A stretch of 64,000 nucleotides of DNA, from the IMG/VR virus record IMGVR_UViG_3300025141_000048, one strand, 5' to 3'. Below the pieces are notes generated by a model that saw only the letters and a list, made by a program, of their open reading frames with translations, searched no databases and was not told the DNA's origin. Within the stretch, counting starts at the first letter, position 1. Each line of letters opens with the position of its first letter. The translations under genes were made by a program, and so were the position numbers. The stretch comes from a virus. This document shows positions 1 through 64,000 of the stretch, piece after piece.

Positions 1-2
1 GA

Positions 3-215
3 GAAAAGAACATCATTGCCGATGCTCTTTCTCGCAAGGCATTGAAAGGCATACCCGAATACGTCAACCGTAACAAGGTCGATGATGCAGAACTGTTTGA
101 GGGACTGGAGCCTATAGAGTGTCTGCGTCTGTCCGTCAGCAGAGGACGAATGAAGAACAAAGACAAGATGCTTGAATGGATTGAGCAGATTGGCAAACAG
201 CTAAAAACGGCTTGA
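3..215 (+). CDS. C-terminal end of a probable RNase HI-family protein (truncated by window edge)
   Basis: Manual translation EKNIIADALSRKAL...KTA*; NxxADALS is the RNase HI C-terminal motif. Confidence 0.5.
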   Translation, partial: EKNIIADALSRKALKGIPEYVNRNKVDDAELFEGLEPIECLRLSVSRGRMKNKDKMLEWIEQIGKQLKTA

Positions 216-324
216 GATTTCCATATATGCGAAAATTAGGCATCGAATTCTCAAGTACGAAGTCAGATTTAGAGTAAGGTATTAGTAGCCAGTTTCCTAT
301 TTCTAACAAAGGAGAAGCAAACAA

Positions 325-1239
325 ATGGAAACTCTGACCAGTTCGTTGACGCAGGTGTTGTATTCAGTCCCGTACTTCGCAGTCCTCTTGGGTATCCTCT
401 GGGTTGCGAAGCTCGCCTACGACGCAATTACTCCCTTTAAGTTCAAGGAGCAATTGGTGGGCGATGATGCCAAACCGGCGAACCCGGCTTTCGGAACGCA
501 CTATGCGCTCTGGATGATCGGTCTCGCCATCGCTCTGTCCGGAGCCTTATATGGATCGCTTGGCTCTGCGACCGGTGACGTAGCTGATCTGCAAGCCGAT
601 ATGGTCAACATCGGAGTCTACGGCTTCGAATGTTTGATCCTCGTTTGGCTTTCGATCCTCGTCAATGACAAGTTCATTCTCAAGAACTTCAAGATTGAGA
701 AGGAACTGATCGAAGACCGTAATGTGGGTACAGCGTTTGTAACTGGCGGAGCAGCCGTTGCAACGGGTCTCATGTTGAACGGGGCATTGAATGGCGAATC
801 TAGCAGCATGGTACGAGGCGTCGTAGACTTGGGAGTCTATTGGGTTGTCGGTCAAGCCATTCTCGTTGCCGCTGGTCTCGTCTTCCAGAAGATTACGTCC
901 TACGACATTCACCACGAACTCGAAGAACGAGACAATCCGGCTGTTGGTCTGTCGTTTGGTGGGTTCCTCGTTGCGACGGGTTTGATTACCCGAACGTCGC
1001 TCGTTGGGGCATCTTCTGAACTGTTGCCGGAACTGATTACTACGCTCTGCATTGGCGCAGCGGGTTTGGTTCTGCTCGGTCTTTCCAACAAGGTCTGCGA
1101 TCTCCTGTTCCTTCCTTCCGTTAAGTTGGATCAGGCACTCTCAGAAAAGAAAAACATGTCGGCAGCGGCAGTATCGGCGGCGATCTCGATCTCCGTTGGT
1201 ATATGCTTTGCCTTCGCAATTGCCGCATCGGCGGTATAA
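325..1239 (+). CDS. Tandem DUF350-like multi-pass membrane protein
   Basis: About 8 TM helices; two halves ending EKELIEDRNVGTAF and HHELEERDNPAVGL, typical of DUF350; SD AGGAG. Confidence 0.75.
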   Translation: METLTSSLTQVLYSVPYFAVLLGILWVAKLAYDAITPFKFKEQLVGDDAKPANPAFGTHYALWMIGLAIALSGALYGSLGSATGDVADLQADMVNIGVYGFECLILVWLSILVNDKFILKNFKIEKELIEDRNVGTAFVTGGAAVATGLMLNGALNGESSSMVRGVVDLGVYWVVGQAILVAAGLVFQKITSYDIHHELEERDNPAVGLSFGGFLVATGLITRTSLVGASSELLPELITTLCIGAAGLVLLGLSNKVCDLLFLPSVKLDQALSEKKNMSAAAVSAAISISVGICFAFAIAASAV

Positions 1240-1277
1240 CTAGATTCATCTTTGAAAAACGAAAGAAAGAAAGTAAG

Positions 1278-2000
1278 ATGAAAAAGCAAAAGACAAGTTT
1301 ACTTCGACGCATCCTGATTGTCGCTGTTGCGGCAATGGCATGCTTGGCCTTCTCCGTCGAGGATTCGTTCGCCAGAGGCAGCGGCGGAGGCGGTTTTCGT
1401 TCTTCGTCGTCCAGCTTCCGAAGCAGCAGCAGAAGTAGCAGTCGTTCCAGCGGTTGGGGCAGTCGTAAGGCAACTACTTCCACGAACCGTAAAGCTTCTA
1501 CGCCCAAACGTGCGGCAGCTAAGCCCAAACGGTCGGCGGCAGATACGGCTCAACAGGCAAAGGCTCAGAAAGCCGGAACCAAGTTCCAGAGTCGAGACAA
1601 AGCTGTTTCCGATTGGAAGACGAAGAATGCTGCCAAGTACAAGCAGACTCCGACTCCCGGCGCAGCGGCTCCGTCTACTCGACCTTCGCACATTCCGCAA
1701 ACTACGTCAGTTGGAGGTAAGAATGTCAACGTTACCTACAACGTCAATCAAGGCGGATATGGATACATGAACGCTCTCGGCACGTTTATGCTTTACGATG
1801 CGATTACTGATGCCGCATTTATGAACTCTCGCATGCGGTCGTCTGGTTACTATTACCCAGGAATGTATCCGTCCGTTGCCGCTCATGCTCCGCCTGTTGT
1901 GGTTCATCGGTCCAGCGGATTCGGTACGTTCTTCATCATCTGTTTGCTCGTCGTTGGCTTCATCGTTGTTCTCGCCATCGGCGGCGCAATCTTTCGATAA
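1278..2000 (+). CDS. Exported Ser/Gly/Lys-rich protein with C-terminal membrane anchor
   Basis: Signal peptide, RGSGGGGFRSSSSS low-complexity tract, C-terminal TM helix; ATG at 1278. Confidence 0.65.
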   Translation: MKKQKTSLLRRILIVAVAAMACLAFSVEDSFARGSGGGGFRSSSSSFRSSSRSSSRSSGWGSRKATTSTNRKASTPKRAAAKPKRSAADTAQQAKAQKAGTKFQSRDKAVSDWKTKNAAKYKQTPTPGAAAPSTRPSHIPQTTSVGGKNVNVTYNVNQGGYGYMNALGTFMLYDAITDAAFMNSRMRSSGYYYPGMYPSVAAHAPPVVVHRSSGFGTFFIICLLVVGFIVVLAIGGAIFR

Positions 2001-2012
2001 AGGTTCAAAGTC

Positions 2013-2702
2013 ATGAACGCACTCGACGACAAAACCAAAGCAAGTTATTGGCGACAGTTGATCACCAATGGCATAACTGGGGTCGTGGTCACGCTCAAGG
2101 ATGAGCAGACGATTGCAGATGTTTTGCAAGATCAAGGGATGATTGCCAGCGAAGGCATCGATCTGAAAGCCAAACGCACTTACCATATCAAGGAGTCTGA
2201 TGGTATATGCGAATGGATTCTGGTCTCGCTTGAGCATAGCGAACCCTTGTACGTTCTGGTCAAAATCGTGGACGAAGAAACGTTCGATGTGCGTATCTGC
2301 TTTGAACCCGATGATTGGGAACACGGAACCCGCTTTGACGCTATCGATAATGGGGCTCATTGGTTGTTCAATGAGCCGAACGATCCTGATGATTTCATTC
2401 CAAGTGAATTGGAATGGAATAAGGGCATCGAACAGGAAGTCGATGGCGTACCCATTGTCTATGCCGTCAAGGCGGGGCTCCCTCTTTATGGAGAGCTTCA
2501 GGAGTATCCTGACGAAAGCAATCCTTTGTTTGCCCAAGTCTGTGAATGGCAAGCGGAACAGGCTGTCGCCAATCCCGAACTGCTGATCATTGAAATGGGC
2601 GGTCTTGATGAAGATGATGAAACTGTCCCCGATGGCGGTTACCTCATGTTCCTTCAAGGCGAAAACGTCAGTCCCAATGACGTTGACCTTTTCATTCAGT
2701 AA
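2013..2702 (+). CDS. Acidic protein, DUF4178-like
   Basis: 229 aa, very acidic, WILVSLEH and WLF...ELEW segments; operon context with DUF350 and PspA. Confidence 0.5.
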   Translation: MNALDDKTKASYWRQLITNGITGVVVTLKDEQTIADVLQDQGMIASEGIDLKAKRTYHIKESDGICEWILVSLEHSEPLYVLVKIVDEETFDVRICFEPDDWEHGTRFDAIDNGAHWLFNEPNDPDDFIPSELEWNKGIEQEVDGVPIVYAVKAGLPLYGELQEYPDESNPLFAQVCEWQAEQAVANPELLIIEMGGLDEDDETVPDGGYLMFLQGENVSPNDVDLFIQ

Positions 2703-2727
2703 ACCACTTACCTTAGGAGACTCAGAT

Positions 2728-3186
2728 ATGAGTGCGAAACTTTCGACCTTGGCCGACATTCATGCGGCCCTCACCGAACAGGGAAAAACTGTTGAACTTC
2801 TCGATGGCAGCGTGGCTGTCGCAATGGGAAGCAGTAGTCATCCCATAGTTTCCGTCCTTACCATTGAGGACGAAAATCTCGTCATTACCTGCCAACTGGC
2901 AAAGTTTGGCGAGATCCCGGAAGACAACTTGGCAGCGTTTGCTCTCGCAGCACTCGACGCCAACACTCGCATCCATCCGTACAGCGTTGGCTACTTGAGC
3001 GATACGGACGGACAGGAAGGTTCCGAAGACGAGTGGCCCATCGTTTTGATCAACAGCGTTCCCCTTGGCGATCTGTCGAACGAAGAACTCGATTCGGCAA
3101 TGGAAAGCCTGCTCGCTGCGATCACTGGCGTTACGGATGTCATTCGAATCGGCATTGAAGGAATCAAAGAACCCTGTGCAGCCTGA
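2728..3186 (+). CDS. YbjN/CesT-like (T3SS chaperone fold) protein
   Basis: 152 aa acidic alpha/beta, LVITCQLAKFGEIP...ALDANTRI; directly upstream of pspA; SD AGGAG. Confidence 0.5.
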   Translation: MSAKLSTLADIHAALTEQGKTVELLDGSVAVAMGSSSHPIVSVLTIEDENLVITCQLAKFGEIPEDNLAAFALAALDANTRIHPYSVGYLSDTDGQEGSEDEWPIVLINSVPLGDLSNEELDSAMESLLAAITGVTDVIRIGIEGIKEPCAA

Positions 3187-3262
3187 TGGTGGCTTCTGTT
3201 CGTTGAGTACCAATGAATAGAATAGGTTCGAACAAACAACAAACCTGAACAGGAGAAAAACC

Positions 3263-3925
3263 ATGGGTTTGCTCAAGACAATCAAAAACGTTTTCAGGGA
3301 AAAGGCCGAACAAGCCGACAAGGCTCTGGCCGATCCGATCCGTGATGGTAAGTTTGCCATCGAGGATAGCAAGAAACAGATCGCTGAAATGCGCCGGGCT
3401 CTCGCCCAGTTCATGGCGACGAACAAAAAGATGGAAGGCGATCAAGCAGCGGCGAAAGCCGAAGTTGCTAAGTGGCAGAACATCGCTGTCGCAGCGGCCA
3501 AGGATGGCAATGAAGATGCGGCTCGCACGGCTTTGGAAAACAAGGGCCGCAACAAGGATGCCGCTGACAAACTGAAACAGGACATCGAACGCAACAATCG
3601 TGAGATCGAAAAGATCAAGAAACAGATCGATGTTGCGACTCGAAAGATTGCCGATGCGGACAGCAAACATTCGCAGCTTGCCGCCCGAAAGAAAGCGGCA
3701 GACGTTCGAGCCCAACTGTCGGCGGCATCGTCCAAGTTCAGTACCGATGGAGGTGCCTTGGCATCGCTTGACGATTTCGAGAACGAAGTCGAAGCCAAGG
3801 AAAACGAAATCGACGCCATGGAAGAACTCGATGGCGGCGGCGATGAAGACCTTGTCGAACAGTATGGAAAAGGTGCTGGTAAGGTAGATGATGAACTGGC
3901 GGCTTTGATGGCCAAGAGTGGCTGA
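3263..3925 (+). CDS. pspA: PspA/IM30 family phage-shock protein
   Basis: MGLLKTIKNVF...ALADPIRD...; all-helical 220 aa, EDAARTALENK, C-terminal VDDELAALMAK. Confidence 0.9.
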   Translation: MGLLKTIKNVFREKAEQADKALADPIRDGKFAIEDSKKQIAEMRRALAQFMATNKKMEGDQAAAKAEVAKWQNIAVAAAKDGNEDAARTALENKGRNKDAADKLKQDIERNNREIEKIKKQIDVATRKIADADSKHSQLAARKKAADVRAQLSAASSKFSTDGGALASLDDFENEVEAKENEIDAMEELDGGGDEDLVEQYGKGAGKVDDELAALMAKSG

Positions 3926-4010
3926 TGGCCGAAGCGTACCCAAGTAGGGCGGGGGATAAACTTCGGCTTTCCCTCGCCCTCTTGTTTTATACCCAAGAAA
4001 GGGGTTAAGG

Positions 4011-5072
4011 ATGAACTCCCTCGCCCTTTTATTTGTAGCCATTGTTTTTGCGGCCTCTCCTGCCCCGGAAACGCCTTCTGTGACGGTTGGTATCCATCCA
4101 TTTACGCCTTGCGTTATGGTAGGGGCTGATGGGGAAGCAACGGGCTTCGATATTGATATCCTCAACGATTCTATGAAACGTGCTGGAATCGATTACCAGA
4201 CCCGTTCATACGAAACCGTTACCGATCTATTGAACGCTCTTCGCACCGGAGAGATCGATGCGGCAATGGCTGGCTTGTCCATTACATCCAAGCGGGAAAG
4301 AGAGTTTGACTTTACCCAACCCTACTACAAATCAGGATTAAAGATTCTGATTAGCGAGAACGGGGCGACATACAGCTTTTGGAAATTCAAGTATGCTCGC
4401 AACGTCATTAAGGCATTGATCAATCCTGCCGTTGTTGAACCCTTTCTTTGCATGGGGGCATTGATCATTGGATTTGCTTTCCTCATGTGGATGTGTGAAA
4501 AAGGGTCAGATTCAATCAACGATAAATTCTTCCCTGGTATTTTTGAAGCCATCTACTATTCAGTCGTTACCAGTTCGACGGTTGGTTACGGCGACATTAC
4601 TCCCAAGAAATGGGTTGGACGATTCATGGCGGTCTGTTTGATCTTTCTTGGTATCGTCATGTTCGCCAATGCTACCGGCGTATTGAGCGTTGAATACAAT
4701 CAGGACATGCTCGATTTCAAAATCACCGGTCCCCAGGATTTGAAAGATGAGATCGTTTCTACGAAGCAAGGTACTACTTCAATGGATGCGGTCAAGAAAT
4801 GGGAAGCATTGGTTCAGCCGGTTGACGACATCGAAAGGGCATTGGATCTTCTTGAAGCGGGCAAGGTTGCGGCAGTTGTTTTTGATGCTCCAGTCATTGA
4901 TTGGGCATCCAAACAAAGAAGCAGCGTCATCTCCGTTCCGGGGTTGTATGAGCCTCAGAATTATGGTATCGTATTGTCAGAAGGCAGCAGTATGAAAGAG
5001 CCTTTGGACAAAGCTATTTTGTCAATGCAAGAAGATGGAACTTGGAGTAGGATTCATGACCGTTGGTTCTAG
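4011..5072 (+). CDS. GluR0-like ligand-gated K+ channel (split amino-acid binding domain + pore)
   Basis: Signal peptide, PBP type 2 segments (GFDIDIL...SITSKRE...FTQPY; PQNYGIVL), TM-pore-TM with filter TVGYGD. Confidence 0.85.
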   Translation: MNSLALLFVAIVFAASPAPETPSVTVGIHPFTPCVMVGADGEATGFDIDILNDSMKRAGIDYQTRSYETVTDLLNALRTGEIDAAMAGLSITSKREREFDFTQPYYKSGLKILISENGATYSFWKFKYARNVIKALINPAVVEPFLCMGALIIGFAFLMWMCEKGSDSINDKFFPGIFEAIYYSVVTSSTVGYGDITPKKWVGRFMAVCLIFLGIVMFANATGVLSVEYNQDMLDFKITGPQDLKDEIVSTKQGTTSMDAVKKWEALVQPVDDIERALDLLEAGKVAAVVFDAPVIDWASKQRSSVISVPGLYEPQNYGIVLSEGSSMKEPLDKAILSMQEDGTWSRIHDRWF

Positions 5073-5242
5073 ACAAACTGAATGGAGTGAACAATGGATC
5101 CTGAACTGACGTTAGAGCATTACAACCAAAGGGCTGTCATGTTTTATCAGGTCAGCGACAATGTTCAGATCAGGAAACGAGATGATGAATCTTTGGAAAC
5201 GTCCTTCGAACAGGGGGGCGGATTCAGGATGATCTGTAATTT

Positions 5243-5271
5243 CTCCATAGCCGAATATTTCTTGATATAAT
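5243..5271 (+). promoter_or_regulatory. CCATAG-class promoter 1/28
   Basis: CTCCATAG-CCGAATATTTCT-TGATATAAT. Confidence 0.8.
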
Positions 5272-5277
5272 GTCTCA

Positions 5278-5913
5278 ATGCCTAAATACCATGACAATGA
5301 GATCAAATTCGAGGCTCGACAAAGAAACGTAGACATCTTTCGAAAGCTGACTGGTCTTTATCCCATTCCTATTGGGCGTCAATACTGGACGCTCTGCAAT
5401 GAACAACCTAAAGGACCCGGTTCTGAGATTGTCCAATTGATTGATTTGGGGCTGTTGACTGTCGATCAATTCCATGGCGTTGACAAAGACGTTAACAAGC
5501 ATGGTAAAGAGAGCGGCATCATTAGACGTAATAGAAAATGGCATCCTAATGCCCATTGGTATCGTGGCGATTGGATAGCAACCATCAAAGAACAAACGAT
5601 GCAGGGGAAATTCAAACCTGCAATGATTTATTTGGATACCACCAGCTTTGCTGATTATCATATCGCCAGCAACATGGTAGGGGCGACCATGATGCGATGC
5701 CCCTCTGGTACGGTACTTTTTGCCAACGTTATGCTCAATGATTCTCACAGCAGTAAAAGATTCGATGAAGAAGCCCTTGTTAGGAATTTAGGGGAACAAA
5801 TCCCTTCATTTGAATTGGACGAATGGGATACTGATGTTCAGACCTTTTCTTACAATGCTTCGGGATTCACAAATATGCTCACTCACGCATTCTTCAAAAG
5901 AGGTAAGTCATGA
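5278..5913 (+). CDS. Hypothetical protein, possibly Rossmann/methyltransferase-like
   Basis: 211 aa, FHGVDKD and MIYLDT strands; leaderless start after a CCATAG promoter. Confidence 0.5.
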   Translation: MPKYHDNEIKFEARQRNVDIFRKLTGLYPIPIGRQYWTLCNEQPKGPGSEIVQLIDLGLLTVDQFHGVDKDVNKHGKESGIIRRNRKWHPNAHWYRGDWIATIKEQTMQGKFKPAMIYLDTTSFADYHIASNMVGATMMRCPSGTVLFANVMLNDSHSSKRFDEEALVRNLGEQIPSFELDEWDTDVQTFSYNASGFTNMLTHAFFKRGKS

Positions 5914-7784
5914 AAGTACAGGCCCACAGTCCAAATGCTCGCAAAATCCAAGAGTTGATCGCTCTCAACCCTCCGTCTGTAATTAAGTTGGGGGCAGAGG
6001 ATCGTAAGTGGCAACCCAAGGCTTATGAGAAATGCAAAGATAGCAGATTCGCTTTTATTATTTCTCCCTGCGGAAGCGGCAAAACACCTGTATTGGTAAA
6101 TGTGGCTGTCTATGGTGTGGTCGAAAGCAAATATACTCAAAAGCAACTGGGGGTTGTCTCCCAGCAGCATTTGTCTGATGGGTTTAGTAATGGTGGCAAA
6201 TACATACAAGCAGAGGTGGAGGGGGAAACATATCAATGGGACATAAAAGAGAATAACTTTTGTGACCCCAATAGCAAGGATGTTCGCCGACGCTTCAAAC
6301 AATGGCTTATCACTCCTGGATATAAACTCGCCTTAGGTTTCAATGGTAAAGTCATATCTGGTCTTAATGCCATTGTCTCTCATCAAACACTTGGCATCGT
6401 ATGGGAACAACTTACTGCTAGTGAAAAGAAAAAGGCAATCAAAAAATTGACGCTGATTATAGACGAGGCCCACCATGTTAAAGGAATCTTTGAAAACACA
6501 GGCAACGGTATGACGGAAGAAGAAAAACAGGATGCCGAAGAGGCATCTAACAATTTAGGTAAAGTATGCCGCTACATCATCAATAGTCGATGTCGTACAT
6601 CTAAAATCCGTCTGGCCACTGCTACTCCATTTCGCACAGAAGGCATTATTATGTGCGACAAAGCGAAAGAAAAGTTTGACATCTTTTATACGGATTGGCT
6701 GGAGCATTGGCATTCATTGGGTATATCTGATTTTGAACTTTCCTATGGCGAATATCGCAATATGCGAGATATGATGCAGCAGATCTACGACAATATAATC
6801 GCTGATGGTCCTGGGCATTGGCATTACATCACGATGCCTCCGACAGGACAGAAGTGGAGAAAGACAGCAAAAGAGACCAAAATCTTCATTCGATTCTTTA
6901 AGAAGCATTTTCCAGGTTTAGTCTTGGACCTTGTGACTCCGTCAACTCAAAAGAGAAACAAAGACATTCTGCTCGATGAACCTAAGCGAGGAAATCCTGG
7001 AGACAAAGAATCGAAATTCAAGATCGTAATTACATGCATGCTTGGGAGAGAAGGTACAGATTGGTGTCCTTGCTCAAGGCTTCATAACACGGCATGCGAG
7101 AACAGTCTTAATTTGGCTACCCAAACTTTGGGACGAACTTTTAGACGTTTCTTTGGTAAGGACAACGTTCATGCTCGCTACTACGTTCCCGAATTCACTA
7201 AGCCTAAAAAAGGCATAACCAAGCGAGAACTCTTTTCGGACAGGACGAATGCCCTGTTGGTTTGCATGCAAGTAGATGAACATTTTCATCCCATCATTAT
7301 GCCTGCTATTCGGTCTAAAGACGATAGCAAGAAACGTGAGAAAAGCGAGTTAAGTATTTTGCTGGGAGAGAGCTATACGGACATTCGCCGAGAAATGATT
7401 GAAGAATGCGAGACGTTGGCTATTCAAGGTAACGCAACCGCCGACTATATCGATTTAGTGATCGATGATATCATCGGAAAGTACAAGATAACGGATCGTA
7501 TCTCTGATGTAAGAGATGGTTTGCGACTCATCTGGCTGAGAGCATTGAAGACAACAGGGGCGACTGTAGCCCCTAAGGATATGGGTATCGATGTAGCCTT
7601 TATTCGAAAGGCCGGATTTGACAAGATTATTGAAGAGCATGGTCTTAGTGGCAGAAGCCTGTTCTTTGCCGAATTTGACGAAAAGGATTGGGACAAGATC
7701 AAAAAGATCGTAAATGAGGGTATTAGTATATGGGATTTCGTCAAGGAATATAATCGAACATATCCATCAGAGGTTGTTTCGTGA
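5910..7784 (+). CDS. SF2 (DExH, Res-subunit-like) helicase
   Basis: Walker A SPCGSGKT, IIDEAHH, ATATP, motif VI QTLGRTFR. Confidence 0.85.
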   Translation: MKVQAHSPNARKIQELIALNPPSVIKLGAEDRKWQPKAYEKCKDSRFAFIISPCGSGKTPVLVNVAVYGVVESKYTQKQLGVVSQQHLSDGFSNGGKYIQAEVEGETYQWDIKENNFCDPNSKDVRRRFKQWLITPGYKLALGFNGKVISGLNAIVSHQTLGIVWEQLTASEKKKAIKKLTLIIDEAHHVKGIFENTGNGMTEEEKQDAEEASNNLGKVCRYIINSRCRTSKIRLATATPFRTEGIIMCDKAKEKFDIFYTDWLEHWHSLGISDFELSYGEYRNMRDMMQQIYDNIIADGPGHWHYITMPPTGQKWRKTAKETKIFIRFFKKHFPGLVLDLVTPSTQKRNKDILLDEPKRGNPGDKESKFKIVITCMLGREGTDWCPCSRLHNTACENSLNLATQTLGRTFRRFFGKDNVHARYYVPEFTKPKKGITKRELFSDRTNALLVCMQVDEHFHPIIMPAIRSKDDSKKREKSELSILLGESYTDIRREMIEECETLAIQGNATADYIDLVIDDIIGKYKITDRISDVRDGLRLIWLRALKTTGATVAPKDMGIDVAFIRKAGFDKIIEEHGLSGRSLFFAEFDEKDWDKIKKIVNEGISIWDFVKEYNRTYPSEVVS

Positions 7785-8794
7785 TTACTAAATCGCAATT
7801 ACATGCCAAGACAGGAACCTTGCGTAAGGCATATGCATCAGGTAGGTTGTCTAAGGTCTATATCAAGATCATCGAAGATGGGATACCTGGATGGCAGTGG
7901 GTGGTAGACCCTACTGCTGAAACCAAAGAATTGTTATTGCAATTGGCTAGATCTAACGAGAGCAAACCCTGTCAACCCACTGAATTAGGTCATCGCTTAA
8001 GTAGATATACCAATGAGAATAGCAACTGTTATGACCCTGTTTTCGATAAGGATATTAGATCTCTTAGGCCCGATTGGTTCATAAATACAGCCGACGAAAA
8101 GAGAAGTCAATTCTTACAAATTGCAAAAACGGGAGGGGCCAAACCCAAAGGGGCATTGGGTAGGAATTTGGCTTCTTATCTCAATGAGAATAGCGAGTGT
8201 TACAATGCAGAATTTGCCAAAGAGATCAAAACAGTTAGACCTGACTGGTTTGCAGATGTAGTAAGTGAAAACAAGAGTGATCTCTTATTAATGGCTGAAC
8301 GACAAGAGAAGCGTCCTCCTAAGGGGTCTCACCCTTTAGGCAAGGTTCTGATTCATTACACTAATCCATCTAGTAAATCTTATGATAAGGATTTTGATAA
8401 TAAAGTGCGTAAATTGGCTCCTCATTGGTTTACAAAATCTGCTGATGAAAGCAAAAAGAAGCTGTTAAAATTAGCACAAGATGGAAAGGAGAAACCCTTC
8501 TGGAAGTCTCGCTTAGGAATGCTGCTTAGAAACTACACTTGTGAGACCAGCAATTCCTATGATCCTGTCTTTGACAAACAGATTAGAAAACTCGCTCCGC
8601 ATTGGTTTGTCAAGACTATTGATAGAAAAAAACAACAACTTATCGAAATGGCTAAGAGAAAAGAGACCAGGCCGAATTATGATAACCATCCTCTAGGACG
8701 GGCTTTATCCAGATACACTAATAAAGGCTACAATACCTACGACCCTGTCTTCGACAAAAAGATCAGAGCATTGGCTCCGCATTGGTTCAGGTAA
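7781..8794 (+). CDS. Helical repeat protein with 5 x ~60 aa repeats (…LG..L..YT…YDPVFDK.IR.LAPHWF)
   Basis: Repeats visible in the translation; N-terminal half helicase-associated (HA)-like segment ending GIPGWQW; GTGA overlap with helicase. Confidence 0.75.
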   Translation: MITKSQLHAKTGTLRKAYASGRLSKVYIKIIEDGIPGWQWVVDPTAETKELLLQLARSNESKPCQPTELGHRLSRYTNENSNCYDPVFDKDIRSLRPDWFINTADEKRSQFLQIAKTGGAKPKGALGRNLASYLNENSECYNAEFAKEIKTVRPDWFADVVSENKSDLLLMAERQEKRPPKGSHPLGKVLIHYTNPSSKSYDKDFDNKVRKLAPHWFTKSADESKKKLLKLAQDGKEKPFWKSRLGMLLRNYTCETSNSYDPVFDKQIRKLAPHWFVKTIDRKKQQLIEMAKRKETRPNYDNHPLGRALSRYTNKGYNTYDPVFDKKIRALAPHWFR

Positions 8795-9873
8795 TGGCTA
8801 AACTGACTTATCAACAATTGCATAGCAAGGCATCCAGTCTGCGACGGGCGTATGCAGCAAGTAGTTTATCTAAACGTGATATCAAGGCTATAGAAAAGGG
8901 CATACCGGGTTGGAAGTGGGATTTAGAAGATCCGGAAGACCATGCTCTTGATATGACAGGGAAAGTAGCTGAATTCTATCACAAATACGGGAAATATCCG
9001 TCTCATGGTTCTAAAGATCCTAAAGGAAAGAAACTTGGCACATGGTTAAAGACACAAAGACGATCCAAGGCGGATAAAGGATATGGTATTTTCTATCCTT
9101 CATGTGAAAGGTTGGCTAAACAACTCGGATGTCCTGATATGTTTGAACAAGTTGGGACTAAAGATGTCAGAGAATTATATGCCCTTAAAATGACAAGAAA
9201 ATCATGCGAGTTTTATCACAGACATGGGAAATATCCTAGCCACGTAAGCAGAGATCCGGAGGTGAAAAAACTCGGAAGATGGATGCATCAACGTAGACAA
9301 GCAAAAAAAGGGAAAGGGACGGGATCCTTACATCATTCAAGTTCGTGTGAAAATTTGGCTAAGGAGCTTGGCTGTGCCGGTATATTTGACAATATTGATT
9401 TGGAAGCTAAATCTCTTGAGATGACAAGAAAAATATCTGAGTTCTATCACAAACATGGAAGATATCCGTCTGGAAAATCTAAAGATCCTGAAGAAAAGAA
9501 ACTTGGACAATGGTTAGGGCAGTATAGGAATGCTAAACAGGGTAAGGGGCATCGTATTTTCTATCCTTCATGTGAAAAGTTGGCCAAACAACTCGGATGC
9601 TCCGACATGTTTGCACTTTCACGAACCTCAGAAGCAAGAGAATCTCATGCTCTTGAGATGACAAGAAAATCATGCGAGTTTTATCACAGACATGGGAAAT
9701 ATCCGTCTAACAAATCTAAAGATCCTGAAGAAAAAAAGCTTGGAGGATGGTTGAGTAATATGAGAAAAACCAAACAAGGTAAGGGGCATCATATTTTTTA
9801 TCCTTCATGTAAAAAGTTAGCTAAGAAACTCGGATGTCCCGATATGTTCAAACCCCAAAGGAGATCGTCATGA
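8794..9873 (+). CDS. Helicase-associated (HA)-like repeat protein, 4 repeats
   Basis: 4 x EFYHKHGKYPS..SKDPEEKKLG.W...R; N-terminus homologous to that of the preceding ORF. Confidence 0.75.
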   Translation: MAKLTYQQLHSKASSLRRAYAASSLSKRDIKAIEKGIPGWKWDLEDPEDHALDMTGKVAEFYHKYGKYPSHGSKDPKGKKLGTWLKTQRRSKADKGYGIFYPSCERLAKQLGCPDMFEQVGTKDVRELYALKMTRKSCEFYHRHGKYPSHVSRDPEVKKLGRWMHQRRQAKKGKGTGSLHHSSSCENLAKELGCAGIFDNIDLEAKSLEMTRKISEFYHKHGRYPSGKSKDPEEKKLGQWLGQYRNAKQGKGHRIFYPSCEKLAKQLGCSDMFALSRTSEARESHALEMTRKSCEFYHRHGKYPSNKSKDPEEKKLGGWLSNMRKTKQGKGHHIFYPSCKKLAKKLGCPDMFKPQRRSS

Positions 9874-10013
9874 CAACGCAAGCTGCACTCAAGGCATGGG
9901 AAACTCGTCGCCAAAACCAGGCCAAACGAAGCGAAGCCGCTAAGAAGGCGTGGAAGACAAGGAAGGCTAGGGCCAGAGCCCGCAAGGCGTGGGAAACAAG
10001 AAGAGCCGCCTAA
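9870..10013 (+). CDS. 47 aa basic peptide with 3 x KAW(E/K)TR repeat (below ORF-track cutoff)
   Basis: MTTQAALKAWETRRQNQAKRSEAAKKAWKTRKARARARKAWETRRAA; SD AAGGAG; ATGA overlap. Confidence 0.6.
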   Translation: MTTQAALKAWETRRQNQAKRSEAAKKAWKTRKARARARKAWETRRAA

Positions 10014-10087
10014 ATTCCCAGGAGGAGATATCCGATAGTCTTCGTAAGTGAATGTGCGAAGACCGGATACCAACTGTACAATAAAGT

Positions 10088-10137
10088 AATCCTCGTCGGC
10101 ACCGGTCTTCGCAAACCTGCTGGCGGGGATTCTTTTT
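10088..10137 (+). terminator. Intrinsic terminator-like hairpin upstream of LAGLIDADG-rtcB
   Basis: AATCCTCGTCGGC/GCTGGCGGGGATT 13 bp with G-U pairs, then CTTTTT. Confidence 0.55.
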
Positions 10138-10148
10138 AGGTTGCGAAG

Positions 10149-10835
10149 ATGGCGAGATTTAACGAACACTTCTTTGACAAAATAGACAATGAACTAAAGG
10201 CATATTGGTTAGGGTTTATATGGGCAGACGGTTCTATCACTTGCAATAATGGCACTTATTCATTTGCCATACATTTACAAGACAGAGATCATTATCATCT
10301 TGATATCTTGGATAGAGATTTATCTTATGAAGGCAGCCGTAACGGAGGTAAGTATTCGTGGTTCTCTAAATATATGATTGGAAGAATAATGCATTTGGGT
10401 CTCGTGCCAGATAAAAGTCATAACGAAGTTTCAATTCCACGCATGCCTAAGCGTCTTATTCATCATTTTTGGCGAGGAGTTTTTGATGGGGACGGCATGA
10501 TAACCACAAGATCTAAAAAATGTCTTGATGATTTTAGATTCTCAATTTGTGGTACTCACACTACTGTGACGTCATTCAGCGAATGGATGTTGAAGTTTGG
10601 TATCAAAAAACAAAAGATTGCTAAAGCAAAAAATCAATATGGCGAAACACATGCATGGAAATTTGAGGTGGGAGGAAATCGACAAGTAGCAGCATTAATG
10701 AGTCAGTTATACCATCGATCTACTCGATATCTTCTTCGTAAATATAAGATTGCTTGCGAATTGCATACAATAAACGGTGAAATAAGCCCCTCTTTTAAGC
10801 GTAAGTATATTGACAAACCATTCAAAATACGGTAG
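10149..10835 (+). CDS. Free-standing two-motif LAGLIDADG homing endonuclease
   Basis: AYWLGFIWADGSI and FWRGVFDGDGMI; C-terminal LLRKY. Confidence 0.9.
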   Translation: MARFNEHFFDKIDNELKAYWLGFIWADGSITCNNGTYSFAIHLQDRDHYHLDILDRDLSYEGSRNGGKYSWFSKYMIGRIMHLGLVPDKSHNEVSIPRMPKRLIHHFWRGVFDGDGMITTRSKKCLDDFRFSICGTHTTVTSFSEWMLKFGIKKQKIAKAKNQYGETHAWKFEVGGNRQVAALMSQLYHRSTRYLLRKYKIACELHTINGEISPSFKRKYIDKPFKIR

Positions 10836-10846
10836 CATAACAACCT

Positions 10847-12265
10847 ATGAATGGGAACGATATTATTTCTCTCGGATTCGGGCCGGGACCGGTCGTAGGT
10901 ATCGCCCTGTCCGCTGCCAATCTGTCTTCGGAGAGAGGCAGGCGAGATAAGGATATCAAGCTTACCTTGTCGGCTTTGAAAGAGAAGCCCAAGGACTTTC
11001 TGCATGATGAAATCTTTGGGGAGTTGGCTCAAGCTTTGGCTAAGCAAACTGTTGATGATGAAAAACTTAAGAAGATGCTTGAAGACACTAAGCCTAAACC
11101 TTTTAAGATCTGGGGCGAAGAGGGTATCGGTAATAACGCTATAGAACAGATGCATACAGCCATGCAACTTCCCTTTGCGGTTAAGGGGGCTTTGATGGCG
11201 GATTCACATCTTGGCTACGGTCTGCCAATCGGGGGAGTTATCGCTTGTGATAATGTTGTTGTACCTAATTTTGTCGGAGTTGATATCGCATGCCGGGTTA
11301 AGCTGACTATTCTCGACATGCCCGCAAAAGAACTGGCTGGCATGAAAGATAAGTTCAAGAATGCTTTGCTGAGAGAAACCAAATTCGGCAAGGGAGTTGA
11401 ATTCACAAGAAGCGGTCGTCATAATCACGGAGTTATGGATGACCCTCTTTGGGATAAGATTGAACTCCTTAGGAATGGGAAAAACAAGGCTCATAACCAA
11501 CTCGGGACCAGTGGAAGCGGGAATCATTTTGTCGATATCGGAACCATAAAAGTATTTGACGAAGAACTGGGAGAAGGCGAATATGTTGCCATTCTAAGCC
11601 ATAGTGGTAGTCGTGGCATTGGCCATAAGGTAGCTTCTCATTACCATAAGCTGGCTATCTCTTTGATGCCCAAACAGTTTAATCACATTGCAGCATTCCG
11701 TAACTTGGCATGGTTGAGTTTGGACACGGATGAAGGTCAAGAGTATTGGGAAGCCATGAACCTCATGGGACGCTATGCCTCTGCCAACCATGCTCTGATC
11801 CATGAAAGCATCATCCGAAACATCGGCGTCAATGCCATGTCAACGGTTGAGAACCATCATAATTATTCTTGGCTTGAAGAGCATGATGGTAAGGACTATA
11901 TCGTGCATCGTAAGGGAGCAACGCCTGCTGCTATTGGAGAAGTTGGGGTAATTCCTGGAACGATGGCTGACTCTTGCTTTGTTGTTAGGGGCAAGGGTAA
12001 CGCTGAATCTCTGTGTTCTTCTTCTCATGGGGCGGGACGCCAGATGTCTCGTACCGATGCAAAGAACAGCTTTACATGGAGCGAATGGAAGAGGGTTCTG
12101 GAAGAGAAGGGCATTGAGTTGATCTCTGCCGGATTGGATGAAGTGCCTGGAGCATACAAGGACATTCATGAGGTCATGGCAGCACAGGTCGATCTTGTCG
12201 ATCCTATTGCCGAATTTTCTCCTAAGATTGTTCGTATGGCAGATGATGGAACGGCGGAGGATTAA
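10847..12265 (+). CDS. rtcB: RtcB RNA-splicing/repair ligase
   Basis: ADSHLGYGLPIGG, GVDIACR, GSGNHF, NHHNY, HRKGAT, PGTM, SHGAGR, DEVPGAYK. Confidence 0.95.
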   Translation: MNGNDIISLGFGPGPVVGIALSAANLSSERGRRDKDIKLTLSALKEKPKDFLHDEIFGELAQALAKQTVDDEKLKKMLEDTKPKPFKIWGEEGIGNNAIEQMHTAMQLPFAVKGALMADSHLGYGLPIGGVIACDNVVVPNFVGVDIACRVKLTILDMPAKELAGMKDKFKNALLRETKFGKGVEFTRSGRHNHGVMDDPLWDKIELLRNGKNKAHNQLGTSGSGNHFVDIGTIKVFDEELGEGEYVAILSHSGSRGIGHKVASHYHKLAISLMPKQFNHIAAFRNLAWLSLDTDEGQEYWEAMNLMGRYASANHALIHESIIRNIGVNAMSTVENHHNYSWLEEHDGKDYIVHRKGATPAAIGEVGVIPGTMADSCFVVRGKGNAESLCSSSHGAGRQMSRTDAKNSFTWSEWKRVLEEKGIELISAGLDEVPGAYKDIHEVMAAQVDLVDPIAEFSPKIVRMADDGTAED

Positions 12266-12266
12266 T

Positions 12267-13142
12267 ATGGACGCACAACCGATCTTCTTGTTTGAAAAGG
12301 ATACCTTCGACGAAGGTAATCCTGAAAAGATGATGACCATAGCCCAAGACAAGGGGTGTGAAGCCTATTGGTTCGACTACGTTCCATTGGGTGGAGGTCT
12401 TGTTTTGCCCAAACAGGTACAAGACAAGCTGGAAAGTGAAGAGCGTATTTGCAGTGTATTCTATGGTACACTGAACATGACCAGATATGTCAAAGGATCG
12501 CAATTCATTCCTGGAGTATGGGAAGACGATCATGCTTTGTCTTGTTCAACTTACTACTCCCATTGGAGTAGACACATGCTCAATCAGAGGTATGGCATCT
12601 ACTCTATTGGCGAAATTGGCAACAAGAAGGATTGGTTGTTCTTTATGTTTGGGGACAAAACTAATAACCCCCAAGTTTTGATCAGACCCAATGCAAATAC
12701 AAAATCATTCCATGGTGGGTTGGTAACTTTCAACAAGTTCGAACAATGGTTCGAGACTGCACTGTTCTATGACAACGATCCGTCTCAATTGGCTGTTGTC
12801 GCTACGCCGTCTATTATCTATCAAGAATTCAGAGTTGTCATTTATGACGGCAAGGCTATCGCTTCCAGCGAGTACAAAAACCGAACCCCGTCAGTAGATC
12901 CTGTTACTCCTGATGTGGCTGCTGAAAAAGCGGAGAAGCTTATCAAGATTCATGAATGGCAGCCTGATCGTCTTTTTGTTCTTGATATCGCTAGGACTCC
13001 AGAAGTTGATGGTCTGTTTGCTGGATGGAAGATCATTGAATGCGGAAGCATCAATTGTTGTGGTTTGTATAAATGCGAATTGGAACCCATAGTAGATGCT
13101 ATGGCAGATTTGGCGGTACAAGATTTCAAAGGATATGAATAA
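12267..13142 (+). CDS. ATP-grasp domain protein (DUF4343/R2K-like)
   Basis: LIRP...KSFHG, EFRVVIYDGK, FVLDIA, KIIEC..INCCGLY. Confidence 0.7.
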   Translation: MDAQPIFLFEKDTFDEGNPEKMMTIAQDKGCEAYWFDYVPLGGGLVLPKQVQDKLESEERICSVFYGTLNMTRYVKGSQFIPGVWEDDHALSCSTYYSHWSRHMLNQRYGIYSIGEIGNKKDWLFFMFGDKTNNPQVLIRPNANTKSFHGGLVTFNKFEQWFETALFYDNDPSQLAVVATPSIIYQEFRVVIYDGKAIASSEYKNRTPSVDPVTPDVAAEKAEKLIKIHEWQPDRLFVLDIARTPEVDGLFAGWKIIECGSINCCGLYKCELEPIVDAMADLAVQDFKGYE

Positions 13143-13606
13143 TGAAACGTAGAGCTATTACCGCACTTATTCTCCTTGCCGTTGCCGTAGGCATATTCTA
13201 CTCATGCTATCATCTATGGAAGAGCCGAGCCAAACCTGGAGCCATTGCCACGCTTATTACCGGAAGTAACACGTACGCATCTGGCGTACGTTCTGGCTAT
13301 CTCCAGAAGTTTACGGACAAGGGTCTTACCGGCTATTGGGAAGCTGAGATCGTTCTCAAAGACATCGGTACTGCCTCCGAAAGCATAGGTAACGTTTGGG
13401 TTGTCAACGTTGACGAAAGCGAAGAGAAGCAAGAACTGCGTGACCAGATTAGATCTCTGGTTGGTCAGAACGTTCGCATTTTCTACGACGAGAAGAATAT
13501 TCGTGGAATTGATGCTTCGTCCAACTATTGGATTACCGGCGTCGAGATAGTCCCTCCGCTTTGGCATTACTATCCTCTCAACAATACAGCAGGAGCAGTA
13601 CAATGA
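13142..13606 (+). CDS. Membrane-anchored hypothetical protein
   Basis: N-terminal TM; YASGVRSGYLQKF...GYWEAE motif. Confidence 0.6.
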   Translation: MKRRAITALILLAVAVGIFYSCYHLWKSRAKPGAIATLITGSNTYASGVRSGYLQKFTDKGLTGYWEAEIVLKDIGTASESIGNVWVVNVDESEEKQELRDQIRSLVGQNVRIFYDEKNIRGIDASSNYWITGVEIVPPLWHYYPLNNTAGAVQ

Positions 13607-13863
13607 TGGTAGCATACGCTATCTTGGCTTTTGTTTTGGTAATGTTGTGGTTCCGATATGGTTGTCGGCTTGGTCTAAATACAGAACAGGTTGAGCACTT
13701 GTTCGGGACCTTACTTGCAGTTGCCTTGGTGTTTGCCATAGGGACAGGTCCTAACAAAGATCCTTTTACTATACTGATTGCCCGATTGCTTGTTATGGGG
13801 TACGCTATTATACCTGTTACTTGTTTAGTATTGGCGACAAAGAAACGAATAAAAGGCGAATAA
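13603..13863 (+). CDS. Small 3-TM membrane protein
   Basis: Hydrophobic helices; ATGA overlap; SD AGGAG. Confidence 0.55.
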   Translation: MMVAYAILAFVLVMLWFRYGCRLGLNTEQVEHLFGTLLAVALVFAIGTGPNKDPFTILIARLLVMGYAIIPVTCLVLATKKRIKGE

Positions 13864-13872
13864 TGAAGGGTC

Positions 13873-13900
13873 TTGACAGCACAAGCCGATATGGTATAAT
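13873..13900 (+). promoter_or_regulatory. Sigma-70 promoter for ssrA
   Basis: TTGACA-16-TATAAT with TG extension. Confidence 0.8.
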
Positions 13901-13933
13901 GGACGCATCCTTCGGGATCGCTCTTTGACAACA

Positions 13934-14316
13934 GGGGCCGCTTGGTATCGACTGGATAAGTTGAGTTGCTAAGCTGCATGCAGTGGTTGGTCGAACGGCC
14001 ACTTAAAAATTCGACTAAAAAACAAATGCCGACAATGGCATCGCTGGCAGCATCGGCCCACAGGCCGATCTCGCCCTGGCTGCTTAGATCAGCCAGCGTT
14101 TCAGGTCGCCCGCTCCTGCGGGGCGTCTGAGGCGAACGAATAGCAGGATCGTCCGTAGCTTGGAAGCCCATCCAATCTACAGGGTTAAATCTAAACGGGC
14201 TGGCAGGGCTTGAGGCTGTCTCTGGTCGCCTCCCTGTAAGATTAAAACAGAGGATAAGCATGTAGAGGCTGGTGGTTTGCTATCTCAGGACGAGAGTTCG
14301 AATCTCTCCGGCTCCA
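13934..14316 (+). ncRNA. ssrA: tmRNA; tag (A)ADNGIAGSIGPQADLALAA at 14028-14087
   Basis: 5' GGGGCCG pairs with 3' CGGCTCC-A (G3-U70), T-loop TTCGAAT, resume context AAAAAACAAAT-GCC, tag ends LALAA*. Confidence 0.92.
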
Positions 14317-14321
14317 TTAAC

Positions 14322-14355
14322 AGTACAAGTCCATGTATGGGCTTGTGCTTTTTTT
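14322..14355 (+). terminator. Intrinsic terminator after ssrA
   Basis: AGTACAAGTCCAT/ATGGGCTTGTGCT + T-tract. Confidence 0.85.
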
Positions 14356-14464
14356 ATTACTGAAAAAAGGAATGAAGACAGTATAATATGAATAGGATTG
14401 ACTTAAGATATCACCGATGTGATGTCTTGTTTTTAGGGTTCTCAGTCTAAACAAGGAGAAGAAA

Positions 14465-15346
14465 ATGAGAACGTTTTTGTGCCTTATGGCAATGTGTATG
14501 GCGATTCTTACTGTGGGGACAGTACACGCCGAAGAAGGGGGAGCCCCAGTTACAAACCTGGCGGCGATGATCGAAGATGTTGAGGTGTCGGTTGGAGTAG
14601 ACTATACCACTCAATACTTTGATCGAGGTATCCTTCAGGAAGACGAAGGATTGATCGTACAGCCTTGGGTCGAGGCTACGTTTCCATTGACAGACGAGTT
14701 CTTTGGATTCGATAACGTTAAACTTACTTTGGGTAATTGGAATAGCATCAATGATAACAACACCGGTGCTACCGATTCTCCTGATAACTGGTTTAAAAGC
14801 GACCTGTATATGCAGCTTGAAGCTGACATTGGTGATCGAATTGGCGTAGCAACTCGATATACCTACGAAACTAGCCCTAGCGATGCTTTCAGCGATCTCA
14901 ATGAGATTTCTGTTTCATCTTCGTACAATGATGCGAATCATTGGGGGGAAGATTTCGATGGTTTAAAGCCATACGTTTTGATTGCGTTTGAACTTGGAGA
15001 CAATGGTCTCGATGGTGGCAGAGAAGGCATCTACGGAGAACTGGGAATTAACCCGTCGTTCACGTTGGTCGAAAGCCTTCCTGTTGAACTGTCAATCCCC
15101 GTCACATTGGGATTGAACCTTGACGGGTACTACGAAGCTGGAGCCGTTGGTGGTGAAGACGTTTTTGGGTATTTGGACATTGGAGGCGAACTTAGTACTC
15201 CGTTGTCTTTCGTTCCCGGATCGGTCGGAGCATGGAAACTTCATGGCGGAATTCATTACCTGATTTTGGGTAATGACGCCGATGATTTCAACGGTGGCGA
15301 AGGCGATGAATGGATTGGAACTATTGGCGTTAGCGCCTCGTTCTGA
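14465..15346 (+). CDS. Outer-membrane beta-barrel protein (TorF/Gcw_chp-like porin)
   Basis: Signal peptide, DYTTQYFDRGILQ motif, alternating beta strands, C-terminal Phe. Confidence 0.7.
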   Translation: MRTFLCLMAMCMAILTVGTVHAEEGGAPVTNLAAMIEDVEVSVGVDYTTQYFDRGILQEDEGLIVQPWVEATFPLTDEFFGFDNVKLTLGNWNSINDNNTGATDSPDNWFKSDLYMQLEADIGDRIGVATRYTYETSPSDAFSDLNEISVSSSYNDANHWGEDFDGLKPYVLIAFELGDNGLDGGREGIYGELGINPSFTLVESLPVELSIPVTLGLNLDGYYEAGAVGGEDVFGYLDIGGELSTPLSFVPGSVGAWKLHGGIHYLILGNDADDFNGGEGDEWIGTIGVSASF

Positions 15347-15360
15347 TCTTAATGATAAAC

Positions 15361-15394
15361 ACTGCTGATCGGCTACCGCTGGTCAGCAGTTTTC
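15361..15394 (+). terminator. Intrinsic terminator
   Basis: ACTGCTGATCGGC/GCTGGTCAGCAGT + TTT. Confidence 0.75.
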
Positions 15395-15463
15395 GACAAG
15401 AAATAGTTTGAGAACCAGACGTTAGTCATTGATAGTCATGTCAAAGTAAGGTAGAATACTCTC

Positions 15464-16717
15464 ATGACTACTGACATCAAAAACATTGACGCCATATGGT
15501 CTAACTTTACATACGCACGATGGATGGAACGATATGTAAGTTATGACGCTTTCTTGTCACTTAAAGAGAGATACGCAGAACCGCATAGGTTCTATCATAA
15601 CGAAAATCATCTTGCCTATCTCTTCTCCAAAATTCTAGGCATCCAAGACTTGAAGTTGGCATTCGGGTCTGGTGGATATGGCTTGGTCTCATCCGATATG
15701 GTTAGCATCTTGGTTGCAGCCACCTTCTACCATGACGCTGTCTACGAAGTTGATTCTGTGACCGGCAGCAATGAGAGACATTCTGCTGACCTATGGATAA
15801 AAGACGTTAAGGCTCATGGCAAGTGCAATAATACTGAAGAGATTAGTGATGTATGGAAATGCATCCACGCAACTTCTGGTTGCCCTTCGGAAATGTCGAT
15901 TCCTAGTTTCAATGATTCGATTGACGAATGGGCGAAATGGTTTGCTGTTCTGGATTGGTCCATACTGGGATCTCCATTGCATGAGAAAATTCTTTATGAA
16001 GAAGCCATCAGGAAAGAATACGACCATGTAGACTACAGCGACTACATGAAAGGACGATTGGCATTCCTGAGCGAAGTCAGTAATGCAGATAATGGTTGGA
16101 ATGTTTCTGCGTTGATCGATTACGTTGAGCATCGAAAGATCAGTCTGGGCATTTATGCGGGTACGTTTTCCCCGTTCCATGTCGGTCATGCAGATGTTCT
16201 GCGTAAGGCTCAGAAACTGTTTGACAAAGTCATCGTTGCTATTGGTGTCAACCTGGAAAAGACGACTATACGTACGGAAGGAGTTGTTAATCAACTTCCT
16301 CATACATGCGTTAGGTCATTTGCAGGATTGCTGACTGAATTCATCCAAGAATACAAGAACGATGGGGTCTATTCCGGCATAACCGTTATCCGGGGTTTGA
16401 GAAACGCCAGTGATTATGCTTATGAAATGAACCAGTTCAGGGCCATGCAGGACTTTATGCCCGATTTGGAAATCGTGTTTATACCATGCTCCAAGGAACT
16501 TGAACATGTATCGTCTACGTTAGTAAGAACCATTGACCATTTCGCTCCATCTGAAGTGGATCGTTACATGGTCATTCCAGAGGGGAGATCTGGTAATGTT
16601 AGAGAAAAAGGTAGGTCAGAAGAACAACGGTGGGCCAACGAACAAGATCAAGAGGCCCTGGAAGGGTTGAAATCAATTTATGGCAAGAGATCCACAACGA
16701 ATTCCTCGTGTCCTTGA
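15464..16717 (+). CDS. coaD: HD-domain phosphohydrolase fused to phosphopantetheine adenylyltransferase
   Basis: YAEPHRFYHN and FYHDAVY (HD); YAGTFSPFHVGH, IRGLRNASDY.YE, VSSTLVR (CoaD). Confidence 0.8.
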   Translation: MTTDIKNIDAIWSNFTYARWMERYVSYDAFLSLKERYAEPHRFYHNENHLAYLFSKILGIQDLKLAFGSGGYGLVSSDMVSILVAATFYHDAVYEVDSVTGSNERHSADLWIKDVKAHGKCNNTEEISDVWKCIHATSGCPSEMSIPSFNDSIDEWAKWFAVLDWSILGSPLHEKILYEEAIRKEYDHVDYSDYMKGRLAFLSEVSNADNGWNVSALIDYVEHRKISLGIYAGTFSPFHVGHADVLRKAQKLFDKVIVAIGVNLEKTTIRTEGVVNQLPHTCVRSFAGLLTEFIQEYKNDGVYSGITVIRGLRNASDYAYEMNQFRAMQDFMPDLEIVFIPCSKELEHVSSTLVRTIDHFAPSEVDRYMVIPEGRSGNVREKGRSEEQRWANEQDQEALEGLKSIYGKRSTTNSSCP

Positions 16718-16877
16718 TCTGCTCGATCAGGTTTGGAGAAAACATCCTGACCAACGTTTGTGTCAATTAGTTGTCAATTTAACCAATCAGAATGACCCCT
16801 TTTATGTCGAAGACGATATCGTTGAACGTCTTTTGTTGGAAGCGATGGCTAAAGATGCCAAAGATGGGAAGACATAA
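16680..16877 (+). CDS. YihD/DUF1040-like small protein
   Basis: RDPQRIPRVLDLLDQVWRKHPDQRLCQL. Confidence 0.6.
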   Translation: MARDPQRIPRVLDLLDQVWRKHPDQRLCQLVVNLTNQNDPFYVEDDIVERLLLEAMAKDAKDGKT

Positions 16878-17136
16878 AAGCGTTGACCGCAACCTGCGAC
16901 AGTCAATTAGTTGGCTCAAGTCTTTGGATGGAGTATCCAAGGTAGTCCTGAATAGAACCGACAATTGTCGTCATAAATTCACTCCAGGTCATCTTAGGAT
17001 ACAGAAGGCAGACGATGCGGGTCTGCATATCAATGCATATGGCGGGAATGGAGTGGTTGTAGCCTTTGTTAGAATAAAGCCTATTGAAATGCTCGATGGG
17101 ATTAGAGATCAGATAGAAGCAAGATTTAAGGATTGA
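16864..17136 (+). CDS. DUF2103-like small protein
   Basis: MGRHKS...VSKVVL...CRHKFTPGHLRIQ...NAYGGNG. Confidence 0.5.
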   Translation: MGRHKSVDRNLRQSISWLKSLDGVSKVVLNRTDNCRHKFTPGHLRIQKADDAGLHINAYGGNGVVVAFVRIKPIEMLDGIRDQIEARFKD

Positions 17137-17139
17137 ACG

Positions 17140-17355
17140 ATGGCAAGAATGAAGACAAAAGACGAAAAGCGTAAGATGGCTTTCCCTTCCGACTACGGTT
17201 CCCATGCCTCTATGATCGATGAGTCTGAAACTGAGGATCTCAACGATCCTAAGAGGGTTGTCATTCGTGATAACCATGGAACGTATATCACTGATCGTAA
17301 GCGTCTGGATACCGGCATGGCTGACCCTAATCGTTACAGCAGCCTCAGGGTGTAG
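17140..17355 (+). CDS. Hypothetical protein
   Basis: ORF in a contiguous + strand operon. Confidence 0.5.
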   Translation: MARMKTKDEKRKMAFPSDYGSHASMIDESETEDLNDPKRVVIRDNHGTYITDRKRLDTGMADPNRYSSLRV

Positions 17356-17374
17356 CTCAAATTCCGATGGAAGA

Positions 17375-18079
17375 ATGAGTACGAAGATCTACTACGCATG
17401 GCGCACTCCCATTTCTCGTCTTGCCGAATTTGGCAGACTGTTTGATGACTATGGTTTTGAAGTAACCGTATCGTTCGTCAAGAAAATGATGGCTACTGTC
17501 GCCTACGACAAGTGCAATGAGATCTGGGAAAAGTACAAAAACAATCTTACATGGGAAGAGTTTCAAACCCATCGTGAGAATATGCTGCGATACTCAATCA
17601 TCATGAAGCTTTGTTACGAAGCTTTAGACAGCATGCAAATAGAGTTTTTCGACATTGACTTTGGTTTCAATGCTTTCCTAAGTAGTGCCAAAGCCTACAT
17701 CATTCCGTATGGTACTCGTAAGGTAGTTGGATCTTTCACTCCTCCTGATTGGGTTGAGGAATATGGATATTGGAACAACACCGATCAACCATTAGACTTA
17801 ACTCGCAGGCAATGGAAAGCCAGAGGCGACAAGTGGGATGAAGTTGCCTTGGATGATTGGCAGAAGAACAGGTTCATGCATGCTTCTGTTGATCTTAAGG
17901 AAAACATTGGAGTAGAACGTATCAATCAGGGCATCTTTGATGAGGAAGATATGTTGAGGGCTTTGATCGTTTCAAGCGATATCAGGCTGAATATGCTCCA
18001 TGGGGCAGAAATGGATGTAGATCCTCACATACTAGCTCCCTTGAACGACAGAGAAAAGAATGTTACAATATCTTCATGA
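17375..18079 (+). CDS. Hypothetical protein
   Basis: 234 aa; YGYWNNTDQP…W..RG..W segment. Confidence 0.6.
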   Translation: MSTKIYYAWRTPISRLAEFGRLFDDYGFEVTVSFVKKMMATVAYDKCNEIWEKYKNNLTWEEFQTHRENMLRYSIIMKLCYEALDSMQIEFFDIDFGFNAFLSSAKAYIIPYGTRKVVGSFTPPDWVEEYGYWNNTDQPLDLTRRQWKARGDKWDEVALDDWQKNRFMHASVDLKENIGVERINQGIFDEEDMLRALIVSSDIRLNMLHGAEMDVDPHILAPLNDREKNVTISS

Positions 18080-18191
18080 AACCGTACCCTCACATCAAGG
18101 GTCCCAGTAAGGCTCCACAGCAGACCTGTCTTGCGTTAGGTCCTGATGAAGCTGAAAGGATAGATGCCATTTCTGGTCATCTCCCATTGTT

Positions 18192-18557
18192 ATGATCTCA
18201 TTCAACGACTACGAAGACGAAGACGAAAACGGTAAAGTTGACTGGACAGCCTATTACAAGGCACAAGTTGATGCTGGAGAGAAATGCCGCCAATGCGGCG
18301 ATCATATCATCTTCCCTAAAGGGTTCTTAACGACATGTCAAAATTGCCTTGATCTCATAGGGAGTTCTGATGAGAGGGAACATGAGAGGATGATAAGATG
18401 TCCTCATTGTGTCTATACATTCTCGCCAGAAGAATATACCATGGACGAAGAGATGGTTGTTGCATGTCCTCAATGCGATAAAGAGTTTATCGTAACCGTA
18501 AGAGTTACGTATCATTTCACAAGCCCGAAAGTTATTTGGGAAGGAGAAGAAGAATAA
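18192..18557 (+). CDS. Multi-CxxC zinc-ribbon protein
   Basis: CRQC, CQNC, CPHC, CPQC. Confidence 0.6.
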   Translation: MISFNDYEDEDENGKVDWTAYYKAQVDAGEKCRQCGDHIIFPKGFLTTCQNCLDLIGSSDEREHERMIRCPHCVYTFSPEEYTMDEEMVVACPQCDKEFIVTVRVTYHFTSPKVIWEGEEE

Positions 18558-18889
18558 TGGCCACCTTCATTCTCGATCTCGATGGGACCCTGTTCAAACA
18601 CTCATCTACCATGCCATTGCATGGAGCGTTGGAGTTTTTGGCAAAGATACATGCAGACGGGAATAGAGTCGTCTTCATTACCCGCCGAGGCGATGAGGAA
18701 TGGGGACCTGATGATCCCGTCTATTCCGAGGCTCCAACCAGAAAAATGCTGGATGATCTTGGCATCAAATACCATGACATCATATTCAATTGCAAGAGTC
18801 CAAGAATTATCATAGATGATGACGAAGTTCGCCATATTCAAGGCAACAATACACATGTGCCTCTAGACTGGGCAGTTATAAGTGATTGA
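18557..18889 (+). CDS. HAD-superfamily phosphatase-like protein
   Basis: FILDLDGTL, FITRR, IIIDDD. Confidence 0.75.
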   Translation: MATFILDLDGTLFKHSSTMPLHGALEFLAKIHADGNRVVFITRRGDEEWGPDDPVYSEAPTRKMLDDLGIKYHDIIFNCKSPRIIIDDDEVRHIQGNNTHVPLDWAVISD

Positions 18890-18931
18890 TATTATGATAT
18901 CATGTAATTGTCAAAATACAGGAGACAGGTT

Positions 18932-19252
18932 ATGGGTAAGTGGTTGTTTACACAGTTGTTGGGTTTTACCGTTGTTCTATATGAAGGTTTCGTAATATCC
19001 AAGTTTTGGGAATGGTTTATAACTCGAAATTTCGACATAAATCTATTGCCTTGGGCTGCTGGATGTGGCATCGCTTTGGTATTAAGAATGATCGTCCAAA
19101 GATTAACACTTAATGAATTGGAATCTATTATTGAAGAAAAGAAAAGCGGGGACGATTCGCTTACGGATGCTTATAGTTTCATGATGGCATTTACTAAAGT
19201 CTTAATCGTTACGATTACCCTATGTTGGGGATGGGTCTTGAGTCTACTCTAA
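18932..19252 (+). CDS. Membrane protein
   Basis: 3 hydrophobic helices; SD AGGAG. Confidence 0.55.
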   Translation: MGKWLFTQLLGFTVVLYEGFVISKFWEWFITRNFDINLLPWAAGCGIALVLRMIVQRLTLNELESIIEEKKSGDDSLTDAYSFMMAFTKVLIVTITLCWGWVLSLL

Positions 19253-19265
19253 ACTAGGAGATACA

Positions 19266-19544
19266 ATGTTTAGATGCGATATTTGCGGAGCTTCTGCTCC
19301 TCCTAAAACTCCCTGTAATATTGTTTCTGTCAAGTACAAAAAGGTAGCCTTTCCTTTCAGGAAAGATGCCAATGTATTTAAGAAATGGCAAGAAACAGAA
19401 ACCAACAATGATCCTGGCGGCGAAGGCATTCAGATCGCCAAGGAAATTAAGGTTTGCCCTCGCAAGTCCTGCGTAAGCAGATCTAAAGTCATGCATGAGA
19501 AAGCTCTCAGAAAGCCTATCCCTGCATGGTTGGAACATAAATAG
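19266..19544 (+). CDS. Zinc-finger hypothetical protein
   Basis: FRCDICG…VCPRKSC; SD AGGAG. Confidence 0.6.
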   Translation: MFRCDICGASAPPKTPCNIVSVKYKKVAFPFRKDANVFKKWQETETNNDPGGEGIQIAKEIKVCPRKSCVSRSKVMHEKALRKPIPAWLEHK

Positions 19545-19602
19545 CTGTAAGAGTGCTCATTTTCTTCTTGCATCTTATCCTATATTCATGTAAGTTACAA
19601 AC

Positions 19603-19869
19603 ATGAATCAACCTTTGGCCCATTCTGCTGAAGTAGATAAAGACGGTAACCAAATCTTTGCCCAATTGTACGCAGACCATCTGGATCCCTTCCGTATCAA
19701 GAGTGTCTTTGATGCTTTTCTTCGTAACAACATTGCAGATACATTTGGCGAGATCACCGATTTTGATTTACAGAAAGTGGCGTTTGAGCAAGCTGTTTTT
19801 CTTGCCTTTGAGTATCATGATTTTGGCAAGCTTGATCCTCAATGTCTCTTATCGTTCTATCTTCCTTAA
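19603..19869 (+). CDS. Hypothetical protein
   Basis: 88 aa ORF; 3' end overlaps the convergent gene. Confidence 0.4.
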   Translation: MNQPLAHSAEVDKDGNQIFAQLYADHLDPFRIKSVFDAFLRNNIADTFGEITDFDLQKVAFEQAVFLAFEYHDFGKLDPQCLLSFYLP

Positions 19870-20818
19870 GAACATTGAGAGAATCTCGGTTGGGATTAAA
19901 GTCTGAAGATAAGAACGGACCTACCGGGTGAGCGTGATCCCAAACGTCCAGCCATCTCAACTCATAGATCTGTCCAGATGACGGCAAGTATATCTCTCCT
20001 TGCTTCTTGAAATCGTTGCCTGTTAATACCACTTTTCCATCGCCAGATCCCCGATAATTACTCTCGGTAAATGGCGACACCCCAATAGCCCACATATCTT
20101 CCGATATAGCTATCCCTCTTAGCCATTTATTCTCATCTATTTTGACGTAATCAACGATCTCTCTATCTTCAACAATTGCGATAGAAGATTTGTTGGTATC
20201 TCCAACAAATAGAGTGTTGTCTATCTTGACCACATTATGAGAACAATATAAAGGCAATTCGATCAAATCCAATTGTTCATAAGTCTTTGTATCGTGGATA
20301 TATATCTGACTGTAATTGTTGCTTTTGAAGCTGTTATTATGGGCGGTAACGTACACTTTATTCTCTTGGTCGAAGAATAGAGAATTGAAATGATTCCTAT
20401 CGGATCCACTCCACTCTTTATTAGGCAACCAATGGATAAAGCTTCCGTTTTCCGGATCTATTACAGCAATGGTATTTAAGCTTGTACAGGTTGCCCATAT
20501 TTTTCCATTGTGAACTTGTATCTGATGGACATCTACAAAGTCTTCTCTGGGCATTTTGATGTATCGTTTGAAGTCGAATGTTCCGTTGTCAGGGTTGATG
20601 GTTGTAACCGTTATCCAACCCATCAATCTTTTGAGAGATAGGTTGTTTCTATTCCTGGCTTTTCGACGACGATATGCGGCATATATGAAGTCTTTATCCC
20701 AAGACATCCCGTAGAGCAATTGACGTATCCTTTTGGACGTAATGGTAGAGATGAATATGTCTTCAGTGTCTACGTTAATGATGCCGGAATACTGGTTGGC
20801 AGAGAAGAGTAAGTACAT
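19754..20818 (-). CDS. Beta-propeller protein (TIGR03032/DUF4915-like)
   Basis: Repeating 4-strand blades: DVHQI, NHFNSL, SHNV, WLRGIA, QIYEL. Confidence 0.65.
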   Translation of the reverse strand: MYLLFSANQYSGIINVDTEDIFISTITSKRIRQLLYGMSWDKDFIYAAYRRRKARNRNNLSLKRLMGWITVTTINPDNGTFDFKRYIKMPREDFVDVHQIQVHNGKIWATCTSLNTIAVIDPENGSFIHWLPNKEWSGSDRNHFNSLFFDQENKVYVTAHNNSFKSNNYSQIYIHDTKTYEQLDLIELPLYCSHNVVKIDNTLFVGDTNKSSIAIVEDREIVDYVKIDENKWLRGIAISEDMWAIGVSPFTESNYRGSGDGKVVLTGNDFKKQGEIYLPSSGQIYELRWLDVWDHAHPVGPFLSSDFNPNRDSLNVLKEDRTIRDIEDQACQNHDTQRQEKQLAQTPLSVNQNR

Positions 20819-21045
20819 GACAATCTATTCTGTCAGTATAAGGCTAATGCCTTCTTGTGATCACTATTCGATTATTGACGCAAAATCATGGTATGACTTC
20901 TTTTGTGCCGAAAATTGCTGCCAAGAGAAAAACTTATAAAGCTTATAATCCTGAAGATCGACTTGAAAAACGAAAAGACTATAGCTCCAGACGGATATAC
21001 GTCGATCTTTAATGAAGAAGAGATCCGTTTTCGTGGAGTCATATT

Positions 21046-21399
21046 ATGGATTGGAATGGAAAGGTTTGGGGCGAGACAGCATCTCTGTTTTGTCAAAACA
21101 ACATCGAGATTCATTACATCAATGCTAACAAAGGTGGATACTGCTCTAAGCACCATCATGTTCATAAATACAACAAGTTCGTTGTTCTCAAAGGCAAGTT
21201 GTTGGTCAGGATATGGAAGGATTATGGACTGGTTGATGAGACAGTGTTAAATGCCCATCATTCGTGCGAGGTCCCGCCTGGTTCGGTTCACCAATTTGAG
21301 GCTTTAGAGGATACCGAGGCTCTGGAAATATACTGGACAGAGATTGCTCCTTCTGATATAATCAGAGAGAACGTTGGGGGTAGCAATAACCAAGATTAG
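21046..21399 (+). CDS. Cupin-domain protein
   Basis: KVWG, SKHHHVHKYNKF, VPPGSVHQF. Confidence 0.8.
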   Translation: MDWNGKVWGETASLFCQNNIEIHYINANKGGYCSKHHHVHKYNKFVVLKGKLLVRIWKDYGLVDETVLNAHHSCEVPPGSVHQFEALEDTEALEIYWTEIAPSDIIRENVGGSNNQD

Positions 21400-21424
21400 T
21401 CTCTTAAAAATGAGACAAATAAAA

Positions 21425-21453
21425 CTCCATAGGTCAGAAATTCTTGATATAAT
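21425..21453 (+). promoter_or_regulatory. CCATAG-class promoter 2/28
   Basis: CTCCATAG-GTCAGAAATTCT-TGATATAAT. Confidence 0.8.
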
Positions 21454-21497
21454 GCCGTAAGACCCCTTAGGGGAGGACAGCATTATGAGAGAATGAA

Positions 21498-21794
21498 ATG
21501 GCCCTGACAAATGACCAAATTACCCAACTCTTTGAAGCCTACCACGCTGTACTGGCGGGGGAGAGGGTTTCTCGTCTCAAAGCCATGATTAACTCAAGGG
21601 CTCTTGCTGTATTCTCCAAGCTTGATGAAGCAATCATGTTTGAAGTCTATTTGCCGGGACTTGGGGCTGTTGAAATTCATGGTATCCAAAAGATGAATGG
21701 AAGACTTCGAATCCATCAAAAAGATGTTGGACAATGGATCGAACTTACTCATGAACAAGAACAGGCTTTGTTCGACAATTTTGTCCATGAATAA
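21498..21794 (+). CDS. Hypothetical protein
   Basis: ORF downstream of a CCATAG promoter. Confidence 0.55.
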   Translation: MALTNDQITQLFEAYHAVLAGERVSRLKAMINSRALAVFSKLDEAIMFEVYLPGLGAVEIHGIQKMNGRLRIHQKDVGQWIELTHEQEQALFDNFVHE

Positions 21795-21985
21795 GGGTTG
21801 CAAAAATGAGTTCAACTACCGCCTACCCCTTGCAAAAACCTATGCGTTGTAGTGCGAATATGCGTTTTTGCTATCGTGAAGAGGGCTAGTCCCTGAGAAT
21901 AACCTTAAAGGGCTGTTTACAATCTCCCAGAGATTTTGAGATTTTCGTTTTTCAATACCAGTTTTCTGGTACAATGTAGCAAGAC

Positions 21986-22204
21986 ATGTATATGAGAGAG
22001 ATAAAAGTAACGGCAACGATTACCAACCACGGTTCTAGTAAAGGCGTAGAATTTAACATGCTCAGTTTGGATACAAGGCATGTTGAAGAACAACGTTTTG
22101 AAGCCGAATCCCAAACTCGAATGATCATGGGAGATAGAGGCGAAATAAAGATCGTGGAAATGGAAGATTTGGGTCCGGTACATTCCGAAATGTTCTTGCC
22201 TTAG
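21986..22204 (+). CDS. Hypothetical protein
   Basis: 72 aa ORF. Confidence 0.45.
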   Translation: MYMREIKVTATITNHGSSKGVEFNMLSLDTRHVEEQRFEAESQTRMIMGDRGEIKIVEMEDLGPVHSEMFLP

Positions 22205-22217
22205 AAAGGGCGGTACA

Positions 22218-22721
22218 ATGAAACTTCTTCTGGCACTTTTTCTGATTCTTCCCCTCAACAAATGCGATGATCCCAACAAAGTCAAATCGAGGGCTGTATC
22301 CAATTTTAAAACATGCGTACTCATAAAGAATACGATGGGAAGTAAGGTCCCCGAATCCGTCGTGGCCCAAGAGAAGATCGAGCAAGTGCCTAACGTCAAG
22401 CGTCCAAGTATCCCCAAGGGTCTTGTCCGTCCCAAACCTGTTGATCCCATGCTTCGGGACATGCCGGTGATCGATCCTACGCTCAAGGATCGGGATGAGA
22501 TCATTGCTGCTGCGTATGAGGCTGGCTACATAAGGGCTATTTCCCTCAAGCCGCCCCACAGACGCCTTCTCCCGCATTTCGATCAAAATACCGTCCGGGA
22601 AGTCCTTGAATTGCTGGAACGCCTCAGGAAGCTCTCAGATCAAAGGGAAGAGAAGCAAATTCCCATGCCTCCGCAAAAGGGACGAAAGGGACGCAAACCC
22701 CTGCCTTCTCCCGCTGTCTGA
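22218..22721 (+). CDS. Hypothetical exported Pro-rich protein
   Basis: N-terminal hydrophobic segment followed by Cys; SD GAAAGGG. Confidence 0.55.
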   Translation: MKLLLALFLILPLNKCDDPNKVKSRAVSNFKTCVLIKNTMGSKVPESVVAQEKIEQVPNVKRPSIPKGLVRPKPVDPMLRDMPVIDPTLKDRDEIIAAAYEAGYIRAISLKPPHRRLLPHFDQNTVREVLELLERLRKLSDQREEKQIPMPPQKGRKGRKPLPSPAV

Positions 22722-22753
22722 AAAGTGGCATCCATTCTGATAAAATCGAGCCC

Positions 22754-22981
22754 ATGGTATGGGCTCTTTTAATATCGCTTGCGATCTATCTAATAGGCGG
22801 TGCATTTCTTTGTTTCTGCTCTGCTCAAGCTAGTCAAGCTTTGTCTCAGGGACGATACGAAGATTCTGTAACTGCGATGAAAGAGCGAGACAGGTGTTAT
22901 AACCTCTGCTGCTATTGGTGGAGCTTGGGTTTGTTGGTCGTGGCCTTTTTGACCTTAGGTTTTTTGTTCCTAATGGGCTAA
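22754..22981 (+). CDS. Small 2-TM protein
   Basis: Two hydrophobic helices. Confidence 0.5.
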   Translation: MVWALLISLAIYLIGGAFLCFCSAQASQALSQGRYEDSVTAMKERDRCYNLCCYWWSLGLLVVAFLTLGFLFLMG

Positions 22982-22991
22982 GGAGAAAGCA

Positions 22992-23192
22992 ATGGTAACG
23001 AAAGAAGAGAAAAAGAAGTATCGAGTTGAACGTTTTAACGGCAGAACCAGGAACCAATGGTATTGGCGAGTCGTTGCCAAGAACGGACAGACATTACTAG
23101 TAAGCGAGAGCTATACTCGAAAAGATTCTCGCAATCGAATAGCCAATCGATTTGGCAAGCTTTGCGGCATTCAAGTCATAGACTCTGAATAG
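22992..23192 (+). CDS. DUF1508/YegP-like protein
   Basis: QWYWRVVAKNGQTLLVSESY. Confidence 0.75.
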   Translation: MVTKEEKKKYRVERFNGRTRNQWYWRVVAKNGQTLLVSESYTRKDSRNRIANRFGKLCGIQVIDSE

Positions 23193-23193
23193 C

Positions 23194-23730
23194 ATGCCAA
23201 GATATGTAAAACAAAGGGACAGCTATTCATGTGGTCCCACAGCTTTGCTTAATGCTCTTAAATGGGCTGGCAAGGATGTCTCATACAAAGACATGCCTCG
23301 TCTTAAAGCCGTATGTCATACTGAATATACGCCAGGTTACGCTTTGGGAACTTGGCCAACTAAGATGTCTTCTGCCCTACGATACGAAGGCAAGGAATGG
23401 TTCTCATGCAAGCATCTAATCAATCCAAAATTCAGGATCATTGATAAGCATCTGAAAGATGATGGCTCAATCATCATGAGTTACTTTTGGAAGCTAAGTC
23501 CGGAGTACAAACGGTTCTGGGATTGGGGATGGAAATACGTCGGTCATTATATCTTCATCGATCATGTTTCCGAATCCGGAAAAACGTTTAGAGTTGTCAA
23601 CATGTTCTGCAACGGATCGGCCCATACCAATATCCGAAGGCAGACCTTGTTACGCAAATGTTTTCGGTACAGAAATCTCAAGGATCGTCATCATAACCTT
23701 TCAGTTTGGCTTCTGAATAAATGGGCTTGA
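23194..23730 (+). CDS. C39-like cysteine peptidase
   Basis: KQRDSYSCGPTALLNAL (Q, C), GHYIFID (H, D). Confidence 0.75.
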   Translation: MPRYVKQRDSYSCGPTALLNALKWAGKDVSYKDMPRLKAVCHTEYTPGYALGTWPTKMSSALRYEGKEWFSCKHLINPKFRIIDKHLKDDGSIIMSYFWKLSPEYKRFWDWGWKYVGHYIFIDHVSESGKTFRVVNMFCNGSAHTNIRRQTLLRKCFRYRNLKDRHHNLSVWLLNKWA

Positions 23731-23754
23731 AATAGAATCTCAATTCTGTATAAT
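23727..23754 (+). promoter_or_regulatory. Sigma-70-like promoter, leaderless start
   Basis: TTGAAA-16-TATAAT; ATG 6 nt downstream. Confidence 0.55.
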
Positions 23755-23760
23755 GGCCTC

Positions 23761-24249
23761 ATGGTTAAATTAGAGCTATTGTCGCATGGCGGTATCGTCT
23801 GCAAGGTCAGCGGTTGTAATTGGCAAGCAGAATGCGCCCAGCATCAATCTGCTGGCCTATTTCGTGGCGAGGATGGATTGACCCCCATACTTCATGTCAA
23901 TAAAGTTCCGTCCACCAATGACATAGCATCGCAAGAAGTACAGGTTATCTGCAATCGTCAAATTGACGACTCATGGCATGGGGCGATGGTAATGGAGGAT
24001 CGGGAGCTTAGGCATTACGAATCCCAATTCATTACTGCCGAAGACCAATTGGACAAAGCTTGTCGAAGAATTGGCAAAGCGGTACTGGAGGGATGGTGTC
24101 TTCATGACTTCCTTCCTGCTCAAAGTGATACATCAAGAGCATCGGTATGGGTAAAAAAACCCGAAGAAGAAGGTTGGCAATGCCACAAGGTATCTCATTC
24201 AGATGACTGGGTAAATTCGTTGCTTGATGAATCTGGAGTTCCTCAATGA
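23761..24249 (+). CDS. Hypothetical protein
   Basis: 162 aa, CxxxxCxxxxxCxxH N-terminus. Confidence 0.55.
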   Translation: MVKLELLSHGGIVCKVSGCNWQAECAQHQSAGLFRGEDGLTPILHVNKVPSTNDIASQEVQVICNRQIDDSWHGAMVMEDRELRHYESQFITAEDQLDKACRRIGKAVLEGWCLHDFLPAQSDTSRASVWVKKPEEEGWQCHKVSHSDDWVNSLLDESGVPQ

Positions 24250-24944
24250 ATCTTGACAGATATAGCCCGATCATACTTGAGACTTTAGGGAACTTGGATC
24301 AAGACGGATACAATCCTGGAGGATTCAATTGCGGAAACGGAGATTACTTCAAAGGTCTTCTCTGCCTTGATTGCGGAAAGATACAAGGTACATTTCCAGT
24401 TCCGGATCTTTTGGAGTAAGAACTGAAAGAGTAACTGGAGTGCAAAGGCATGGGGTACAATAAAGGTTTAGCTACTATAGGCGTATGGGTTGGGGTTGGT
24501 ATGATATCCTTATCCAATCCGCAATATGCGTTAGCGTGTCTGATTATTGGGTCAATCTGGTTCGGAATAATTTGGCTCAAATGACTAACTTGAGTCCATT
24601 GAACAATCTGAGGGAACGGGACTTCTTCAACTGCGTTTTTAAGAACAATGTTTTTGAAGCCATGTTATACAACAATTGTAGAGGCAGATTTTCAGAACAT
24701 AATCTACCAACTACTTGTGGGCATGTTATGCGTCAAGAGTTTGAGAACTGGCCCCTATGAGGATGCTATAAAATGTTTGGTCGTAGAAAAAACTCTGGCG
24801 GAGCATTGTCTGACTTCTTTGATGGACTAGATCGATTAATATGGGGACGATCATAACGCTTGCTATATGCGTCCCACTAGCCATATGGAAGTTGGTCGAA
24901 ATAATCATCTGGGTCTGTGAGCATACAACCATAGAGATCAAATA

Positions 24945-25196
24945 ATGGAAACAGGGTTACTAGGACGAGCCGTATCGTTTAACATGAACAGTGGTCCTGC
25001 CGCCCAACGCAAACCATTAAACGGTGTTATCCAAGCAGTATATTCAAGAAACAGTGGGTTGAAATTTCTTGTAGAAAAAGACGGAGATCTATACGAGATA
25101 GATAGGAGGGATATTATTAAGCTTGTTCCTCAAAAACCTGAAGTGACAGTGGTGTTGAAAGAGGAAGACAAACCTCCCTATCTGGACATGAAGTAA
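24945..25196 (+). CDS. Hypothetical protein
   Basis: 83 aa ORF. Confidence 0.45.
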   Translation: METGLLGRAVSFNMNSGPAAQRKPLNGVIQAVYSRNSGLKFLVEKDGDLYEIDRRDIIKLVPQKPEVTVVLKEEDKPPYLDMK

Positions 25197-25277
25197 ATTT
25201 CCAGATACTTCCGGATTTCCGGATAAAACCTATCTTAGAGTCAGGGATCAAGGTCGAGATTTCCGGATACTTCCGGA
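25197..25277. repeat. 19 bp direct repeat ATTTCC(A/G)GATACTTCCGGA x2; 4 TTCCGGA sites
   Basis: Copies at 25197-25215 and 25259-25277. Confidence 0.8.
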
Positions 25278-25286
25278 CAAGGGCTA

Positions 25287-25314
25287 TTGTATCCCATTCT
25301 GAATATGGTAGAAT
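25287..25314 (+). promoter_or_regulatory. Sigma-70-like promoter, leaderless start
   Basis: TTGTAT-16-TAGAAT with TG; ATG 6 nt downstream. Confidence 0.55.
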
Positions 25315-25320
25315 GGACTC

Positions 25321-25746
25321 ATGAACTACATATCTCCTGAACAAGTTAAGGAAGAGTACGGCGATGATCTTGAAGTCCTTATGAGGGTCTTCAACCATCG
25401 AGTTGTGGAGGATGAGGGAGTTTGGAGATGGGAGTGCAACCGTCTCACTTGTCATATACAGGACCATGCTCCGGTCTACACTCCATCCGCAGGGGATGGG
25501 GGATTCCATGCTCAAGCTCAGAAATTCAGGGCAAGTATCGATCTAAACACCCTTTGGATTGATTTTCATAGAAATCTGTTTTCTTTGGATGAACTTATGC
25601 AATTCTACATGGGTATTGGATATTCGCTCGGCGGGTTCCAAGAAGTGTTTTCAGAAGAAGACGTATTAAAAGCCGTTGCCATGAAAGGCAGCGATAACTG
25701 TAACGCCGAACATGCTCTGAAAGGAAATGATAATGACGATGCTTAG
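25321..25746 (+). CDS. Hypothetical protein
   Basis: 141 aa; QFYMGIGYSLGGF motif. Confidence 0.6.
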   Translation: MNYISPEQVKEEYGDDLEVLMRVFNHRVVEDEGVWRWECNRLTCHIQDHAPVYTPSAGDGGFHAQAQKFRASIDLNTLWIDFHRNLFSLDELMQFYMGIGYSLGGFQEVFSEEDVLKAVAMKGSDNCNAEHALKGNDNDDA

Positions 25747-26058
25747 TCAAATTGCTGATGCTCTTGAGAATGCCCAAGATATCGATCCAAGCACAATGGC
25801 AAACTACATAGCCAAGAAACGGTTGTATGGACTGCTGTTGGAAGAAGGGTAGGACGAAGATTTGGCAATGATTGCTGCCGCCAAGATAAAGGTAGAATTG
25901 CCTGGCAACGCTTTCGAAGAAGAAGGCGAAGATCTGATTCGTATGCTCACATCGATGGCCAAGATTATCAAAAATTTATACGACTGCTTGGAGAGGGACT
26001 ACCCTGTACCGGAACTTTTCTTCGTAGAGATGATCGAGGAAATGGAAGTTTCGTCGTC

Positions 26059-26643
26059 ATGAGAAAACATACAGTCATTATCTTTGGGGGAGCATTCGAT
26101 CCTCCGCATCGAGGCCATGAGGCTTTGATTAGGGCTGCACTTAAGTTGCATCCCGTATGGATCATGCCTGCTTACTTCAACCCCTTTGGCAAGGAGATGT
26201 CTCCTGCTACTGATCGTTATAATATGTGTCAGTTGATGGCCGATCAAACGGGAGCCCAGGTATCCGCTTTTGAATTGATCAATTGCTTGGTCAACGGAAC
26301 CTATGATTCCGTTTGTCAACTCAAGAAAGCATTCGATTGTAACTTCAAAGTATTGATCGGAATGGATCAGGCTAACTGCATCCATGATTGGCGTCATTCC
26401 GACTCTTTGCTTAAAGAGGTTCCTTTTATCGTTACCAAAAGATTCGGAGAAAAGGGAAACGACGACAGATGGTACGAAGAATCTCCTCATCAAATGTTGC
26501 AAGTTCCCGGAACCGTTAATGTATCTTCGACTCAGGTACGCAACGAATTAAGAATTACCAACAGTAAGGTTGGTAAGTGCGTCAATCCTGATGTATTGCA
26601 ATACATTAGTAAGAACCACCTTTACGAGCCTGTCCATGCCTGA
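26059..26643 (+). CDS. nadD: Nicotinate/nicotinamide-nucleotide adenylyltransferase
   Basis: FGGAFDPPHRGH, IGMDQ..W, VSSTQVR, YISKNHLY. Confidence 0.9.
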   Translation: MRKHTVIIFGGAFDPPHRGHEALIRAALKLHPVWIMPAYFNPFGKEMSPATDRYNMCQLMADQTGAQVSAFELINCLVNGTYDSVCQLKKAFDCNFKVLIGMDQANCIHDWRHSDSLLKEVPFIVTKRFGEKGNDDRWYEESPHQMLQVPGTVNVSSTQVRNELRITNSKVGKCVNPDVLQYISKNHLYEPVHA

Positions 26644-27070
26644 GAAAGAATTAATCTGGACTATATCGTCGCTTCGCATTGACCGAAAGGTGTTGGCGGA
26701 ATCCGAACCTATTGACCTTGAAGCTGATGAGAATCCGGATGCCTGGAAGAGAGTTAGTAAGTTCCCGGTTGATTGGCGAATGTGGGGATACTCTTTATCA
26801 CCGGAAGGGGCTCACTTTCTTGTAACCCATAACGGTCAATTTCTTAATGAAGCTGGTTATTATCCTTGGGTAGTTGTGGAAACGCTTGAGGGCGGAACTA
26901 TTTTGCCTCATGTCTCGACGGAGAAAGATCAGATATTCTATGAAGCTGTCCCCGATGGATATGATGGGGCATGGCCCAAGTCTAAGTATGTCAGGATGGA
27001 CGCTCCGCCCGAGGAAGTTGTAAAGCTGTTTGAACGTTTCGGTATTGTTCAGATGTTCAGTGTTCTATAG
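26636..27070 (+). CDS. Hypothetical protein
   Basis: ORF coupled to nadD. Confidence 0.5.
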   Translation: MPEKELIWTISSLRIDRKVLAESEPIDLEADENPDAWKRVSKFPVDWRMWGYSLSPEGAHFLVTHNGQFLNEAGYYPWVVVETLEGGTILPHVSTEKDQIFYEAVPDGYDGAWPKSKYVRMDAPPEEVVKLFERFGIVQMFSVL

Positions 27071-27078
27071 GGAAAACC

Positions 27079-27456
27079 ATGACAGCAAAAGAAATACATC
27101 AAGCACTAGCAAGTGGGGGCATGCGACTATTCCATGTCCAAATTTCCATTTCCGGTAGGTTTGAAGAAATCATTTTCATCCACAACGATAGGACTGTAGC
27201 AGCGTGGAGAGGTGGTGTTTCCAACATCATCAGCAGCAGTATTCGAGTCAATGATTCGGAAGAGATGGATGATGAAGTCTTCAACGACTTCCTAACCCAT
27301 ATGAGAAGGCTTGGATACATACAGGCTATGGATGTATGTTCTGATTGTTTTGAAGGCAAAGTGTTCGTAACTGAAGCTAAACTAATACATGACCCGGACC
27401 ATGAGGAACAGGTCGATGGTTTTGGACATTGGGGATGGGAGTCCAAACTAATATGA
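27079..27456 (+). CDS. Hypothetical protein
   Basis: 125 aa ORF. Confidence 0.5.
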   Translation: MTAKEIHQALASGGMRLFHVQISISGRFEEIIFIHNDRTVAAWRGGVSNIISSSIRVNDSEEMDDEVFNDFLTHMRRLGYIQAMDVCSDCFEGKVFVTEAKLIHDPDHEEQVDGFGHWGWESKLI

Positions 27457-27854
27457 AAGAAGACTAATCATGAAGGTATATCTTGAACATGAACTACATC
27501 TAGATGACGGTGATTTCCCCATCATAGCTGTACTGAACCTAATTGTAACGGTAATAATCTTGGCGGCAACGGGGGCAGTGCTGTATCCCTGTGAGGTGTC
27601 TCAAGTAATCGAGAGGTTTTGTACGAGAAGTTAAGTGTAGGACCAGATTAGGAGACAACCATGCCAGCACAACCTCACGCCAAGGCTTTTGAAGAAACAG
27701 AACAGATGCTCAAAGATTTGGAAGAGCGTAGAGAATCTATGAAAGGTCAGGATCTAGACACTCTAATGCTTGATGCTATGACCTTGACACTCAAAAACCA
27801 ATTGACAATCATGAGAATATCCTCATAGAATGAAGACACAGTTTCCAGAGATCT

Positions 27855-28076
27855 ATGATCAAAAAGTATGGAAGACCTGGGGATATTTTGCCATGGCGCT
27901 CTGCGATAAGAACGCCAAATTTCAAAAAACTCTTAGCCCATAACGATATCGATGCCATTCTTCAATTGTGTGAGAATAGGATGTCTATCGATCCTCTTGA
28001 TGCATTGATGTTCATGTGGGGCTATGCCGATAAAGAGTATAGATACGTAGGAGATATCTATTGTGAAATTCGGTAG
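27855..28076 (+). CDS. Hypothetical protein
   Basis: 73 aa ORF. Confidence 0.4.
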   Translation: MIKKYGRPGDILPWRSAIRTPNFKKLLAHNDIDAILQLCENRMSIDPLDALMFMWGYADKEYRYVGDIYCEIR

Positions 28077-28641
28077 TTTGGCAATGGTTAAACTTCTAAG
28101 AGACTATGATTTTGATTCAGTCTTAGATGTCGGAGCAGGAGAACTGAGACAAATCAATAGATTTAGAGAAGTGGGTAAAATAGCCCAGTACATCAGGCTG
28201 GAAGATGGCGACGATTACATGAAAGTCGAAATAGAAGATAAACAGGAATGCATATGGTGCTCACATGTGTTAGAGCATCAGCCCAATGTTATGCTGTTCT
28301 TGGAAAAACTATATGACGACCTTATGATTGGCGGGATATTGGCTATTACTGTTCCGCCAGAGAAGCCAGACATTGCCAGTGGTCATGTAACGACATGGAA
28401 TGCCGGTTTATTGATCTACAATCTTGTCTTGGCGGGATTTGATTGCAAAGATGCAGCAATCAGAACGTATGGATATAACGTTAGTGTTATTGTCAGGAAG
28501 ACTGAATGCAGAACAGAAAAACAAATACCCGTCATAGACATACATGAGTTGCAAGATCGCTTACCAGAATGCTGTAGACACGATCAAGGGGGCAATTCAA
28601 AGAATTCATTCGCAGGTAATATACAAATATGGAATTGGTAA
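28063..28641 (+). CDS. Class I SAM-dependent methyltransferase
   Basis: VLDVGAG, CIWCSHVLEH, GGILAITVP. Confidence 0.85.
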   Translation: MKFGSLAMVKLLRDYDFDSVLDVGAGELRQINRFREVGKIAQYIRLEDGDDYMKVEIEDKQECIWCSHVLEHQPNVMLFLEKLYDDLMIGGILAITVPPEKPDIASGHVTTWNAGLLIYNLVLAGFDCKDAAIRTYGYNVSVIVRKTECRTEKQIPVIDIHELQDRLPECCRHDQGGNSKNSFAGNIQIWNW

Positions 28642-29445
28642 ATGAGTGAAGAAATCATCTATGGAAAATCCGAAATGCCGTCAACTCTTGACACCGGATT
28701 GGGTTGCTTGAAAAGCAGTGGGGCAAAAGGTCTTCTTTATCATACCAGAGAATTGGGTACGGCGGAAGAACATGTAGCCAATTGGTGCGAATCTAACAAT
28801 CTTGAATTCATTCTTGCGCTGCAATGCAATTACGACGACGATGAGCTTATCGAAAAAGCCAAAGCTTATACGAACAAATTAGCCATAGGAAATATGACAG
28901 ATGGAGAATGGGTGGGAGGACCCAACCGAGCAAGAAGATATGTCAATGCAGTCAAAAGACATGGCATAGAATGGTTCCCCCTCATTACCCACCGATGTAT
29001 TCTGTCAGATTTGAAAACGAAACATGTGATCCCTTATCTAAAAGATTATGTCTGCATCTGTCTATGTGGATACATCGTGGCTGGATATCTATTTGCAGAT
29101 GAAAGAGTCCCCCATCAAGACTGGAGACCTAAAGAGTTTATCACCAATGGGGAAGATAGGCAAGGCTATACGTCTATTACAGGGGAGAACTTGAACGAAT
29201 TGTATGGAGCTACGGTCGAAACCTTTACTGAATACGTCTCGTCTATGACGATAATATCAGGTGTAGGATGGCAATCTGGGCTCAAAGTAGGGACAAGGGT
29301 TTATGTTAAGAAATTAGGCTTCAAAGGTATAGTTTCCGGCCTACCGTTTGATCTTGAGGGGACTGATCAAATAGAAGTCAAAGACGAACCTGATCGTTAC
29401 CCGGATGCCTGTGGTATATTTCCCTATGTTAGGAGAGAAGAATGA
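28642..29445 (+). CDS. Hypothetical protein (possible TIM-barrel-like fold)
   Basis: 267 aa alpha/beta alternation; coupled within the methyltransferase cluster. Confidence 0.55.
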   Translation: MSEEIIYGKSEMPSTLDTGLGCLKSSGAKGLLYHTRELGTAEEHVANWCESNNLEFILALQCNYDDDELIEKAKAYTNKLAIGNMTDGEWVGGPNRARRYVNAVKRHGIEWFPLITHRCILSDLKTKHVIPYLKDYVCICLCGYIVAGYLFADERVPHQDWRPKEFITNGEDRQGYTSITGENLNELYGATVETFTEYVSSMTIISGVGWQSGLKVGTRVYVKKLGFKGIVSGLPFDLEGTDQIEVKDEPDRYPDACGIFPYVRREE

Positions 29446-30326
29446 GCGAAGTTACATGGACAGTATGCGTAACACCGAATGCCCATCATGGTGGACCGCA
29501 TCTGGGGCATTTATGGTATATGGCCCATTGTCGCTATATGTATAACGAAATTAAACGTCGTAACGAAAAGTATGCGTTGGGCATAGACTTGAAATGGAAT
29601 ATTCTGTTTGACTTCCATTCTCGACCAGATAGCGAAAGCATGTTTATTGACATGCTTGACTGGATGGGCATGCCTCCAGATCAAGTAGACTACCTTAAGG
29701 AATGGGAAACGTGGCAGAATGTATATATCGTTTTGATGTCTTCTTTCTCGCCGTATTTTGTTGAATGGGATTATCTGGATCGTTATTGGCATCAGAGCGA
29801 ACTAGACCCCGAAAGCTTCTTATGCAAGTGTCTTTACTTCTATCACAACAATGTCTTCTGGCATATAAGAGGCATGGACCTTAGAGACGAAGGATCGAGA
29901 ACAGAGGGGTTACTCAAGGGTACGATCTTGAGGCAGCCCGAATACTGGATGATTCCATTACTCATGAAAGGTAAAAACCAAGAAGAGAAAATTGGCGGAA
30001 GTGATGGGGCTCCCCCTGAGTATCAGTTGTCAGACATATGGGATCGCCATGAAGCGACTGACATACTTAGGTTGACAATGGATATACTGGATTTTGATAC
30101 ATCGGGAGAAACTGTTACAGATATGATCAAGCAATTCTATCCCATCAGTTCAACCAAGCTTCACACTCAAGCTAACCGCAAGGATTTGATTATTCCTGAA
30201 GATTGGAAATCCATGTTAGGTACTAGAAATACAGAACCCATAGCGCCTCAAGCCTCAAGTAAAAATCCAACCGCAAGGGACTTGGACAAAGAGGCAACGA
30301 TTGAGGCAGTGAAAGGATTGGCTTAA
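29442..30326 (+). CDS. Divergent class I aaRS catalytic-domain protein (GluRS/GluQ-like, no anticodon-binding domain)
   Basis: HIGH-like PHLGH, MLDWMG, HIRGMDL, PEY.MIPLL, KMSKS-position EKIGGS. Confidence 0.6.
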   Translation: MSEVTWTVCVTPNAHHGGPHLGHLWYMAHCRYMYNEIKRRNEKYALGIDLKWNILFDFHSRPDSESMFIDMLDWMGMPPDQVDYLKEWETWQNVYIVLMSSFSPYFVEWDYLDRYWHQSELDPESFLCKCLYFYHNNVFWHIRGMDLRDEGSRTEGLLKGTILRQPEYWMIPLLMKGKNQEEKIGGSDGAPPEYQLSDIWDRHEATDILRLTMDILDFDTSGETVTDMIKQFYPISSTKLHTQANRKDLIIPEDWKSMLGTRNTEPIAPQASSKNPTARDLDKEATIEAVKGLA

Positions 30327-30898
30327 TGGAACAACTAGCATCATATTACGACGAAGTTTACGCTCGCCCTCATAGCGACTATACCATTTCCGTAGAAGAG
30401 GCTCCATGGATACTGTTGTGGGAAACCGCTGCTTCTCATGCCATAAAGCATGGTCCCTGTCATATCGTGGATATTGGATGCGGACCAGGTCATTTTCCCA
30501 AAGTACTACTAAAGCGGCATCCAACATGGATAGAAGAAGGAGGAAGTTATACAGGTATTGACTTCAGCGTTAAAGCTATTGAGTTGGCTCAAAAGGCTGC
30601 ACCTCAATTCTCTTTTGACATTCGTGATCTAAATGATAGCAAGCCTATCCCTGATGCAGATATGTATGTTACGATGGAATTTCTAGAACACATACATGAA
30701 GATCTAAGTGTTATGAAGAGGCTTAAGCCTGGGTCTGAGATTTTCCTTACCGTACCTAATGTTAATGACATCGCTCATGTTCGACATTTCCCTGAGTTGC
30801 AAAATGCCATCAACCGGTATGGTCAGTTTATTGACATCCAGTATGCCTATGGAATTACTGATGAACATCATGCAATTTTTGGCAAAATTAAAGGCTAA
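30326..30898 (+). CDS. Class I SAM-dependent methyltransferase
   Basis: IVDIGCGPG, YTGIDFS, EFLEHI, FLTVP. Confidence 0.85.
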   Translation: MEQLASYYDEVYARPHSDYTISVEEAPWILLWETAASHAIKHGPCHIVDIGCGPGHFPKVLLKRHPTWIEEGGSYTGIDFSVKAIELAQKAAPQFSFDIRDLNDSKPIPDADMYVTMEFLEHIHEDLSVMKRLKPGSEIFLTVPNVNDIAHVRHFPELQNAINRYGQFIDIQYAYGITDEHHAIFGKIKG

Positions 30899-30932
30899 TT
30901 ATACTTCAGCGAAACCAGATACCCGAATTTTA

Positions 30933-31571
30933 ATGAAACTGCATCTGGATAACCAAGTTAATAAATGGGCCAACGCAGGCGAGCGGTCCACCGAACACGC
31001 AGATCATCCATCAACAGATTGGATCATAGATTTCATTTGCGAACCGCTACCCGAAAGCGTATTTGAGATAGGTTGCGATACCGGAGTTAATCTTCTACGA
31101 ATCAAGCATAGGCATCATGATATTTGTGCAGGCGGTGCAGATATTAACCCCGTCGCCATAGAACAAGCCATACAGGTTTTCAAAGACAAATGCATACCAA
31201 GTAACGAATTGTTCTGCATGCCTTCATGGGATTTGTCCAGCATACCTGACAAGTCTTTTGACGTTTCCTTTTCCAAGGCAGTGTTCACGATTGTCAATGA
31301 TTCCTTGATATTCCCATCCATTACAGAACTGATACGTATCACCGAAAAGAAGATAGTCCTGTTTGAACATCATGATCCCGATTCAACCAGAATGGGTAGG
31401 AGAAGAAAGCGATGCGGGGACAAGGGCAAGCATTGGTATAGAGACTATGTCAATCTTCTAATGCCCCTTGCAAAGTCTGTCAAAACTGTTAAGATGCCAA
31501 GAGAAATATGGCCTGAAAGTTTGTCTTGGCAGATGTTCGGACATGTCATTATTGCTGAACTGTGGGAATAG
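30933..31571 (+). CDS. Class I SAM-dependent methyltransferase (start uncertain; 30870 also possible)
   Basis: VFEIGCDTGVNL, GADIN, FDVSFSKAV. Confidence 0.8.
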   Translation: MKLHLDNQVNKWANAGERSTEHADHPSTDWIIDFICEPLPESVFEIGCDTGVNLLRIKHRHHDICAGGADINPVAIEQAIQVFKDKCIPSNELFCMPSWDLSSIPDKSFDVSFSKAVFTIVNDSLIFPSITELIRITEKKIVLFEHHDPDSTRMGRRRKRCGDKGKHWYRDYVNLLMPLAKSVKTVKMPREIWPESLSWQMFGHVIIAELWE

Positions 31572-31575
31572 AGAT

Positions 31576-31968
31576 ATGAAATCCATACCTGGAAAATCAA
31601 TTCTAAAGGGCCATGCTCAACGATTGGGCATAATGATTAGGATACGGAACAAGAACAACTACAATGGCAAAGGTCATTACGTTGGAAGACCTACGCCATT
31701 AGGCAATCCCTTTACCCATCACAATAAGAAAACCCAAGCGCAATTCAAAGTCGATACCGTAGAAGAGGCTATCGAACGATACCTTCCTTGGCTTGAAGAA
31801 CAACTAGAATCAGACAATGAAACGTCTCGTATGTTCTTTATGCTGGAAGAAGAGTATCGAAAAGAAGGTGTCTTGACCCTCATATGTTGGTGCTATCCCG
31901 ACCCCTGCCATGCTGATGTAATAGCCGAGCTTATTGTCAGCCGAAATCTGCTAGAAGACGCTGATTAA
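31576..31968 (+). CDS. DUF4326 family protein
   Basis: YVGRPTPLGNPF … LICWCYPDPCHADVI. Confidence 0.85.
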   Translation: MKSIPGKSILKGHAQRLGIMIRIRNKNNYNGKGHYVGRPTPLGNPFTHHNKKTQAQFKVDTVEEAIERYLPWLEEQLESDNETSRMFFMLEEEYRKEGVLTLICWCYPDPCHADVIAELIVSRNLLEDAD

Positions 31969-32064
31969 AGCCCTTGTATTGTTGTCTCAGCATGGTACAA
32001 TACGGTTAATAACTTCATAGGAAACAGTAACCGCCTGAAATTGGCTACAAACACGAGGTTCAAC

Positions 32065-32700
32065 ATGTGCTTAGTACTGACTAAAAATCGTCGTCGTTCT
32101 GACAGAACAGTAGCATTCAAAGCAACCCTACCAAACGGTAACTCCATATTCCAAGACGGAAAATATGAAAAGGGACGCATTACCAGAAGCAACCGCAATT
32201 CTCCTGAACTAACGGATCTTGAACGCAAAGAGAGTGCGATATACCGAGGCATCCATGTCTATACAAGACTGGAATATGCGAAAATGTGGGCCTGTAAAGG
32301 CAGAGTTATTTGGGAAGTCGCCGTTGATCCAAAAGATTGGGTTGCGGATGGCGATTGCACCGGCTGTTCGCCAAGTATCCGCAATTGCAGGGCATCCGTA
32401 TATACGAAAGTCAAGTCAAAGAAGATCGTGTGGGAACATGATCCTTACCCCGAATTTGTCTGGCTTTATGATAAGGACGAATCAGAACTGGATTTGGGAT
32501 TGTGCGACCTGCTTACGGTCAATGGCATTGTAGACGAAGACCCTCAGCGACGGGTCGTGATTGTTATGAAAAAACACAAACTTGTTGTTAGCTCTAAAGA
32601 TTACAAAGGTCATGTACCGTCATGGTGGTGGTGTCTGGCTTTGAGAAAAGATAAGGCAACCGTCTGGAACCACGCTATGAGAAAGTTGGGATACGAATGA
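32065..32700 (+). CDS. Hypothetical protein
   Basis: 211 aa; RGIHVY…VIWEVAVDPKDW. Confidence 0.55.
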   Translation: MCLVLTKNRRRSDRTVAFKATLPNGNSIFQDGKYEKGRITRSNRNSPELTDLERKESAIYRGIHVYTRLEYAKMWACKGRVIWEVAVDPKDWVADGDCTGCSPSIRNCRASVYTKVKSKKIVWEHDPYPEFVWLYDKDESELDLGLCDLLTVNGIVDEDPQRRVVIVMKKHKLVVSSKDYKGHVPSWWWCLALRKDKATVWNHAMRKLGYE

Positions 32701-32765
32701 AAAACGAAATGGTAAAATCGAACTGAGAAATTTGATCTAACCGATAGATACCTGAAAGCGGGATA

Positions 32766-32987
32766 ATGGGACACTCAATCAAAAGATGCCTCAAGGGTAA
32801 TCACGACCTTATAGAAATTACCCGTACCTTCTCAGAAATGGGTATCTCCGATGAAGTCGTTAACTGGTGCAAATGTTGCGGCTCCGTTGTCGTAGATTAT
32901 GATATGGATGGCGAAAAACATTTCGGCTCTATGAGAACTCCCAATCATATAAAAGCCCGAATGAAACTCGATAAAAAGGATAAATAA
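32766..32987 (+). CDS. Small zinc-binding protein
   Basis: C..G.H … WCKCCG. Confidence 0.55.
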   Translation: MGHSIKRCLKGNHDLIEITRTFSEMGISDEVVNWCKCCGSVVVDYDMDGEKHFGSMRTPNHIKARMKLDKKDK

Positions 32988-33476
32988 ATGGAACAACTGA
33001 CACTAAAAGAAATCCAAGCTACCACCGAATCAGCACGATTGGCTATTGGTTATATACTTGAAAAAGCAACGTCAGATGATTTTAAAGATCGATTCGTCGA
33101 TGAATTAGCCCTCTTTGCACAAGTCGAGACTCTGCTCGAAATTATTACAGAAGAATCTGTACCACAATTCAAAGACCCCTATGACGATCAAGAAGGCTAT
33201 ACCTTCCTTGGTCGTTTCCAAAATCATGACCTCTATCATGCGGAGTTCGGTCAGGAATTGACGATCATCTCACGATTCGGAAATGATCCCGGAGATTATG
33301 GCTCAGGAATGGTCTTCGGTTGGCTTGATCCACAAGAACATCCTCAATGCCTTTCCCTTATCGAGGCTCGTAAAAGAGCACAAGCACTCGGACTTAATGT
33401 CGAAAAGGATAAGTATCAGAAACTCGGCCTAGCCCAAACTATTAACCCAATTTTTCGGCAAGAATTAAACACATAA
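32988..33476 (+). CDS. Hypothetical protein
   Basis: SRFGNDPGDYGSG motif; coupled to the upstream ORF. Confidence 0.6.
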   Translation: MEQLTLKEIQATTESARLAIGYILEKATSDDFKDRFVDELALFAQVETLLEIITEESVPQFKDPYDDQEGYTFLGRFQNHDLYHAEFGQELTIISRFGNDPGDYGSGMVFGWLDPQEHPQCLSLIEARKRAQALGLNVEKDKYQKLGLAQTINPIFRQELNT

Positions 33477-33676
33477 GAAGAACTGAAATGACAGAAAATC
33501 AAACCAAACTCACTAAAGAACAAATCGAGAACTATAGAAAGGTTCTCTTGCGCTCTCTGGGTCCCTATGCCCTGCTTATTTCAGATGAAGATGTACTACT
33601 GCATAGAGATAATATGCAAGCCCGTATAAACGAAAACCTCGAAGCAAGAACCCCACATTTTCGGCAAGAATTAAAC
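33452..33676. repeat. 19 bp direct repeat TTTTCGGCAAGAATTAAAC x2
   Basis: 33452-33470 and 33658-33676. Confidence 0.8.
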
Positions 33677-33697
33677 CACACGAAGAAACCGAAATAA
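33488..33697 (+). CDS. Hypothetical protein
   Basis: 69 aa; shares a FRQELN-coding repeat with the upstream gene. Confidence 0.5.
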   Translation: MTENQTKLTKEQIENYRKVLLRSLGPYALLISDEDVLLHRDNMQARINENLEARTPHFRQELNHTKKPK

Positions 33698-34007
33698 CTA
33701 ATGAAACTCCTTTTTCATAAAGCTACTGACCTATGCTGCTTTTCCCAAATAGAAACCGTAAATAACCAAGAAGAATTCCTACAGCAATACTTTAAGGTCA
33801 GACTCAAAATGATCAGGAATAACCCACTTAACCTCATGGGCTTGGTCATTAAACAAGAGATAATAAAATGAGTAATCCCAATAAATCAAGATCACAAATA
33901 CAACAAGATCATAAACAACAACTCAAAAAGCTTGGAATACCTGGTTCGCAGATGAACTAGAAGCACACCCAGAAGCTGCCTTCCATAAAAAGAAATTACA
34001 ACACTGC

Positions 34008-34052
34008 TACCAAGATGCCTACCAAGATGCCTACCAAGACGCCTACCACGAT
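34008..34052. repeat. 12 bp tandem repeat TACCAAGATGCC x3.7
   Basis: Direct reading; encodes YQDA repeats. Confidence 0.85.
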
Positions 34053-34082
34053 GGAGCATTCTATCATGAACATACATATGTT

Positions 34083-34358
34083 ATGAAGAAAATAGATGAA
34101 CTTAGAGAAAAACTCCTTGATAACCCCACAACCCCTCAATTGTTCAGAAAACCCCCTCTACCTGCCACCGAATCAATGAATGAGATGCCACCGAATCAAG
34201 ATATTGACGAGCCACCGAATCAAGATAAATGGATTGATCACAATGGAAATAAACTCAAACAAGGATCACAAATACTCTATGCGAATAAACATGGCTCACT
34301 TAGAATAGGAACCATCGAAGAATTTATCGGACCAAGTACCGTAAAGATCGTATCATGA
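34083..34358 (+). CDS. Hypothetical protein (reading frame open further upstream)
   Basis: PPNQD repeats; C-terminal SH3-like segment. Confidence 0.5.
   Translation: MKKIDELREKLLDNPTTPQLFRKPPLPATESMNEMPPNQDIDEPPNQDKWIDHNGNKLKQGSQILYANKHGSLRIGTIEEFIGPSTVKIVS
34164..34223. repeat. 13 bp repeat GCCACCGAATCAA x3
   Basis: 34164, 34187, 34211; CCACCGAATCA also at 33022. Confidence 0.8.
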
Positions 34359-34937
34359 TACTTGATATGTCAAAATCTCCGGCAAACCAGTAGAAAGGTA
34401 CAAAATCATGACTATCCAAGATATATTGGGTCTGGGCTTTCAAAACCAAAAACGAAATAATCGATCATGGGAAGAAACATATTGATGAACGAAAATACAG
34501 AACAAACAAGAGTATTGCAATGGGATGAAGCGATGGGATACGCTATTGAGTATACGCTATACATTCTTGCCGTAATCATTGTCATCCTATTGCTTACCAA
34601 TGAAAACTCCAAATCCCAAGCCACCAAAGCAAAATCACAAGCAAATTCCCAAGCCATCCAAGTAAATTCCCAGAGTGTCGGCGGATCTATCACACCCACA
34701 AATTATTTACTCACAAAAATGAAAAACGAAAAGTTATTCCCATTGATACACATGTTTTCCAACCTTGAAGCCATTCATGTATTCTCGACTATAGGCTTGA
34801 ATATATGTGGTATCTTGGTTCTGAGAGAGATTCTAAAAGGTTAACACAATGGAATTTCTGTTAATTTTGTACATCATTTATGAGTGGTTCCCAGATACTT
34901 GGGAAACACTTGTCGATTGGTTTGAGGAGATTTTTGG

Positions 34938-35213
34938 ATGAGTGAACAACCATGGCCAATATTGAAAGAAGAAGAACGTAAGATATTAAGTGAGGATGAG
35001 TTAGCTTGGTACGACGTTTTATGTGACCATGATTCTGGTGAATTTGAGGTTGATATAATCAATCGATTAGTGAGGATCATAATTGAACAACAGGATTCTT
35101 TGGATTTGATTGAGGACTTGAAGAGAAAATACGAGTCGGCAGATCGAACAACAGGTAACCGGGAATTTACAGCATTTGAGGATTTACTCAATGGATTGGG
35201 TATTGGGTCATAA
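34938..35213 (+). CDS. Hypothetical coiled-coil protein
   Basis: 91 aa; SD GAGGAG. Confidence 0.45.
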   Translation: MSEQPWPILKEEERKILSEDELAWYDVLCDHDSGEFEVDIINRLVRIIIEQQDSLDLIEDLKRKYESADRTTGNREFTAFEDLLNGLGIGS

Positions 35214-35318
35214 TTAAACTGTACAAATCTATCCGGGTTTAGGGGACCTGAGCCCCTATCTATATAATACATCTTCTTAGACGGGCTCTGAGGGGCCTGG
35301 GAGGGCAACTAGATATGG

Positions 35319-35346
35319 TTCTCCATAGGTACTGAGCTATGGAGAA
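35319..35346. repeat. Perfect inverted repeat TTCTCCATAG-N8-CTATGGAGAA
   Basis: Direct reading; arms equal the upstream element of the CCATAG promoter class. Confidence 0.85.
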
Positions 35347-35393
35347 TCTTTGTTTATCATCTTTAGCCGGAAAATTGGATGAAGTGTCGGATT

Positions 35394-35423
35394 CTCCATA
35401 GGAAAGGTGTTGATTGATATAAT
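35394..35423 (+). promoter_or_regulatory. CCATAG-class promoter 3/28
   Basis: CTCCATAG-GAAAGGTGTTGAT-TGATATAAT. Confidence 0.75.
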
Positions 35424-35507
35424 GCGAGCATGAAAGGTCAAAAAACTCCATCACAACGCTCCAATGTAGAAAAATGGAGAAAAAGTGGGGTCATCGGCAC
35501 TTTGCTG

Positions 35508-35536
35508 TTGACAGGGTTAATTTGATCTGGTAAATG
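35508..35536 (+). promoter_or_regulatory. Sigma-70-like promoter
   Basis: TTGACA-17-TAAATG with TG; upstream of 35642. Confidence 0.45.
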
Positions 35537-35641
35537 TGTTGTAATGTCAACTACCGGTTAAAGCCAAAACCCGTCTTTTACGACTCTCGTTGAGGGTTGG
35601 GACAGGAAATGGAAACAACCGAAAGCACGGAGATCTGAACA

Positions 35642-36385
35642 ATGGCTAAGAAGAAAGCTGCCAAGCGGAAAGCCCCGAAGCGGAAGGCACCTGCGAAGAA
35701 GGGTGCGAAACGAGGATCGGCGACGGTGACCAAGCCCAAGCCGAAGACAAAGAAAGCTGATGCTCCCAAGCGTCAGGTTTATTCTCAGGTCTGGAATAAA
35801 GCCGAATCTCAGGCTGAGAATGGCGTCAAGGATGGCGTTGACAAGATTCGTCGTTACCATCTGGACAACGATGAGTTGACTTCGCTTTGTGATTTGGCGA
35901 AGACGAAGGGCGTCAAATGGGTTTCGCCGTATGCTCTTTCGAGGGCAAACGGGACTTACGCAACGGCAGTGGATGTTTTGTTCGAGTTGGGGGCGAACAA
36001 GTTCCATGACGAAGCGACGGTCCTGAAGGCGATCAAGGCCCGTCTCCAGAAGATGGAGACGACCGAAGGCAAGAATGCCTGGGATCAGTTCGAGAAGCGT
36101 TCGAATTCTGACAAGAAGGCGAACAAGCAGGACCCGGCATGGAAGATCATGCATTCGTTCGAGGTCATGCAACGTTTGGGTGGGATGCATCCTTACGGAC
36201 TGCGTTTGGCCCAGACTGGGGCATCGATTGACATCGATGTCAAGAAGCATCCGAAAGACAAGGATGCGACGATTCGGCTGTTGCGTTTGAACACGCAGCA
36301 CAAGATTGCTCGTCCGCACGACATTGCGACGGTTCTTCGGTCTGTCAAGCCGTTGAACAAAGCTCGCAAGAGTCACGGTGAGTAG
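35642..36385 (+). CDS. Lys/Ala-rich (histone H1-like tail) probable nucleic-acid-binding protein
   Basis: MAKKKAAKRKAPKRKAPAKKGAKRG N-terminus plus ~200 aa basic domain. Confidence 0.7.
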   Translation: MAKKKAAKRKAPKRKAPAKKGAKRGSATVTKPKPKTKKADAPKRQVYSQVWNKAESQAENGVKDGVDKIRRYHLDNDELTSLCDLAKTKGVKWVSPYALSRANGTYATAVDVLFELGANKFHDEATVLKAIKARLQKMETTEGKNAWDQFEKRSNSDKKANKQDPAWKIMHSFEVMQRLGGMHPYGLRLAQTGASIDIDVKKHPKDKDATIRLLRLNTQHKIARPHDIATVLRSVKPLNKARKSHGE

Positions 36386-36412
36386 GGTTAGTTTTTGATG
36401 AGCTCGACGAAC

Positions 36413-36453
36413 GATACCCCTCTGGGTTTTACTCAGGGGGGTATCCGTCTTTC
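36413..36453 (+). terminator. Intrinsic terminator
   Basis: GATACCCCTCTGGG/CTCAGGGGGGTATC, T-rich tail. Confidence 0.7.
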
Positions 36454-36472
36454 TATTCTTGCCGAAGTTTTT

Positions 36473-36502
36473 CTCCATAGTCTGAAAATCCATTGATATA
36501 AT
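36473..36502 (+). promoter_or_regulatory. CCATAG-class promoter 4/28
   Basis: CTCCATAG-TCTGAAAATCCAT-TGATATAAT. Confidence 0.8.
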
Positions 36503-36535
36503 GGATCAGATAAGAATCCTTACGGAGTTTAAAGG

Positions 36536-37468
36536 ATGGGGAACAAAGCGGTTACGATTGATCAAGTTGAAGCGGTCTCGCCGATGCGAACCTCAACTGG
36601 TTTTCATGAGCTTGATTGGATGTACGGACATTCAGATCATGTAGAGGAAATTATGGGACCGTGGAAGTCATGGGGCTTACCTCATGGAGCCGTTCAACTC
36701 TGTGCTGGTGCTCAAGGTACTGGCAAAACGAAACTTTGGATGTTGATTTCATCCAAATTCAATGCCATGTGGCGAGTATTGGTCATTCAACAGGAAATGC
36801 CTTTGGGCATGTTCAAAGGCCAATACTTGGCAGATATGATCACTCGCCCTGACATCTTTCATATTCTGTCAGATCCTTTAACGGAAGATCCTGACTTGGA
36901 TCATCATATTGCTGAGATTCTTCGAATTCAGCCGCAACTTGTTATTGTTGATTCAGTTAGCATGTATGAGAACATGCAAGTTAAGCGAAATGCTCAACGA
37001 GTAGCGAAGGCATATCAGCATGCTGCTGAGAAGACGGATGCTCATATTGTTTTGATTGGTCATTTGACTTCTAATGGTGATACGGCTGGAAGCCGAGTAT
37101 TGCCGCATTTGGTAGACATTGAGACGAAATTACAGAGAAGTAAGGATAACCCTGAGATCATTGAATTTGCTATAGGGACAAAGAACCGTCTTGGTCCATC
37201 TGGCCGAACGGTATTGATGGAGCATGACGCCAAGACGATGAAAGTCTTGAGTCGTCAATGTCTGCAAGATGAGGTTTATCGTCTTGATCGGATGGAAGAT
37301 GAGATGCCTGAGGTTACTGAGACTTACTTTGATGGTGAGGATCCATATCCTGAAGGTCAGGATCCCGGCATTGTTCGAGGACCTAAGGAAGGTTGGACGT
37401 TCTGGTCAGATCCTCGCCCGGCAGCACCGACTCCGGAGAAGAAAAAGGGATGGCGATTTTTTCCATGA
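36536..37468 (+). CDS. radA: RadA/Sms-like RecA-fold ATPase (no N-terminal Zn finger, no Lon-like domain)
   Basis: STGFHELDWMYG, GAQGTGKT, VIVDSVS, IGHLT..G..AG…L.HLVD, KNRLGP. Confidence 0.8.
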   Translation: MGNKAVTIDQVEAVSPMRTSTGFHELDWMYGHSDHVEEIMGPWKSWGLPHGAVQLCAGAQGTGKTKLWMLISSKFNAMWRVLVIQQEMPLGMFKGQYLADMITRPDIFHILSDPLTEDPDLDHHIAEILRIQPQLVIVDSVSMYENMQVKRNAQRVAKAYQHAAEKTDAHIVLIGHLTSNGDTAGSRVLPHLVDIETKLQRSKDNPEIIEFAIGTKNRLGPSGRTVLMEHDAKTMKVLSRQCLQDEVYRLDRMEDEMPEVTETYFDGEDPYPEGQDPGIVRGPKEGWTFWSDPRPAAPTPEKKKGWRFFP

Positions 37469-37511
37469 GTTCTATCCCCCTACGGGGGATAGAAAAAACG
37501 GAGACACCGAA

Positions 37512-37847
37512 ATGAATGCTAATGCCAAGGTCATCATCTTTTCTGCCTTCTTATTGGTCGTATCGATTTTGATCGTTCATGTTCGCTTCCTTGAGGATCG
37601 ATATCAGACAGCCGTCCGTGAGGTTCATCCTCAGGATTGTTATTGGAAGACAGTTTGGAGAGACAATAAGACTCAGGCATTGGAGGCGATCCGTAAGGAG
37701 AACGTCAAGACGATGCTTCGAGCATATTCTGCGGGGATGAGAGATGGGGCTGGACAAGCGAATGGAGGTTTGGTAAGATATGTTCTCAAACCCAGGTTAG
37801 ACCCGCCTGACTTTAAACCTGACCTGGAACAAGAAGAACCCAAATAG
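37512..37847 (+). CDS. Membrane-anchored hypothetical protein
   Basis: N-terminal TM helix. Confidence 0.55.
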   Translation: MNANAKVIIFSAFLLVVSILIVHVRFLEDRYQTAVREVHPQDCYWKTVWRDNKTQALEAIRKENVKTMLRAYSAGMRDGAGQANGGLVRYVLKPRLDPPDFKPDLEQEEPK

Positions 37848-37888
37848 GTGTTTCGTGCAAAACTCGTTGATCAGGTCAGGCGGGTATT

Positions 37889-37917
37889 TTCCATAGTGGC
37901 AGAAATGTCGATATAAT
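37889..37917 (+). promoter_or_regulatory. CCATAG-class promoter 5/28
   Basis: TTCCATAG-TGGCAGAAATGT-CGATATAAT. Confidence 0.75.
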
Positions 37918-37919
37918 GA

Positions 37920-38030
37920 CAGACGGACCAGACTCCTCGTCTGACCTTAAATCTGGTCCTGCTTCTTTGCCCCTCATCGTATCGAGGTGGTTGAAAATGT
38001 GCTTGTTCGGGTCAGGCGAGGAATTTTGTA
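37920..38030 (+). ncRNA. Candidate structured RNA or RNA switch
   Basis: ORF-less transcript after a CCATAG promoter; GGACCAGA/TCTGGTCC and 13 bp TCCTCGTCTGACC/GGTCAGGCGAGGA helices. Confidence 0.45.
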
Positions 38031-38123
38031 GAAAAAGCTTGACTTCGTTAAAGGAGTTTGGTAAAAGATACGATAAGTAAGAGAGTTGCCTCAATTTTTG
38101 GGGCAGAAAAGTGAGACACCGAG

Positions 38124-38207
38124 ATGGAATTGATTACTAGAGCAGCCCGCTTTATAAAAGCTACAACGGATAATACCCGTTGGAGCTTTGGGTCTGTCTC
38201 TACTTAA
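38124..38207 (+). CDS. Putative 27 aa attenuator leader peptide MELITRAARFIKATTDNTRWSFGSVST
   Basis: Manual translation; overlaps the antiterminator 5' arm. Confidence 0.5.
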   Translation: MELITRAARFIKATTDNTRWSFGSVST

Positions 38208-38264
38208 TCACCATAAAAAAGTAGGAAAGAGACGGACCCAAGGCTAAAAGCTTTGGGTTTTTTT
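38159..38264 (+). promoter_or_regulatory. Transcription attenuator (anti-antiterminator / antiterminator / terminator) upstream of the tRNA array
   Basis: 38184-38201 pairs with 38228-38245 (18 bp); this excludes terminator 38236-38258 + T tract. Confidence 0.7.
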
Positions 38265-38281
38265 GTTGCCGAAAATTATGA

Positions 38282-38367
38282 TCCACAGTACCCGAGTGGT
38301 AGCAGGGGGCGGACTGTTAATCCGTTAGGCGTAAGCCTCGTCGTTGGTTCGAATCCAACCTGTGGAG
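38282..38367 (+). tRNA. tRNA-Asn(GUU) with long variable arm
   Basis: TCCACAG/CTGTGGA-G; loop CTGTTAA; V-arm AGGC-GTAA-GCCT. Confidence 0.9.
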
Positions 38368-38437
38368 TTAAAAGAAGGAGATCTCAAACTTCGTTGGAAA
38401 GTTAACAAGACATGTTAATTATCTAACGGAGATCGAG

Positions 38438-38986
38438 ATGATCCAGAAGTCAGAAAAGGTAAAGAAATGGCGTAAAGAAACGAAGAAACGTATTGTCGAG
38501 TCCATGGGAGGCGGATGCGTATGTTGCGGATACACACGATGCTTGAGAGCATTGGATCTGCATCACCTGGATCCTGAGGAAAAGGAATTTGGATTTGGCA
38601 GGATAATGGCGAATCCCATACGATGGGAAAAGATCGTCGAAGAATTGAGGAAATGTGTTCTTGTATGCAAGCGATGTCATGCCGAAATCCATGATGGGAT
38701 TCTAAAGATCCCGGAAAATGCGACCAGGTTTGATGAATCGTTTACCACGTACAAGAACCAAAAGAAAGAAGCTTGTCCGGTATGCGGGAATGATAAACCG
38801 CTGCATCTGATTACTTGTTCGAAGTCGTGTGCAGCAAAGAGGGCAGGTAAAGTCAATTGGGATGCAATTGACTTGAAAGGATTGTTGAAAGAAAAGACCA
38901 GCATCGTAAAGATAGCTGAACGGATAGGGGTTTCAGATACCTCTGTTTACAAACGAATGAGGAAATTGGGACTGGAACGCTGTTAA
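38438..38986 (+). CDS. HNH homing endonuclease with C-terminal HTH
   Basis: GGGCVCCGY…ALDLHHLDP…KCVLVCKRCHAEIH. Confidence 0.9.
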   Translation: MIQKSEKVKKWRKETKKRIVESMGGGCVCCGYTRCLRALDLHHLDPEEKEFGFGRIMANPIRWEKIVEELRKCVLVCKRCHAEIHDGILKIPENATRFDESFTTYKNQKKEACPVCGNDKPLHLITCSKSCAAKRAGKVNWDAIDLKGLLKEKTSIVKIAERIGVSDTSVYKRMRKLGLERC

Positions 38987-39022
38987 CCAAGAAAGATGCT
39001 GGTTCGAATCCAGTCCTTGGAA
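38980..39022 (+). pseudogene. 3' half of a tRNA-Asn(GUU)
   Basis: CTGTTAA-CCAAG…GCTGG-TTCGAAT-CCAGT-CCTTGGA; overlaps the HNH stop. Confidence 0.75.
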
Positions 39023-39092
39023 TTAGGAGTTGAGTCATGCGTTATGACAGTTCAGAAGTTCGATACAAACCGAGTTCATATCTTTGAGGTAT

Positions 39093-39178
39093 GGATCGGT
39101 AGTCAAGCGGTTGAAGACATCGGACTTTTAATCCGTCAGGCGTAAGCCTCATCGCAGGTTCGAATCCTGTCCGGTCCA
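39093..39178 (+). tRNA. tRNA-Lys(UUU) with long variable arm
   Basis: GGATCGG/CCGGTCC-A; loop CTTTTAA; V-arm AGGC-GTAA-GCCT. Confidence 0.88.
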
Positions 39179-39211
39179 CTTTGGATTCCGGCTCTTTGAT
39201 AAGTAAAGATT

Positions 39212-39241
39212 CTCCATAGACGCCGTGAGGCGTGATATAAT
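39212..39241 (+). promoter_or_regulatory. CCATAG-class promoter 6/28
   Basis: CTCCATAG-ACGCCGTGAGGCG-TGATATAAT. Confidence 0.8.
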
Positions 39242-39345
39242 GGCCTGTCGTCCATCGATAAGGGACGTAACTTAGATCCCCAGCAGTGTAACGACTGCCC
39301 GAATAGCGGGTTCTTCATATCTGGTAGGTAAAGCCAGACGAATTG

Positions 39346-39374
39346 TTGACAATGTAGTCAACAGATGGTACATT
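39346..39374 (+). promoter_or_regulatory. Sigma-70 promoter overlapped by inverted repeat TGTTGAC-N6-GTCAACA
   Basis: TTGACA-17-TACATT with TG. Confidence 0.6.
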
Positions 39375-39393
39375 GGTCGTAAAGGAGACATCC

Positions 39394-39753
39394 ATGTCAA
39401 CTCAGATTCTGGAATATGTCAAAAATCGCAAGGGCAATCGTGTTGGCGTTTTCGTCGCTGCCGTTCAGGCGGACGAAACTGTTCAGATCGGCTGGTCGAA
39501 ATGCCATGGGACCAAAGACAAATGGAACCGTGAGCGAGGAATCGACATTGCTACTCGTCGAGCGAAGAGTGGTTCGATGGTTCCTATGCCCCTTATGATC
39601 GAAGACAAGGTCGAGGGTTTCTTGGAACGTGCTCGGCGATATTTCAAAGGTCGAGAGATTGTCAAGACCTTTGTTACTCAAGCAGAGGCTGCTGAGTTAG
39701 CGGCAGCTACTGACGTTACTGCCGTCATCGAACATGAGTTGAAACAGGGCTAA
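39394..39753 (+). CDS. Hypothetical phage protein
   Basis: IGWSKCH..D.WNRERGIDIA..RA; SD AAGGAG. Confidence 0.7.
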   Translation: MSTQILEYVKNRKGNRVGVFVAAVQADETVQIGWSKCHGTKDKWNRERGIDIATRRAKSGSMVPMPLMIEDKVEGFLERARRYFKGREIVKTFVTQAEAAELAAATDVTAVIEHELKQG

Positions 39754-40026
39754 CATCGACAAGGAGAGTCATGATTGATGAACTTTTGCTTATACTACAA
39801 TGTGCATCCGGCATTTTCGGAATTATAAGCACTGTCATCTCATTTGGTGGTGAAGAAGAAGCTAGTCGAGCAGCAAATTCTTGCTGGCTGGGCTTCATCG
39901 GTTTCACCTTGTGCCGAATTTTGACAGCAATGCCATAACTGGATCATGGACATCAGAGGATAGCGAGAAGTTTATGCCGCACGGTATGGGAGCCGAGATG
40001 TCTGTGATCTTGTTTCCTTTCTCATT

Positions 40027-40100
40027 GGTCTCGTAGTTCAGCCTGGTAGAACAACGCACTTTTAATGCGTGGGTCGAAGGTTCGAATCCTTCCGGGACCA
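40027..40100 (+). tRNA. tRNA-Lys(UUU), canonical
   Basis: GGTCTCG/CGGGACC-A; ACGCA-CTTTTAA-TGCGT. Confidence 0.92.
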
Positions 40101-40110
40101 CTTATCACAT

Positions 40111-40183
40111 ACCACCGTAGCTCAATTGGCAGAGCATCGCATTCCAAATGCGGCGGTTAGGGGTTCGAGTCCTCTCGGTGGTG
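40111..40183 (+). tRNA. tRNA-Trp(CCA)
   Basis: ACCACCG/CGGTGGT-G; loop TTCCAAA. Confidence 0.92.
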
Positions 40184-40188
40184 CTTTT

Positions 40189-40263
40189 GCACTCGTAGCT
40201 CAGTCTGGACAGAGCAATTGCCTTCGAAGCAAAAGGTCGTAGGTTCGAATCCTACCGGGTGTA
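40189..40263 (+). tRNA. tRNA-Arg(UCG)
   Basis: GCACTCG/CGGGTGT-A; loop CTTCGAA. Confidence 0.9.
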
Positions 40264-40266
40264 CTT

Positions 40267-40295
40267 TTCCATAGCTGCCAAATTTCTGATATAAT
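40267..40295 (+). promoter_or_regulatory. CCATAG-class promoter 7/28
   Basis: TTCCATAG-CTGCCAAATTTC-TGATATAAT. Confidence 0.8.
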
Positions 40296-40301
40296 GGTAG
40301 T

Positions 40302-40805
40302 ATGAACCTCTCAGACGATCAAATCAAAGCTGTCAACAAAACCGCAACGAATTCGAGTCGTTTCGTCGATCAAGCAGTTATCCCGAAACTCGTTGAAGAG
40401 ATGGCCAACACCGATTGGCGGATCCTCGACTATGGATCCGGACCCAAAGCTCTGCATGTCCATCGTCTTCGAGATCTTGGGTTCAATGTTGTTGCACACG
40501 ACTTTGGCAACAATGTTACCACCGAACACGATCCCAAAGCACTGACTCGAACGTATGACTTAGTCTATGCTTCGAGCGTCATTAATGTTCAGATCTCTCA
40601 TGAGATGTTAAGATCTACGCTCGTCGAGATCTCAACTCTTTTGGATCCAGGCGGAGTCTTCTTGTTCAACCTGCCTAAGGAGCCTCAGAAGATTGATTTT
40701 GACATTCAGGATCTGATCTTGACGTTGTCAGAAATCTTCGGTGATGACATCGATTACAAGAAGCGGAATTCGTCTTGGATCTTTACGGTAACGAAAGGGA
40801 CATGA
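40302..40805 (+). CDS. Class I SAM-dependent methyltransferase
   Basis: ILDYGSGP, YDLVYASSVINV; leaderless. Confidence 0.8.
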   Translation: MNLSDDQIKAVNKTATNSSRFVDQAVIPKLVEEMANTDWRILDYGSGPKALHVHRLRDLGFNVVAHDFGNNVTTEHDPKALTRTYDLVYASSVINVQISHEMLRSTLVEISTLLDPGGVFLFNLPKEPQKIDFDIQDLILTLSEIFGDDIDYKKRNSSWIFTVTKGT

Positions 40806-41156
40806 TGGAATTTGTCGGTGAGAAAAACATGACGGAGATGGGATGTCCGCCTATGGATCCTCCATGTAAATGCGGATCCTCACTGTCTCATGACTCCAGT
40901 ACTCATCAGTGTAAGACAGAGTTATTCAAACCCTGTCCACACTGTGGTAGTCGTTTGTTATACTGGGGACATCATGATTCTGAACTGCTTTGCAGTTGAG
41001 TGTCATAATTGTGGATGTGTAGGACCTCGAATCAGTTACGACAGTGCTGAGAGGTTAGGGCTTCCTGTTGAGATCCGGTATGATGAGCTTGCAGATCTTG
41101 ACGGCAAGTTACTTGATTTTGCGATTGAGGCGTGGAATCAAAGAGAGCACCAGTAG
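40802..41156 (+). CDS. Lar-like (restriction alleviation) Zn-ribbon gene split by a +1 frameshift near 40988
   Basis: FKPCPHCG in one frame, VECHNCGCVGP…AIEAWNQR in the next. Confidence 0.55.
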
Positions 41157-41220
41157 CTCAATTGGACAGAGCACGGCACTACGGATGCCGAGGTTTCAGG
41201 TTCGAGTCCTGGTTGGTGTA
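41147..41220 (+). tRNA. tRNA-Arg(ACG)
   Basis: GCACCAG/TTGGTGT-A; CGGCA-CTACGGA-TGCCG. Confidence 0.92.
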
Positions 41221-41222
41221 TT

Positions 41223-41447
41223 ATGTTAATAGTTTCTGAAGTACCATATCCTCCCATATGTGAACTGTGTGGATCTCAAGATACACGACATGTTGCAGAT
41301 CTCGAAGACGGGATCTTGCAGAATTGTTGGTGGCGTTGTTTGGGATGTCAGATGGAATATGGCATTGATCCGGATCCCAAAAAAACGTATGTGGATCCAC
41401 GTACGGGGAAATGGGTTGTGACGTTATCATTTCGTCGTAAGTTCTAA
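41223..41447 (+). CDS. Small zinc-ribbon protein
   Basis: CELCG…CLGC. Confidence 0.5.
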   Translation: MLIVSEVPYPPICELCGSQDTRHVADLEDGILQNCWWRCLGCQMEYGIDPDPKKTYVDPRTGKWVVTLSFRRKF

Positions 41448-41455
41448 GTCTTTTA

Positions 41456-41552
41456 CCGCCGGTAGTTTAATTGGTAAAACCCCAAATTTATAATTTGGTA
41501 AAACGCCTCGCTGATTACGGGGTAAGTCCTGGTTCGAGTCCAGGTCGGCGGA
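41456..41552 (+). tRNA. 97 nt tRNA-Ile with two anticodon arms (UAU at 41489-91, GAU at 41513-15)
   Basis: CCGCCGG/TCGGCGG-A; CCAAA-TTTATAA-TTTGG and CCTCG-CTGATTA-CGGGG; intact D and T arms. Confidence 0.8.
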
Positions 41553-41554
41553 TT

Positions 41555-41583
41555 CTCCATAGCCGGAAAATTCCTGATATAAT
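41555..41583 (+). promoter_or_regulatory. CCATAG-class promoter 8/28
   Basis: CTCCATAG-CCGGAAAATTCC-TGATATAAT. Confidence 0.8.
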
Positions 41584-41604
41584 CCGGCTGAAAGGAAGAT
41601 ACCT

Positions 41605-41823
41605 ATGAGGCAGCAAATCATTACTGAGAATAGGGCAGATCGTTTCGAAGACAAAGTTAACCAACTGATGAATGATGGTTGGATGGCGGTCCCCGCAACC
41701 CATGTCGTGGCCAAGGATAACGATTCTATCTTTGGCTACTTCGCTATCGTCCTTGAGAAAAAAAAGATGGGTAACACCGGAAAGTTGCGGACTCCGCCGA
41801 TTTACAACTGGTTGTCACCATGA
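41605..41823 (+). CDS. DUF1737-like small protein
   Basis: FEDKVNQLMNDGW; SD GAAAGGAAG. Confidence 0.6.
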   Translation: MRQQIITENRADRFEDKVNQLMNDGWMAVPATHVVAKDNDSIFGYFAIVLEKKKMGNTGKLRTPPIYNWLSP

Positions 41824-42002
41824 ATCTACGGTGTATGATGTCAACGGACAGAACATCTGCATTGCCAATTGTTTGACGCTGAAGCCGAAAGAAGAGGGTT
41901 TGCGACAAATCATTTTCTGGCCCAGCGGGCGGATTACATATGATTGGCAACATGAAGGTACAATTCTCTTGTAATCGTCGAAGATGACGATACAATGCAT
42001 AT

Positions 42003-42030
42003 GGGGCTATAGCTCAATTTTGGGAGAGCA
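42003..42030 (+). pseudogene. 5' half of a tRNA-Ala
   Basis: GGGGCTATAGCTCAATTTTGGGAGAGCA, ending at the anticodon stem. Confidence 0.75.
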
Positions 42031-42105
42031 TTGGGAAGCCGCTGCTAAGATCGTGGCTTGGGTTCGTTTGGAGAACGGGATTAGAATCACCGAGTATCAT
42101 GTGTT

Positions 42106-42519
42106 ATGAGGTTGATGAATCTGGAAACTGAAGAGGTGATTCTGATACGGGTTATTTCTCAGGAAAAGGATGGTATCTGGGGTCACATTGTGGCTTCGAA
42201 TGGCACCGTGGATCGTCAACCTGAGTTCTTTCCGATCATTGAATGGAGAGAGTTTACTGTGATTGGCCTTGGAGAGCAATCTTCTCGGTTTAAGGCGAAA
42301 AGAGAGCAAGCAGTTACATACAAAGGTGGGAAGTGCGAACGTTGTAACTACGACAGATGTATGCAGGCATTAGAATTTCATCATCCAGATCCATCATCTA
42401 AGGATCCAGATTACAGCAGAATCAAATCATGGTCATGGGATAGGGTGAAGAAAGAGATTGACAAATGCATATTGCTTTGTAGTATTTGTCATCGAGAAAA
42501 ACATGCGGGGATATGGTAA
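42106..42519 (+). CDS. HNH homing endonuclease
   Basis: YKGGKCERCNY…ALEFHHPDP…KCILLCSICHREKH. Confidence 0.9.
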   Translation: MRLMNLETEEVILIRVISQEKDGIWGHIVASNGTVDRQPEFFPIIEWREFTVIGLGEQSSRFKAKREQAVTYKGGKCERCNYDRCMQALEFHHPDPSSKDPDYSRIKSWSWDRVKKEIDKCILLCSICHREKHAGIW

Positions 42520-42578
42520 AATTGGGATCACATCGCCTTTGCACGGCGGAATTCGGGGTTCGAGTCCCCGTATCTCCA
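42507..42578 (+). tRNA. tRNA-Ala(UGC), diverged; overlaps the HNH stop
   Basis: GGGGATA/TATCTCC-A (G3-U70); loop TTTGCAC. Confidence 0.88.
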
Positions 42579-42583
42579 CTTAA

Positions 42584-42654
42584 GCTCCTGAGGTGTTACG
42601 GTAGCACGTCGGACTGTCGATCCGAAAGCCGGGGTTCGACTCCCCGTAGGGGCG
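42584..42654 (+). tRNA. tRNA-Asp(GUC)
   Basis: GCTCCTG/TAGGGGC-G; TCGGA-CTGTCGA-TCCGA. Confidence 0.88.
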
Positions 42655-42655
42655 T

Positions 42656-42690
42656 TTCCGAAGGTTGGGGGTTCGAGTCCCCTGGTGGCG
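42656..42690 (+). pseudogene. Orphan tRNA 3' half (isotype unknown)
   Basis: AGGTT-GGGGG-TTCGAGT-CCCCT-GGTGGCG. Confidence 0.6.
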
Positions 42691-42745
42691 TTGAAATAAA
42701 AACGGTGTGCAAATGGTATACGCAAGACAGTAGGGCAAATAATAT

Positions 42746-42818
42746 GGGGCAGTAGCTCAATTGGGAGAGCATCTCGTTCGCAACGAGAAGGTTGAGGGTT
42801 CGAGTCCCTTCTGCTCCA
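42746..42818 (+). tRNA. tRNA-Ala(CGC)
   Basis: GGGGCAG/CTGCTCC-A; loop TTCGCAA. Confidence 0.92.
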
Positions 42819-42825
42819 CTTGTAT

Positions 42826-42898
42826 GGGGCCATAGCTCAGTTGGGAGAGCGTCTCACTGGCAGTGAGAAAGTCGCAGGTTCGAGTCCTGTTGGCTCCA
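42826..42898 (+). tRNA. tRNA-Ala(GGC)
   Basis: GGGGCCA/TGGCTCC-A; loop CTGGCAG. Confidence 0.92.
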
Positions 42899-42904
42899 CT
42901 TTAA

Positions 42905-42979
42905 GCGCCTGTAGCTCAGTATGGACAGAGCACACCCCTGATAAGGGTGGGGTCGTAGGTTCAAATCCTACTAGGCGCA
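42905..42979 (+). tRNA. tRNA-Ile(GAU)
   Basis: GCGCCTG/TAGGCGC-A; CACCC-CTGATAA-GGGTG. Confidence 0.92.
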
Positions 42980-43098
42980 TTATGGAAAAAGACATATGGC
43001 AATATCGTAGTAATCTTGCAGGATGGGTCGTCATTTCTGTAAGTTTTGCAGCTTGGTTAGCGGTACATGCTCCAGGCAAGGTCCGTTTGTGTTGTTAA

Positions 43099-43135
43099 GC
43101 CTCCGTAGCTCAATTGGTAGAGCATTCCGCTTACG
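43099..43135 (+). pseudogene. 5' half of a tRNA-Val(UAC)
   Basis: GCCTCCG-TA-GCTC…GAGC-A-TTCCG-CTTACG, then unrelated sequence. Confidence 0.7.
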
Positions 43136-43205
43136 TTCTGGACTTGGTTGTCTGCGTTGTGGATTACTGGTATAGTCCATGGCAGTTCTAGTAGTAGTTC
43201 TTAAC

Positions 43206-43278
43206 GCCAAGTAGCTCAGTTTAATTTGGAAGAGCGGTGGAGTGAAATCCCACAGGTCGCAGGTGGGAGACCTTGGTA
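43206..43278 (+). pseudogene. Degenerate tRNA-Phe(GAA), damaged T arm
   Basis: Anticodon arm GTGGA-GTGAAAT-CCCAC; T loop missing. Confidence 0.6.
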
Positions 43279-43338
43279 GAAGAAGCGAAGAAATGCAGCC
43301 TCTTGTGTTGTCGATGTCATAGAGAAATAGAGAACGAA

Positions 43339-43411
43339 GGCTAGTAAGCTAATCTGGTGAAAGCGTCCGCCTGAAGAGTGGAAGAGCCCGGCTCGAAACC
43401 GGGACTAGCCA
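43339..43411 (+). tRNA. tRNA-Phe(GAA)
   Basis: GGCTAGT/ACTAGCC-A; loop CTGAAGA; T loop CTCGAAA. Confidence 0.88.
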
Positions 43412-43508
43412 CTTAACATACGTGTATCGGGGTTACTCCCTTACAACTGCCAGGCATGTCCCTGTTGCGTATGTTTAACAGAGAGAAGGCAGCCTCTTTC
43501 TCTGTTAT

Positions 43509-43582
43509 GCCACCGTAGCTCAATCTGGTAGAGCGGCTCCCTTGTAAGGAGCGGGTTGGGGGTTCGATTCCTCTCGGTGGCC
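43509..43582 (+). tRNA. tRNA-Thr(UGU)
   Basis: GCCACCG/CGGTGGC; loop CTTGTAA. Confidence 0.9.
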
Positions 43583-43587
43583 CTTTT

Positions 43588-43660
43588 GTCCCCCTGGTGT
43601 TAAATGGCAACATCACTCTTTCGTAATGAGTGGCTATCGGTTCGAATCCGGTGGGGGACT
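43588..43660 (+). tRNA. tRNA-Thr(CGU)
   Basis: GTCCCCC/GGGGGAC-T; loop TTCGTAA. Confidence 0.88.
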
Positions 43661-43666
43661 TTACAT

Positions 43667-43739
43667 GCTGCCGTACATCAGTTGGAAGATGGCCTCCTTG
43701 GTAAGGAGGATGTCGTGGGTTCGAGCCCCACCGGTAGCT
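43667..43739 (+). tRNA. tRNA-Thr(GGU)
   Basis: GCTGCCG/CGGTAGC-T; loop TTGGTAA. Confidence 0.9.
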
Positions 43740-43750
43740 TTCAGATTTTT

Positions 43751-43779
43751 CTCCATAGCCAAAATCTAGCTGATATAAT
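43751..43779 (+). promoter_or_regulatory. CCATAG-class promoter 9/28
   Basis: CTCCATAG-CCAAAATCTAGC-TGATATAAT. Confidence 0.8.
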
Positions 43780-43784
43780 GAGAC

Positions 43785-43994
43785 ATGAAACCGAATCGAA
43801 TCAAACTTGCAATTGACTTAACCGTCCTTGTCTTGAGTCTTTTCCTCATGTTTGGCGTTGGACGTTTGAGTAACTGGGGACCCAACGTTAGCGACATTCC
43901 GTTATGGGGATGGATCTCTATGGGGCCGGGGGTGGCGGGATGGATCTGGCTCTGCAATGAACGGTGCAAAATTGATTGGCAAGGTTTTCCATAA
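43785..43994 (+). CDS. Small membrane protein
   Basis: 2 TM helices; leaderless after a CCATAG promoter. Confidence 0.6.
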   Translation: MKPNRIKLAIDLTVLVLSLFLMFGVGRLSNWGPNVSDIPLWGWISMGPGVAGWIWLCNERCKIDWQGFP

Positions 43995-44031
43995 ATACAT
44001 GGCATTACGACGGAAAGTCAAGACAAGGCTA

Positions 44032-44060
44032 TTGACAAGAGACGCAGGATATGTTAGATT
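44032..44060 (+). promoter_or_regulatory. Sigma-70 promoter for the initiator tRNA
   Basis: TTGACA-17-TAGATT with TG. Confidence 0.65.
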
Positions 44061-44089
44061 AAGCGTAATGGCCTTTGATAACCTAAGAT

Positions 44090-44163
44090 TGCGGAGTAGA
44101 GCAGTTAGGTAGCTCGGGTGGCTCATAACCACCAGGTCACAGGTTCGAATCCTGTCTCCGCTA
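44090..44163 (+). tRNA. tRNA-fMet-like (CAU)
   Basis: U1:U72 mismatch, A11:U24; anticodon stem GGTGG/CCACC (two of the three usual G-C pairs). Confidence 0.85.
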
Positions 44164-44327
44164 TTTGCTCGTCTGCGGTAGCTTTTTGGATCCTCTGACG
44201 GACGAGTAGAGTCATATTAGACCGAAAGGTCGAAACAGGGTGTCTGACTTTGTGTCGGTAAGGCCACCGTTCGCAAAGTTGGCATAATAACTTTGAAGCC
44301 TTAGGCTCAGGTGGAGTTCCCTATTTT
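44164..44327 (+). ncRNA. Candidate multi-stem non-coding RNA
   Basis: Six complementary stems (see findings); no ORF. Confidence 0.45.
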
Positions 44328-44357
44328 TTCCATAACCCAAATTTGCCTTGATATAAT
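44328..44357 (+). promoter_or_regulatory. CCATAG-class promoter 10/28
   Basis: TTCCATAA-CCCAAATTTGCCT-TGATATAAT. Confidence 0.75.
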
Positions 44358-44363
44358 AACATC

Positions 44364-44675
44364 ATGAGCGAAGACCAAGACCATCTCGAAGAAGAAAACG
44401 ATTACACCGACATTCCACTGCATTTATGCACCGTTCTCGATTACGACATCCTTATTATTTCTGATCTTGACTTCGTTCAAGAACAAGGTTTTAACACCTT
44501 GGTTCAACTTGTCTTTGCTGATCAAGATGGTGGTCAAACGACAATTCATATGACAGAAGCTGAGTCTGGAGCTTTGTGCATCAACATGATGAGGTTGCAT
44601 GCTGAAGTCTTGGATGACGATAATCCTAAGAAACAAGTGATGCTTGACTTCTTGGATGAACACTTCACGATATAA
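44364..44675 (+). CDS. Acidic hypothetical protein
   Basis: Leaderless after a CCATAG promoter. Confidence 0.6.
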   Translation: MSEDQDHLEEENDYTDIPLHLCTVLDYDILIISDLDFVQEQGFNTLVQLVFADQDGGQTTIHMTEAESGALCINMMRLHAEVLDDDNPKKQVMLDFLDEHFTI

Positions 44676-44677
44676 AT

Positions 44678-44708
44678 GCACCTGTAGCTCAATTGGAGAG
44701 AGCAAGAG
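44678..44708 (+). pseudogene. 5' half of an interrupted tRNA (Arg-UCU inferred)
   Basis: GCACCTG-TA-GCTC-AATTGGAGA-GAGC-A-AGAG; acceptor complementary to 45513-45519. Confidence 0.8.
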
Positions 44709-44781
44709 TCCCGCTAACTCAATTGGACAGAGTATCGCACTTCTAATGCGAAAGTTCCAGGTTCGAGTCCTGGGCGGGATA
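44708..44781 (+). tRNA. tRNA-Arg(UCU), nested inside the split tRNA
   Basis: GTCCCGC/GCGGGAT-A; TCGCA-CTTCTAA-TGCGA. Confidence 0.92.
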
Positions 44782-44860
44782 TTTTCGAACTATCAAAAAG
44801 GAATTTAGATTGAGAGTTCGAATGTGATAGTAACTTTATTCTTTATAAGGAGTTGCTATC

Positions 44861-45484
44861 ATGCATAAGACGGCCAAGAAACGAGCAGAACAAAAGCGAA
44901 AGCTTATCGAATTACTAGGAGGCAAATGCGAAGTATGTGGATATAATCGCAATGCGGCTGCCCTGGATTTTCATCACCGTGATCCAGACGAGAAAGACGC
45001 TTTTATTGGACATCTCATTAATTTCCACAAGTTTGAGCAGGCTTATGAAGAAGCGAAGAAATGCACTATTCTTTGCAAAGTATGCCATACAGAACATCAC
45101 AATCCAGACCTGGAGATCAAGGTTTCGGATAATGGGGATGTTCATTATATTAATCAGGAGCTTGATAGCATCGTCAAGACCTGCTCTGAGTGCGGGGAAT
45201 ATTCGGGAGGTATGACTTTCTGTTCTCAAGAATGTGCAAAACTTTCGCAACGTAAAGTAAAAAACAGACCATCTGAAAAAGAATTGAATGAATTGCTTAA
45301 GTCAATGAGTAAATGTGCGATTGGGAAGAAATTCGGAGTCAGCGAGGCTGCGATAAGGAAGTGGGTTGAGGCATCTAAACAGGCTAACGAATCGATCAAA
45401 AAAGCGTTTGCACCAGTTACCAAAGGATTGAATGAACATAACAAAAGGATGAGAGAATTAGGTCAAAATATTAAGCTATCTTGA
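44861..45484 (+). CDS. HNH homing endonuclease with C-terminal Zn-finger/HTH
   Basis: LGGKCEVCGY…ALDFHHRDP…KCTILCKVCHTEHH; GVSEAAIRKW. Confidence 0.9.
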   Translation: MHKTAKKRAEQKRKLIELLGGKCEVCGYNRNAAALDFHHRDPDEKDAFIGHLINFHKFEQAYEEAKKCTILCKVCHTEHHNPDLEIKVSDNGDVHYINQELDSIVKTCSECGEYSGGMTFCSQECAKLSQRKVKNRPSEKELNELLKSMSKCAIGKKFGVSEAAIRKWVEASKQANESIKKAFAPVTKGLNEHNKRMRELGQNIKLS

Positions 45485-45485
45485 T

Positions 45486-45520
45486 TCTCAAGGTTGAGGG
45501 TTCGAGTCCTTCCAGGTGTA
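45486..45520 (+). pseudogene. 3' half of the interrupted tRNA
   Basis: TCTCA-AGGTT-GAGGG-TTCGAGT-CCTTC-CAGGTGT-A. Confidence 0.8.
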
Positions 45521-45546
45521 CTTTGTCTATTTTAACAGGCCATTAA

Positions 45547-45620
45547 GCCCTTGTAGCTCAGTAGGATAGAGCAGAGTTTTCCTAAAGCTAAGGTCGCAAG
45601 TTCGAATCTTGCCAGGGGCA
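45547..45620 (+). tRNA. tRNA-Arg(CCU)
   Basis: GCCCTTG/CAGGGGC-A; loop TTCCTAA. Confidence 0.88.
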
Positions 45621-45697
45621 TTACATTTCTGGTATAATACCGTCAAGGAAAGAGAAGATCAGATAGCCACTTTCATGGAGGATTTGGTTACTCGACC

Positions 45698-45964
45698 ATG
45701 GAAAGTATGACGCTAACTTCATGGTTAACTAAGGAGAACCAAGTGGACGGTATTATAACAGTCCTGGTTCCCGCTGCATTACTGTTGGTAGCAACTATTA
45801 GTTTTGTTTTCTTGGTCCAAAAACTTTGTATGCCTTGCGATAATTGGAAGATCAAAGCATGGCTCTCCGTAGCCGTCTTTGTCTCTTTTGTCGTGACGGG
45901 CGTATGGACAATGACCAATCTCATCAATTCAAAGGAGATACATGTCTATCATGCTTCTCCATAG
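45698..45964 (+). CDS. Small 2-TM protein
   Basis: Hydrophobic helices; SD GGAGG. Confidence 0.6.
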   Translation: MESMTLTSWLTKENQVDGIITVLVPAALLLVATISFVFLVQKLCMPCDNWKIKAWLSVAVFVSFVVTGVWTMTNLINSKEIHVYHASP

Positions 45965-45986
45965 TGCCTAGCTTATCTGATATAAT
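45957..45986 (+). promoter_or_regulatory. CCATAG-class promoter 11/28
   Basis: CTCCATAG-TGCCTAGCTTATC-TGATATAAT. Confidence 0.8.
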
Positions 45987-46010
45987 GAGTCATAAGGAAA
46001 GGAGTTTCTT

Positions 46011-46721
46011 ATGGTTAAAGGTTCAAGAGGCAAGAAGGCGTGTCCGGAATGCCAAATGTTAGTTGGTGTCCGGACTTCTCTTTGTCCTGGTTGCGAGCAT
46101 GAGTTCGTCGCCGGAGCAAAAGATCGCAAGAAGGCGGAGTTCGAAAAGAAGTCGGCGGGCAGGGGTAAGAAGTATTGCCCGGACTGCGATGAAGTTATTG
46201 GGGCTGCCAGTCGAGCTTGTCCCCATTGCGGGTTCAAGTTTGTTAAGGCGGACAAGCCCAAGATTACTGCACCGAGACCGGCAAAAGAAGCACCCGATCC
46301 GGAACCCGTTGAGGATGAAGTTATTCCTCAGGAACCTCCGATCTGTGCGACCCCATCTCTTACTCGACTTGTTGCAATCCTGATGGATAAAGAGGTAAAC
46401 AAAGAACGTCTGAATCATATTGCGATTCCTTCGGGGCATTGCCCTGTCACCGTTTCCAAAGAAGTTGTCGAAAATCCGACGAAAGAAGCAGTCGTCGAAT
46501 GGGCTAACAAGGTCATCGATCACGGATTGGATAATGATGACTCGTTCTATTGCTGCTCGGCGGTTCAGTATTGGGCTGGCCATTTCTGGGATCGCTTTGA
46601 CGGCACCGAAAATGGTAAAGAGGTTGCACGATGGCTCGCCGAAGAGTTCGATCCCCAGTTCGACAATAACTGGACTGAGGATGTCGATGCACCGGACGAA
46701 GAGGAAGAAGTGGCAGCCTAA
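46011..46721 (+). CDS. Double zinc-ribbon protein
   Basis: CPEC…CPGC and CPDC…CPHC; SD GAAAGGAG. Confidence 0.7.
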   Translation: MVKGSRGKKACPECQMLVGVRTSLCPGCEHEFVAGAKDRKKAEFEKKSAGRGKKYCPDCDEVIGAASRACPHCGFKFVKADKPKITAPRPAKEAPDPEPVEDEVIPQEPPICATPSLTRLVAILMDKEVNKERLNHIAIPSGHCPVTVSKEVVENPTKEAVVEWANKVIDHGLDNDDSFYCCSAVQYWAGHFWDRFDGTENGKEVARWLAEEFDPQFDNNWTEDVDAPDEEEEVAA

Positions 46722-46834
46722 AGTGATATTGCCGAGAATATTCTTGGTAACAAGGTATTGAAATCTGTTTGCGATACTCTAATCTAGTCAAATACGGAGG
46801 CTTTATCCTGAAGTAGTTTTATAGGAGAAGTCAT

Positions 46835-47272
46835 GTGCAATTACGGCATCAATTTATACAAGAAGCAGGGAAGCGGCTCAGCCATTTGCCCCCAGAAGCA
46901 AGGAAAAGAACCCTACAAATCATCTGCGAAGATCTTAAGGATATCATAGATCCTTGGAGAGAACTGCGAGAGGAGTCCATAGCTCCGCCTGCAATAAGCA
47001 TTGATGATTTAATAGCTTTAGAACAAATAGCCAGAGGGATTGAACCAGATCCAGAGCCGGAGCCTGAGGAGTCTTCCCAATTTAATTGGGGTCGAGAAGC
47101 TCTTCATGAGGCGATCTGGAACGAGGATATCCCTGCGGTACAGAAGTTGGCTGAAGATGGGGCGGACATGGAGGTTACAGATAATGCGGGTCGCACCCCT
47201 TATCAACTAGCCTTGATGTTGAATAATCCCAAAATCATAGCCATACTGAGGCGAGCAATAAGATCTCCATAG
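46835..47272 (+). CDS. Ankyrin-repeat protein
   Basis: ALHEAIWNED…LAEDGADMEVTDNAGRTPYQLA. Confidence 0.8.
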   Translation: MQLRHQFIQEAGKRLSHLPPEARKRTLQIICEDLKDIIDPWRELREESIAPPAISIDDLIALEQIARGIEPDPEPEPEESSQFNWGREALHEAIWNEDIPAVQKLAEDGADMEVTDNAGRTPYQLALMLNNPKIIAILRRAIRSP

Positions 47273-47293
47273 CTGACAGATTTCTGATATAAT
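47265..47293 (+). promoter_or_regulatory. CCATAG-class promoter 12/28
   Basis: CTCCATAG-CTGACAGATTTC-TGATATAAT. Confidence 0.8.
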
Positions 47294-47299
47294 CTGTCC

Positions 47300-47593
47300 A
47301 TGCTGAAGATCTCTCAAGAACGTATCGAAGAACTTTGTCTTCAGATCATGGCGGACCCAGCCAAGATCGGTGGATCTATTAATTGGTTCACCCAAGAGAT
47401 CCAAGAGTACTTCAACGTTGATCTCAATTCTGAGGAGACTTTGGATGATCATCCCAGATGGAGGTCAAAGGTTTATCGTACTCTTCAGTCTCTGGTAAAG
47501 AAGAAGTCGGCGCAAAGAGAAAGAGTTTACGGCGGCACCGGTTTTCTTCGACCGGGCTGGTACTTCGTGTATGGTCTCTATAAGGACTCGTAG
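47300..47593 (+). CDS. Hypothetical protein (possible winged helix)
   Basis: Leaderless; WRSKVYRTLQSLVKK helix. Confidence 0.55.
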   Translation: MLKISQERIEELCLQIMADPAKIGGSINWFTQEIQEYFNVDLNSEETLDDHPRWRSKVYRTLQSLVKKKSAQRERVYGGTGFLRPGWYFVYGLYKDS

Positions 47594-47614
47594 CTCAGGG
47601 GTCAGAGCAGGGCG
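47584..47614 (+). pseudogene. Orphan tRNA 5' half
   Basis: GGACTCG-TA-GCTC-AGGGGTCA-GAGC-A-GGGCG. Confidence 0.65.
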
Positions 47615-47642
47615 GGTAGCTGAGAGGCTTAGCAGTTGATAA

Positions 47643-47729
47643 GGGAGTATGCCCTGAGTGGTCGAAAGGAACTGACTCATAATCGGTCGGCGTAACAGCC
47701 CATCGCAGGTTCGAATCCTGCTGCTCCCA
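47643..47729 (+). tRNA. tRNA(CAU) (elongator Met or Ile2) with long variable arm
   Basis: GGGAGTA/TGCTCCC-A; ACTGA-CTCATAA-TCGGT; V-arm GGC-GTAACA-GCC. Confidence 0.85.
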
Positions 47730-47879
47730 TTATTGCAAAAGTGGATGATTTTTATAGCGAGAATCAGATCGTTCATCTTCGATTTCAATATGACAGTTGC
47801 TGCAAAGAAGATCGCACTTCTTTGCTTCTTTTAAGACATCTTTCCAGGCGTGGCTGGTGAGATGTCTACCGGGTCCATT

Positions 47880-47908
47880 TTCCATTGCCGATAATTTTCT
47901 GATATAAT
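47880..47908 (+). promoter_or_regulatory. CCATAG-class promoter 13/28
   Basis: TTCCATTG-CCGATAATTTTC-TGATATAAT. Confidence 0.8.
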
Positions 47909-47914
47909 GTCAAC

Positions 47915-49156
47915 ATGAAAGCCCGCAAAAGAGCCAATTCCTGTCCCATAGTATATGAGCGGACACCCCTGGTTACTCAGATCGTTGATAAAATCGGCGA
48001 ACGAAGAGCTTCCGGATATAGAAGATCGCTGCATTATGCTGAAGATCAAGGGCTTGAGGGAGTTGATAACTCTACCCATACTACTCAGCCATGTATGGCG
48101 TTTAATAGCAGACGATGGAGTAAAGGTCCATTCGAAAACAACCCCAGATGGACAAAAGGAAAGATTGTATTCAGAGCTAAGGCATGTTATGATGAGTCTA
48201 AGAAAGAGAAGACAATGAAAACGAAAACTCCTATACCGCATCAAAAACTCATTGACATACGGATGAGCCACCCGTCTGTTCAAGCCTTGTCACCCAAACG
48301 ACAGCAAATCTTCCGGGATATCCTGATCGAATACAAGTTCAAGGATAATAAGTTGTTTCATTCGGAGCAGAGACGCAGCAAAGTTGAAATGATGGAGATT
48401 CCGGGCGATATCGCCGAACGAGAAGCTTCATGGAACAATTGGCTGGCGAACTTTGCTCTCGAAGGTTTCAGAAAACAGCTTAAGATCTTCCCCGTCCTGT
48501 CTGCGGAAGATGAGCGAGCACTGTTTTTACGATACAATCTGACTCGTTGGCATGTTTCACGTATCAGAAAACTTATCCTCCGCCGTCCCATGCACATGGT
48601 TATGATTGAGGAGCTTTTAGATTGGTATGACAGGTCAAAAGAATTGGAGAATGCAGCGTGCGTTTATAATTACGGCTTGGTTTTTGCCGTAATCAAACGT
48701 CAGTTCCCAAGAACTCCGCCCGGTATTGGTAGTGAACTCTTTGCTACCGGTCTCGATAGAGTTCGAGCTTCCGTTGGTGGATTTGATGTCGGTCGAGGAT
48801 TCAAGTTTTCCTCCTATGCATGGAGAGGTATTAAACAGGCCATCTCTCTGGACCTGTCAAAGTACAACAAATATCACAATCGCATTGCTAGTGATTTCAA
48901 TCCTCACCTTGAAAAAGGCGTGATAGATGCGAGCGTTGAGATTCAAGAAGACTTGGATCACATGCATTTCGTGTTGGAGCACAATTCTGCCGATCTTTCC
49001 GATATGGAGCAGCGGGTTATCGACATGCGGTTTGGTTTTTCTACAAATGATCGACCCATGACTTTAATGCAAGTCGGTGCTATTTTTAACCTGACCAAAG
49101 AGCGTGTCCGCCAGATTCAGTACAAAGCTCTGGAGAAATTGCATGCGCAATTCTAA
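47915..49156 (+). CDS. Sigma-70 family RNA polymerase sigma factor (alternative start 48215)
   Basis: LSAEDERALF, YNYGLV, FDVGRGFKFSSYA, region 4 MTLMQVG…TKERVRQIQ. Confidence 0.9.
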   Translation: MKARKRANSCPIVYERTPLVTQIVDKIGERRASGYRRSLHYAEDQGLEGVDNSTHTTQPCMAFNSRRWSKGPFENNPRWTKGKIVFRAKACYDESKKEKTMKTKTPIPHQKLIDIRMSHPSVQALSPKRQQIFRDILIEYKFKDNKLFHSEQRRSKVEMMEIPGDIAEREASWNNWLANFALEGFRKQLKIFPVLSAEDERALFLRYNLTRWHVSRIRKLILRRPMHMVMIEELLDWYDRSKELENAACVYNYGLVFAVIKRQFPRTPPGIGSELFATGLDRVRASVGGFDVGRGFKFSSYAWRGIKQAISLDLSKYNKYHNRIASDFNPHLEKGVIDASVEIQEDLDHMHFVLEHNSADLSDMEQRVIDMRFGFSTNDRPMTLMQVGAIFNLTKERVRQIQYKALEKLHAQF

Positions 49157-49490
49157 TCATATCCTGGTTCTCATTGCACTGGACAAGCACCGATCCGACC
49201 TGTTGGGTAACGTCTTTCCTTTCGATGGAATCGTTGTTGCCGAAAAGTTCATGAATGATCGGGAAGTTACTAACGGATTGATTGGCAGCCTCAATGGAGA
49301 GAACGAATATTTCCAACACCCAAAGCCCAAAAACTGGGTAGTCGTTCGAGTTCATAAAGATGATGCTGTCCATATCGAAAGCACCATCATTAAGTTTCAA
49401 AAGGGTTTTGTACTCGAATATGGCACCAGGAAAAAGGCGATGCAATGCATTAAGTCCCGTCTAGAAGACCCTTTACATGCCTACCGTTAA
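49143..49490 (+). CDS. Hypothetical protein
   Basis: ORF overlapping the sigma gene end. Confidence 0.45.
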   Translation: MRNSNHILVLIALDKHRSDLLGNVFPFDGIVVAEKFMNDREVTNGLIGSLNGENEYFQHPKPKNWVVVRVHKDDAVHIESTIIKFQKGFVLEYGTRKKAMQCIKSRLEDPLHAYR

Positions 49491-49491
49491 T

Positions 49492-49521
49492 TTCCATAGC
49501 TGATTAAACCTTTGATATAAT
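49492..49521 (+). promoter_or_regulatory. CCATAG-class promoter 14/28
   Basis: TTCCATAG-CTGATTAAACCTT-TGATATAAT. Confidence 0.8.
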
Positions 49522-49526
49522 AGGTC

Positions 49527-49892
49527 ATGAACGGAAATGACCAAGTCGTGCTGAATCTTGTCGGCGGAGCCGTTGCCCTTGGCTGCTTTGTATGGGGCTT
49601 CAAATGGCTTAATGCTCCCGATGACGGTGACCCTGACAATGAATCTGCTTGGGGATGGGGCGGAGCCTGTTGGGTTTTCGCTGCCCTTGTCGTGTTCTCT
49701 GTCTGGGCGATGGGTTTGCCGGAAGGTAAGAACCCCATTGACTATGGCGTTGATGCTCCGCAAATGACAGGCGTATTATGTCTTGCGTTTGCAGCTTCAA
49801 TGATTTATCGTGCAATCTTTACTAAGACTGGCTACCTCTTGGTTGCCGGAGCGTTAGGATTATTGGTTGGCTTCTGGTTCGCATTCATGTAG
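49527..49892 (+). CDS. 4-TM membrane protein
   Basis: Hydrophobic helices; leaderless. Confidence 0.65.
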   Translation: MNGNDQVVLNLVGGAVALGCFVWGFKWLNAPDDGDPDNESAWGWGGACWVFAALVVFSVWAMGLPEGKNPIDYGVDAPQMTGVLCLAFAASMIYRAIFTKTGYLLVAGALGLLVGFWFAFM

Positions 49893-49901
49893 GATTAAGT
49901 C

Positions 49902-50258
49902 ATGTTTGCTTTCATTGGTGCAATCATTGGTTTGATCGGCTGCATCTTTCTTTGGTGCAGCGATCATGAAGCTGCTGCCGCATGGTTCGGATTTACCTGC
50001 TGCTTAGTTGGTATCTGTTCCGATATCATCTTCCCCTTCCAACCTACTATCTCTTTGCCTTTAACCTGCCAAGCGGTTTTCTTTCTTTTCATTTACATGT
50101 TTATGTTAGTCGATCAGGGTCAAGGTAAATATTTTGCAGCTTTGCTCTTGTTTACCTTTGGAGTCCCTACGCTTGGGATTGGAATCCAAACGAAAGTAGG
50201 ATTGACGGCTGTCATTGGAATGATGCTGATCGGGGCTGGTATCTATTGTTGGCCTTGA
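49902..50258 (+). CDS. Multi-TM membrane protein
   Basis: Hydrophobic throughout. Confidence 0.65.
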   Translation: MFAFIGAIIGLIGCIFLWCSDHEAAAAWFGFTCCLVGICSDIIFPFQPTISLPLTCQAVFFLFIYMFMLVDQGQGKYFAALLLFTFGVPTLGIGIQTKVGLTAVIGMMLIGAGIYCWP

Positions 50259-50265
50259 CGGGAAA

Positions 50266-50295
50266 CTCCATAGCTGATATCTTCTCTGATATAAT
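50266..50295 (+). promoter_or_regulatory. CCATAG-class promoter 15/28
   Basis: CTCCATAG-CTGATATCTTCTC-TGATATAAT. Confidence 0.8.
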
Positions 50296-50320
50296 TCGGC
50301 AACAGGAAAGGAATGCCTCG

Positions 50321-51118
50321 ATGAAAAAAGCACTTGGCATCGTATGCTACAAAGGCCCATCATTGATCGACAACGAACCGATTGTGGCAATCGCCACTGG
50401 CATCGGTCGCAAGTCAAAGAATGAGAAAACGGGCGATATGATTCAGGTATGGATCATTCGTTCGGATACCGATCCTATCACCGCTCATGTTGAGGGTGAC
50501 GATGTTTCGGTATGCGGCGATTGTAAACACCGAATCATGGGCAGTTGTTACGTCAATCTTATTCATGGCCCCCGTCAAGTCTACTTGGCTTATAAAGCGG
50601 GAAGCTATGAAGATGCAAAGCCGGAACACCTTGATTACTTCCGGGATCGTTTCTTACGCATCGGAGCTTATGGCGATCCGGCTGCCGTTCCTACGTTCAT
50701 ATGGGAAACGCTTTGCGGCGTTGCTAAGCACTGGACCGGTTATACCCATCAATGGAAAGATCGAAGTATTGACCCTGAGCTTCGTAACTATTGCATGGCG
50801 TCATGCGATACGGAAGTTGAGGTAAGGGAAGCATTGGCGGTAAACTGGACACCGTTTTATGCTCGCCAAGTTCATGCTCCGATTCCGGTTGGCGGATTCG
50901 TTTGCCCGGCAAGTAAAGAGGCAGGCAAACGTCTTACTTGCGAACAATGCCGAGCTTGTAGGGGCGGCGAACACAATGGTATAAAGGGTTATCCGGTTAT
51001 CATTGTTCATGGCGCACCGATGAGACAGGCTATTTTTCGTAAACATATCACCCGATATATAAAGTTGGGTGTTCGCCGAGAAAATCGGCGAAAGCGAAAG
51101 GAAATGGTAACGGCATGA
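50321..51118 (+). CDS. Cys-rich phage protein, possible Fe-S enzyme
   Basis: KNEKTGDMIQVW, CGDCKHR..GSCY, LRIGAYGDP, GYTHQW, CPAS…CEQCRAC. Confidence 0.7.
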   Translation: MKKALGIVCYKGPSLIDNEPIVAIATGIGRKSKNEKTGDMIQVWIIRSDTDPITAHVEGDDVSVCGDCKHRIMGSCYVNLIHGPRQVYLAYKAGSYEDAKPEHLDYFRDRFLRIGAYGDPAAVPTFIWETLCGVAKHWTGYTHQWKDRSIDPELRNYCMASCDTEVEVREALAVNWTPFYARQVHAPIPVGGFVCPASKEAGKRLTCEQCRACRGGEHNGIKGYPVIIVHGAPMRQAIFRKHITRYIKLGVRRENRRKRKEMVTA

Positions 51119-51597
51119 GAATCATTGAAACCATCCGGTTTGATAAACCCGAACAAGCGGTGTTCCACCGTTGTCGTCGATGGATCTCTCTCGCCGAAAG
51201 TCTTGAGCTTTCAGAAGATGAATACAAGCATGCCATTCGTATCATCAACGAACCGTCTGGACTTGCCAAGGATAGACTGAAGGAAAGTCGAGACGTGTGG
51301 GAAAAGATTCGTCAAGTTGCTGTCACCCGTATAGACGAAATGAATATTCAGATTCATATCCTTCCCGAATTGGCGGAAGGTATCATCATGCGTCCGAAAC
51401 AGTTGGCGGAGACCGTCATCCAATGCTCTGAAGATGCCATCAAAGACATTGATTTGTTGCTGCTGGTTTTAGGAGTAGCTATTGGATGCATGGTTGATAA
51501 GCCGAATTTCGACGGATACGAAACTGACCACGAAGGGAACGAAATCGATGGCAAAGGTCCTATTGAATTTGCTAACGATATCGCTATTATGAGATGA
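51115..51597 (+). CDS. Hypothetical protein
   Basis: ATGA-coupled ORF. Confidence 0.55.
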   Translation: MRIIETIRFDKPEQAVFHRCRRWISLAESLELSEDEYKHAIRIINEPSGLAKDRLKESRDVWEKIRQVAVTRIDEMNIQIHILPELAEGIIMRPKQLAETVIQCSEDAIKDIDLLLLVLGVAIGCMVDKPNFDGYETDHEGNEIDGKGPIEFANDIAIMR

Positions 51598-51628
51598 TCA
51601 GGGAACATTAGTACAAGGAACGCAAGTC

Positions 51629-51883
51629 ATGGTGGACTTGGTGCATGTGATCTGGGGCGACGATCAAGGCTTAGTGTCGTTACGAAAGAAACTTACGCTC
51701 TTCTATGTTGAAGGGCCAAAACAAGTTCTGAAGGACAAAGCAATCCCAACGATTGTCCTTCGGGATAGAGACTTCGGCTTGGTTCCGGAGACGGTAGGAG
51801 ACAGAGCAGAATGGAAACATGTTATCCCATTGCTCAAACATAAAGCGTTTCCTATCCAGAAACGAATGCAGGTTCCTACATAA
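51629..51883 (+). CDS. Hypothetical protein
   Basis: 84 aa ORF. Confidence 0.4.
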   Translation: MVDLVHVIWGDDQGLVSLRKKLTLFYVEGPKQVLKDKAIPTIVLRDRDFGLVPETVGDRAEWKHVIPLLKHKAFPIQKRMQVPT

Positions 51884-51900
51884 ACAGAAAGGAAAATACC

Positions 51901-52239
51901 GTGCAAAGTCAATTCGCAAAAGACTTATTGTTGGCAACGTTTACCAACAGTCAATTCAATGCTCGTCGATTCTTCGAGTCTTCTCAGATTGAACAGGACA
52001 AATTCCTGGGTGAAATCGCTAGTCTGGCTGAGTGTTTCGAGGAGGGGGATCTGAAAACCCCTGATCAAGGTCCTCTATTACTTGGAGACGAAGAGGCGGA
52101 CATCTCGTCATCAGTTCATTTGGTTTTGGAACAAACCATAGGGGCGAGTCTTATTGATGGTACTGCTGGTAAATTCTTGGATTCGTTGAATGACCAAGGA
52201 TTAAAAGTCACAAGAGTGAACCCATGTGGATGCCAATGA
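51901..52239 (+). CDS. Hypothetical protein
   Basis: GTG start with SD GAAAGGA. Confidence 0.55.
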   Translation: MQSQFAKDLLLATFTNSQFNARRFFESSQIEQDKFLGEIASLAECFEEGDLKTPDQGPLLLGDEEADISSSVHLVLEQTIGASLIDGTAGKFLDSLNDQGLKVTRVNPCGCQ

Positions 52240-52268
52240 TTGACATCGGATGAACAGTATGGTAAATT

Positions 52269-52297
52269 CTCCATAGCTGGTATCCGATTGATATAAT
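52269..52297 (+). promoter_or_regulatory. CCATAG-class promoter 16/28
   Basis: CTCCATAG-CTGGTATCCGAT-TGATATAAT. Confidence 0.8.
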
Positions 52298-52332
52298 GGA
52301 ACGCTCAAAGACAAACAGCAAGGAGCCCAATC

Positions 52333-53694
52333 ATGCCTACAGTTAAGCCCGGCGATTCTGGATTCGTTGACGAAAGTATCCTCAAAACCGCTACTTGGAC
52401 GACCCGCCTTATCATGGTGGACGTTGGCGTAAACAATAACAAATTCCTCGAAGCCTACGTTTTGCCCGATGGGCGATTCGTTGTCATCAATGGACGGGTC
52501 GGCGTTACTCGAAACCAGCAGCCGTCTAAGAATGGCGGACAGTCCGTTGCTGATAAATGGTACAACTCGAAAATCAAAAAGGGCTATCAAGAGGAACGAA
52601 CCGTGGCGGGATCGAATGCCGCCTCATCGTCCGGTAGTCAAAAGGTCGCTTCCAACAAGCGATCATTGTTGCAGATCGCTTTGGATCAGATTCAGGGCAG
52701 CCAAGTTGTTCAGGACTTGGTTAAGTATCTGGTCGATGCCAACATTCATACAATCACGTCGGCAACCAAGATCACGTTTGATGAATCGGCGGGATCATTC
52801 CGAACCCCTAGAGGTTTGGTTGAAGCGTCGGCCATTGATGAAGCAAGGGATTTGCTTGTTCCTATCGGTGACTATGTCGCCAAGGGAGATATTAACAAAA
52901 AGGGTTGCCTCGATGTTGTCTCCGAATACTGCATGTTGATTCCGCAGAATGTCGGCATGACCAGAGGTTGGCATGAGCGTTTGTTCTCATGCGTTGCTGA
53001 CGTTCAAAAGCAGAACGATGTTTTGGATGCGTTGTCATCTTCGCTTCAAGATGCGTTGACTGCCAATGCAAAGCCGACTAAGGGCAAAAAGAAAAAGGCT
53101 GATGCTCCCAAGGTCTTTACCGTCGAGCTTGAGCCGGTTGCTGATAAGAAGATTGTCGCAGCGGTTCGTAAGAAATACAAAGCTGACAAAGGCAATCATT
53201 ACGACGTTGCCACTTTGGATATCAAGGCGGTTTGGGCGGTTCATCTTCCGCCTGTTCGTTCGGCGTTTAAGACTGACGGAATGATTGTCGGCGGCGTCAT
53301 GCAGTTGTGGCATGGAACGAAAGCGTCCAACTTACTTTCGATCTTGAAGGGCGGATTGGTTATTCCGTCGTCAAGCTCTGGTCATGTTACTGGTCGAATG
53401 TTTGGCGATGGTTTGTACTTCTCCGATCAATCGACTAAGAGCCTGCGTTATGCCACGAATGCTTGGGCAGGTGGCGGGCGAACGGATCGGCGTTTCATGT
53501 TCCTTGCTGACGTTGCAATGGGCAAGCCTCATCATCCCAACAATTCTAATTGGTCGATGCGTAAAGCTCCGGCTGGTTATGATTCGACGTATGCTAAAGC
53601 CGGTGCTTGCGTTTCAAACAATGAGATGATCGTTTACAGAACGTCGCAAGCTGACTTGACTTATCTGATTGAGTTTACGCCAAACGGTTGCTGA
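52333..53694 (+). CDS. WGR-domain + regulatory helical domain + PARP catalytic domain (ADP-ribosyltransferase)
   Basis: NNNKF.E…NGRVG (WGR-like); LWHGT, GRMFGDGLYF…SLRY, FLADVAMG, NNEMIVY. Confidence 0.88.
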   Translation: MPTVKPGDSGFVDESILKTATWTTRLIMVDVGVNNNKFLEAYVLPDGRFVVINGRVGVTRNQQPSKNGGQSVADKWYNSKIKKGYQEERTVAGSNAASSSGSQKVASNKRSLLQIALDQIQGSQVVQDLVKYLVDANIHTITSATKITFDESAGSFRTPRGLVEASAIDEARDLLVPIGDYVAKGDINKKGCLDVVSEYCMLIPQNVGMTRGWHERLFSCVADVQKQNDVLDALSSSLQDALTANAKPTKGKKKKADAPKVFTVELEPVADKKIVAAVRKKYKADKGNHYDVATLDIKAVWAVHLPPVRSAFKTDGMIVGGVMQLWHGTKASNLLSILKGGLVIPSSSSGHVTGRMFGDGLYFSDQSTKSLRYATNAWAGGGRTDRRFMFLADVAMGKPHHPNNSNWSMRKAPAGYDSTYAKAGACVSNNEMIVYRTSQADLTYLIEFTPNGC

Positions 53695-53696
53695 AT

Positions 53697-53725
53697 TTCC
53701 ATAGCCAAATTTTGGCTGATATAAT
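53697..53725 (+). promoter_or_regulatory. CCATAG-class promoter 17/28
   Basis: TTCCATAG-CCAAATTTTGGC-TGATATAAT. Confidence 0.8.
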
Positions 53726-53730
53726 GGATC

Positions 53731-54312
53731 ATGAAAGTACTCATTGCATGTGAATTGAGCGGGACCGTCCGAGACGCATTTATCCATAAAGGACATGATG
53801 CTTGGTCTTGCGACTTGGAACCTACCGAGTCGCCCGGTCCTCACTTCCAAAGGGATGTACTTGAAGTCATCGCCGATGGTTGGGATCTTATGATCGCTCA
53901 TCCTCCATGCACTTATCTTACGTCCAGCGGATTGCATTGGAACAAACGTCGCCCCGAACGAGCAATCAAAACGGAAGAGGCGTTGGCGTTTGTCCAAGCA
54001 TTCTTTGATGCTGACGTTGATAAAATCGTCATTGAGAATCCGGTTGGTTGTATTAGTACTCGTATCCGTAAACCGGATCAGATCATTCAGCCGTATCACT
54101 TTGGTCATTCCGAATCTAAGGGTACTTGCCTTTGGTTAAAGAATGTTCCTAAGCTGGTTCATACGGATGTTTTGTCTAAGCCTGAATGCGGGTATTGGGA
54201 CAATCAAACTCCGAGCGGGCAGAATAAACTTGGTCCGTCACCGGATCGAGCTAAGAAAAGAAGTTATACCTACGTTGGTATCGCAAACGCAATGGCCGAT
54301 CAATGGGGATAA
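53731..54312 (+). CDS. Short phage-type DNA cytosine methyltransferase
   Basis: VLIACE.SG, AHPPC, IENPVG, K.TCLW. Confidence 0.8.
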   Translation: MKVLIACELSGTVRDAFIHKGHDAWSCDLEPTESPGPHFQRDVLEVIADGWDLMIAHPPCTYLTSSGLHWNKRRPERAIKTEEALAFVQAFFDADVDKIVIENPVGCISTRIRKPDQIIQPYHFGHSESKGTCLWLKNVPKLVHTDVLSKPECGYWDNQTPSGQNKLGPSPDRAKKRSYTYVGIANAMADQWG

Positions 54313-54526
54313 ATCATGTTTGAATTGTTCATTACAATTGGACGTTTCTCAGGATCGGATAGCTTGCATATCTTTCTCCCCGATATTAGTAACGATTCAC
54401 TTCTTGGCATCTGCGAAGAATGGGTCAAGAGGACACCGAATGCGAGTCACATGGGGACGCAAGTCCTGTTCACAATCTGATCGCTGTCTATTCTATCCCT
54501 GATCGGGAATTGATTGTGATTTAGTT

Positions 54527-54555
54527 TTCCATAGTCGATTTTCGGCAGATATAAT
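54527..54555 (+). promoter_or_regulatory. CCATAG-class promoter 18/28
   Basis: TTCCATAG-TCGATTTTCGGC-AGATATAAT. Confidence 0.8.
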
Positions 54556-54560
54556 GTTCC

Positions 54561-55214
54561 ATGATACAGCAGACAAACACAATTCGACGTAAGGCCCAAC
54601 TGTTGGGCGGCAAGACTCATTATGCCCATTACGATCAAGCTTATGGGGCAAAGCTTAGAATTGTTTTTCCCGACTCGGAGAGTCTCGCTGAAATGACAGC
54701 ATGGTTAACTGATCTTGCGGTTCATTATCGGCTTCATCGCCCCCTTTGGGATGAAACGAATACTCTCGATATTCGAGTTACTCGCAAAGCTCCGCAAGCT
54801 ATGTGTGAAGATGATGTCTTGGCTGCTGTCATGGAAGCGTATGCGGATTCCCATGGGTACTTCCCTGTTGGCGATCAGGTACGAGAAAACAAAGCGTACA
54901 AATATCGCAATCTCTGGTTCCGGGCCAATCTCCCTGTCGGTAGAACGGCTGCCAAGGCTACCATGGCTCGGGTGTTACAATACACGCTTGAAGATGGTAC
55001 GCCCGAACCTGATTGTTTTCCCGGCTACAATGAATTCGAGCCTGATCTGATCGATAAGTTTCCCGAAGATACTCAATTCCTTATCGCAAGGGAAGGCAGC
55101 GTATGTCTTTACGTCAAGAGTCGTAAGAGACTCCCGACGATGGCTGCTGTTTGTTGCGATGAAATGCACCAGTATAAGGGAGACGACGGATATACCCGCT
55201 ATTGGTGGGATTGA
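54561..55214 (+). CDS. Hypothetical protein
   Basis: Leaderless after a CCATAG promoter; AREGSVCLY, RYWWD. Confidence 0.65.
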   Translation: MIQQTNTIRRKAQLLGGKTHYAHYDQAYGAKLRIVFPDSESLAEMTAWLTDLAVHYRLHRPLWDETNTLDIRVTRKAPQAMCEDDVLAAVMEAYADSHGYFPVGDQVRENKAYKYRNLWFRANLPVGRTAAKATMARVLQYTLEDGTPEPDCFPGYNEFEPDLIDKFPEDTQFLIAREGSVCLYVKSRKRLPTMAAVCCDEMHQYKGDDGYTRYWWD

Positions 55215-55217
55215 ATT

Positions 55218-55246
55218 CTCCATAACCACAAAACCTCTGATATAAT
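55218..55246 (+). promoter_or_regulatory. CCATAG-class promoter 19/28
   Basis: CTCCATAA-CCACAAAACCTC-TGATATAAT. Confidence 0.75.
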
Positions 55247-55270
55247 CTGGTACGAAAGGAAAAAAGCCTC

Positions 55271-56086
55271 ATGCCTGACTACAAAGAAATCAAGACAATC
55301 GACCCCGTCATCGACCGTACCGACGTTGTTACGGAATTGAAGCATGACGGAACCTGCATGGAATGGGATGGTCAACATCTCGTTTCCGAGCGTGGCATCG
55401 TCCGAGATGATCGCTTCCCTCACATCGTTCAAGAGCTTAAGGGCTTCAATTGGAAGCTCCAAGGCGAAATCGCCGTACCCGGCGGTAACGTTCATGACAT
55501 CAACGCAAGTATCAATTGGCAGAAAGGTTTGTTCTACGCCTTTCAGATCAATGAGCTTGACGGTGACGATTGGACGGATGCTTTGCCGGTCGATGTTCGA
55601 GCCAAGCTCGACGAGCTTTTCGACATCTCCGCCAATTCGTTCAAAGCTCTGCGAACCGTCAAGCGTTTCCCGACTGTCAAGGCAGGATGGAAGTTCATTC
55701 AGCATCATTGTAAGCTGGATCATTACGTTGAAGGTTTGGTTATCAAGCCTCATGACGGAAGCAAGGGAATCAAGTTTAAGATTCTGCGGGAAGGCAAGTT
55801 CCCTGTTCTCGATCACGAACCCGGCAAAGATACGGGCGACGGTCCTGCTAAGGGAGCTTTTATCATTGATTGCCTTAATGGCAATCGGGGTAAATGCTCT
55901 GCTCTGTCGGTTGGATACGTTGACCGTTTCCATAAAATGGTCAAGGCGGGTCAGACGCCGTATGCTGAGATTGAATATCCGTTCATGACAAGCAATGGTA
56001 CTGGCGTTCTGTTTCAGCCTCGCTTGCGGGACTTGGATACGCTCGCCGAGTTGCAGAAGAAATTCCCTGAGAACAAGGTGGCATAA
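55271..56086 (+). CDS. Minimal ATP-dependent DNA ligase
   Basis: ELKHDG (motif I), LQGEI, EGLVIK, KFK, C-terminal OB fold FQPRL. Confidence 0.8.
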   Translation: MPDYKEIKTIDPVIDRTDVVTELKHDGTCMEWDGQHLVSERGIVRDDRFPHIVQELKGFNWKLQGEIAVPGGNVHDINASINWQKGLFYAFQINELDGDDWTDALPVDVRAKLDELFDISANSFKALRTVKRFPTVKAGWKFIQHHCKLDHYVEGLVIKPHDGSKGIKFKILREGKFPVLDHEPGKDTGDGPAKGAFIIDCLNGNRGKCSALSVGYVDRFHKMVKAGQTPYAEIEYPFMTSNGTGVLFQPRLRDLDTLAELQKKFPENKVA

Positions 56087-56374
56087 ATGCCTCGACTTCC
56101 CAAAACCATTACGATCTATGTTCCGGAAAAGGTTGATACTGTTACTTTCTTCCGATCAGAGTTGGAAAGAATTCTCAGGACAGCCCCCCGTAATGATAAG
56201 AAACTTATACGACAGGCTATTGATCTTTTGGTTGGGTTCCCTGGCCGACGAGAGGTTGGTTTGGCTTTCAAGTGCTTTATGGAAACCGACCGGAGAGATG
56301 ACATGAATGAAGAGTTGTGGGATGCCTTGCAGGAAGCTTTTTCTGATGGGGTCTTCTACAGGTTTCCCGAGTAA
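56087..56374 (+). CDS. Hypothetical protein
   Basis: Coupled ORF. Confidence 0.45.
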   Translation: MPRLPKTITIYVPEKVDTVTFFRSELERILRTAPRNDKKLIRQAIDLLVGFPGRREVGLAFKCFMETDRRDDMNEELWDALQEAFSDGVFYRFPE

Positions 56375-56422
56375 CAATACCATAGCCGAAAATCGCTGGT
56401 AATACGGCGAAAGGAAAGATAC

Positions 56423-56707
56423 ATGAATTCTCACGAAATGGCCAAACTTCTCTACGAAAGCTATCCGCATGGCGATTTACTGAACCTTGATCCGGAAACG
56501 TCACTGAAAGATATGGATACGCTCTTGGAGGATGCCAAACGATCAGGTGATACCCTCTTCCTTTTCTTGGTCCGGGAGACTCATGATCTCAAAGAGGAAA
56601 ATGGAAGCTACACCGAAGCATCGTTTGAAAATCTGATCTACAAAGCAATCGACGAATTGCACGAAGTTCTCGATGCAATGCGATTCGGGAGAAAACCCAA
56701 TGCCTGA
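56423..56707 (+). CDS. Hypothetical protein
   Basis: SD GAAAGGA; GDTLFLFL motif. Confidence 0.6.
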   Translation: MNSHEMAKLLYESYPHGDLLNLDPETSLKDMDTLLEDAKRSGDTLFLFLVRETHDLKEENGSYTEASFENLIYKAIDELHEVLDAMRFGRKPNA

Positions 56708-57227
56708 TAAACTCCCATTACTTGGTGACACTGCTCTCATCTATCCCGGTAGCAAAGCTGAGGATAAGACGATCATGGAGGGTAAAGTCTCCCTGTTGAT
56801 CGAAAACGATCATAAAGTCATCCATGAAGTCGTCGTCGAATTCGAAGGCGGAGGTTGTGGGGGATTTGACGTTTTCTGTTATGGTCAAGACTACTCCATC
56901 TATTTTGCCCCCGATGAATCCGAAGTCCCCGACGTTCTGAAAAAGGAATTGAAACGACTCCGGGAATATGTCAACGATGACACCGTTTTCGATCCTATTG
57001 CTGTGCGTCGAATGTCTACTGATCCTCGAAGCTATATCATCGTCAACAAGATTGATGGGTTTGAGGTCGATGTCGTAAGCGAAATGACTGAGGCGGCGGA
57101 CTACGCTCATTGGGGTGGCGACAAACGTATGTCAAACGGGAAATGGCAGATGAATGACTGCGAAATCAGCCTGCAATGCGGTGATTTAACGTTCCCGACG
57201 CCGGAGGATTATGAGTCAAACGGATAA
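56700..57227 (+). CDS. Hypothetical protein
   Basis: 175 aa acidic ORF. Confidence 0.55.
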   Translation: MPDKLPLLGDTALIYPGSKAEDKTIMEGKVSLLIENDHKVIHEVVVEFEGGGCGGFDVFCYGQDYSIYFAPDESEVPDVLKKELKRLREYVNDDTVFDPIAVRRMSTDPRSYIIVNKIDGFEVDVVSEMTEAADYAHWGGDKRMSNGKWQMNDCEISLQCGDLTFPTPEDYESNG

Positions 57228-57228
57228 T

Positions 57229-57257
57229 TTCCATAGCTGGAGATTTTCTGATATAAT
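57229..57257 (+). promoter_or_regulatory. CCATAG-class promoter 20/28
   Basis: TTCCATAG-CTGGAGATTTTC-TGATATAAT. Confidence 0.8.
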
Positions 57258-57316
57258 GTATCTGCGTAACCGATAGTCTCAAGGAACCAAAGAGCTAAAG
57301 CCAAAGGAGAACCGAA

Positions 57317-58045
57317 ATGTGCAACATTGCGAATCAAGTCCTTGTCGAAGATCAGATTGCCGCTCATATCGCCGCCGATGAGGTGTTTACCGGCTATCAG
57401 GTCGCCTGCGAAGCGTCCGCCAAGGGGGCCGATGAGCCCAACTGGCATCTCAAGAATCATGTCATCCGGAACTGGGATACGCTGATCGCCCCGCATGGTT
57501 ATCTGCGTACCGCCAGCCTGTTCGTCGGCCAGCCCTCCGGTAAGCCGAACCCGTGGATTTTCTACCCGGCATCGGTTGACCCGGCTGTCTACGCCAACGA
57601 GTGCGTTGTTAAGGCAGGCGGCAGCGCCGCCCCGACCAGCGTTGGTAGCGTCCCCTCTCCGAATCTCGACGTTGACGATGACGTTGACGATGACGGCGAC
57701 GATGATGGCGATGATATCCCGTCCCCGAATGATGGCGCAACTGCAACTGCAACTGCAACTGCAACCGGTCAAGCTCTGACGGCGAAGCAGCGATTGCAAA
57801 TCTCGCCGGATGTTGCGGAGTCGGTTGGCCTTAATCCCGGCAGATCGGCAATCATCGACGCTGACGGCTCGACTCTGAAGATTGCGGCTCAGATGCCGAA
57901 TCTTTCGTCTGCGGCTACGATGCTTTTCGTCAATGCGGATGGTCGCATCCGTCTGAACCAGAAGGAGCTTGCTCTTGCTGGTCTGGACGGAAAGACTCAT
58001 CTGGAAGTCAAGGTCGATGGAACGACCATCGTTGTCTCTGACTGA
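57317..58045 (+). CDS. Putative DNA-binding protein with tandem AbrB/MraZ-like C-terminal repeats and low-complexity linker
   Basis: LQISPDVAESVGLNPG… and VNADGRIRLNQKELALAGL; Asp-rich and Ala-Thr linker. Confidence 0.5.
   Translation: MCNIANQVLVEDQIAAHIAADEVFTGYQVACEASAKGADEPNWHLKNHVIRNWDTLIAPHGYLRTASLFVGQPSGKPNPWIFYPASVDPAVYANECVVKAGGSAAPTSVGSVPSPNLDVDDDVDDDGDDDGDDIPSPNDGATATATATATGQALTAKQRLQISPDVAESVGLNPGRSAIIDADGSTLKIAAQMPNLSSAATMLFVNADGRIRLNQKELALAGLDGKTHLEVKVDGTTIVVSD
57737..57766. repeat. (GCAACT)n hexamer repeat x5
   Basis: Direct reading; encodes (AT)5. Confidence 0.9.
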
Positions 58046-58073
58046 GACCTGATCTAGGCTGTATCTTTCCTGT

Positions 58074-58102
58074 AGCCCGCCTCCGTATGGGGCGGGCTTT
58101 TT
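58074..58102 (+). terminator. Intrinsic terminator abutting the next CCATAG promoter
   Basis: AGCCCGCCTC/GGGGCGGGCT + TTTT. Confidence 0.85.
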
Positions 58103-58130
58103 CCATAGCCAGGAATCCTGTTGATATAAT
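58101..58130 (+). promoter_or_regulatory. CCATAG-class promoter 21/28
   Basis: TTCCATAG-CCAGGAATCCTGT-TGATATAAT. Confidence 0.8.
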
Positions 58131-58153
58131 GCAGCAACAGGAAAGGAAACATC

Positions 58154-58444
58154 ATGAGAGCTGTACGAGTCTGCTTAGGGGCTCTGACAAGAGTCGAGTA
58201 TACTTGTCTTGTCGAAGTCCCAGACAATGCCACCGACGAACAAATCATGGATATGGCTGACAAGATCTATGATCGCACCGATGGCGAAGAATACGTTGAC
58301 GATCCCCATTTCTGGGAAAGAGGGATGACTCAAATCAACGACGATGAATCTGGAGATGATTGCCGAATTGAGTTTATCGCTACACCTGATCCCGAAAACA
58401 ATGGTGACCTTGACATTGAATGGATTCCTGCTGAGGAAGGATAA
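58154..58444 (+). CDS. Acidic hypothetical protein
   Basis: SD GAAAGGA. Confidence 0.65.
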   Translation: MRAVRVCLGALTRVEYTCLVEVPDNATDEQIMDMADKIYDRTDGEEYVDDPHFWERGMTQINDDESGDDCRIEFIATPDPENNGDLDIEWIPAEEG

Positions 58445-58446
58445 TT

Positions 58447-58475
58447 CTCCATTGCTGAGATATCCTTGATATAAT
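58447..58475 (+). promoter_or_regulatory. CCATAG-class promoter 22/28
   Basis: CTCCATTG-CTGAGATATCCT-TGATATAAT. Confidence 0.8.
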
Positions 58476-58494
58476 GGGATAAAAGGTAACACCC

Positions 58495-58905
58495 ATGCTT
58501 AAGAAAGTTACAGTCGGATTCGTTGTTCAGACCTTTGACCCGTATGCGGGCAAATTCGTCAGCCAAGAATTCGTTGCAGGCGATGAGGTAACTTACGAAA
58601 ACGAAATGGGCGATGTCGTCGATGAATGGGAAGAGTATTTGCCCTTCAACATGGTCCAACCGGAACCTTCGGGTTTCGATATCGACATTGTCGTTGAAGC
58701 GATGGGTCATTTCACGCAAACGATTCGGGTAACTGACCCCGACTGGTCTCCCGCCGACATTATCGCCACTTTGCATGAAGGTAGGATTGCCACTACCATA
58801 CAGGAAGGTGGCGATGTCTCCGATGTTGCGACTGGTCGAGTTATTGCCATAGTAACCAATGTTGACAATCATCTTGAGTATTCGGAATTCGAGTTGAAAG
58901 GGTAG
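58495..58905 (+). CDS. Acidic hypothetical protein
   Basis: Follows a CCATTG promoter. Confidence 0.65.
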   Translation: MLKKVTVGFVVQTFDPYAGKFVSQEFVAGDEVTYENEMGDVVDEWEEYLPFNMVQPEPSGFDIDIVVEAMGHFTQTIRVTDPDWSPADIIATLHEGRIATTIQEGGDVSDVATGRVIAIVTNVDNHLEYSEFELKG

Positions 58906-58907
58906 CC

Positions 58908-59387
58908 ATGAACCGTCCGCCCGAATGGAATGAAAAACTCAAGACGTTGTTGCTCAATGGCGGGTCTACCATGGGTGCCGACGCCGAAGGCGTTATGAAT
59001 TACATCTGTGAGTCATTGACTCACGATGAATACAAGTTGGGTTTGGCATTCCTTACATGGGTTTGGCCCGACAAAGGCTTTGGTCATGGAAACATTGACC
59101 AACGATTCGACGAATTCATGGAAGATAGCCATATGTCAGTCTTTTTCGTGACAAGGGACTATAATCTTCCTTGTTATGGTATCGAGGTTAAAACTGACAA
59201 GTACGGGGGAGCTATTATCAGTGATCTGAAAACCGTACCGGCTGATGTTAATGATCCTTTCAACAGAGCAATGGATGGTGTCGAATCATTGATTCTGGCT
59301 GCCGCTTGCGAAGGGATTGATATCGAATCTCCGGCATTTGTTAAAGCCGTCGAAACTGCCGTTGAAGCAATCGGGAACAATACTTAA
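58908..59387 (+). CDS. Hypothetical protein
   Basis: 159 aa; GVESLILAAACEG. Confidence 0.6.
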   Translation: MNRPPEWNEKLKTLLLNGGSTMGADAEGVMNYICESLTHDEYKLGLAFLTWVWPDKGFGHGNIDQRFDEFMEDSHMSVFFVTRDYNLPCYGIEVKTDKYGGAIISDLKTVPADVNDPFNRAMDGVESLILAAACEGIDIESPAFVKAVETAVEAIGNNT

Positions 59388-59393
59388 GCCATT

Positions 59394-59422
59394 TTCCATA
59401 GCCAAAATTCGGCTGATATAAT
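59394..59422 (+). promoter_or_regulatory. CCATAG-class promoter 23/28
   Basis: TTCCATAG-CCAAAATTCGGC-TGATATAAT. Confidence 0.8.
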
Positions 59423-59442
59423 GGGTTGGAAAGGAACCACTT

Positions 59443-61122
59443 ATGTCCAAAGAACAACGTACTCTTACGATGCATCCCAAACTTCTGCTTGACGTTATCC
59501 AACGTCAGGCAGGAACGCTTGAAAAGGCTGTACTCGAAGGCGTTATGAACGCCATCGAAGCCAAAGCTAATACCGTCAGAATCAGTCTGAAAGAGAAGAA
59601 CAACAAAGCCGTCCTCTCTATCGGCGATGATGGTCGTGGTATTACGACAAGGGAGGAAGTTGAACTGTTCTTTGAACAGTTTGGTACGCCTCATGAAGAG
59701 TCGGAAAACAAGATATGGGCTCAATTCAGAATGGGGCGAGGTCAGCTTTTTGCATTCGGTAAGAATGTATGGCGGACTGGTCCATTCAAGATGACAGTCG
59801 ATGTCAAAAACAAGGGCCTTGATTGGCTCTTGGAAAAGAATACCCGCTCTAAGGGTTGCAAGATCGAAGTAGAGTTGTATCAGAATCCCATTGGCTACAG
59901 CTATCCGAGCATTGCATCGTTCAAGGAACGTATTCAGGAATTGGTACGTTTTGTCTCCATCCCCGTTCTGTTCGATGGAGAACAGTTGAACAATGACCCG
60001 AAAGAGTTGGAATGGACATGCCAAGATAAAAACGCTTATTATATGTTCGGAGTTGGCGAGGAATTGAAGGTTTACAACCTTGGCGTATACGTCCATTCGA
60101 TCCCGTCTTATCGCTCCGGCGTCAGCGGAATCGTTGTCTCAAAGAAACAGTTGAAAGTTAACTTCGCCCGCAATGATGTCCATTCGGATTGCCCCATATG
60201 GCAAGACATGGACAAGGTCGTTATTAAGAATCGCAAAAAGACTCGTCAACAGCGTCGGTCGCTCGATAAGTCTGAACGATTGAGTACGCTGATTGACCTG
60301 CGGGATGGTGTCGAGGATTACGATGAAGTCAAAAACATCGGGTTGGTCCATGATGTCAACGGCAGAGTTGTTACGCTTGAAAAGATTCGCAAGCATAAGG
60401 GAGCATGGACCTTTGCTAAGCATGGCGATATCATCGCTGACAAACTCATGCAACAGGGACAGGCCCTTTGTCTTGACGAAAATCTTCCCGAAGCTTTGGG
60501 ATTTACTGGCAATCCCGGTCGCCTGTTCTATTGGTTGGCGAATGCGTTTGCTGCTGATTGGGACCTCTTTCAAAATTGGGGTCACCTTGAGGGTTGTTTT
60601 AAACCGTTCAAAGAATTGCGCAAGCAATTCAATTCAAGCTATTCGATTCTTACCAGTCAATGTCTTACAGCCACCGAGAAGAGAATCCTTGCCATTCTCA
60701 ACAAGATGCCTTGTTGGAAAGGTAGAGAAATCCATATCGGTCTGTCAATGACGGCTTATGGTTGGACCGATGGCGAAACGTATATCGTCATTGAACGTTC
60801 GTTCTTGGATGGACTGAACTTGAATGATAGCATTGGCGTTGGAGCATTGTTCGCCTTACTTTCGCATGAAATGGCTCATGATATCAATACAGCTGGCTCC
60901 CATACTCATGGCGAGGAATTCTTTCGAGGTTTCCATGATATGATTATGTCGGTCGAAGCGGGGGATTGCCGCAGCGCATCGCCGCTGGCTTGGATGTCAA
61001 GCTTTGAGTATCAGATCAAGCGGAGTCGAATCGAAGATCGGCGAGTCAACGAAAGGGATAAGAAACAAAAGCAGCAAGCAAGGACGAACAAAAAACTTGG
61101 CATTGCTGCAAAGGTAAAGTAA
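59443..61122 (+). CDS. GHKL ATPase fused to a C-terminal HExxH zincin-like domain
   Basis: EGVMNAIEA, DDGRGI, QFRMGR; LSHEMAH…HTHGEEF. Confidence 0.8.
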   Translation: MSKEQRTLTMHPKLLLDVIQRQAGTLEKAVLEGVMNAIEAKANTVRISLKEKNNKAVLSIGDDGRGITTREEVELFFEQFGTPHEESENKIWAQFRMGRGQLFAFGKNVWRTGPFKMTVDVKNKGLDWLLEKNTRSKGCKIEVELYQNPIGYSYPSIASFKERIQELVRFVSIPVLFDGEQLNNDPKELEWTCQDKNAYYMFGVGEELKVYNLGVYVHSIPSYRSGVSGIVVSKKQLKVNFARNDVHSDCPIWQDMDKVVIKNRKKTRQQRRSLDKSERLSTLIDLRDGVEDYDEVKNIGLVHDVNGRVVTLEKIRKHKGAWTFAKHGDIIADKLMQQGQALCLDENLPEALGFTGNPGRLFYWLANAFAADWDLFQNWGHLEGCFKPFKELRKQFNSSYSILTSQCLTATEKRILAILNKMPCWKGREIHIGLSMTAYGWTDGETYIVIERSFLDGLNLNDSIGVGALFALLSHEMAHDINTAGSHTHGEEFFRGFHDMIMSVEAGDCRSASPLAWMSSFEYQIKRSRIEDRRVNERDKKQKQQARTNKKLGIAAKVK

Positions 61123-61167
61123 CAACGGAGTGAGAAGAGCATCCCATGGGGATATACGCAAGGGAAC

Positions 61168-61419
61168 ATGCTCATGCCTGAAAGAAGTACTGAAGAAATC
61201 GTTGAAAGCTTTATTGATCGTACTGCATGGAACGAGCTTAGTCAGATAATCCTTCTTTGCCGATTCATTGATGAGCGGTCAGAGAAGGACCCGGAGACGA
61301 AACAGGCTCTTATCCAATATTTGGAGGATCAGGAAAGCGAAGAAGATAACATGGGGCAAACTCATGGTTGGCTGGATGACGATGATATCCTCTTCATCGG
61401 CGACGACGAACCTGATTAG
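61168..61419 (+). CDS. Hypothetical protein
   Basis: 83 aa ORF. Confidence 0.5.
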   Translation: MLMPERSTEEIVESFIDRTAWNELSQIILLCRFIDERSEKDPETKQALIQYLEDQESEEDNMGQTHGWLDDDDILFIGDDEPD

Positions 61420-61456
61420 TACTGGCCATATGGGTCCCTTTCCGACCCGTTTCTTT

Positions 61457-61486
61457 TTCCATAGCCAGGAATTCTGTTGATATAAT
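61457..61486 (+). promoter_or_regulatory. CCATAG-class promoter 24/28
   Basis: TTCCATAG-CCAGGAATTCTGT-TGATATAAT. Confidence 0.8.
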
Positions 61487-61508
61487 GCGGCGGAAAGGAA
61501 CCTAGCTC

Positions 61509-61967
61509 ATGTACTCTCATCATGTTTCAGCAATGGCTCAGAGGTTGTTTGACGCTGGTCTTATCAAGGATGGGGTTGATGTCATAACAGTATTCAACAT
61601 CCTTCATGGAGAATGGAACGATAAGATTGCGGTTACATGGTGCGTACAAGATGTTATCGACACCATTGAGGCTCATCGTGGCGTAACCCCTACTCATGCT
61701 GCGGCTTACGAAACGTTGAAAGACGTATTTCGTAAGTTTGATGCTAATCAAGGTATCAATTGGGATACCATCTTGGCTCATTGGGACTTCGACCATTCGG
61801 CTCTTTGTTCGAGTTGCGTTGAACCTGATTGTCCAGAATGCGGCAAAGAATTGAAACTGTTCATGAAAGACATGGACGGTACGAACCAAGAAGAGGTTTA
61901 TGGCTGCCCGAAATGCCATTACCCACAAAGGGAACGTTATGCACGATCAACTCGACCCGGCTCCTGA
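61509..61967 (+). CDS. Hypothetical protein with C-terminal Zn ribbon
   Basis: FDANQGINWDTI; CPECG…CPKC; SD GAAAGGA. Confidence 0.65.
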   Translation: MYSHHVSAMAQRLFDAGLIKDGVDVITVFNILHGEWNDKIAVTWCVQDVIDTIEAHRGVTPTHAAAYETLKDVFRKFDANQGINWDTILAHWDFDHSALCSSCVEPDCPECGKELKLFMKDMDGTNQEEVYGCPKCHYPQRERYARSTRPGS

Positions 61968-62157
61968 GCCCGAACCTGAATCGAATGATGATCTTGAAGC
62001 TCTCAAGGCAATGAATTGTGTTTTGCAGCATGGTCATTCAGTCGGTATCACCGATTCGGAGTTGACCCAAGCTGGAGACTCTGCCGAACTCGTTATTACC
62101 CACAAAGGGAAACGTTTCCTCTTGAGTAGGAACGACTTGGTTGAATGCATAAGCTGA
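61939..62157 (+). CDS. Hypothetical protein
   Basis: 72 aa ORF. Confidence 0.45.
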   Translation: MHDQLDPAPEPEPESNDDLEALKAMNCVLQHGHSVGITDSELTQAGDSAELVITHKGKRFLLSRNDLVECIS

Positions 62158-62159
62158 TT

Positions 62160-62189
62160 TTCCATAGTCGGATTTTTGGCCGATATAAT
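62160..62189 (+). promoter_or_regulatory. CCATAG-class promoter 25/28
   Basis: TTCCATAG-TCGGATTTTTGGC-CGATATAAT. Confidence 0.75.
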
Positions 62190-62210
62190 AAACCGGAAAG
62201 GAACCACTGA

Positions 62211-62741
62211 ATGTCAAACAACTATATCCAATTCTCTACCGCCGTCAGTATCACCACCGATGAAAAGGCATGGCTCGAAAAACAGTTGGACGATGATGTC
62301 CTGCACGATATGTTCTGTCTTCACAACCCGGAAAACAGCGGGCTGTCACCGGAACAACTCGAAGAGTTGAGGAAAAAGATCCTTCCCGAGCCAAAAGAAA
62401 TGGCACTGTTCGATAACTATGCGGAGATGGGTTGTGTTTGCTTTGATGTCGAATTCAGCCGGGCCACCGATCCCAAGGATGGCAAGGATTGGATCATGTA
62501 CATTGGCACCGAAGAATCGGGTGACCCGGATCAGGTTGCCGAGTTGATGGGAGCATTCCTGTTGCATTTTCAGTCCAAGGATTCATTCAGCTTGGAATGG
62601 GCCTACTACTCGTCAAGGAACAGAATGGACGAACAGGGAGGCGGAGCCGTATTCGTTACTGCCGGAAGTACGCAATGGATCAATACCGGCATGTGGGTTC
62701 ATCGGAAACAGTTGGAACATGAAAAGGCGCAAGGAAAATGA
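62211..62741 (+). CDS. Hypothetical protein
   Basis: MSNNYIQFS…EQGGGAVFVTA; SD GAAAGGA. Confidence 0.7.
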   Translation: MSNNYIQFSTAVSITTDEKAWLEKQLDDDVLHDMFCLHNPENSGLSPEQLEELRKKILPEPKEMALFDNYAEMGCVCFDVEFSRATDPKDGKDWIMYIGTEESGDPDQVAELMGAFLLHFQSKDSFSLEWAYYSSRNRMDEQGGGAVFVTAGSTQWINTGMWVHRKQLEHEKAQGK

Positions 62742-62968
62742 TTAACCAAAAAGCTCAATGCCCAAACGACCCTTCTCATAACCGCTTCTATACGTCTGCC
62801 CATGTACAAGAAGAATGGTTAGTTGATGAGTTTGGTAATTGGATTTCGTCTAGCGAAGCTATCCAAACTACCCATGGACCGGATACGGGGAATTCATGGA
62901 TTTGTAAGGAATGCGGCGAAGAGGCAACCTTCGTCGATGTTGAATCTCCATCGACGGAAATTGTCTGA
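62738..62968 (+). CDS. Small zinc-binding protein
   Basis: CPNDPSH…WICKECG. Confidence 0.65.
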   Translation: MINQKAQCPNDPSHNRFYTSAHVQEEWLVDEFGNWISSSEAIQTTHGPDTGNSWICKECGEEATFVDVESPSTEIV

Positions 62969-62974
62969 TATAAT
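62946..62974 (+). promoter_or_regulatory. CCATAG-class promoter 26/28
   Basis: CTCCATCG-ACGGAAATTGTC-TGATATAAT. Confidence 0.75.
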
Positions 62975-62979
62975 AGTAC

Positions 62980-63282
62980 ATGAGAACAACACTTGCCCAA
63001 CTCGAAGCCGATCCGGGTATGTGCGTGGGCTCGGGCATGTGTTGTAAGAAAGTCCCCTGCTCATACGGAGCTTGGAACACCGAAAGAACGCAATGTAAGC
63101 ACCTCGAAGTAGAGGCAGCCTTACCCGGAGACGTTCATGTCTACAAATGCGGAGAGTTCGAGAGGATCTTGGCTGACAAAGGTTCCTATTTCAGCCCTGC
63201 ATTCGGTGCCGGATGCTGCCAATCCCTCTTCAATGACAACCGTCGTAGAATCGTCGCCCATGTCCGCCGAGACGAAGCGTAA
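62980..63282 (+). CDS. Cys-rich (possible Fe-S cluster) protein
   Basis: CVGSGMCCKKVPC, CKHL, YKC, FGAGCC; leaderless. Confidence 0.65.
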   Translation: MRTTLAQLEADPGMCVGSGMCCKKVPCSYGAWNTERTQCKHLEVEAALPGDVHVYKCGEFERILADKGSYFSPAFGAGCCQSLFNDNRRRIVAHVRRDEA

Positions 63283-63488
63283 CCTGATTGGTTGTGTCTG
63301 TATGCTGACCGGGCTCAGTTGTAACGTTTTATCCCCAGATGTTTGGGCTCTGGCTTCGTATCATGCCGAAGACTTGGCGATCAAACATGGGCTCTCTCCC
63401 GAAGACTTCAAAGCATTTCTCCAGGACATTATGCCAATGATTGATCGTAATCGCATGGACAACCCAGCATCCTGCCTGTTCTGAGCCT

Positions 63489-63518
63489 TTCCATAGCCGG
63501 GAAACAAGCTGATATAAT
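63489..63518 (+). promoter_or_regulatory. CCATAG-class promoter 27/28
   Basis: TTCCATAG-CCGGGAAACAAGC-TGATATAAT. Confidence 0.8.
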
Positions 63519-63543
63519 CCGGCAACAGGAAAGGACTACAGAC

Positions 63544-63924
63544 ATGGGATTGAACTTCAACGACCTCTACAACGATCTGAGGCCCCACATAGGCCATGAT
63601 CTCGTCTGCGTCGGATATAGAGGTGCTAACGACTGCGATCCGGTAAACATCGCTATCGAATGCGAAACCTGCGGTGAGGTATTGCTTGATGCCAATACGC
63701 CTGCTTACATTGTTCATGATGACCGGGATACCGGATGTGAGGGTATGGATGATGCCAACTCGCAAGGTGTTCGTTATGGGTGTGGCGTTTACAGTAATGC
63801 CGACGCCGCTGATGTATTGGACGTAGAGTATTTACTTGTAAGGCTTTATGGTCCCTCTGAGGTAGCAGCAATGCGTAATGCCTTGGAGTGGTGTAATTCT
63901 AATGGTTTCTCCGTTGCGGAGTAA
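63544..63924 (+). CDS. Hypothetical protein
   Basis: HIGHDLVCV…AIECETCGEV; SD GAAAGGA. Confidence 0.65.
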   Translation: MGLNFNDLYNDLRPHIGHDLVCVGYRGANDCDPVNIAIECETCGEVLLDANTPAYIVHDDRDTGCEGMDDANSQGVRYGCGVYSNADAADVLDVEYLLVRLYGPSEVAAMRNALEWCNSNGFSVAE

Positions 63925-63926
63925 AT

Positions 63927-63956
63927 CTCCATTGCCGAATTTTCGGCTGATATAAT
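63927..63956 (+). promoter_or_regulatory. CCATAG-class promoter 28/28
   Basis: CTCCATTG-CCGAATTTTCGGC-TGATATAAT. Confidence 0.8.
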
Positions 63957-63980
63957 GGGTCAACAGGAAAGGAACCTATC

Positions 63981-64000
63981 ATGAGTTGCTACGAATGGGA
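63981..64000 (+). CDS. Start of the next gene (truncated by window edge)
   Basis: Promoter + SD GAAAGGA + ATG. Confidence 0.6.

Follow-up and report, generated by a model that had tools for sequence, protein, structure and literature searches.

A tRNA gene with two isoleucine hairpins

The window, by which we mean the whole 64,000-nt stretch of DNA that was analysed (IMG/VR record IMGVR_UViG_3300025141_000048), looks like a marine phage contig and carries an array of 19 tRNA genes called by ARAGORN between 38.2 and 47.7 kb, two tRNAs with a CAU anticodon among them. Within the span of this array lies the tRNA gene described in Table 1. The original prediction, made from the letters alone, had described a single tRNA enclosing two hairpins, the first with the isoleucine anticodon UAU and the second with GAU, together with a 10-nt direct repeat, and the sequence and the comparison with Rfam bear this description out in every detail. 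The two copies of the repeat, TTGGTAAAAC, lie at 41471-41480 and 41495-41504, and the Rfam model RF00005, whose gathering score is 29, aligned with all 97 nt of the gene over model positions 1-71.

Table 1. Parts of the two-hairpin tRNA gene, in coordinates of the window.
Feature	Position	Strand	Details
Whole tRNA gene, 97 nt	41456..41552	+	CCA not encoded (TTC next); RF00005 56.2 bits; R1 78.3 bits
Acceptor stem, 7 bp	41456..41462 (CCGCCGG), pairs with 41545-41551 (TCGGCGG)	+	Last pair G.U; A73 at 41552
D arm	41465..41480	+	GTTT (41465-68), loop AATTGGTA, AAAC (41477-80); U12-A23 present
Arm 1, predicted decoding arm	41482..41498	+	CCAAA/TTTATAA/TTTGG; TAT 41489-41491, U33 41488, A37 41492
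Linker TAAAAC	41499..41504	+	Second copy of the D-stem 3' strand; within the 10-nt repeat 41495-41504
Arm 2, extra arm	41505..41523	+	GCCTCG/loop CTGATTA/CGGGGT; GAT 41513-41515
AAGT	41524..41527	+	With T41523, ordinary 5-nt variable loop (44-48)
T arm	41528..41544	+	CCTGG/TTCGAGT/CCAGG

In the Infernal alignment arm 1 takes the place of the anticodon arm, and 26 nt are placed as an insertion in the variable region. ARAGORN made no call on the full 97-nt gene; once either 24-nt unit had been deleted, it called a clean 73-nt tRNA-Ile(gat) or tRNA-Ile(tat), so that the two alternative folds foreseen at the outset, Ile(UAU) and Ile(GAU), are both formally canonical. In the minimum free energy structure computed with RNAfold (-31.7 kcal/mol, z -2.4) the acceptor stem, the T arm and both hairpins are retained. 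Arm 1 has everything that is expected of an anticodon arm, namely a 5-bp stem, a 7-nt loop, U33 and a purine at position 37, and arm 2 of the window falls short of this at position 37, which is a U. Read in its own register, arm 2 of the window has U at the equivalent of position 33 and U.G instead of C-G at 29-41. A scan for promoters and terminators around the tRNA gene gave nothing informative.

Occurrence in other metagenomes and genomic surroundings

About 20 public marine runs, drawn from 16 studies, contain the stretch. Contigs from four runs belonging to four independent studies (seawater 2020, seawater 2023, marine 2019 and hydrothermal vent 2025) were compared with it over 41200-41800 and revealed no differences, insertions, deletions or joints inside the tRNA. 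This agreement makes an error at the level of reads or assembly very unlikely, and it rules out the assembly artefact that had been raised originally as a danger to the claim. In the GAU loop, the U at the equivalent of position 37, which had been pointed out as atypical, is likewise real, being identical in the contigs of all four studies, and a one-armed allele was not seen in these four other metagenomes. No close relative of the window was found in IMG/VR, either with an exact-spacing pattern or with the neighbouring proteins as queries, and when the region was compared with GenBank phages by megablast and blastn, the only matches were generic tRNA pieces.

The window has a canonical tRNA-Ile(GAU) elsewhere (42905-42979), and AUA accounts for 17.7% of the isoleucine codons, or 11.8 per thousand, in its 74 long ORFs. 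Three further tRNAs of the window, tRNA-Asn(GUU) at 38282-38367, tRNA-Lys(UUU) at 39093-39179 and a CAU tRNA at 47643-47729, have extra variable arms of 13-15 nt, of the form GGCGUAAGCC or GGC-GUAACA-GCC, which are unusual for such identities; a canonical Lys(UUU) tRNA is also present at 40027-40101. The same phage-like contig that holds the tRNA array encodes an RtcB RNA ligase (10847-12265), of a type common in phages and with no link to the two-arm tRNA gene. Its other contents include a tmRNA gene (13934-14316) with the tag ADNGIAGSIGPQADLALAA, an ORF at 4011-5072 with solute-binding and ion-channel domains, resembling a glutamate receptor, and an ORF at 52333-53694 with a PARP catalytic domain.

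A family of two-hairpin tRNA-Ile genes in phages

A scan of IMG/VR in which the D arm and the T loop were fixed and a long spacing was required returned 54 loci, among which were 16 distinct two-hairpin tRNAs, or 17 with that of the window. In all 17, arm 1 has UAU, and the loop of arm 2, 7 nt long, has GAU in its middle. A covariance model, R1, built from 13 two-hairpin genes gave 77-107 bits to the two-hairpin genes of these loci and at most 54 bits to the other tRNAs there; over all members the range is 58-107 bits, and the gene of the window scores with the members (Table 1). A second IMG/VR scan that left the D arm free brought at least 61 further distinct and cloverleaf-valid members with many different D arms; its pattern imposed GAU and C-N-C/G-N-G on these 61 sequences, and the sets that are unbiased for arm 2 are the first scan, the set from contigs of metagenome-assembled genomes (MAGs) and the arm-2-blind sample described below. 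Among the loci fetched from the second scan onward, ARAGORN reported a long tRNA-Ile(tat) in at least 103. The collection of bacterial and archaeal genomes yielded only three matches, all of them on MAG contigs with tRNA arrays, which indicates that the two-hairpin family is phage-borne. The search for homologues that had been suggested originally was thus productive, yielding 78 aligned distinct relatives and others found later, with cultured phages among their carriers.

Three cultured phages carry members that were confirmed by R1 at 78-80 bits: Synechococcus phage SynMITS9220M01 (95 nt, annotated 'tRNA-Ile'), Levilactobacillus phage ENFP1 (91 nt, annotated 'tRNA-Ile') and Lactobacillus phage LpeD (unannotated). 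Synechococcus phage DSL-LC02 and Lactobacillus phages Lpa804 and 3-521 were matched by BLAST only. A family member is absent from T5, T4, KVP40, FelixO1 and rV5 and from the T1-like phages Rogue1, ACG-M12 and JK06, and BLAST of three members (L128, L123 and L205) against GenBank phages gave no match. The records of members in GenBank bear the label 'tRNA-Ile' or no annotation at all, and in ARAGORN the shorter members come out as plain tRNA-Ile, parsed with a long variable arm, and the longer members go undetected. A loose pattern (TTTATAA..CTGATNA..GTTCRA) produced mostly chance matches, with two hairpins in 4 of 120.

The arm-2-blind scan, defined by the loop CTTATAM and the T loop, yielded 64 valid phage tRNA(UAU) genes, of which 42 are two-armed, 21 are one-armed and one has a short GNRA-capped arm; GAU is present in the loop of 40 of the 42. 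In IMG/VR the exceptions to the GAU rule are L326 and L348, which have an extra arm without GAU, and L356, which has a short GNRA-capped stem.

Some features of these genes and of other unusual tRNAs were recorded along the way. Most family members encode CCA, which the window does not, and the first acceptor pair (columns 1/104 of the alignment A4 described below) is often a weak 1-72 pair, G.U in 45 and A-U in 10 of 78 members, with C1-G72 in the window. In LpeD (L318:550-690) the two-hairpin tRNA-Ile is followed, about 160 nt further downstream, by the start of a gene for an HNH endonuclease, an arrangement reminiscent of the HNH cassettes in the tRNA cluster of the window. A 97-nt gene resembling tRNA-Glu(UUC) (L160:2407-2503, minus strand) has a 6-bp hairpin with the loop CUAAAAC inserted in its D loop, and a 96-nt tRNA-like gene (L133:706-801, plus strand) has the same D arm, a repeated AAAAC, two internal hairpins and no clear anticodon, and may represent another duplicated-arm design. 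In rV5 (L302, NC_011041, about 62.2 kb) ARAGORN calls a 99-nt tRNA-?(atcc) whose extra arm is long and whose anticodon loop has 8 nt; it is not a member of the family.

The two arms are conserved for different features

In a model-based alignment of 78 distinct members (A4), standard pairs occupy 97.3% of the pair cells, compared with 66% after shuffling and at most 52% when the partners were slid, and double-sided changes are found in all five helices, with arm 2 paired at 100%. Arm 1 is conserved as an anticodon arm would be, with U33 in 77 of 78 members, A37 in 78 of 78, a pyrimidine at 32, the UAU triplet and a 5-bp stem that covaries at all five pairs. Arm 2 is conserved differently. The equivalent of position 33 is A in 72 members, U in 5 and C in 1, the equivalent of position 37 is U in 63, G in 10 and A in 5, and the stem has in most members 4 bp flanked by purines. 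What arm 2 retains is GAU, found in 19 of 19 members that were gathered with no condition on arm 2, together with C-G pairs at the 29-41 and 31-39 equivalents. An R-N-R-N-Y-type loop follows arm 2 in 78 of 78 members (5 nt in 72 and 6 nt in 6).

The pair C-G at 29-41 was present in every arm 2 inspected and in 22% of arm 1 stems, and it occurs in 48% of one-armed phage tRNA(UAU) and in 66% of phage tRNA-Ile(GAU). The difference between arm 1 and the one-armed tRNA(UAU) has a Fisher p of 0.008, a generous value because the sequences compared are related.

The window shares with the family the arm 1 loop Y-U-UAU-A-N, the central GAU in arm 2, A73 and the (T)AAGT that follows arm 2, and departs from it in having a 6-bp arm 2, the rare loop CUGAUUA and the TAAAAC linker. 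Its nearest relative, L425 from another metagenome, differs at 15 positions, and every pair remains intact. Eight of the 15 are accounted for by four compensatory double changes, divided equally between arm 1 and the T stem. All four loop bases that flank GAU differ between the two genes (CU-GAU-UA versus UA-GAU-GU), and GAU itself is unchanged. With differences of this kind, the gene can be neither a pseudogene nor the scar of a recent recombination. Judged from these alignments, the two-hairpin architecture is old, widespread and under purifying selection, which speaks against the idea, put forward with the original prediction, that the gene is a snapshot of how long variable arms arise.

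A probable decoding arm and a candidate accessory arm

Our overall reading, to which, taken together with the roles of its two arms set out below, we assign a probability of roughly 0.6, is that the window carries a functional phage tRNA-Ile(UAU) gene belonging to a large family of two-hairpin phage tRNA-Ile. We hold with high confidence that this is a real tRNA gene under selection. Arm 1, with UAU in the anticodon position, is predicted with good confidence to read AUA without lysidine or TilS. The gene has the combination of UAU, A37 and A73 that characterises TilS-independent tRNA-Ile(UAU) decoders of AUA, and the UAU arm bears a decoding signature across the family, so that a TilS-independent AUA reader is the best supported of the roles that had been proposed originally. 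Arm 2 is best read as a selected accessory hairpin, different both from a decoding arm and from the usual variable arm of class II tRNAs.

The architecture resembles what a tandem duplication of the unit formed by the D-stem 3' strand, N26 and the anticodon arm, involving a tRNA-Ile(GAU), would leave behind. Arm 2 could then be the relic of a duplicated tRNA-Ile(GAU) anticodon arm, which may have been retained since something reads GAU on a C-G stem, and the clade of the window would most likely be the one that keeps the original boundary of the duplication, with its 24-nt unit and duplicated TAAAAC. The most economical candidate for the reader of the GAU in arm 2 would be isoleucyl-tRNA synthetase (IleRS). 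The identity set of E. coli tRNA-Ile comprises A73, the anticodon, t6A37, C4-G69, U12-A23 and C29-G41 (PMC9976931), and the gene of the window carries C4-G69, A73 and U12-A23. For UAU the kcat/Km of E. coli IleRS is 360-fold lower than it is for LAU, and t6A37 is important in charging (PMC3575796). Seen against this set, arm 2 appears to keep the parts of a tRNA-Ile(GAU) anticodon arm that the E. coli IleRS reportedly reads (G34, A35, U36, C29-G41 and mostly A38) and to have lost those that the ribosome requires (U33 and a purine at 37).

As the mechanism that we favour, we hypothesise that arm 2 might act as an aminoacylation handle for IleRS, although we regard this as doubtful. Such a handle would offset the poor recognition of U34 by an ordinary bacterial IleRS. 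A little more tentative still is a full division of labour, in which the synthetase would read the GAU arm (GAU with C29-G41) and the ribosome the UAU arm, and which would let phages bypass both TilS and the rejection of U34 by the IleRS of the host. During IleRS binding, arm 2 would probably take the stacked position under the D stem. Because IleRS belongs to class I, the side of the tRNA with the variable loop should remain exposed to solvent in the complex, and an arm 2 located at the variable-arm position could probably not reach the anticodon-binding domain without a swap of the arms, which is pure conjecture. Several observations argue against the handle: t6A37, an important determinant for the E. 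coli enzyme, is impossible in an arm that lacks A37, one-armed phage tRNA(UAU) make up about a third of the arm-2-blind sample, and arm 2 of the window itself deviates from the consensus of the family. A role for GAU within the tRNA itself was also considered. Pairing with AUU in the D loop is ruled out by D loops that vary widely across members, and pairing with the T loop is ruled out on inspection, since positions 59-60 vary.

Alternative readings of the second hairpin

The original prediction had proposed a conformationally switchable tRNA, and a bistable, dual-anticodon molecule whose D stem pairs with either copy of AAAC, thereby reading AUA or AUC/AUU, would make direct use of two folds that in the window are both formally canonical. 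In the window, either copy of AAAC could serve as partner for the 5' strand of the D stem. The mechanism itself is available to only 6 of 78 members, namely the clade of the window and two probable chance cases, and the linker is 2 nt long in 11 of 78, so that re-pairing of the D stem is a trait of a clade and is ruled out as a trait of the family. Several diverged lineages of that clade, whose stems have all changed, retain the TAAAAC linker (a metagenome scan for the linker recovered L425, L405, L409 and the L398 and L130 groups, and it is known from the clade of the window only), but this conservation is not independent evidence and is partly by construction, because the metagenome pattern required both TAAAAC and GAU. 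Arm 2 would also fit the ribosome poorly, with U33 in 5 of 78 members, a purine at 37 in 15 of 78 and mostly a 4-bp stem, and the window already has a canonical tRNA-Ile(GAU). We consider a dual-anticodon tRNA highly improbable. Hardly any credence is due to a non-functional scar, such as a chimera of tRNA-Ile(UAU) and tRNA-Ile(GAU) joined at a TTGGTAA microhomology, or to a precursor trimmed or spliced to 73 nt. The 10-nt direct repeat, the exact 24-nt periodicity, the HNH cassettes and tRNA halves nearby (according to the annotation that accompanied the original prediction) and the RtcB gene in the window are all compatible with events of this kind, but over 78 diverged genes share the architecture and show compensatory changes in each helix, the one-armed allele was not seen in the four other metagenomes, and a chimera or pseudogene is ruled out by the covariation of the family and the compensatory changes in L425. 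Neither the Infernal alignment nor the minimum free energy fold has features of a bulge-helix-bulge or a group I intron, the gene, whose insert is a plain hairpin, matched none of the Rfam intron families, and we know of no machinery in bacteria that would excise a 24-nt piece from a tRNA. The spliced 73-nt product originally envisaged thus finds no support in the folds or in the contigs of the four studies, and RtcB is not linked to the gene.

A different kind of explanation grants that the gene is functional and questions which amino acid it carries, or which partner arm 2 serves. A class II-like tRNA mischarged by LeuRS (or SerRS), through which AUA would be read as another amino acid, is suggested by the combination of a long extra arm, A73 and UAU, as in the nematode nev-tRNA-Ile(UAU) (PMC4300185), and by the D loop AAUUGGUA and the A15/U48 of the window, which resemble tRNA-Leu. 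Across the family, however, A15-U48 occurs in 51% of members, as against 96% of phage tRNA-Leu, and the G73 found in 81% of tRNA-Ser is absent, with A73 in 99% of the family; on these frequencies we reject a leucine or serine identity. Such a reading would also leave the invariant GAU unexplained, and the extra arm precedes a complete 5-nt variable loop instead of lying inside it, which makes the mischarging scenario scarcely credible. Unlikely, but deserving more weight than this, is the possibility that arm 1 still decodes AUA and that arm 2 was selected for a partner other than IleRS, for example as a decoy or shield against a host factor, such as an anticodon nuclease, that attacks the anticodon arm of tRNA-Ile(GAU), as a site for a phage or host protein, or as a structural element that restricts AUG misreading. 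Conservation of GAU and of the C-G pairs with changed position-33 and position-37 equivalents would suit such a partner, as would an arm 2 that lacks the t6A37 determinant used by IleRS, and other phage tRNAs, three of them in the window, have extra variable arms that mimic no anticodon. Unmodified UAU is moreover known to misread AUG on E. coli ribosomes (PMC3575796). Against a partner of this kind, the strict link between the GAU arm and the UAU tRNA is most simply seen as a shared problem of isoleucine identity, and no conserved neighbouring protein gene was seen. To our knowledge, there is no nuclease or other factor specific for the anticodon of tRNA-Ile(GAU).

Relation to known tRNAs and implications

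Returning to the reading of the gene as a functional phage tRNA-Ile(UAU) with an accessory arm, we found in a full-text literature search no published account of a tRNA-Ile(UAU) that bears GAU on a second arm. The closest counterpart in decoding is the tRNA-Ile2(UAU) of Mycoplasma mobile (Taniguchi et al. 2013, PMC3575796), which like that of the window has UAU, A37 and A73 and would share with it the reading of AUA without lysidine. Both face the same problem, namely that an ordinary IleRS handles U34 poorly, but M. mobile has an ordinary cloverleaf and its solution lies in Arg865 of its IleRS and in the ribosome, whereas the phage tRNA has an extra GAU hairpin and is phage-borne.

Like the class II tRNAs (Leu, Ser, Tyr and Sec), whose variable arms typically have short loops, the family has a fifth helix that separates the anticodon arm from the T arm. 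It differs from them in that the extra helix directly follows position 43 and precedes a complete variable loop of 5 nt, that the loop of the extra arm has 7 nt with an invariant GAU, and that the identity marks of Leu and Ser are not kept. The nematode nev-tRNA-Ile(UAU), which is leucylated in vitro and for which no influence on the proteome could be detected (Hamashima et al. 2015, PMC4300185), also combines a UAU anticodon with a variable arm on the body of the tRNA; it is eukaryotic, its arm is of the Leu type, and no GAU motif is reported in the excerpted text of that study.

Genes for tRNA-Ile(TAT) were noted in cyanomyoviruses and in none of the cyanobacteria analysed (Limor-Waisberg et al. 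2011, PMC3152331). These are probably the very same genes as the two-hairpin family; that study, as excerpted, uses the anticodons in an analysis of codon usage and makes no mention of a two-hairpin structure. What is new in the window is a slightly aberrant clade, with its 6-bp arm 2 and TAAAAC linker and its invisibility to ARAGORN.

A tRNA-Ile(UAU) is rare in bacteria because both the synthetase and the ribosome handle UAU badly, and phages appear to solve at least part of this problem by means of a tRNA architecture that has been hidden from standard annotation. Whether the proposed handle is right or wrong, it calls for an explanation that dozens of unrelated phages have an invariant, triloop-like GAU motif on a fifth helix. 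If the handle is real, identity and decoding would be physically uncoupled in one tRNA, with one anticodon for identity and another for decoding, and an uncoupling of this kind would be relevant to the evolution of the genetic code and to the engineering of orthogonal tRNAs.

Follow-up and report, generated by a model that had tools for sequence, protein, structure and literature searches.

An HNH endonuclease gene that ends inside a diverged tRNA-Ala gene, downstream of an orphan tRNA-Ala half, in the tRNA array of an uncultured phage

The window analyzed here is the whole 64,000-nucleotide stretch of viral DNA deposited as IMG/VR record IMGVR_UViG_3300025141_000048. It carries a dense tRNA array at about 38.2-47.8 kb, in which 19 tRNAs were detected by ARAGORN and one more by Rfam, and a tmRNA gene is located upstream of this array at 13.9 kb. 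The Ala isoacceptors are clustered within the array. At the Ala locus described below, three features follow each other on the + strand: an orphan 5' half of a canonical tRNA-Ala gene (42003..42030), an HNH endonuclease ORF of 137 amino acids (42106..42519), and a complete but sequence-diverged tRNA-Ala(UGC) gene (42507..42578). The identical HNH protein is recorded on seven contigs, the longest of which measures 338 kb, and the source is therefore taken to be an uncultured giant phage. In addition, a 90%-identical relative is recorded on Tara/NCBI contigs of up to 47 kb.

The product of the ORF is a predicted member of the HNH (His-Me finger) endonucleases, an assignment based on Pfam, PHROG, and a direct reading of the sequence. 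It matched PHROG 2255 ('HNH endonuclease') with an E-value of 4e-26 and Pfam HNH (PF01844) with 21.0 bits (E 3.7e-4), just below the cut-off of 21.4. All invariant residues of the family are kept (CxxC, HH, and CxxCH). Specifically, the alignment columns occupied by C77/C80, H92-H93, C125/C128-H129, and H133 are invariant or nearly so. The HNH domain comprises residues 58-136, where 18,739 representative proteins match at E<=1e-3, and residues 1-57 had no homologues among 1.8 billion representatives. Translation might instead begin at an internal in-frame GTG (42259), which GGAGAG precedes by 8 nt and which is potentially the true start. A single-sequence AlphaFold model of the protein was too poor for use (mean pLDDT 43.6). 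The ORF lies outside any intron or intein, as it has its own start, is in frame with no host protein gene, and shows no group I or II intron match. A consensus scan also returned a promoter-like site on the + strand (42458..42485; TTGACA, 16 nt spacer, TAGTAT) which falls inside the 3' end of the HNH gene, 21 nt before the tRNA, and for which no conservation in relatives was found.

The complete tRNA-Ala(UGC) was recognized by ARAGORN and by Rfam (54.7 bits). Read directly from the sequence, it combines a cloverleaf and a UGC anticodon with G3-U70, A73, and a normal anticodon loop, i.e., the sequence features of a putatively functional tRNA-Ala. Its variable loop has 4 nt and its D stem is weak, with an A12-C23 mismatch. 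An alternative fold is favoured over the cloverleaf by 3.5 kcal/mol, whereas cloverleaves are the predicted fold of the resident Ala genes. The last four sense codons of the HNH gene and its TAA stop coincide with tRNA positions -2 to 13, so that the stop occupies positions 11-13 and tRNA +1 is the third base of an HNH codon. A previous sequence-only reading of this DNA had proposed that the last HNH codons overlap a complete, diverged tRNA-Ala(UGC) that retains G3-U70, and this was confirmed as an overlap of 13 nt on the + strand (42507..42519). The adjacent tRNA-Asp has a 19-nt stretch (the T arm and the first two acceptor bases) in common with the new tRNA-Ala, with one base differing, and the two tRNAs may have arrived together.

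The orphan half was identified by local alignment. It consists, in order, of the acceptor strand GGGGCTA, TA, a GCTC/GAGC D stem with a 10-nt D loop, and A26. When aligned with the 5' half of the tRNA-Ala(CGC) of the window, 27 of 29 columns match, the similarity reaches 42031, and the single gap reflects a D loop longer by 2 nt. The alignment score depends on the partner: 20 for Ala(CGC), 18 for Ala(GGC), 15 for Trp, and 9 for the adjacent complete Ala(UGC). The highest background score among 2692 tiles of the same window was 12, and the canonical Ala 5' half to base 26, also noticed in the sequence-only reading, is thus present at 42003-42030. Its tRNA likeness stops at position 26/27. We favour the view that this half is the scar of a displaced resident Ala gene. 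The anticodon of the old gene is lost, and that it was the same isoacceptor is an assumption. A sigma-70-like match on the + strand (41969..41996; TTGTAA, 16 nt spacer, TACAAT), which agrees with the consensus at 9 of 12 positions and derives from a consensus scan only, ends 6 nt before the orphan half; this putative promoter may be that of the old tRNA-Ala.

None of the 3' half of the old Ala gene is present at the locus, and an Rfam scan with lax filters detected neither a full tRNA nor an intron in 41960-42506. The leader between the scar and the HNH start (42031..42105, + strand) likewise contained no tRNA or intron in the lax scan and no stable fold (z-score +1.05). Within it, a decayed stretch resembling a T arm (42074-42098) scored only 10, has an acceptor that does not fit, and was dismissed as chance. 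An orphan 3' half at 42655-42692 was also rejected as the partner of the Ala 5' half, as their acceptor strands are not complementary and it resembles tRNA-Thr. This piece, a T arm with an acceptor, follows at once on the tRNA-Asp (both within 42584-42692), and its best match is the 3' end of tRNA-Thr(UGU). A 41-codon ORF (41984-42109) crosses the orphan 5' half, and its terminal ATGA overlaps the start codon of the HNH gene, which is probably fortuitous.

Several explanations could be confronted with this anatomy directly. If the locus were a split gene, the 5' half and the downstream sequence would be exons around an HNH-bearing group I intron. A search relaxed to an E-value of 10 matched no group I intron. 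The tRNA half breaks off at position 26/27 instead of in the anticodon loop, the tRNA that follows is a whole gene in its own right, and pair 5:68 between the old acceptor strand and the downstream 3' strand would be a mismatch. We thus give this model virtually no credence, and a group I intron-encoded HNH is refuted as far as sequence analysis can show. An integrase-borne island that targets tRNA genes was discarded as well: no integrase-like ORF was found near the Ala locus, and the remaining piece is a 5' half that does not repeat the sequence of the new tRNA. Local duplication of a 5' half followed by drift is unlikely, since the copy free of constraint would need to have remained canonical while the functional one changed at about 9 of 26 positions.

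We consider it reasonably probable that the leader, the HNH gene, and the tRNA-Ala(UGC) arrived as one piece, which took the place of the 3' two-thirds of a canonical tRNA-Ala gene resident in the array. The incoming unit would be a free-standing HNH cassette of about 550 bp (42031-42578) made up of the leader, the ORF, and the tRNA, whose first 13 bases would finish the ORF, with 28 bases from the start of the old gene left as the scar. By analogy with SegB and intronless homing, the nuclease would, during co-infection, cut an HNH-free tRNA gene of a related phage, and the break would be repaired from the HNH-bearing genome. On the left, the junction would lie inside the old Ala gene at about position 27, so that the 5' half survived; on the right, it would coincide with the tRNA 3' end or lie within it. 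As the tRNA supplied has kept its Ala identity (G3-U70, A73, and UGC), the array would thus lose no decoding capacity; the new allele might also be immune to the nuclease. Since the ORF ends inside the tRNA, 5'-end maturation of the tRNA would cut the HNH message before its stop codon, which probably limits the amount of nuclease. Two resident genes, Ala(CGC) and Ala(GGC), share the old 5' half nearly exactly and are intact 250 bp away, and from this we infer that the specificity of the nuclease must involve bases 3' of position 27, or that its expression is very low.

The Ala locus was next compared with related loci. Close relatives of the phage were found neither in the phage collection nor in IMG/VR, the latter searched through the HNH protein, a RecA-like neighbour, and a methyltransferase-like neighbour. 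Exact-pattern scans of IMG/VR with the old Ala 5' half and with the new D arm gave no match, and the sole match to the T arm/acceptor pattern was the tRNA-Ala(CGC) of an unrelated high-GC phage. A scan of genome contigs for relatives of the locus was also negative, and a scan of metagenomes retrieved one related contig (L028, from Tara), which is 82-90% identical to the window. This contig diverges from the window at 41583, i.e., 420 bp upstream of the cassette and before the Ala locus, and no HNH-free allele of the Ala locus was found in IMG/VR or the phage collection. The synteny (41555-41583 of the window versus 5284-5316 of L028) ends just after a conserved phage promoter (CTCCATAGCC ... 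TATAAT), beyond which L028 has a radical-SAM-like gene that the window does not have.

The metagenomic contig does cover the site of the window's first HNH gene. In L028, tRNA-Asn and tRNA-Lys are adjacent with no HNH gene between them, and its tRNA-Asn is homologous to the complete tRNA-Asn of the window. The complete tRNA-Asn beside the first HNH gene is therefore a resident and not cargo, which contradicts, for this instance, the notion that the nuclease is accompanied by a replacement tRNA. At 2389-2553 of L028, an ordinary 74-nt tRNA-Lys comes directly after the tRNA-Asn, whereas the tRNA-Lys of the window has a long variable arm. This tRNA-Lys(UUU) has anticodon and variable arms nearly identical to those of the neighbouring tRNA-Asn (38282-38367 and 39093-39178).

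A resident tRNA-Asn is one of the observations that suit a different model of the Ala locus, in which the diverged tRNA-Ala(UGC) was already resident and only the HNH ORF, without a stop of its own, was inserted at its 5' edge. The tRNA would then be a docking or target site, and the HNH insertion or a separate event would have truncated a neighbouring tandem Ala gene, a setting compatible with the clustering of Ala isoacceptors in the array. Against this model, the new Ala differs throughout from the resident Ala paralogues, which the orphan half matches, and between the scar and the HNH domain lie a leader of 75 nt and the 57 N-terminal residues that lack homologues.

Relatives of the nuclease in other phages bear on both models. 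In five IMG/VR loci, the HNH ORF ends within the first 6-10 nt of the downstream tRNA, which is Lys in L003, Ile in L004, Tyr in L005, Val in L008, and Pro in L015, and the stop is usually the TAG of the tRNA U8-A9-G10. Likewise, the HNH gene ORF44 of Felix O1 overlaps a tRNA-Ile by 7 nt, an HNH gene of Bacillus phage BCU4 ends on base 1 of a tRNA-Ser, and a 127-aa HNH ORF of the KVP40-like Vibrio phage VH1_2019 (MN794232) has its TAA stop at positions 8-10 of a tRNA-Asn. The ORF/tRNA overlap, which had been proposed as a physical tie between nuclease and immune tRNA allele, is thus recurrent across the family, with the stop falling in the first 1-13 nt of the tRNA. Across these unrelated tRNAs the codon register is kept, as would suit docking of the ORF alone at a resident tRNA: in 8 of 10 overlap cases, a codon has its third base at tRNA +1 (binomial p about 0.003 if the cases are independent, which is doubtful). 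On the other hand, locus L015 argues against insertion of the ORF alone. There, two halves of an old tRNA-Pro(UGG) flank a leader, an HNH gene, and a new tRNA-Pro(UGG), and the halves are mutually complementary (5' acceptor CAGGGTA and 3' acceptor TATCCTG). This demonstrates that a nuclease and a same-anticodon tRNA can be inserted jointly, in this case between the halves of one gene.

The Felixounavirus tRNA-Ile locus offered the closest view of such alleles. The flanks of the locus are >95% identical in Felix O1, GEC_vB_B1, and wV8, yet each of these phages has its own tRNA-Ile(GAU) allele, unrelated to the other two, and the locus has at least three alleles. The allele of Felix O1 (allele A) is present in 47 records and the HNH gene in only 12; in all 10 of these HNH records with coordinates checked, the gene abuts allele A. 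Phage phiWec177 has allele A with an exact empty site (CCTCCAAT followed directly by GCTGTGA), and the Felix O1 HNH gene sits between the same bases, with CAAT repeated. The HNH ORF alone can therefore come or go before a tRNA, and the precise empty site beside the same allele implies that an HNH-linked tRNA may be a docking site and not an immune replacement. Both the empty site and the 12 versus 47 records favour insertion of the ORF alone.

Felix O1 ORF44 (NC_005282 25030-25584) resembles the Ala-locus gene in its homologous HNH domain (49% identity), in ending inside a tRNA, here tRNA-Ile(GAU), of which the stop takes up positions 5-7, in its codon register, and in the non-canonical D arm of the linked tRNA. 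ORF44 is polymorphic among close relatives. It differs in its zinc-ribbon type N-terminus, that of the Ala HNH being an orphan. Moreover, replacement or insertion in Felix O1 was clean, leaving no orphan half, and an exact empty site exists. Presence/absence polymorphism of the HNH gene was observed in homologues, namely Felix O1 ORF44 and the window's Asn HNH compared with L028, so that this polymorphism, like joint insertion, is seen in relatives only. Taken together, insertion of the HNH ORF alone at a resident tRNA-Ala(UGC) seems to us rather unlikely at the Ala locus. The proposed pairing of the HNH gene with a replacement tRNA held in part: the Ala cassette does form a unit in the wreck of an older Ala gene and joint insertion is evident in L015, but the tRNA at the Asn locus is a resident.

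The array contains two more intact HNH genes, at 38438-38986 and 44861-45484, both flanked by tRNA pieces. The Ala locus had been described as the third instance of a single cassette, and this did not hold. The three proteins are only 34-36% identical to each other, the Ala-locus HNH is closer to foreign proteins (52-67% identity), and the other two genes have a mirrored layout, with the complete tRNA upstream and an HTH domain at the C-terminus. By their sequences, the three are predicted members of one family and not copies of one cassette. A fourth, decayed cassette with the layout of the Ala one lies 700 bp downstream at tRNA-Phe (43206-43411). It starts with the 5' two-thirds of an old tRNA-Phe(GAA) (43206 to about 43264). 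Next comes the remnant of an HNH C-terminus, 26 aa long and terminating in ...CHREIENEG, whose TAG stop occupies positions 4-6 of a new tRNA-Phe(GAA) (43339-43411). The T loop of this new tRNA-Phe is unusual (CTCGAAA).

In total, at least seven orphan tRNA pieces were found in the window. They adjoin HNH genes or remnants at four places and, outside the window, in L015. Three pieces, at 42655, 43099, and 47584, have no adjacent HNH gene, as would be expected if the orphan Ala half were an ordinary decayed duplicate with no tie to the gene beside it; given the repeated association of pieces with HNH genes, we regard such a coincidence as very improbable. Orphan pieces in this number are also compatible with rearrangement within the array, in which breaks made by the nuclease in the phage's own tRNA genes would be repaired by microhomology or unequal recombination with no transfer between phages. 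The targets of SegB include several tRNA genes of the phage that encodes it (PMC13096335; PMC2330249), and the 19-nt stretch shared, with one base different, by the new Ala and the adjacent Asp points in the same direction. The complete Ala(UGC), however, is not copied from any other tRNA of the window and the three HNH genes are not recent paralogues, and we judge rearrangement within the array to be an improbable origin of the locus. As to the pieces themselves, the orphan 5' halves at 43099-43127 and 47584-47610 have canonical D arms and no intact HNH gene adjoining, and the latter is located just upstream of a tRNA(CAU) with a long variable arm.

The best-described counterpart is SegB of phage T4. 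SegB is a free-standing GIY-YIG endonuclease encoded in a tRNA cluster that cuts tRNA genes at a conserved T-arm motif, with relaxed specificity, and its homing carries neighbouring tRNA genes along (PMC2330249). Maturation of tRNA-Arg cuts the segB message between the last codon and the stop codon, and T4, which carries SegB sites, is protected by low expression and not by immune alleles (PMC2330249). SegB homologues are described as widely tied to tRNA genes and as drivers of segmental amplification (PMC13096335), which makes use of microhomology between the tRNA 5' end and the segB 3' end (PMC13096335; PMC2330249). Like SegB of T4 and T6, the Ala-locus nuclease is encoded by a free-standing gene in a phage tRNA array with an ORF ending at a tRNA 5' end; unlike the GIY-YIG enzyme SegB, it is an HNH protein. 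The sections of the SegB paper that we drew on describe neither a same-anticodon replacement allele nor an orphan half (PMC2330249). This paper also cites 2004 work on HNH enzymes encoded among phage tRNA genes, for which control of expression through processing of the primary transcript was proposed (PMC2330249). HNH genes in tRNA arrays are also mentioned for T5, mycobacteriophages, and in surveys (PMC5966550; PMC6409571), and the Felix O1 genome paper reports six HNH genes and draws no link to tRNAs (PMC3185647).

Given the T4 SegB precedent, the overlap and its likely regulatory meaning are not new. The Ala cassette is best read as a variant, with an HNH enzyme, of the free-standing homing endonucleases known from phage tRNA clusters. 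To our knowledge, no replacement tRNA or scar has been associated with the HNH enzymes of the 2004 work, and our literature search found no paper on a same-anticodon replacement tRNA fused to an HNH gene or on orphan halves as scars. The layout in which a gene is overwritten and a replacement supplied appears to be undescribed. Mobile endonuclease ORFs of fungal mitochondria (e.g., in Allomyces atp6) insert into an essential gene and supply a substitute part, while the old part persists as a pseudo-fragment. These concern protein genes of an organelle in which the 3' end is replaced, whereas the Ala cassette supplies a whole tRNA gene.

A broader and more tentative proposal is that HNH enzymes whose ORF stops in a tRNA act as a gene drive specialised for tRNA genes. 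Their ORF may dock at a fixed codon register on tRNA +1, borrow its stop from the near-universal U8-A9-G10, and carry a diverged same-anticodon tRNA that overwrites resident tRNA genes. If this were true, selfish nucleases would not merely reside in tRNA clusters but swap tRNA genes for unrelated alleles of the same anticodon, and the turnover of tRNA alleles in phage arrays would have them as a main driver, in Felix O1 and KVP40-like phages as well as in marine giant phages. This would explain the litter of half genes in phage tRNA arrays, the unrelated tRNA alleles at one locus in close phages, and the odd D arms, and the resulting tRNA diversity could aid escape from host defences that cleave tRNAs. 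The tRNA-Ile locus represents a laboratory-accessible case of tRNA allele turnover, and Felixounaviruses are a tractable system for the idea of tRNA replacement.

These observations are also of value for annotation, as deposited genomes hold orphan halves and unannotated HNH ORFs. The HNH ORF of VH1_2019 (L072 739-1122), located between tRNA-Trp and tRNA-Asn, has no annotation in its record. In Felix O1, a gene resembling tRNA(CAU) that follows tRNA-Lys and precedes the HNH gene (L067 about 1163-1241) is without RefSeq annotation, and its counterpart is annotated as tRNA-Met in other Felixounavirus records.

What the first reader, a model, noticed from the sequence alone, without database searches (positions are those of the whole stretch)
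44678..45520. tRNA-replacing homing cassette: [new tRNA-Arg(UCU) + HNH] inserted into the anticodon loop of an older tRNA
Seen: 5' half (44678-708) and 3' half (45486-520) have complementary acceptor strands (GCACCTG/CAGGTGT) and matching anticodon-stem remnants (GAG/CTC) about 780 nt apart; the anticodon loop is missing. Between them lie a complete, sequence-diverged tRNA-Arg(UCU) and an HNH of the same family as the two other tRNA-linked HNHs; Arg(CCU) follows. No group I core is evident, and rejoining would not restore a loop. Established: free-standing homing endonucleases spread in phage tRNA regions (e.g. T4 SegB) and need a cleavage-resistant allele. Inference: a minimal mobile element that destroys its target tRNA gene and pays for the insertion with its own immune isoacceptor. 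Three independent instances here suggest a general, apparently undescribed element class.
Basis: partly seen in the sequence, partly recalled or inferred. Interest (0 to 1): 0.85.

Follow-up and report, generated by a model that had tools for sequence, protein, structure and literature searches.

The report
Nuclease cassette that overwrites tRNA-Arg
A selfish nuclease gene travelling with its own arginine tRNA gene has landed inside this marine giant phage's older arginine tRNA gene, leaving its two dead halves on either side; the same trick recurs at many tRNA genes of this phage and its relatives, so such cassettes seem to drive turnover of phage tRNA genes.

Summary
Positions 1-30 (44678-44708) and 39-73 (45486-45520) of one tRNA flank a 777-nt insert. 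Only positions 31-38 are missing. The insert holds a complete tRNA-Arg(UCU), two hairpins and an intact HNH gene.

The module tRNA-Arg(UCU) / hairpins / HNH recurs in two unrelated metagenome contigs at 61-62% protein identity. These three HNHs form a supported clade.

No empty allele of this site exists in the data. The sister phage carries a different, decayed Arg cassette of the same HNH clade there. That sister does supply empty or informative alleles for sibling cassettes (Ala-UGC, Met-CAU, Lys-UUU, Ile-GAU, Lys-CUU, Phe-GAA). In every one, the old and new tRNA share the anticodon, and where a relic of the old gene survives, its break lies in the anticodon arm. Two nuclease families (HNH and PD-(D/E)XK) are used.

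The old gene is Arg by similarity. UCU is likely but not proven.

Best reading: a free-standing homing-endonuclease cassette that carries its own replacement tRNA. Cleavage and immunity are untested.

Closest known are T4 SegB and the fungal mitochondrial mORFs. I class it as a new variant of a known kind. Earlier notes of this scan report the same layout on at least 27 other genomes.

The parts
44364..44675 (+). Left flank: ORF of 103 aa. Homology to the sister phage ends near its stop codon (blastn alignment runs to 44668).
   Evidence: blastn 44090-44668 = L016 7729-8305, 86.7%; 86% identical protein P0010
44678..44707 (+). 5' relic of the old tRNA (positions 1-29). G44708 doubles as old position 30 and new position 1.
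   Evidence: profile 2-26, E 0.048
44708..44781 (+). Complete replacement tRNA-Arg(UCU). G1-U72, A20, A73. 64% identical to the old gene over the 66 comparable bases.
   Evidence: ARAGORN; Rfam 64.8 bits; alignment
44784..44822 (+). Hairpin 1 (TTCGAACT...AGTTCGAA) between tRNA and HNH. Conserved in the L014 and L015 modules.
   Evidence: fold (both hairpins folded together: -25.1 kcal/mol, z -4.8)
44824..44862 (+). Hairpin 2. Its 3' arm holds the ribosome-binding site AAGGAG and the first bases of the ATG. The equivalent hairpin, with different stem sequence, is present in L014 and L015.
   Evidence: fold
44861..45484 (+). HNH endonuclease gene, 207 aa: HNH core, Cys4 zinc ribbon and C-terminal helix-turn-helix. 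It has about 37 extra C-terminal residues (45371-45481) that relatives lack. The stop TGA lies 1 nt before the 3' relic.
   Evidence: PHROG HNH families E 3e-20; alignment with invariant C23 C26 H38 H39 C68 C72 C75 H76 H80; identical on at least 14 contigs
45486..45520 (+). 3' relic of the old tRNA (positions 39-73)
   Evidence: profile 39-74, E 6e-4
45547..45620 (+). Resident tRNA-Arg(CCU). Homology to the sister phage resumes in its T loop (from 45598).
42003..42579 (+). Sibling cassette Ala: 5' relic 42003-42030 (positions 1-26), HNH 42106-42519, new tRNA-Ala(UGC) 42507-42579 overlapping the stop codon.
   Evidence: sister L016 has an intact tRNA-Ala(UGC) at 3562-3636 at the orthologous place
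47584..47885 (.). Sibling cassette Met: 5' relic 47584-47614 (positions 1-31), long-arm tRNA(CAU) 47643-47729, HNH remnant on the minus strand 47730-47885, last 8 nt of the old tRNA 47870-47877.
   Evidence: sister L016 has an intact tRNA-Met(CAU) at 10537-10609
38380..39157 (+). Sibling cassette at the Asn/Lys junction: HNH 38438-38986, a foreign 3' relic of a tRNA-Asn 38980-39022, and the 5' two thirds of the long-arm tRNA-Lys(UUU). It replaces bases 4-52 of the sister's tRNA-Lys.
43099..43344 (+). Stubs of two further cassettes that are complete in the sister phage: 5' relic of tRNA-Lys(CUU) 43099-43133, and an HNH C-terminal remnant 43246-43344 abutting tRNA-Phe 43339-43412.

Best explanation
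A free-standing HNH homing-endonuclease cassette that carries its own tRNA-Arg(UCU) has integrated into a double-strand break in the anticodon arm of the phage's resident tRNA-Arg gene, most likely also UCU.

Shown:
- The old gene is split with only 8 nt lost.
- The insert starts exactly at base 1 of a complete, diverged tRNA-Arg(UCU) and ends just past an intact HNH gene.
- The same tRNA / hairpins / HNH module exists in unrelated genomes.
- Sister-phage comparisons show that such cassettes replace a tRNA of the same anticodon at other sites.

Inferred:
- The HNH recognises the DNA of the anticodon arm of sensitive tRNA-Arg(UCU) alleles and cuts there.
- The linked tRNA escapes because its anticodon stem, D stem and acceptor stem differ.
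- Between related phages the cassette spreads by ordinary recombinational repair (homing with co-conversion).
- The half-tRNA scars mark an entry with little or no flanking homology (illegitimate or microhomology repair).
- The host phage tolerates the loss because the cassette supplies the same decoding function.
- The second spacer hairpin keeps HNH translation low by hiding the ribosome-binding site.
- Afterwards the nuclease gene decays, as seen in the remnants at 43246-43344 and 47730-47885 and in the sister's Arg site, and the site can be invaded again.
For: Anatomy of the halves and the insert.

The HNH is intact and identical on at least 14 contigs from many marine studies.

The module is conserved. 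L014 and L015 carry tRNA-Arg(UCU) 67-70 nt upstream of 61-62% identical HNHs, in otherwise unrelated contexts and without flanking halves. The three HNHs form a clade with 98/93 support. The two spacer hairpins are kept with changed stem sequences.

The sister phage has, at the same site, an Arg(UCU)-like gene, an Arg(CCU)-like gene and the last 20 codons of an Arg-clade HNH, fused to the T loop of the resident Arg(CCU).

Sibling cassettes with empty or informative alleles:
- Ala(UGC) and Met(CAU), filled in the window and empty in the sister.
- Lys(UUU) and Ile(GAU) with PD-(D/E)XK genes, filled in the sister and empty in the window.
- Lys(CUU) and Phe(GAA) in the sister, where the old anticodon loop survives and equals the new one.

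Breakpoints fall at positions 26/27, 30/31, 31/32 and 38/39.

Identity of the old gene:
- 49 of 76 tRNAs sharing its acceptor stem are Arg.
- The viral-contig tRNA-Arg(UCU) in L110/L111 is 59/66 identical, including stem AGAG/TCTC.
- A metagenome contig joins both halves through TACC-CTTCTAA-GGTA, an intact Arg(UCU).
- The closest annotated phage hits fetched are all Arg(UCU).
- The window keeps Arg(ACG) and Arg(UCG) elsewhere, and the sister also has a UCU+CCU pair at this site.

Precedent: T4 SegB cuts within tRNA genes and spreads itself with flanking tRNA genes (PMC2330249).
Against: - No empty allele of this very site was found. Only two lineages are known, the window-type population is clonal, exact-pattern scans found no intact copy, and read laying found none.
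- The anticodon of the old gene is inferred. Cellular tRNA-Arg(ACG) genes match the halves about as well overall (58 of 66), and one abundant marine tRNA-Arg(ACG) differs by 1 in 32 from the 3' relic.
- No biochemical evidence shows that this HNH cuts tRNA genes or spares the new one.
- The donor of this cassette is unknown, so the junction mechanism cannot be read.
- Structure comparison gave only weak HNH and HTH matches.
- Some tRNA relics in these arrays have no nuclease gene beside them now.
Confidence: 0.75

Rival explanations
1. Recombination scar with a bystander nuclease. tRNA arrays rearrange by recombination between conserved tRNA segments. The halves would be a by-product of such an exchange, and the HNH gene merely sits in the swapped segment without having cut this tRNA gene.
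For: Several junctions between window and sister lie in universally conserved tRNA segments: T loop GTTCGAATC at Arg(CCU) and Lys. The arrays hold many relics, some without a neighbouring nuclease gene.
Against: The target's junctions are not in conserved segments. The left one is in the anticodon stem and abuts base 1 of the new tRNA. Relics with a same-anticodon replacement lie beside a nuclease gene or its remnant at 8 or more sites, with two unrelated nuclease families. The tRNA-HNH module is conserved across unrelated contexts.
Confidence: 0.12
2. Same cassette, but the destroyed gene was another arginine isoacceptor (for example ACG-like). The cassette would then have added a new decoding capacity rather than replacing like with like.
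For: Overall identity of the halves to cellular tRNA-Arg(ACG) genes equals that to the best Arg(UCU). An abundant marine tRNA-Arg(ACG) matches the 3' relic at 31/32.
Against: The anticodon-stem remnant AGAG/TCTC matches only the Arg(UCU) relative. Intact Arg(ACG) and Arg(UCG) genes exist elsewhere in the array and are orthologous to the sister's. The sister has a UCU+CCU pair at this site. In all six sibling cassettes that can be read, old equals new.
Confidence: 0.08
3. Split or intron-bearing tRNA. The 777-nt insert is removed from the transcript, or the halves pair in trans, so that the old tRNA is still made.
For: The two halves keep perfect acceptor, D and T stems, and bacterial tRNA introns do sit in anticodon loops.
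Against: No group I or II intron model matches. ARAGORN's intron mode does not call it. Rejoining lacks position 31 and the whole loop. The insert has its own tRNA and a gene with its own ribosome-binding site. The same module exists without halves in L014 and L015.
Confidence: 0.03

Closest known systems
Phage T4 SegB (GIY-YIG free-standing homing endonuclease in the tRNA gene cluster; PMC2330249) and the tRNA-Tyr+segB unit of T6 (PMC13096335)
   Same: The nuclease gene is embedded among phage tRNA genes. It cuts inside tRNA genes (preferred site in T2L tRNA-Asn). It spreads its own gene together with neighbouring tRNA genes at the expense of the recipient's markers. In T6 a unit of about 0.7 kb, 'tRNA + nuclease gene', behaves as one block.
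   Different: SegB is GIY-YIG, recognises the universal T-loop motif and sits between genes. No split target gene and no same-anticodon replacement were reported. Here the nuclease is HNH (or PD-(D/E)XK), the breaks lie in the anticodon arm, the target gene is destroyed, and the cassette supplies a complete diverged copy.
Mobile endonuclease ORFs (mORFs) of fungal mitochondria that carry a foreign copy of the displaced gene end (Allomyces atp6; Glomus atp6, atp9, cox2, nad3; PMC3630166)
   Same: An endonuclease gene inserts into an essential gene and brings a diverged replacement for the part it displaces. The native part remains downstream as an unused relic.
   Different: Those targets are protein genes in organelles, and only the C-terminal part is replaced, in frame. 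Here a whole tRNA gene is supplied and both ends of the old gene are stranded.
Other intronless homing endonucleases of T-even phages (SegE, SegF, SegG, MobE) and HEG-split genes (nrdA of phage Aeh1; 'fractured genes', PMC2677866). The nrdA case is from my own knowledge.
   Same: Free-standing nuclease next to or inside the gene it targets. Co-conversion of a resistant allele. Hairpins that hide the ribosome-binding site of the nuclease gene. Cycles of invasion and decay.
   Different: Those elements keep the target gene working through resistant polymorphisms, or through split products that reassemble. They do not carry a second complete gene.
Group I introns in bacterial tRNA anticodon loops (PMC3984707)
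   Same: An insertion in the anticodon region of a tRNA gene, often with a homing endonuclease ORF.
   Different: No ribozyme core here. Eight bases of the tRNA are missing, so splicing could not restore function.

Membership tests
Free-standing homing endonuclease gene (intronless homing) | Encodes a site-specific DNA endonuclease of a known HEG family | tested here: met
   PHROG HNH families 2255, 3106 and 35854, E 3e-20 to 2e-13. Invariant Cys4 and His residues. Pfam HNH is below threshold for this copy.
Free-standing homing endonuclease gene (intronless homing) | Patchy presence: related genomes differ by presence or absence of the gene at an otherwise homologous site | tested here: inconclusive
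   For this site, the window has the intact gene and the sister only a 20-codon remnant of the same clade. No empty allele was found. For sibling cassettes, clear filled and empty pairs exist.
Free-standing homing endonuclease gene (intronless homing) | Cuts the allele that lacks it, near its own insertion site, and spares its own allele | not testable with these tools
   Only indirect evidence: breaks of old tRNAs cluster at positions 26-39, and the new tRNA differs in all five anticodon-stem pairs.
Free-standing homing endonuclease gene (intronless homing) | Super-Mendelian inheritance in mixed infection, with co-conversion of flanks | not testable with these tools
   Uncultured phage. The mosaic boundaries at tRNA genes are consistent with it.
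Gene-replacing endonuclease element (mORF-like: carries a substitute for what it displaces) | A diverged, functional-looking copy of the displaced gene lies inside the insert, and the native part remains as a relic | tested here: met
   New tRNA-Arg(UCU) scores 64.8 bits and is 64% identical to the old gene. Both relics are present.
Gene-replacing endonuclease element (mORF-like: carries a substitute for what it displaces) | Replacement and displaced gene have the same function (same anticodon) | tested here: inconclusive
   Arg isotype is well supported. UCU is supported by the stem remnant, by position and by intact relatives, but the loop is gone. The feature is met in six of six sibling cassettes.
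Group I intron in a tRNA gene | Ribozyme core, and exons that rejoin to a complete tRNA | tested here: not met
   No Rfam intron match at E<=1. Eight nucleotides are missing. ARAGORN intron mode is negative.

The most novel reading that the evidence does not exclude
Two-gene 'nuclease + replacement tRNA' cassettes are a distinct, widespread kind of selfish element. Each lineage would be tuned to the anticodon-arm DNA of one tRNA species. They would be able to jump between unrelated phages (and, according to earlier scan notes, bacteria) by destroying the resident gene and substituting their own. On this reading they act as natural gene drives on tRNA genes, and they would be the main cause of the fast sequence turnover, odd architectures (long variable arms, rewired D arms) and relic litter of phage tRNA arrays. 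A possible side effect is diversification of tRNAs away from host anticodon nucleases.
Probability: 0.4. Interest if true: 0.8.

Novelty: new variant of a known kind. Interest (0 to 1): 0.68.

Why it matters
The locus gives a concrete, testable model for how homing endonucleases can invade an essential, single-function gene without an intron or intein: they bring a spare copy.

It explains why phage tRNA arrays are mosaic, why orthologous tRNAs of sister phages are far more diverged (about 60%) than their flanks (82-93%), and why the arrays are littered with half tRNAs.

The relics mark where the breaks lay, so target sites of a family of small HNH and PD-(D/E)XK nucleases can be predicted and tested. 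That may also be of use as a source of new sequence-specific nucleases.

It also bears on annotation. Half tRNAs beside nuclease genes are scars, not split or intron-containing genes.

Tried and rejected
- Exact and gapped pattern scans for an intact copy of the old tRNA found nothing specific. A looser acceptor-stem pattern found only unrelated genomes.
- INPHARED phages hold no relative of the region beyond single tRNAs.
- No whole genome is held for the window.
- The flanking genes (103 aa and 236 aa ORFs) have homologues in only one other lineage, so no third allele could be fetched.
- All window-type contigs are identical over 4.6 kb, so decay of the relics cannot be measured.
- A search for the donor, using a pattern from the new tRNA, found nothing in viral contigs.
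- Read laying found no cassette-free allele. It found only an intact tRNA-Arg(UCU) of another genome.
- PDB sequence search and Foldseek search (model pLDDT 76) gave no significant match. The weak top rows are HNH nucleases and HTH domains.
- ARAGORN with introns does not read the halves as one gene.
- MAFFT alignments of filled against empty sites were poor. Junctions were read from blastn coordinates and by eye.
- Rejected: intron or split-tRNA reading.

Full report
**1. What is there**

The window carries a tRNA array on the + strand (38.2-47.8 kb, 19 tRNAs by ARAGORN plus a tmRNA at 13.9 kb). It is interspersed with small ORFs.

- At 44678-44707 lies the 5' part of a tRNA: acceptor strand GCACCTG, TA, D arm GCTC-AATTGGAGA-GAGC, A26, AGA.
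- G44708 is both position 30 of that tRNA and base 1 of a complete tRNA-Arg(UCU) at 44708-44781.
- An 80-nt spacer follows, then a 207-aa ORF (44861-45484).
- One base after its TGA comes TCTCA-AGGTT-GAGGG-TTCGAGT-CCTTC-CAGGTGT-A (45486-45520). This is the 3' strand of an anticodon stem, a variable loop, a T arm, an acceptor strand and a discriminator.

The two pieces pair 7/7 in the acceptor stem (G1-U72). They have intact D and T stems and three complementary anticodon-stem pairs. Position 31 and the seven loop bases are absent.

A profile HMM of the arrays' own tRNAs finds the two pieces at exactly these coordinates: profile 2-26 with E 0.048, and profile 39-74 with E 6e-4. ARAGORN accepts the joined halves as a tRNA scaffold whatever the junction. 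tRNA-Arg(CCU) follows at 45547-45620.

**2. The insert is a conserved unit**

The ORF is an HNH endonuclease. It matches PHROG families 2255, 3106 and 35854 and has invariant Cys4 and His residues. A zinc ribbon and a C-terminal helix-turn-helix follow the core.

The identical protein sits on at least 14 marine metagenome contigs, the longest 338 kb, so this is a giant phage. The layout is the same on all of them and the sequence is 100% identical over 4.6 kb. Sixteen studies hold the stretch.

Two relatives of 61-62% identity were found on short contigs (L014, L015). Both lie 67-70 nt downstream of a tRNA-Arg(UCU), in otherwise unrelated surroundings and without flanking half tRNAs.

The three proteins form a clade with 98/93 support in a tree of 29 HNH domains.

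In all three modules the spacer folds into two hairpins. The second encloses the ribosome-binding site and start codon, with different stem sequences in each module. Hiding the ribosome-binding site in a hairpin is the usual way phage homing endonuclease genes are kept quiet; that statement is from my own knowledge.

The window's copy has about 37 extra C-terminal residues that run up to the junction with the 3' relic.

**3. Comparative evidence**

Only one other lineage shares the flanking genes: L016/L031, a Tara scaffold with flanks 82-93% identical.

At the Arg site the sister is not empty. After the stop of the 103-aa ORF come, in order:
- an aberrant Arg(UCU)-like gene;
- an aberrant Arg(CCU)-like gene;
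- the last 20 codons of an Arg-clade HNH (..GYGVSDTAIRKWAKSYELI*);
- directly after that, the T loop and 3' end of the window-type tRNA-Arg(CCU).

So the same site was invaded independently in both lineages by cassettes of the same HNH clade, and in the sister the nuclease has decayed.

Elsewhere the two phages serve as each other's empty alleles.

| Site | Filled in | Relics of the old gene | Nuclease | Evidence that old = new anticodon |
|---|---|---|---|---|
| Ala(UGC) | window | positions 1-26 | HNH; the new tRNA overlaps its stop | sister has intact Ala(UGC) |
| Met(CAU) | window | positions 1-31 and 66-73 | reversed HNH remnant; new tRNA has a long arm | sister has intact Met(CAU) |
| Lys(UUU) | sister | positions 1-26 | PD-(D/E)XK | window has intact Lys(UUU) |
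| Ile(GAU) | sister | none | PD-(D/E)XK | window has a different Ile(GAU) |
| Lys(CUU) | sister | 5' relic with loop CTCTTAA, and a 3' relic | HNH | old loop survives |
| Phe(GAA) | sister | positions 1-26 and 32-73, with loop TTGAAAA | HNH | old loop survives |

For the last two sites the window keeps only stubs (43099-43133 and 43246-43344). In all six readable cases the old and new tRNA have the same anticodon, and wherever a relic survives the break lies between positions 26 and 39.

The tRNA-Asn upstream sits in conserved flanks. What was overwritten is the sister-type tRNA-Lys, from base 4 to the T arm. The Asn 3' relic came in with the insert.

Relics beside HNH or PD-(D/E)XK genes also occur in unrelated IMG/VR arrays (L035, L141/L142, L146). 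About 24 of 80 viral loci with relatives of this HNH lie next to tRNA genes, often with the stop codon 9 nt inside the next tRNA.

**4. What the old gene was**

- Of 76 tRNAs in three collections that share its acceptor stem and the start of its D arm, 49 are Arg.
- The best intact relative is a tRNA-Arg(UCU) of viral contigs L110/L111. It is 59/66 identical and is the only one sharing the anticodon-stem remnant (AGAGA / TCTCT).
- A contig of one marine run joins both halves through TACC-CTTCTAA-GGTA, again Arg(UCU), in a foreign context.
- The four closest annotated phage hits that I fetched are all Arg(UCU).
- Arg(ACG) and Arg(UCG) exist intact elsewhere in the array. The sister also has a UCU+CCU pair at this site.
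- Against certainty: cellular Arg(ACG) genes match as well overall, and one matches the 3' relic at 31/32.

I conclude that the Arg isotype is firm and that UCU is likely, roughly 85-90%.

**5. Mechanism**

Shown: a same-isotype replacement unit sits in a nearly clean break of the old gene.

Inferred: the HNH cuts sensitive tRNA-Arg(UCU) genes in the anticodon arm, which is the only part of a tRNA gene that is specific to one species. The linked copy differs in all five anticodon-stem pairs and in the D and acceptor stems (64% identity), so it would escape.

Between related phages the cassette would spread by recombinational repair. The two-sided scar here indicates an entry with little flanking homology.

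The phage loses nothing because the decoding function is supplied by the insert. Later the nuclease gene decays, and three remnants are seen.

**6. Not an intron**

No intron model matches. Eight bases are missing. The insert has its own tRNA and its own translation signals. The module also exists without halves elsewhere.

**7. Relation to what is known**

T4 SegB cuts inside tRNA genes and spreads with its neighbouring tRNA genes (PMC2330249). In T6, tRNA-Tyr plus segB behaves as a 718-bp unit (PMC13096335). HNH genes next to tRNA arrays have been noted (PMC8421152).

Fungal mitochondrial mORFs bring a foreign copy of the gene end they displace and leave the native end as a relic (PMC3630166).

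I found no open-access paper describing half-tRNA / same-anticodon tRNA / nuclease cassettes. That search is limited to the held library.

Earlier notes of this scan report the same layout on at least 27 other genomes, including CPR bacteria and Acinetobacter and Pseudomonas phages. They are unchecked leads, not support.

**8. Verdict**

It is a new variant of free-standing homing-endonuclease elements: a complete replacement gene, a destroyed target, and more than one nuclease family. Confidence is 0.75. The enzymatic steps and the exact anticodon of the old gene remain to be shown.

Noticed in passing
window 38282-38367, 39093-39179, 47643-47729; also L001 1178-1267, L038 879-966, L031 5612-5693: tRNAs with Asn(GUU), Lys(UUU) and CAU anticodons carry long variable arms (82-90 nt genes). 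In bacteria such arms are normally confined to Leu, Ser and Tyr. Normal-length Lys(UUU) and Met(CAU) genes coexist in the window. Long-arm tRNA-Asn recurs in unrelated viral contigs.
   Followed up: partly
window 41456-41552: A 97-nt tRNA found by Rfam (56 bits) but not by ARAGORN, with anticodon loop TTTATAA (UAU, Ile) and a variable region of about 30 nt. Its orthologue in the sister is called tRNA-Phe(AAA), 96 nt, by ARAGORN.
   Followed up: no
L016 8317-8389 and 8394-8470: The sister's Arg(UCU)-like and Arg(CCU)-like genes lack a normal D arm. The CCU one has a D-loop-like stretch (GGGTAATTGGACAC) after the anticodon arm and scores only 29.8 bits. The UCU one is not called at all. They are either decaying or non-canonical tRNAs, and they resemble a 'rewired D arm' noted elsewhere by the scan.
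   Followed up: partly
L031 6512-6946, L016 4320-4736, L035 3748-4077: PD-(D/E)XK_5 (PF11645) genes occupy the same kind of slot as the HNH genes, beside a same-anticodon replacement tRNA. In L031 there is a 5' relic. In L035 relics lie on both sides of the PD-(D/E)XK gene plus tRNA-Thr(CGU).
   Followed up: partly
L001, L038-L045, L138; window 38282-38986: Many HNH relatives in unrelated viral contigs sit directly downstream of a tRNA-Asn(GUU). T4 SegB's preferred site is also in a tRNA-Asn gene.
   Followed up: partly
window 42507-42519; L035, L039-L044, L138-L143, L155: In compact HNH genes the stop codon lies 5-12 nt inside the next tRNA gene, most often 9. Nuclease and tRNA are therefore physically fused.
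   Followed up: partly
window 45490-45521 against runs X5 and X6: An abundant organism in several marine runs has a tRNA-Arg(ACG), followed by another tRNA, whose last 32 nt differ by one base from the 3' relic. This may be a clue to the origin of the old gene or to the host.
   Followed up: no
window 45609-45638: A strong sigma-70-like promoter (TTGCCA, 18 nt, TG-TATAAT; 11 of 12 matches) overlaps the 3' end of tRNA-Arg(CCU) and faces the next ORF. It is conserved in the sister.
   Followed up: no
L029 (Escherichia phage Paul, MN045231.1 68317-68936): A cultured coliphage has tRNA-Arg(UCU) followed 30 nt later by an annotated HNH endonuclease (SPO1-type). It is a possible laboratory model for tRNA-Arg-linked homing.
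   Followed up: no
window tRNAs against sister tRNAs (e.g. 38282-38367 vs L031 5612-5693; 40027-40101 vs L031 6382-6454): Positionally equivalent tRNAs of the two phages are only about 60% identical, while their flanks are 82-93% identical. tRNA bodies therefore turn over much faster than the surrounding DNA.
   Followed up: partly
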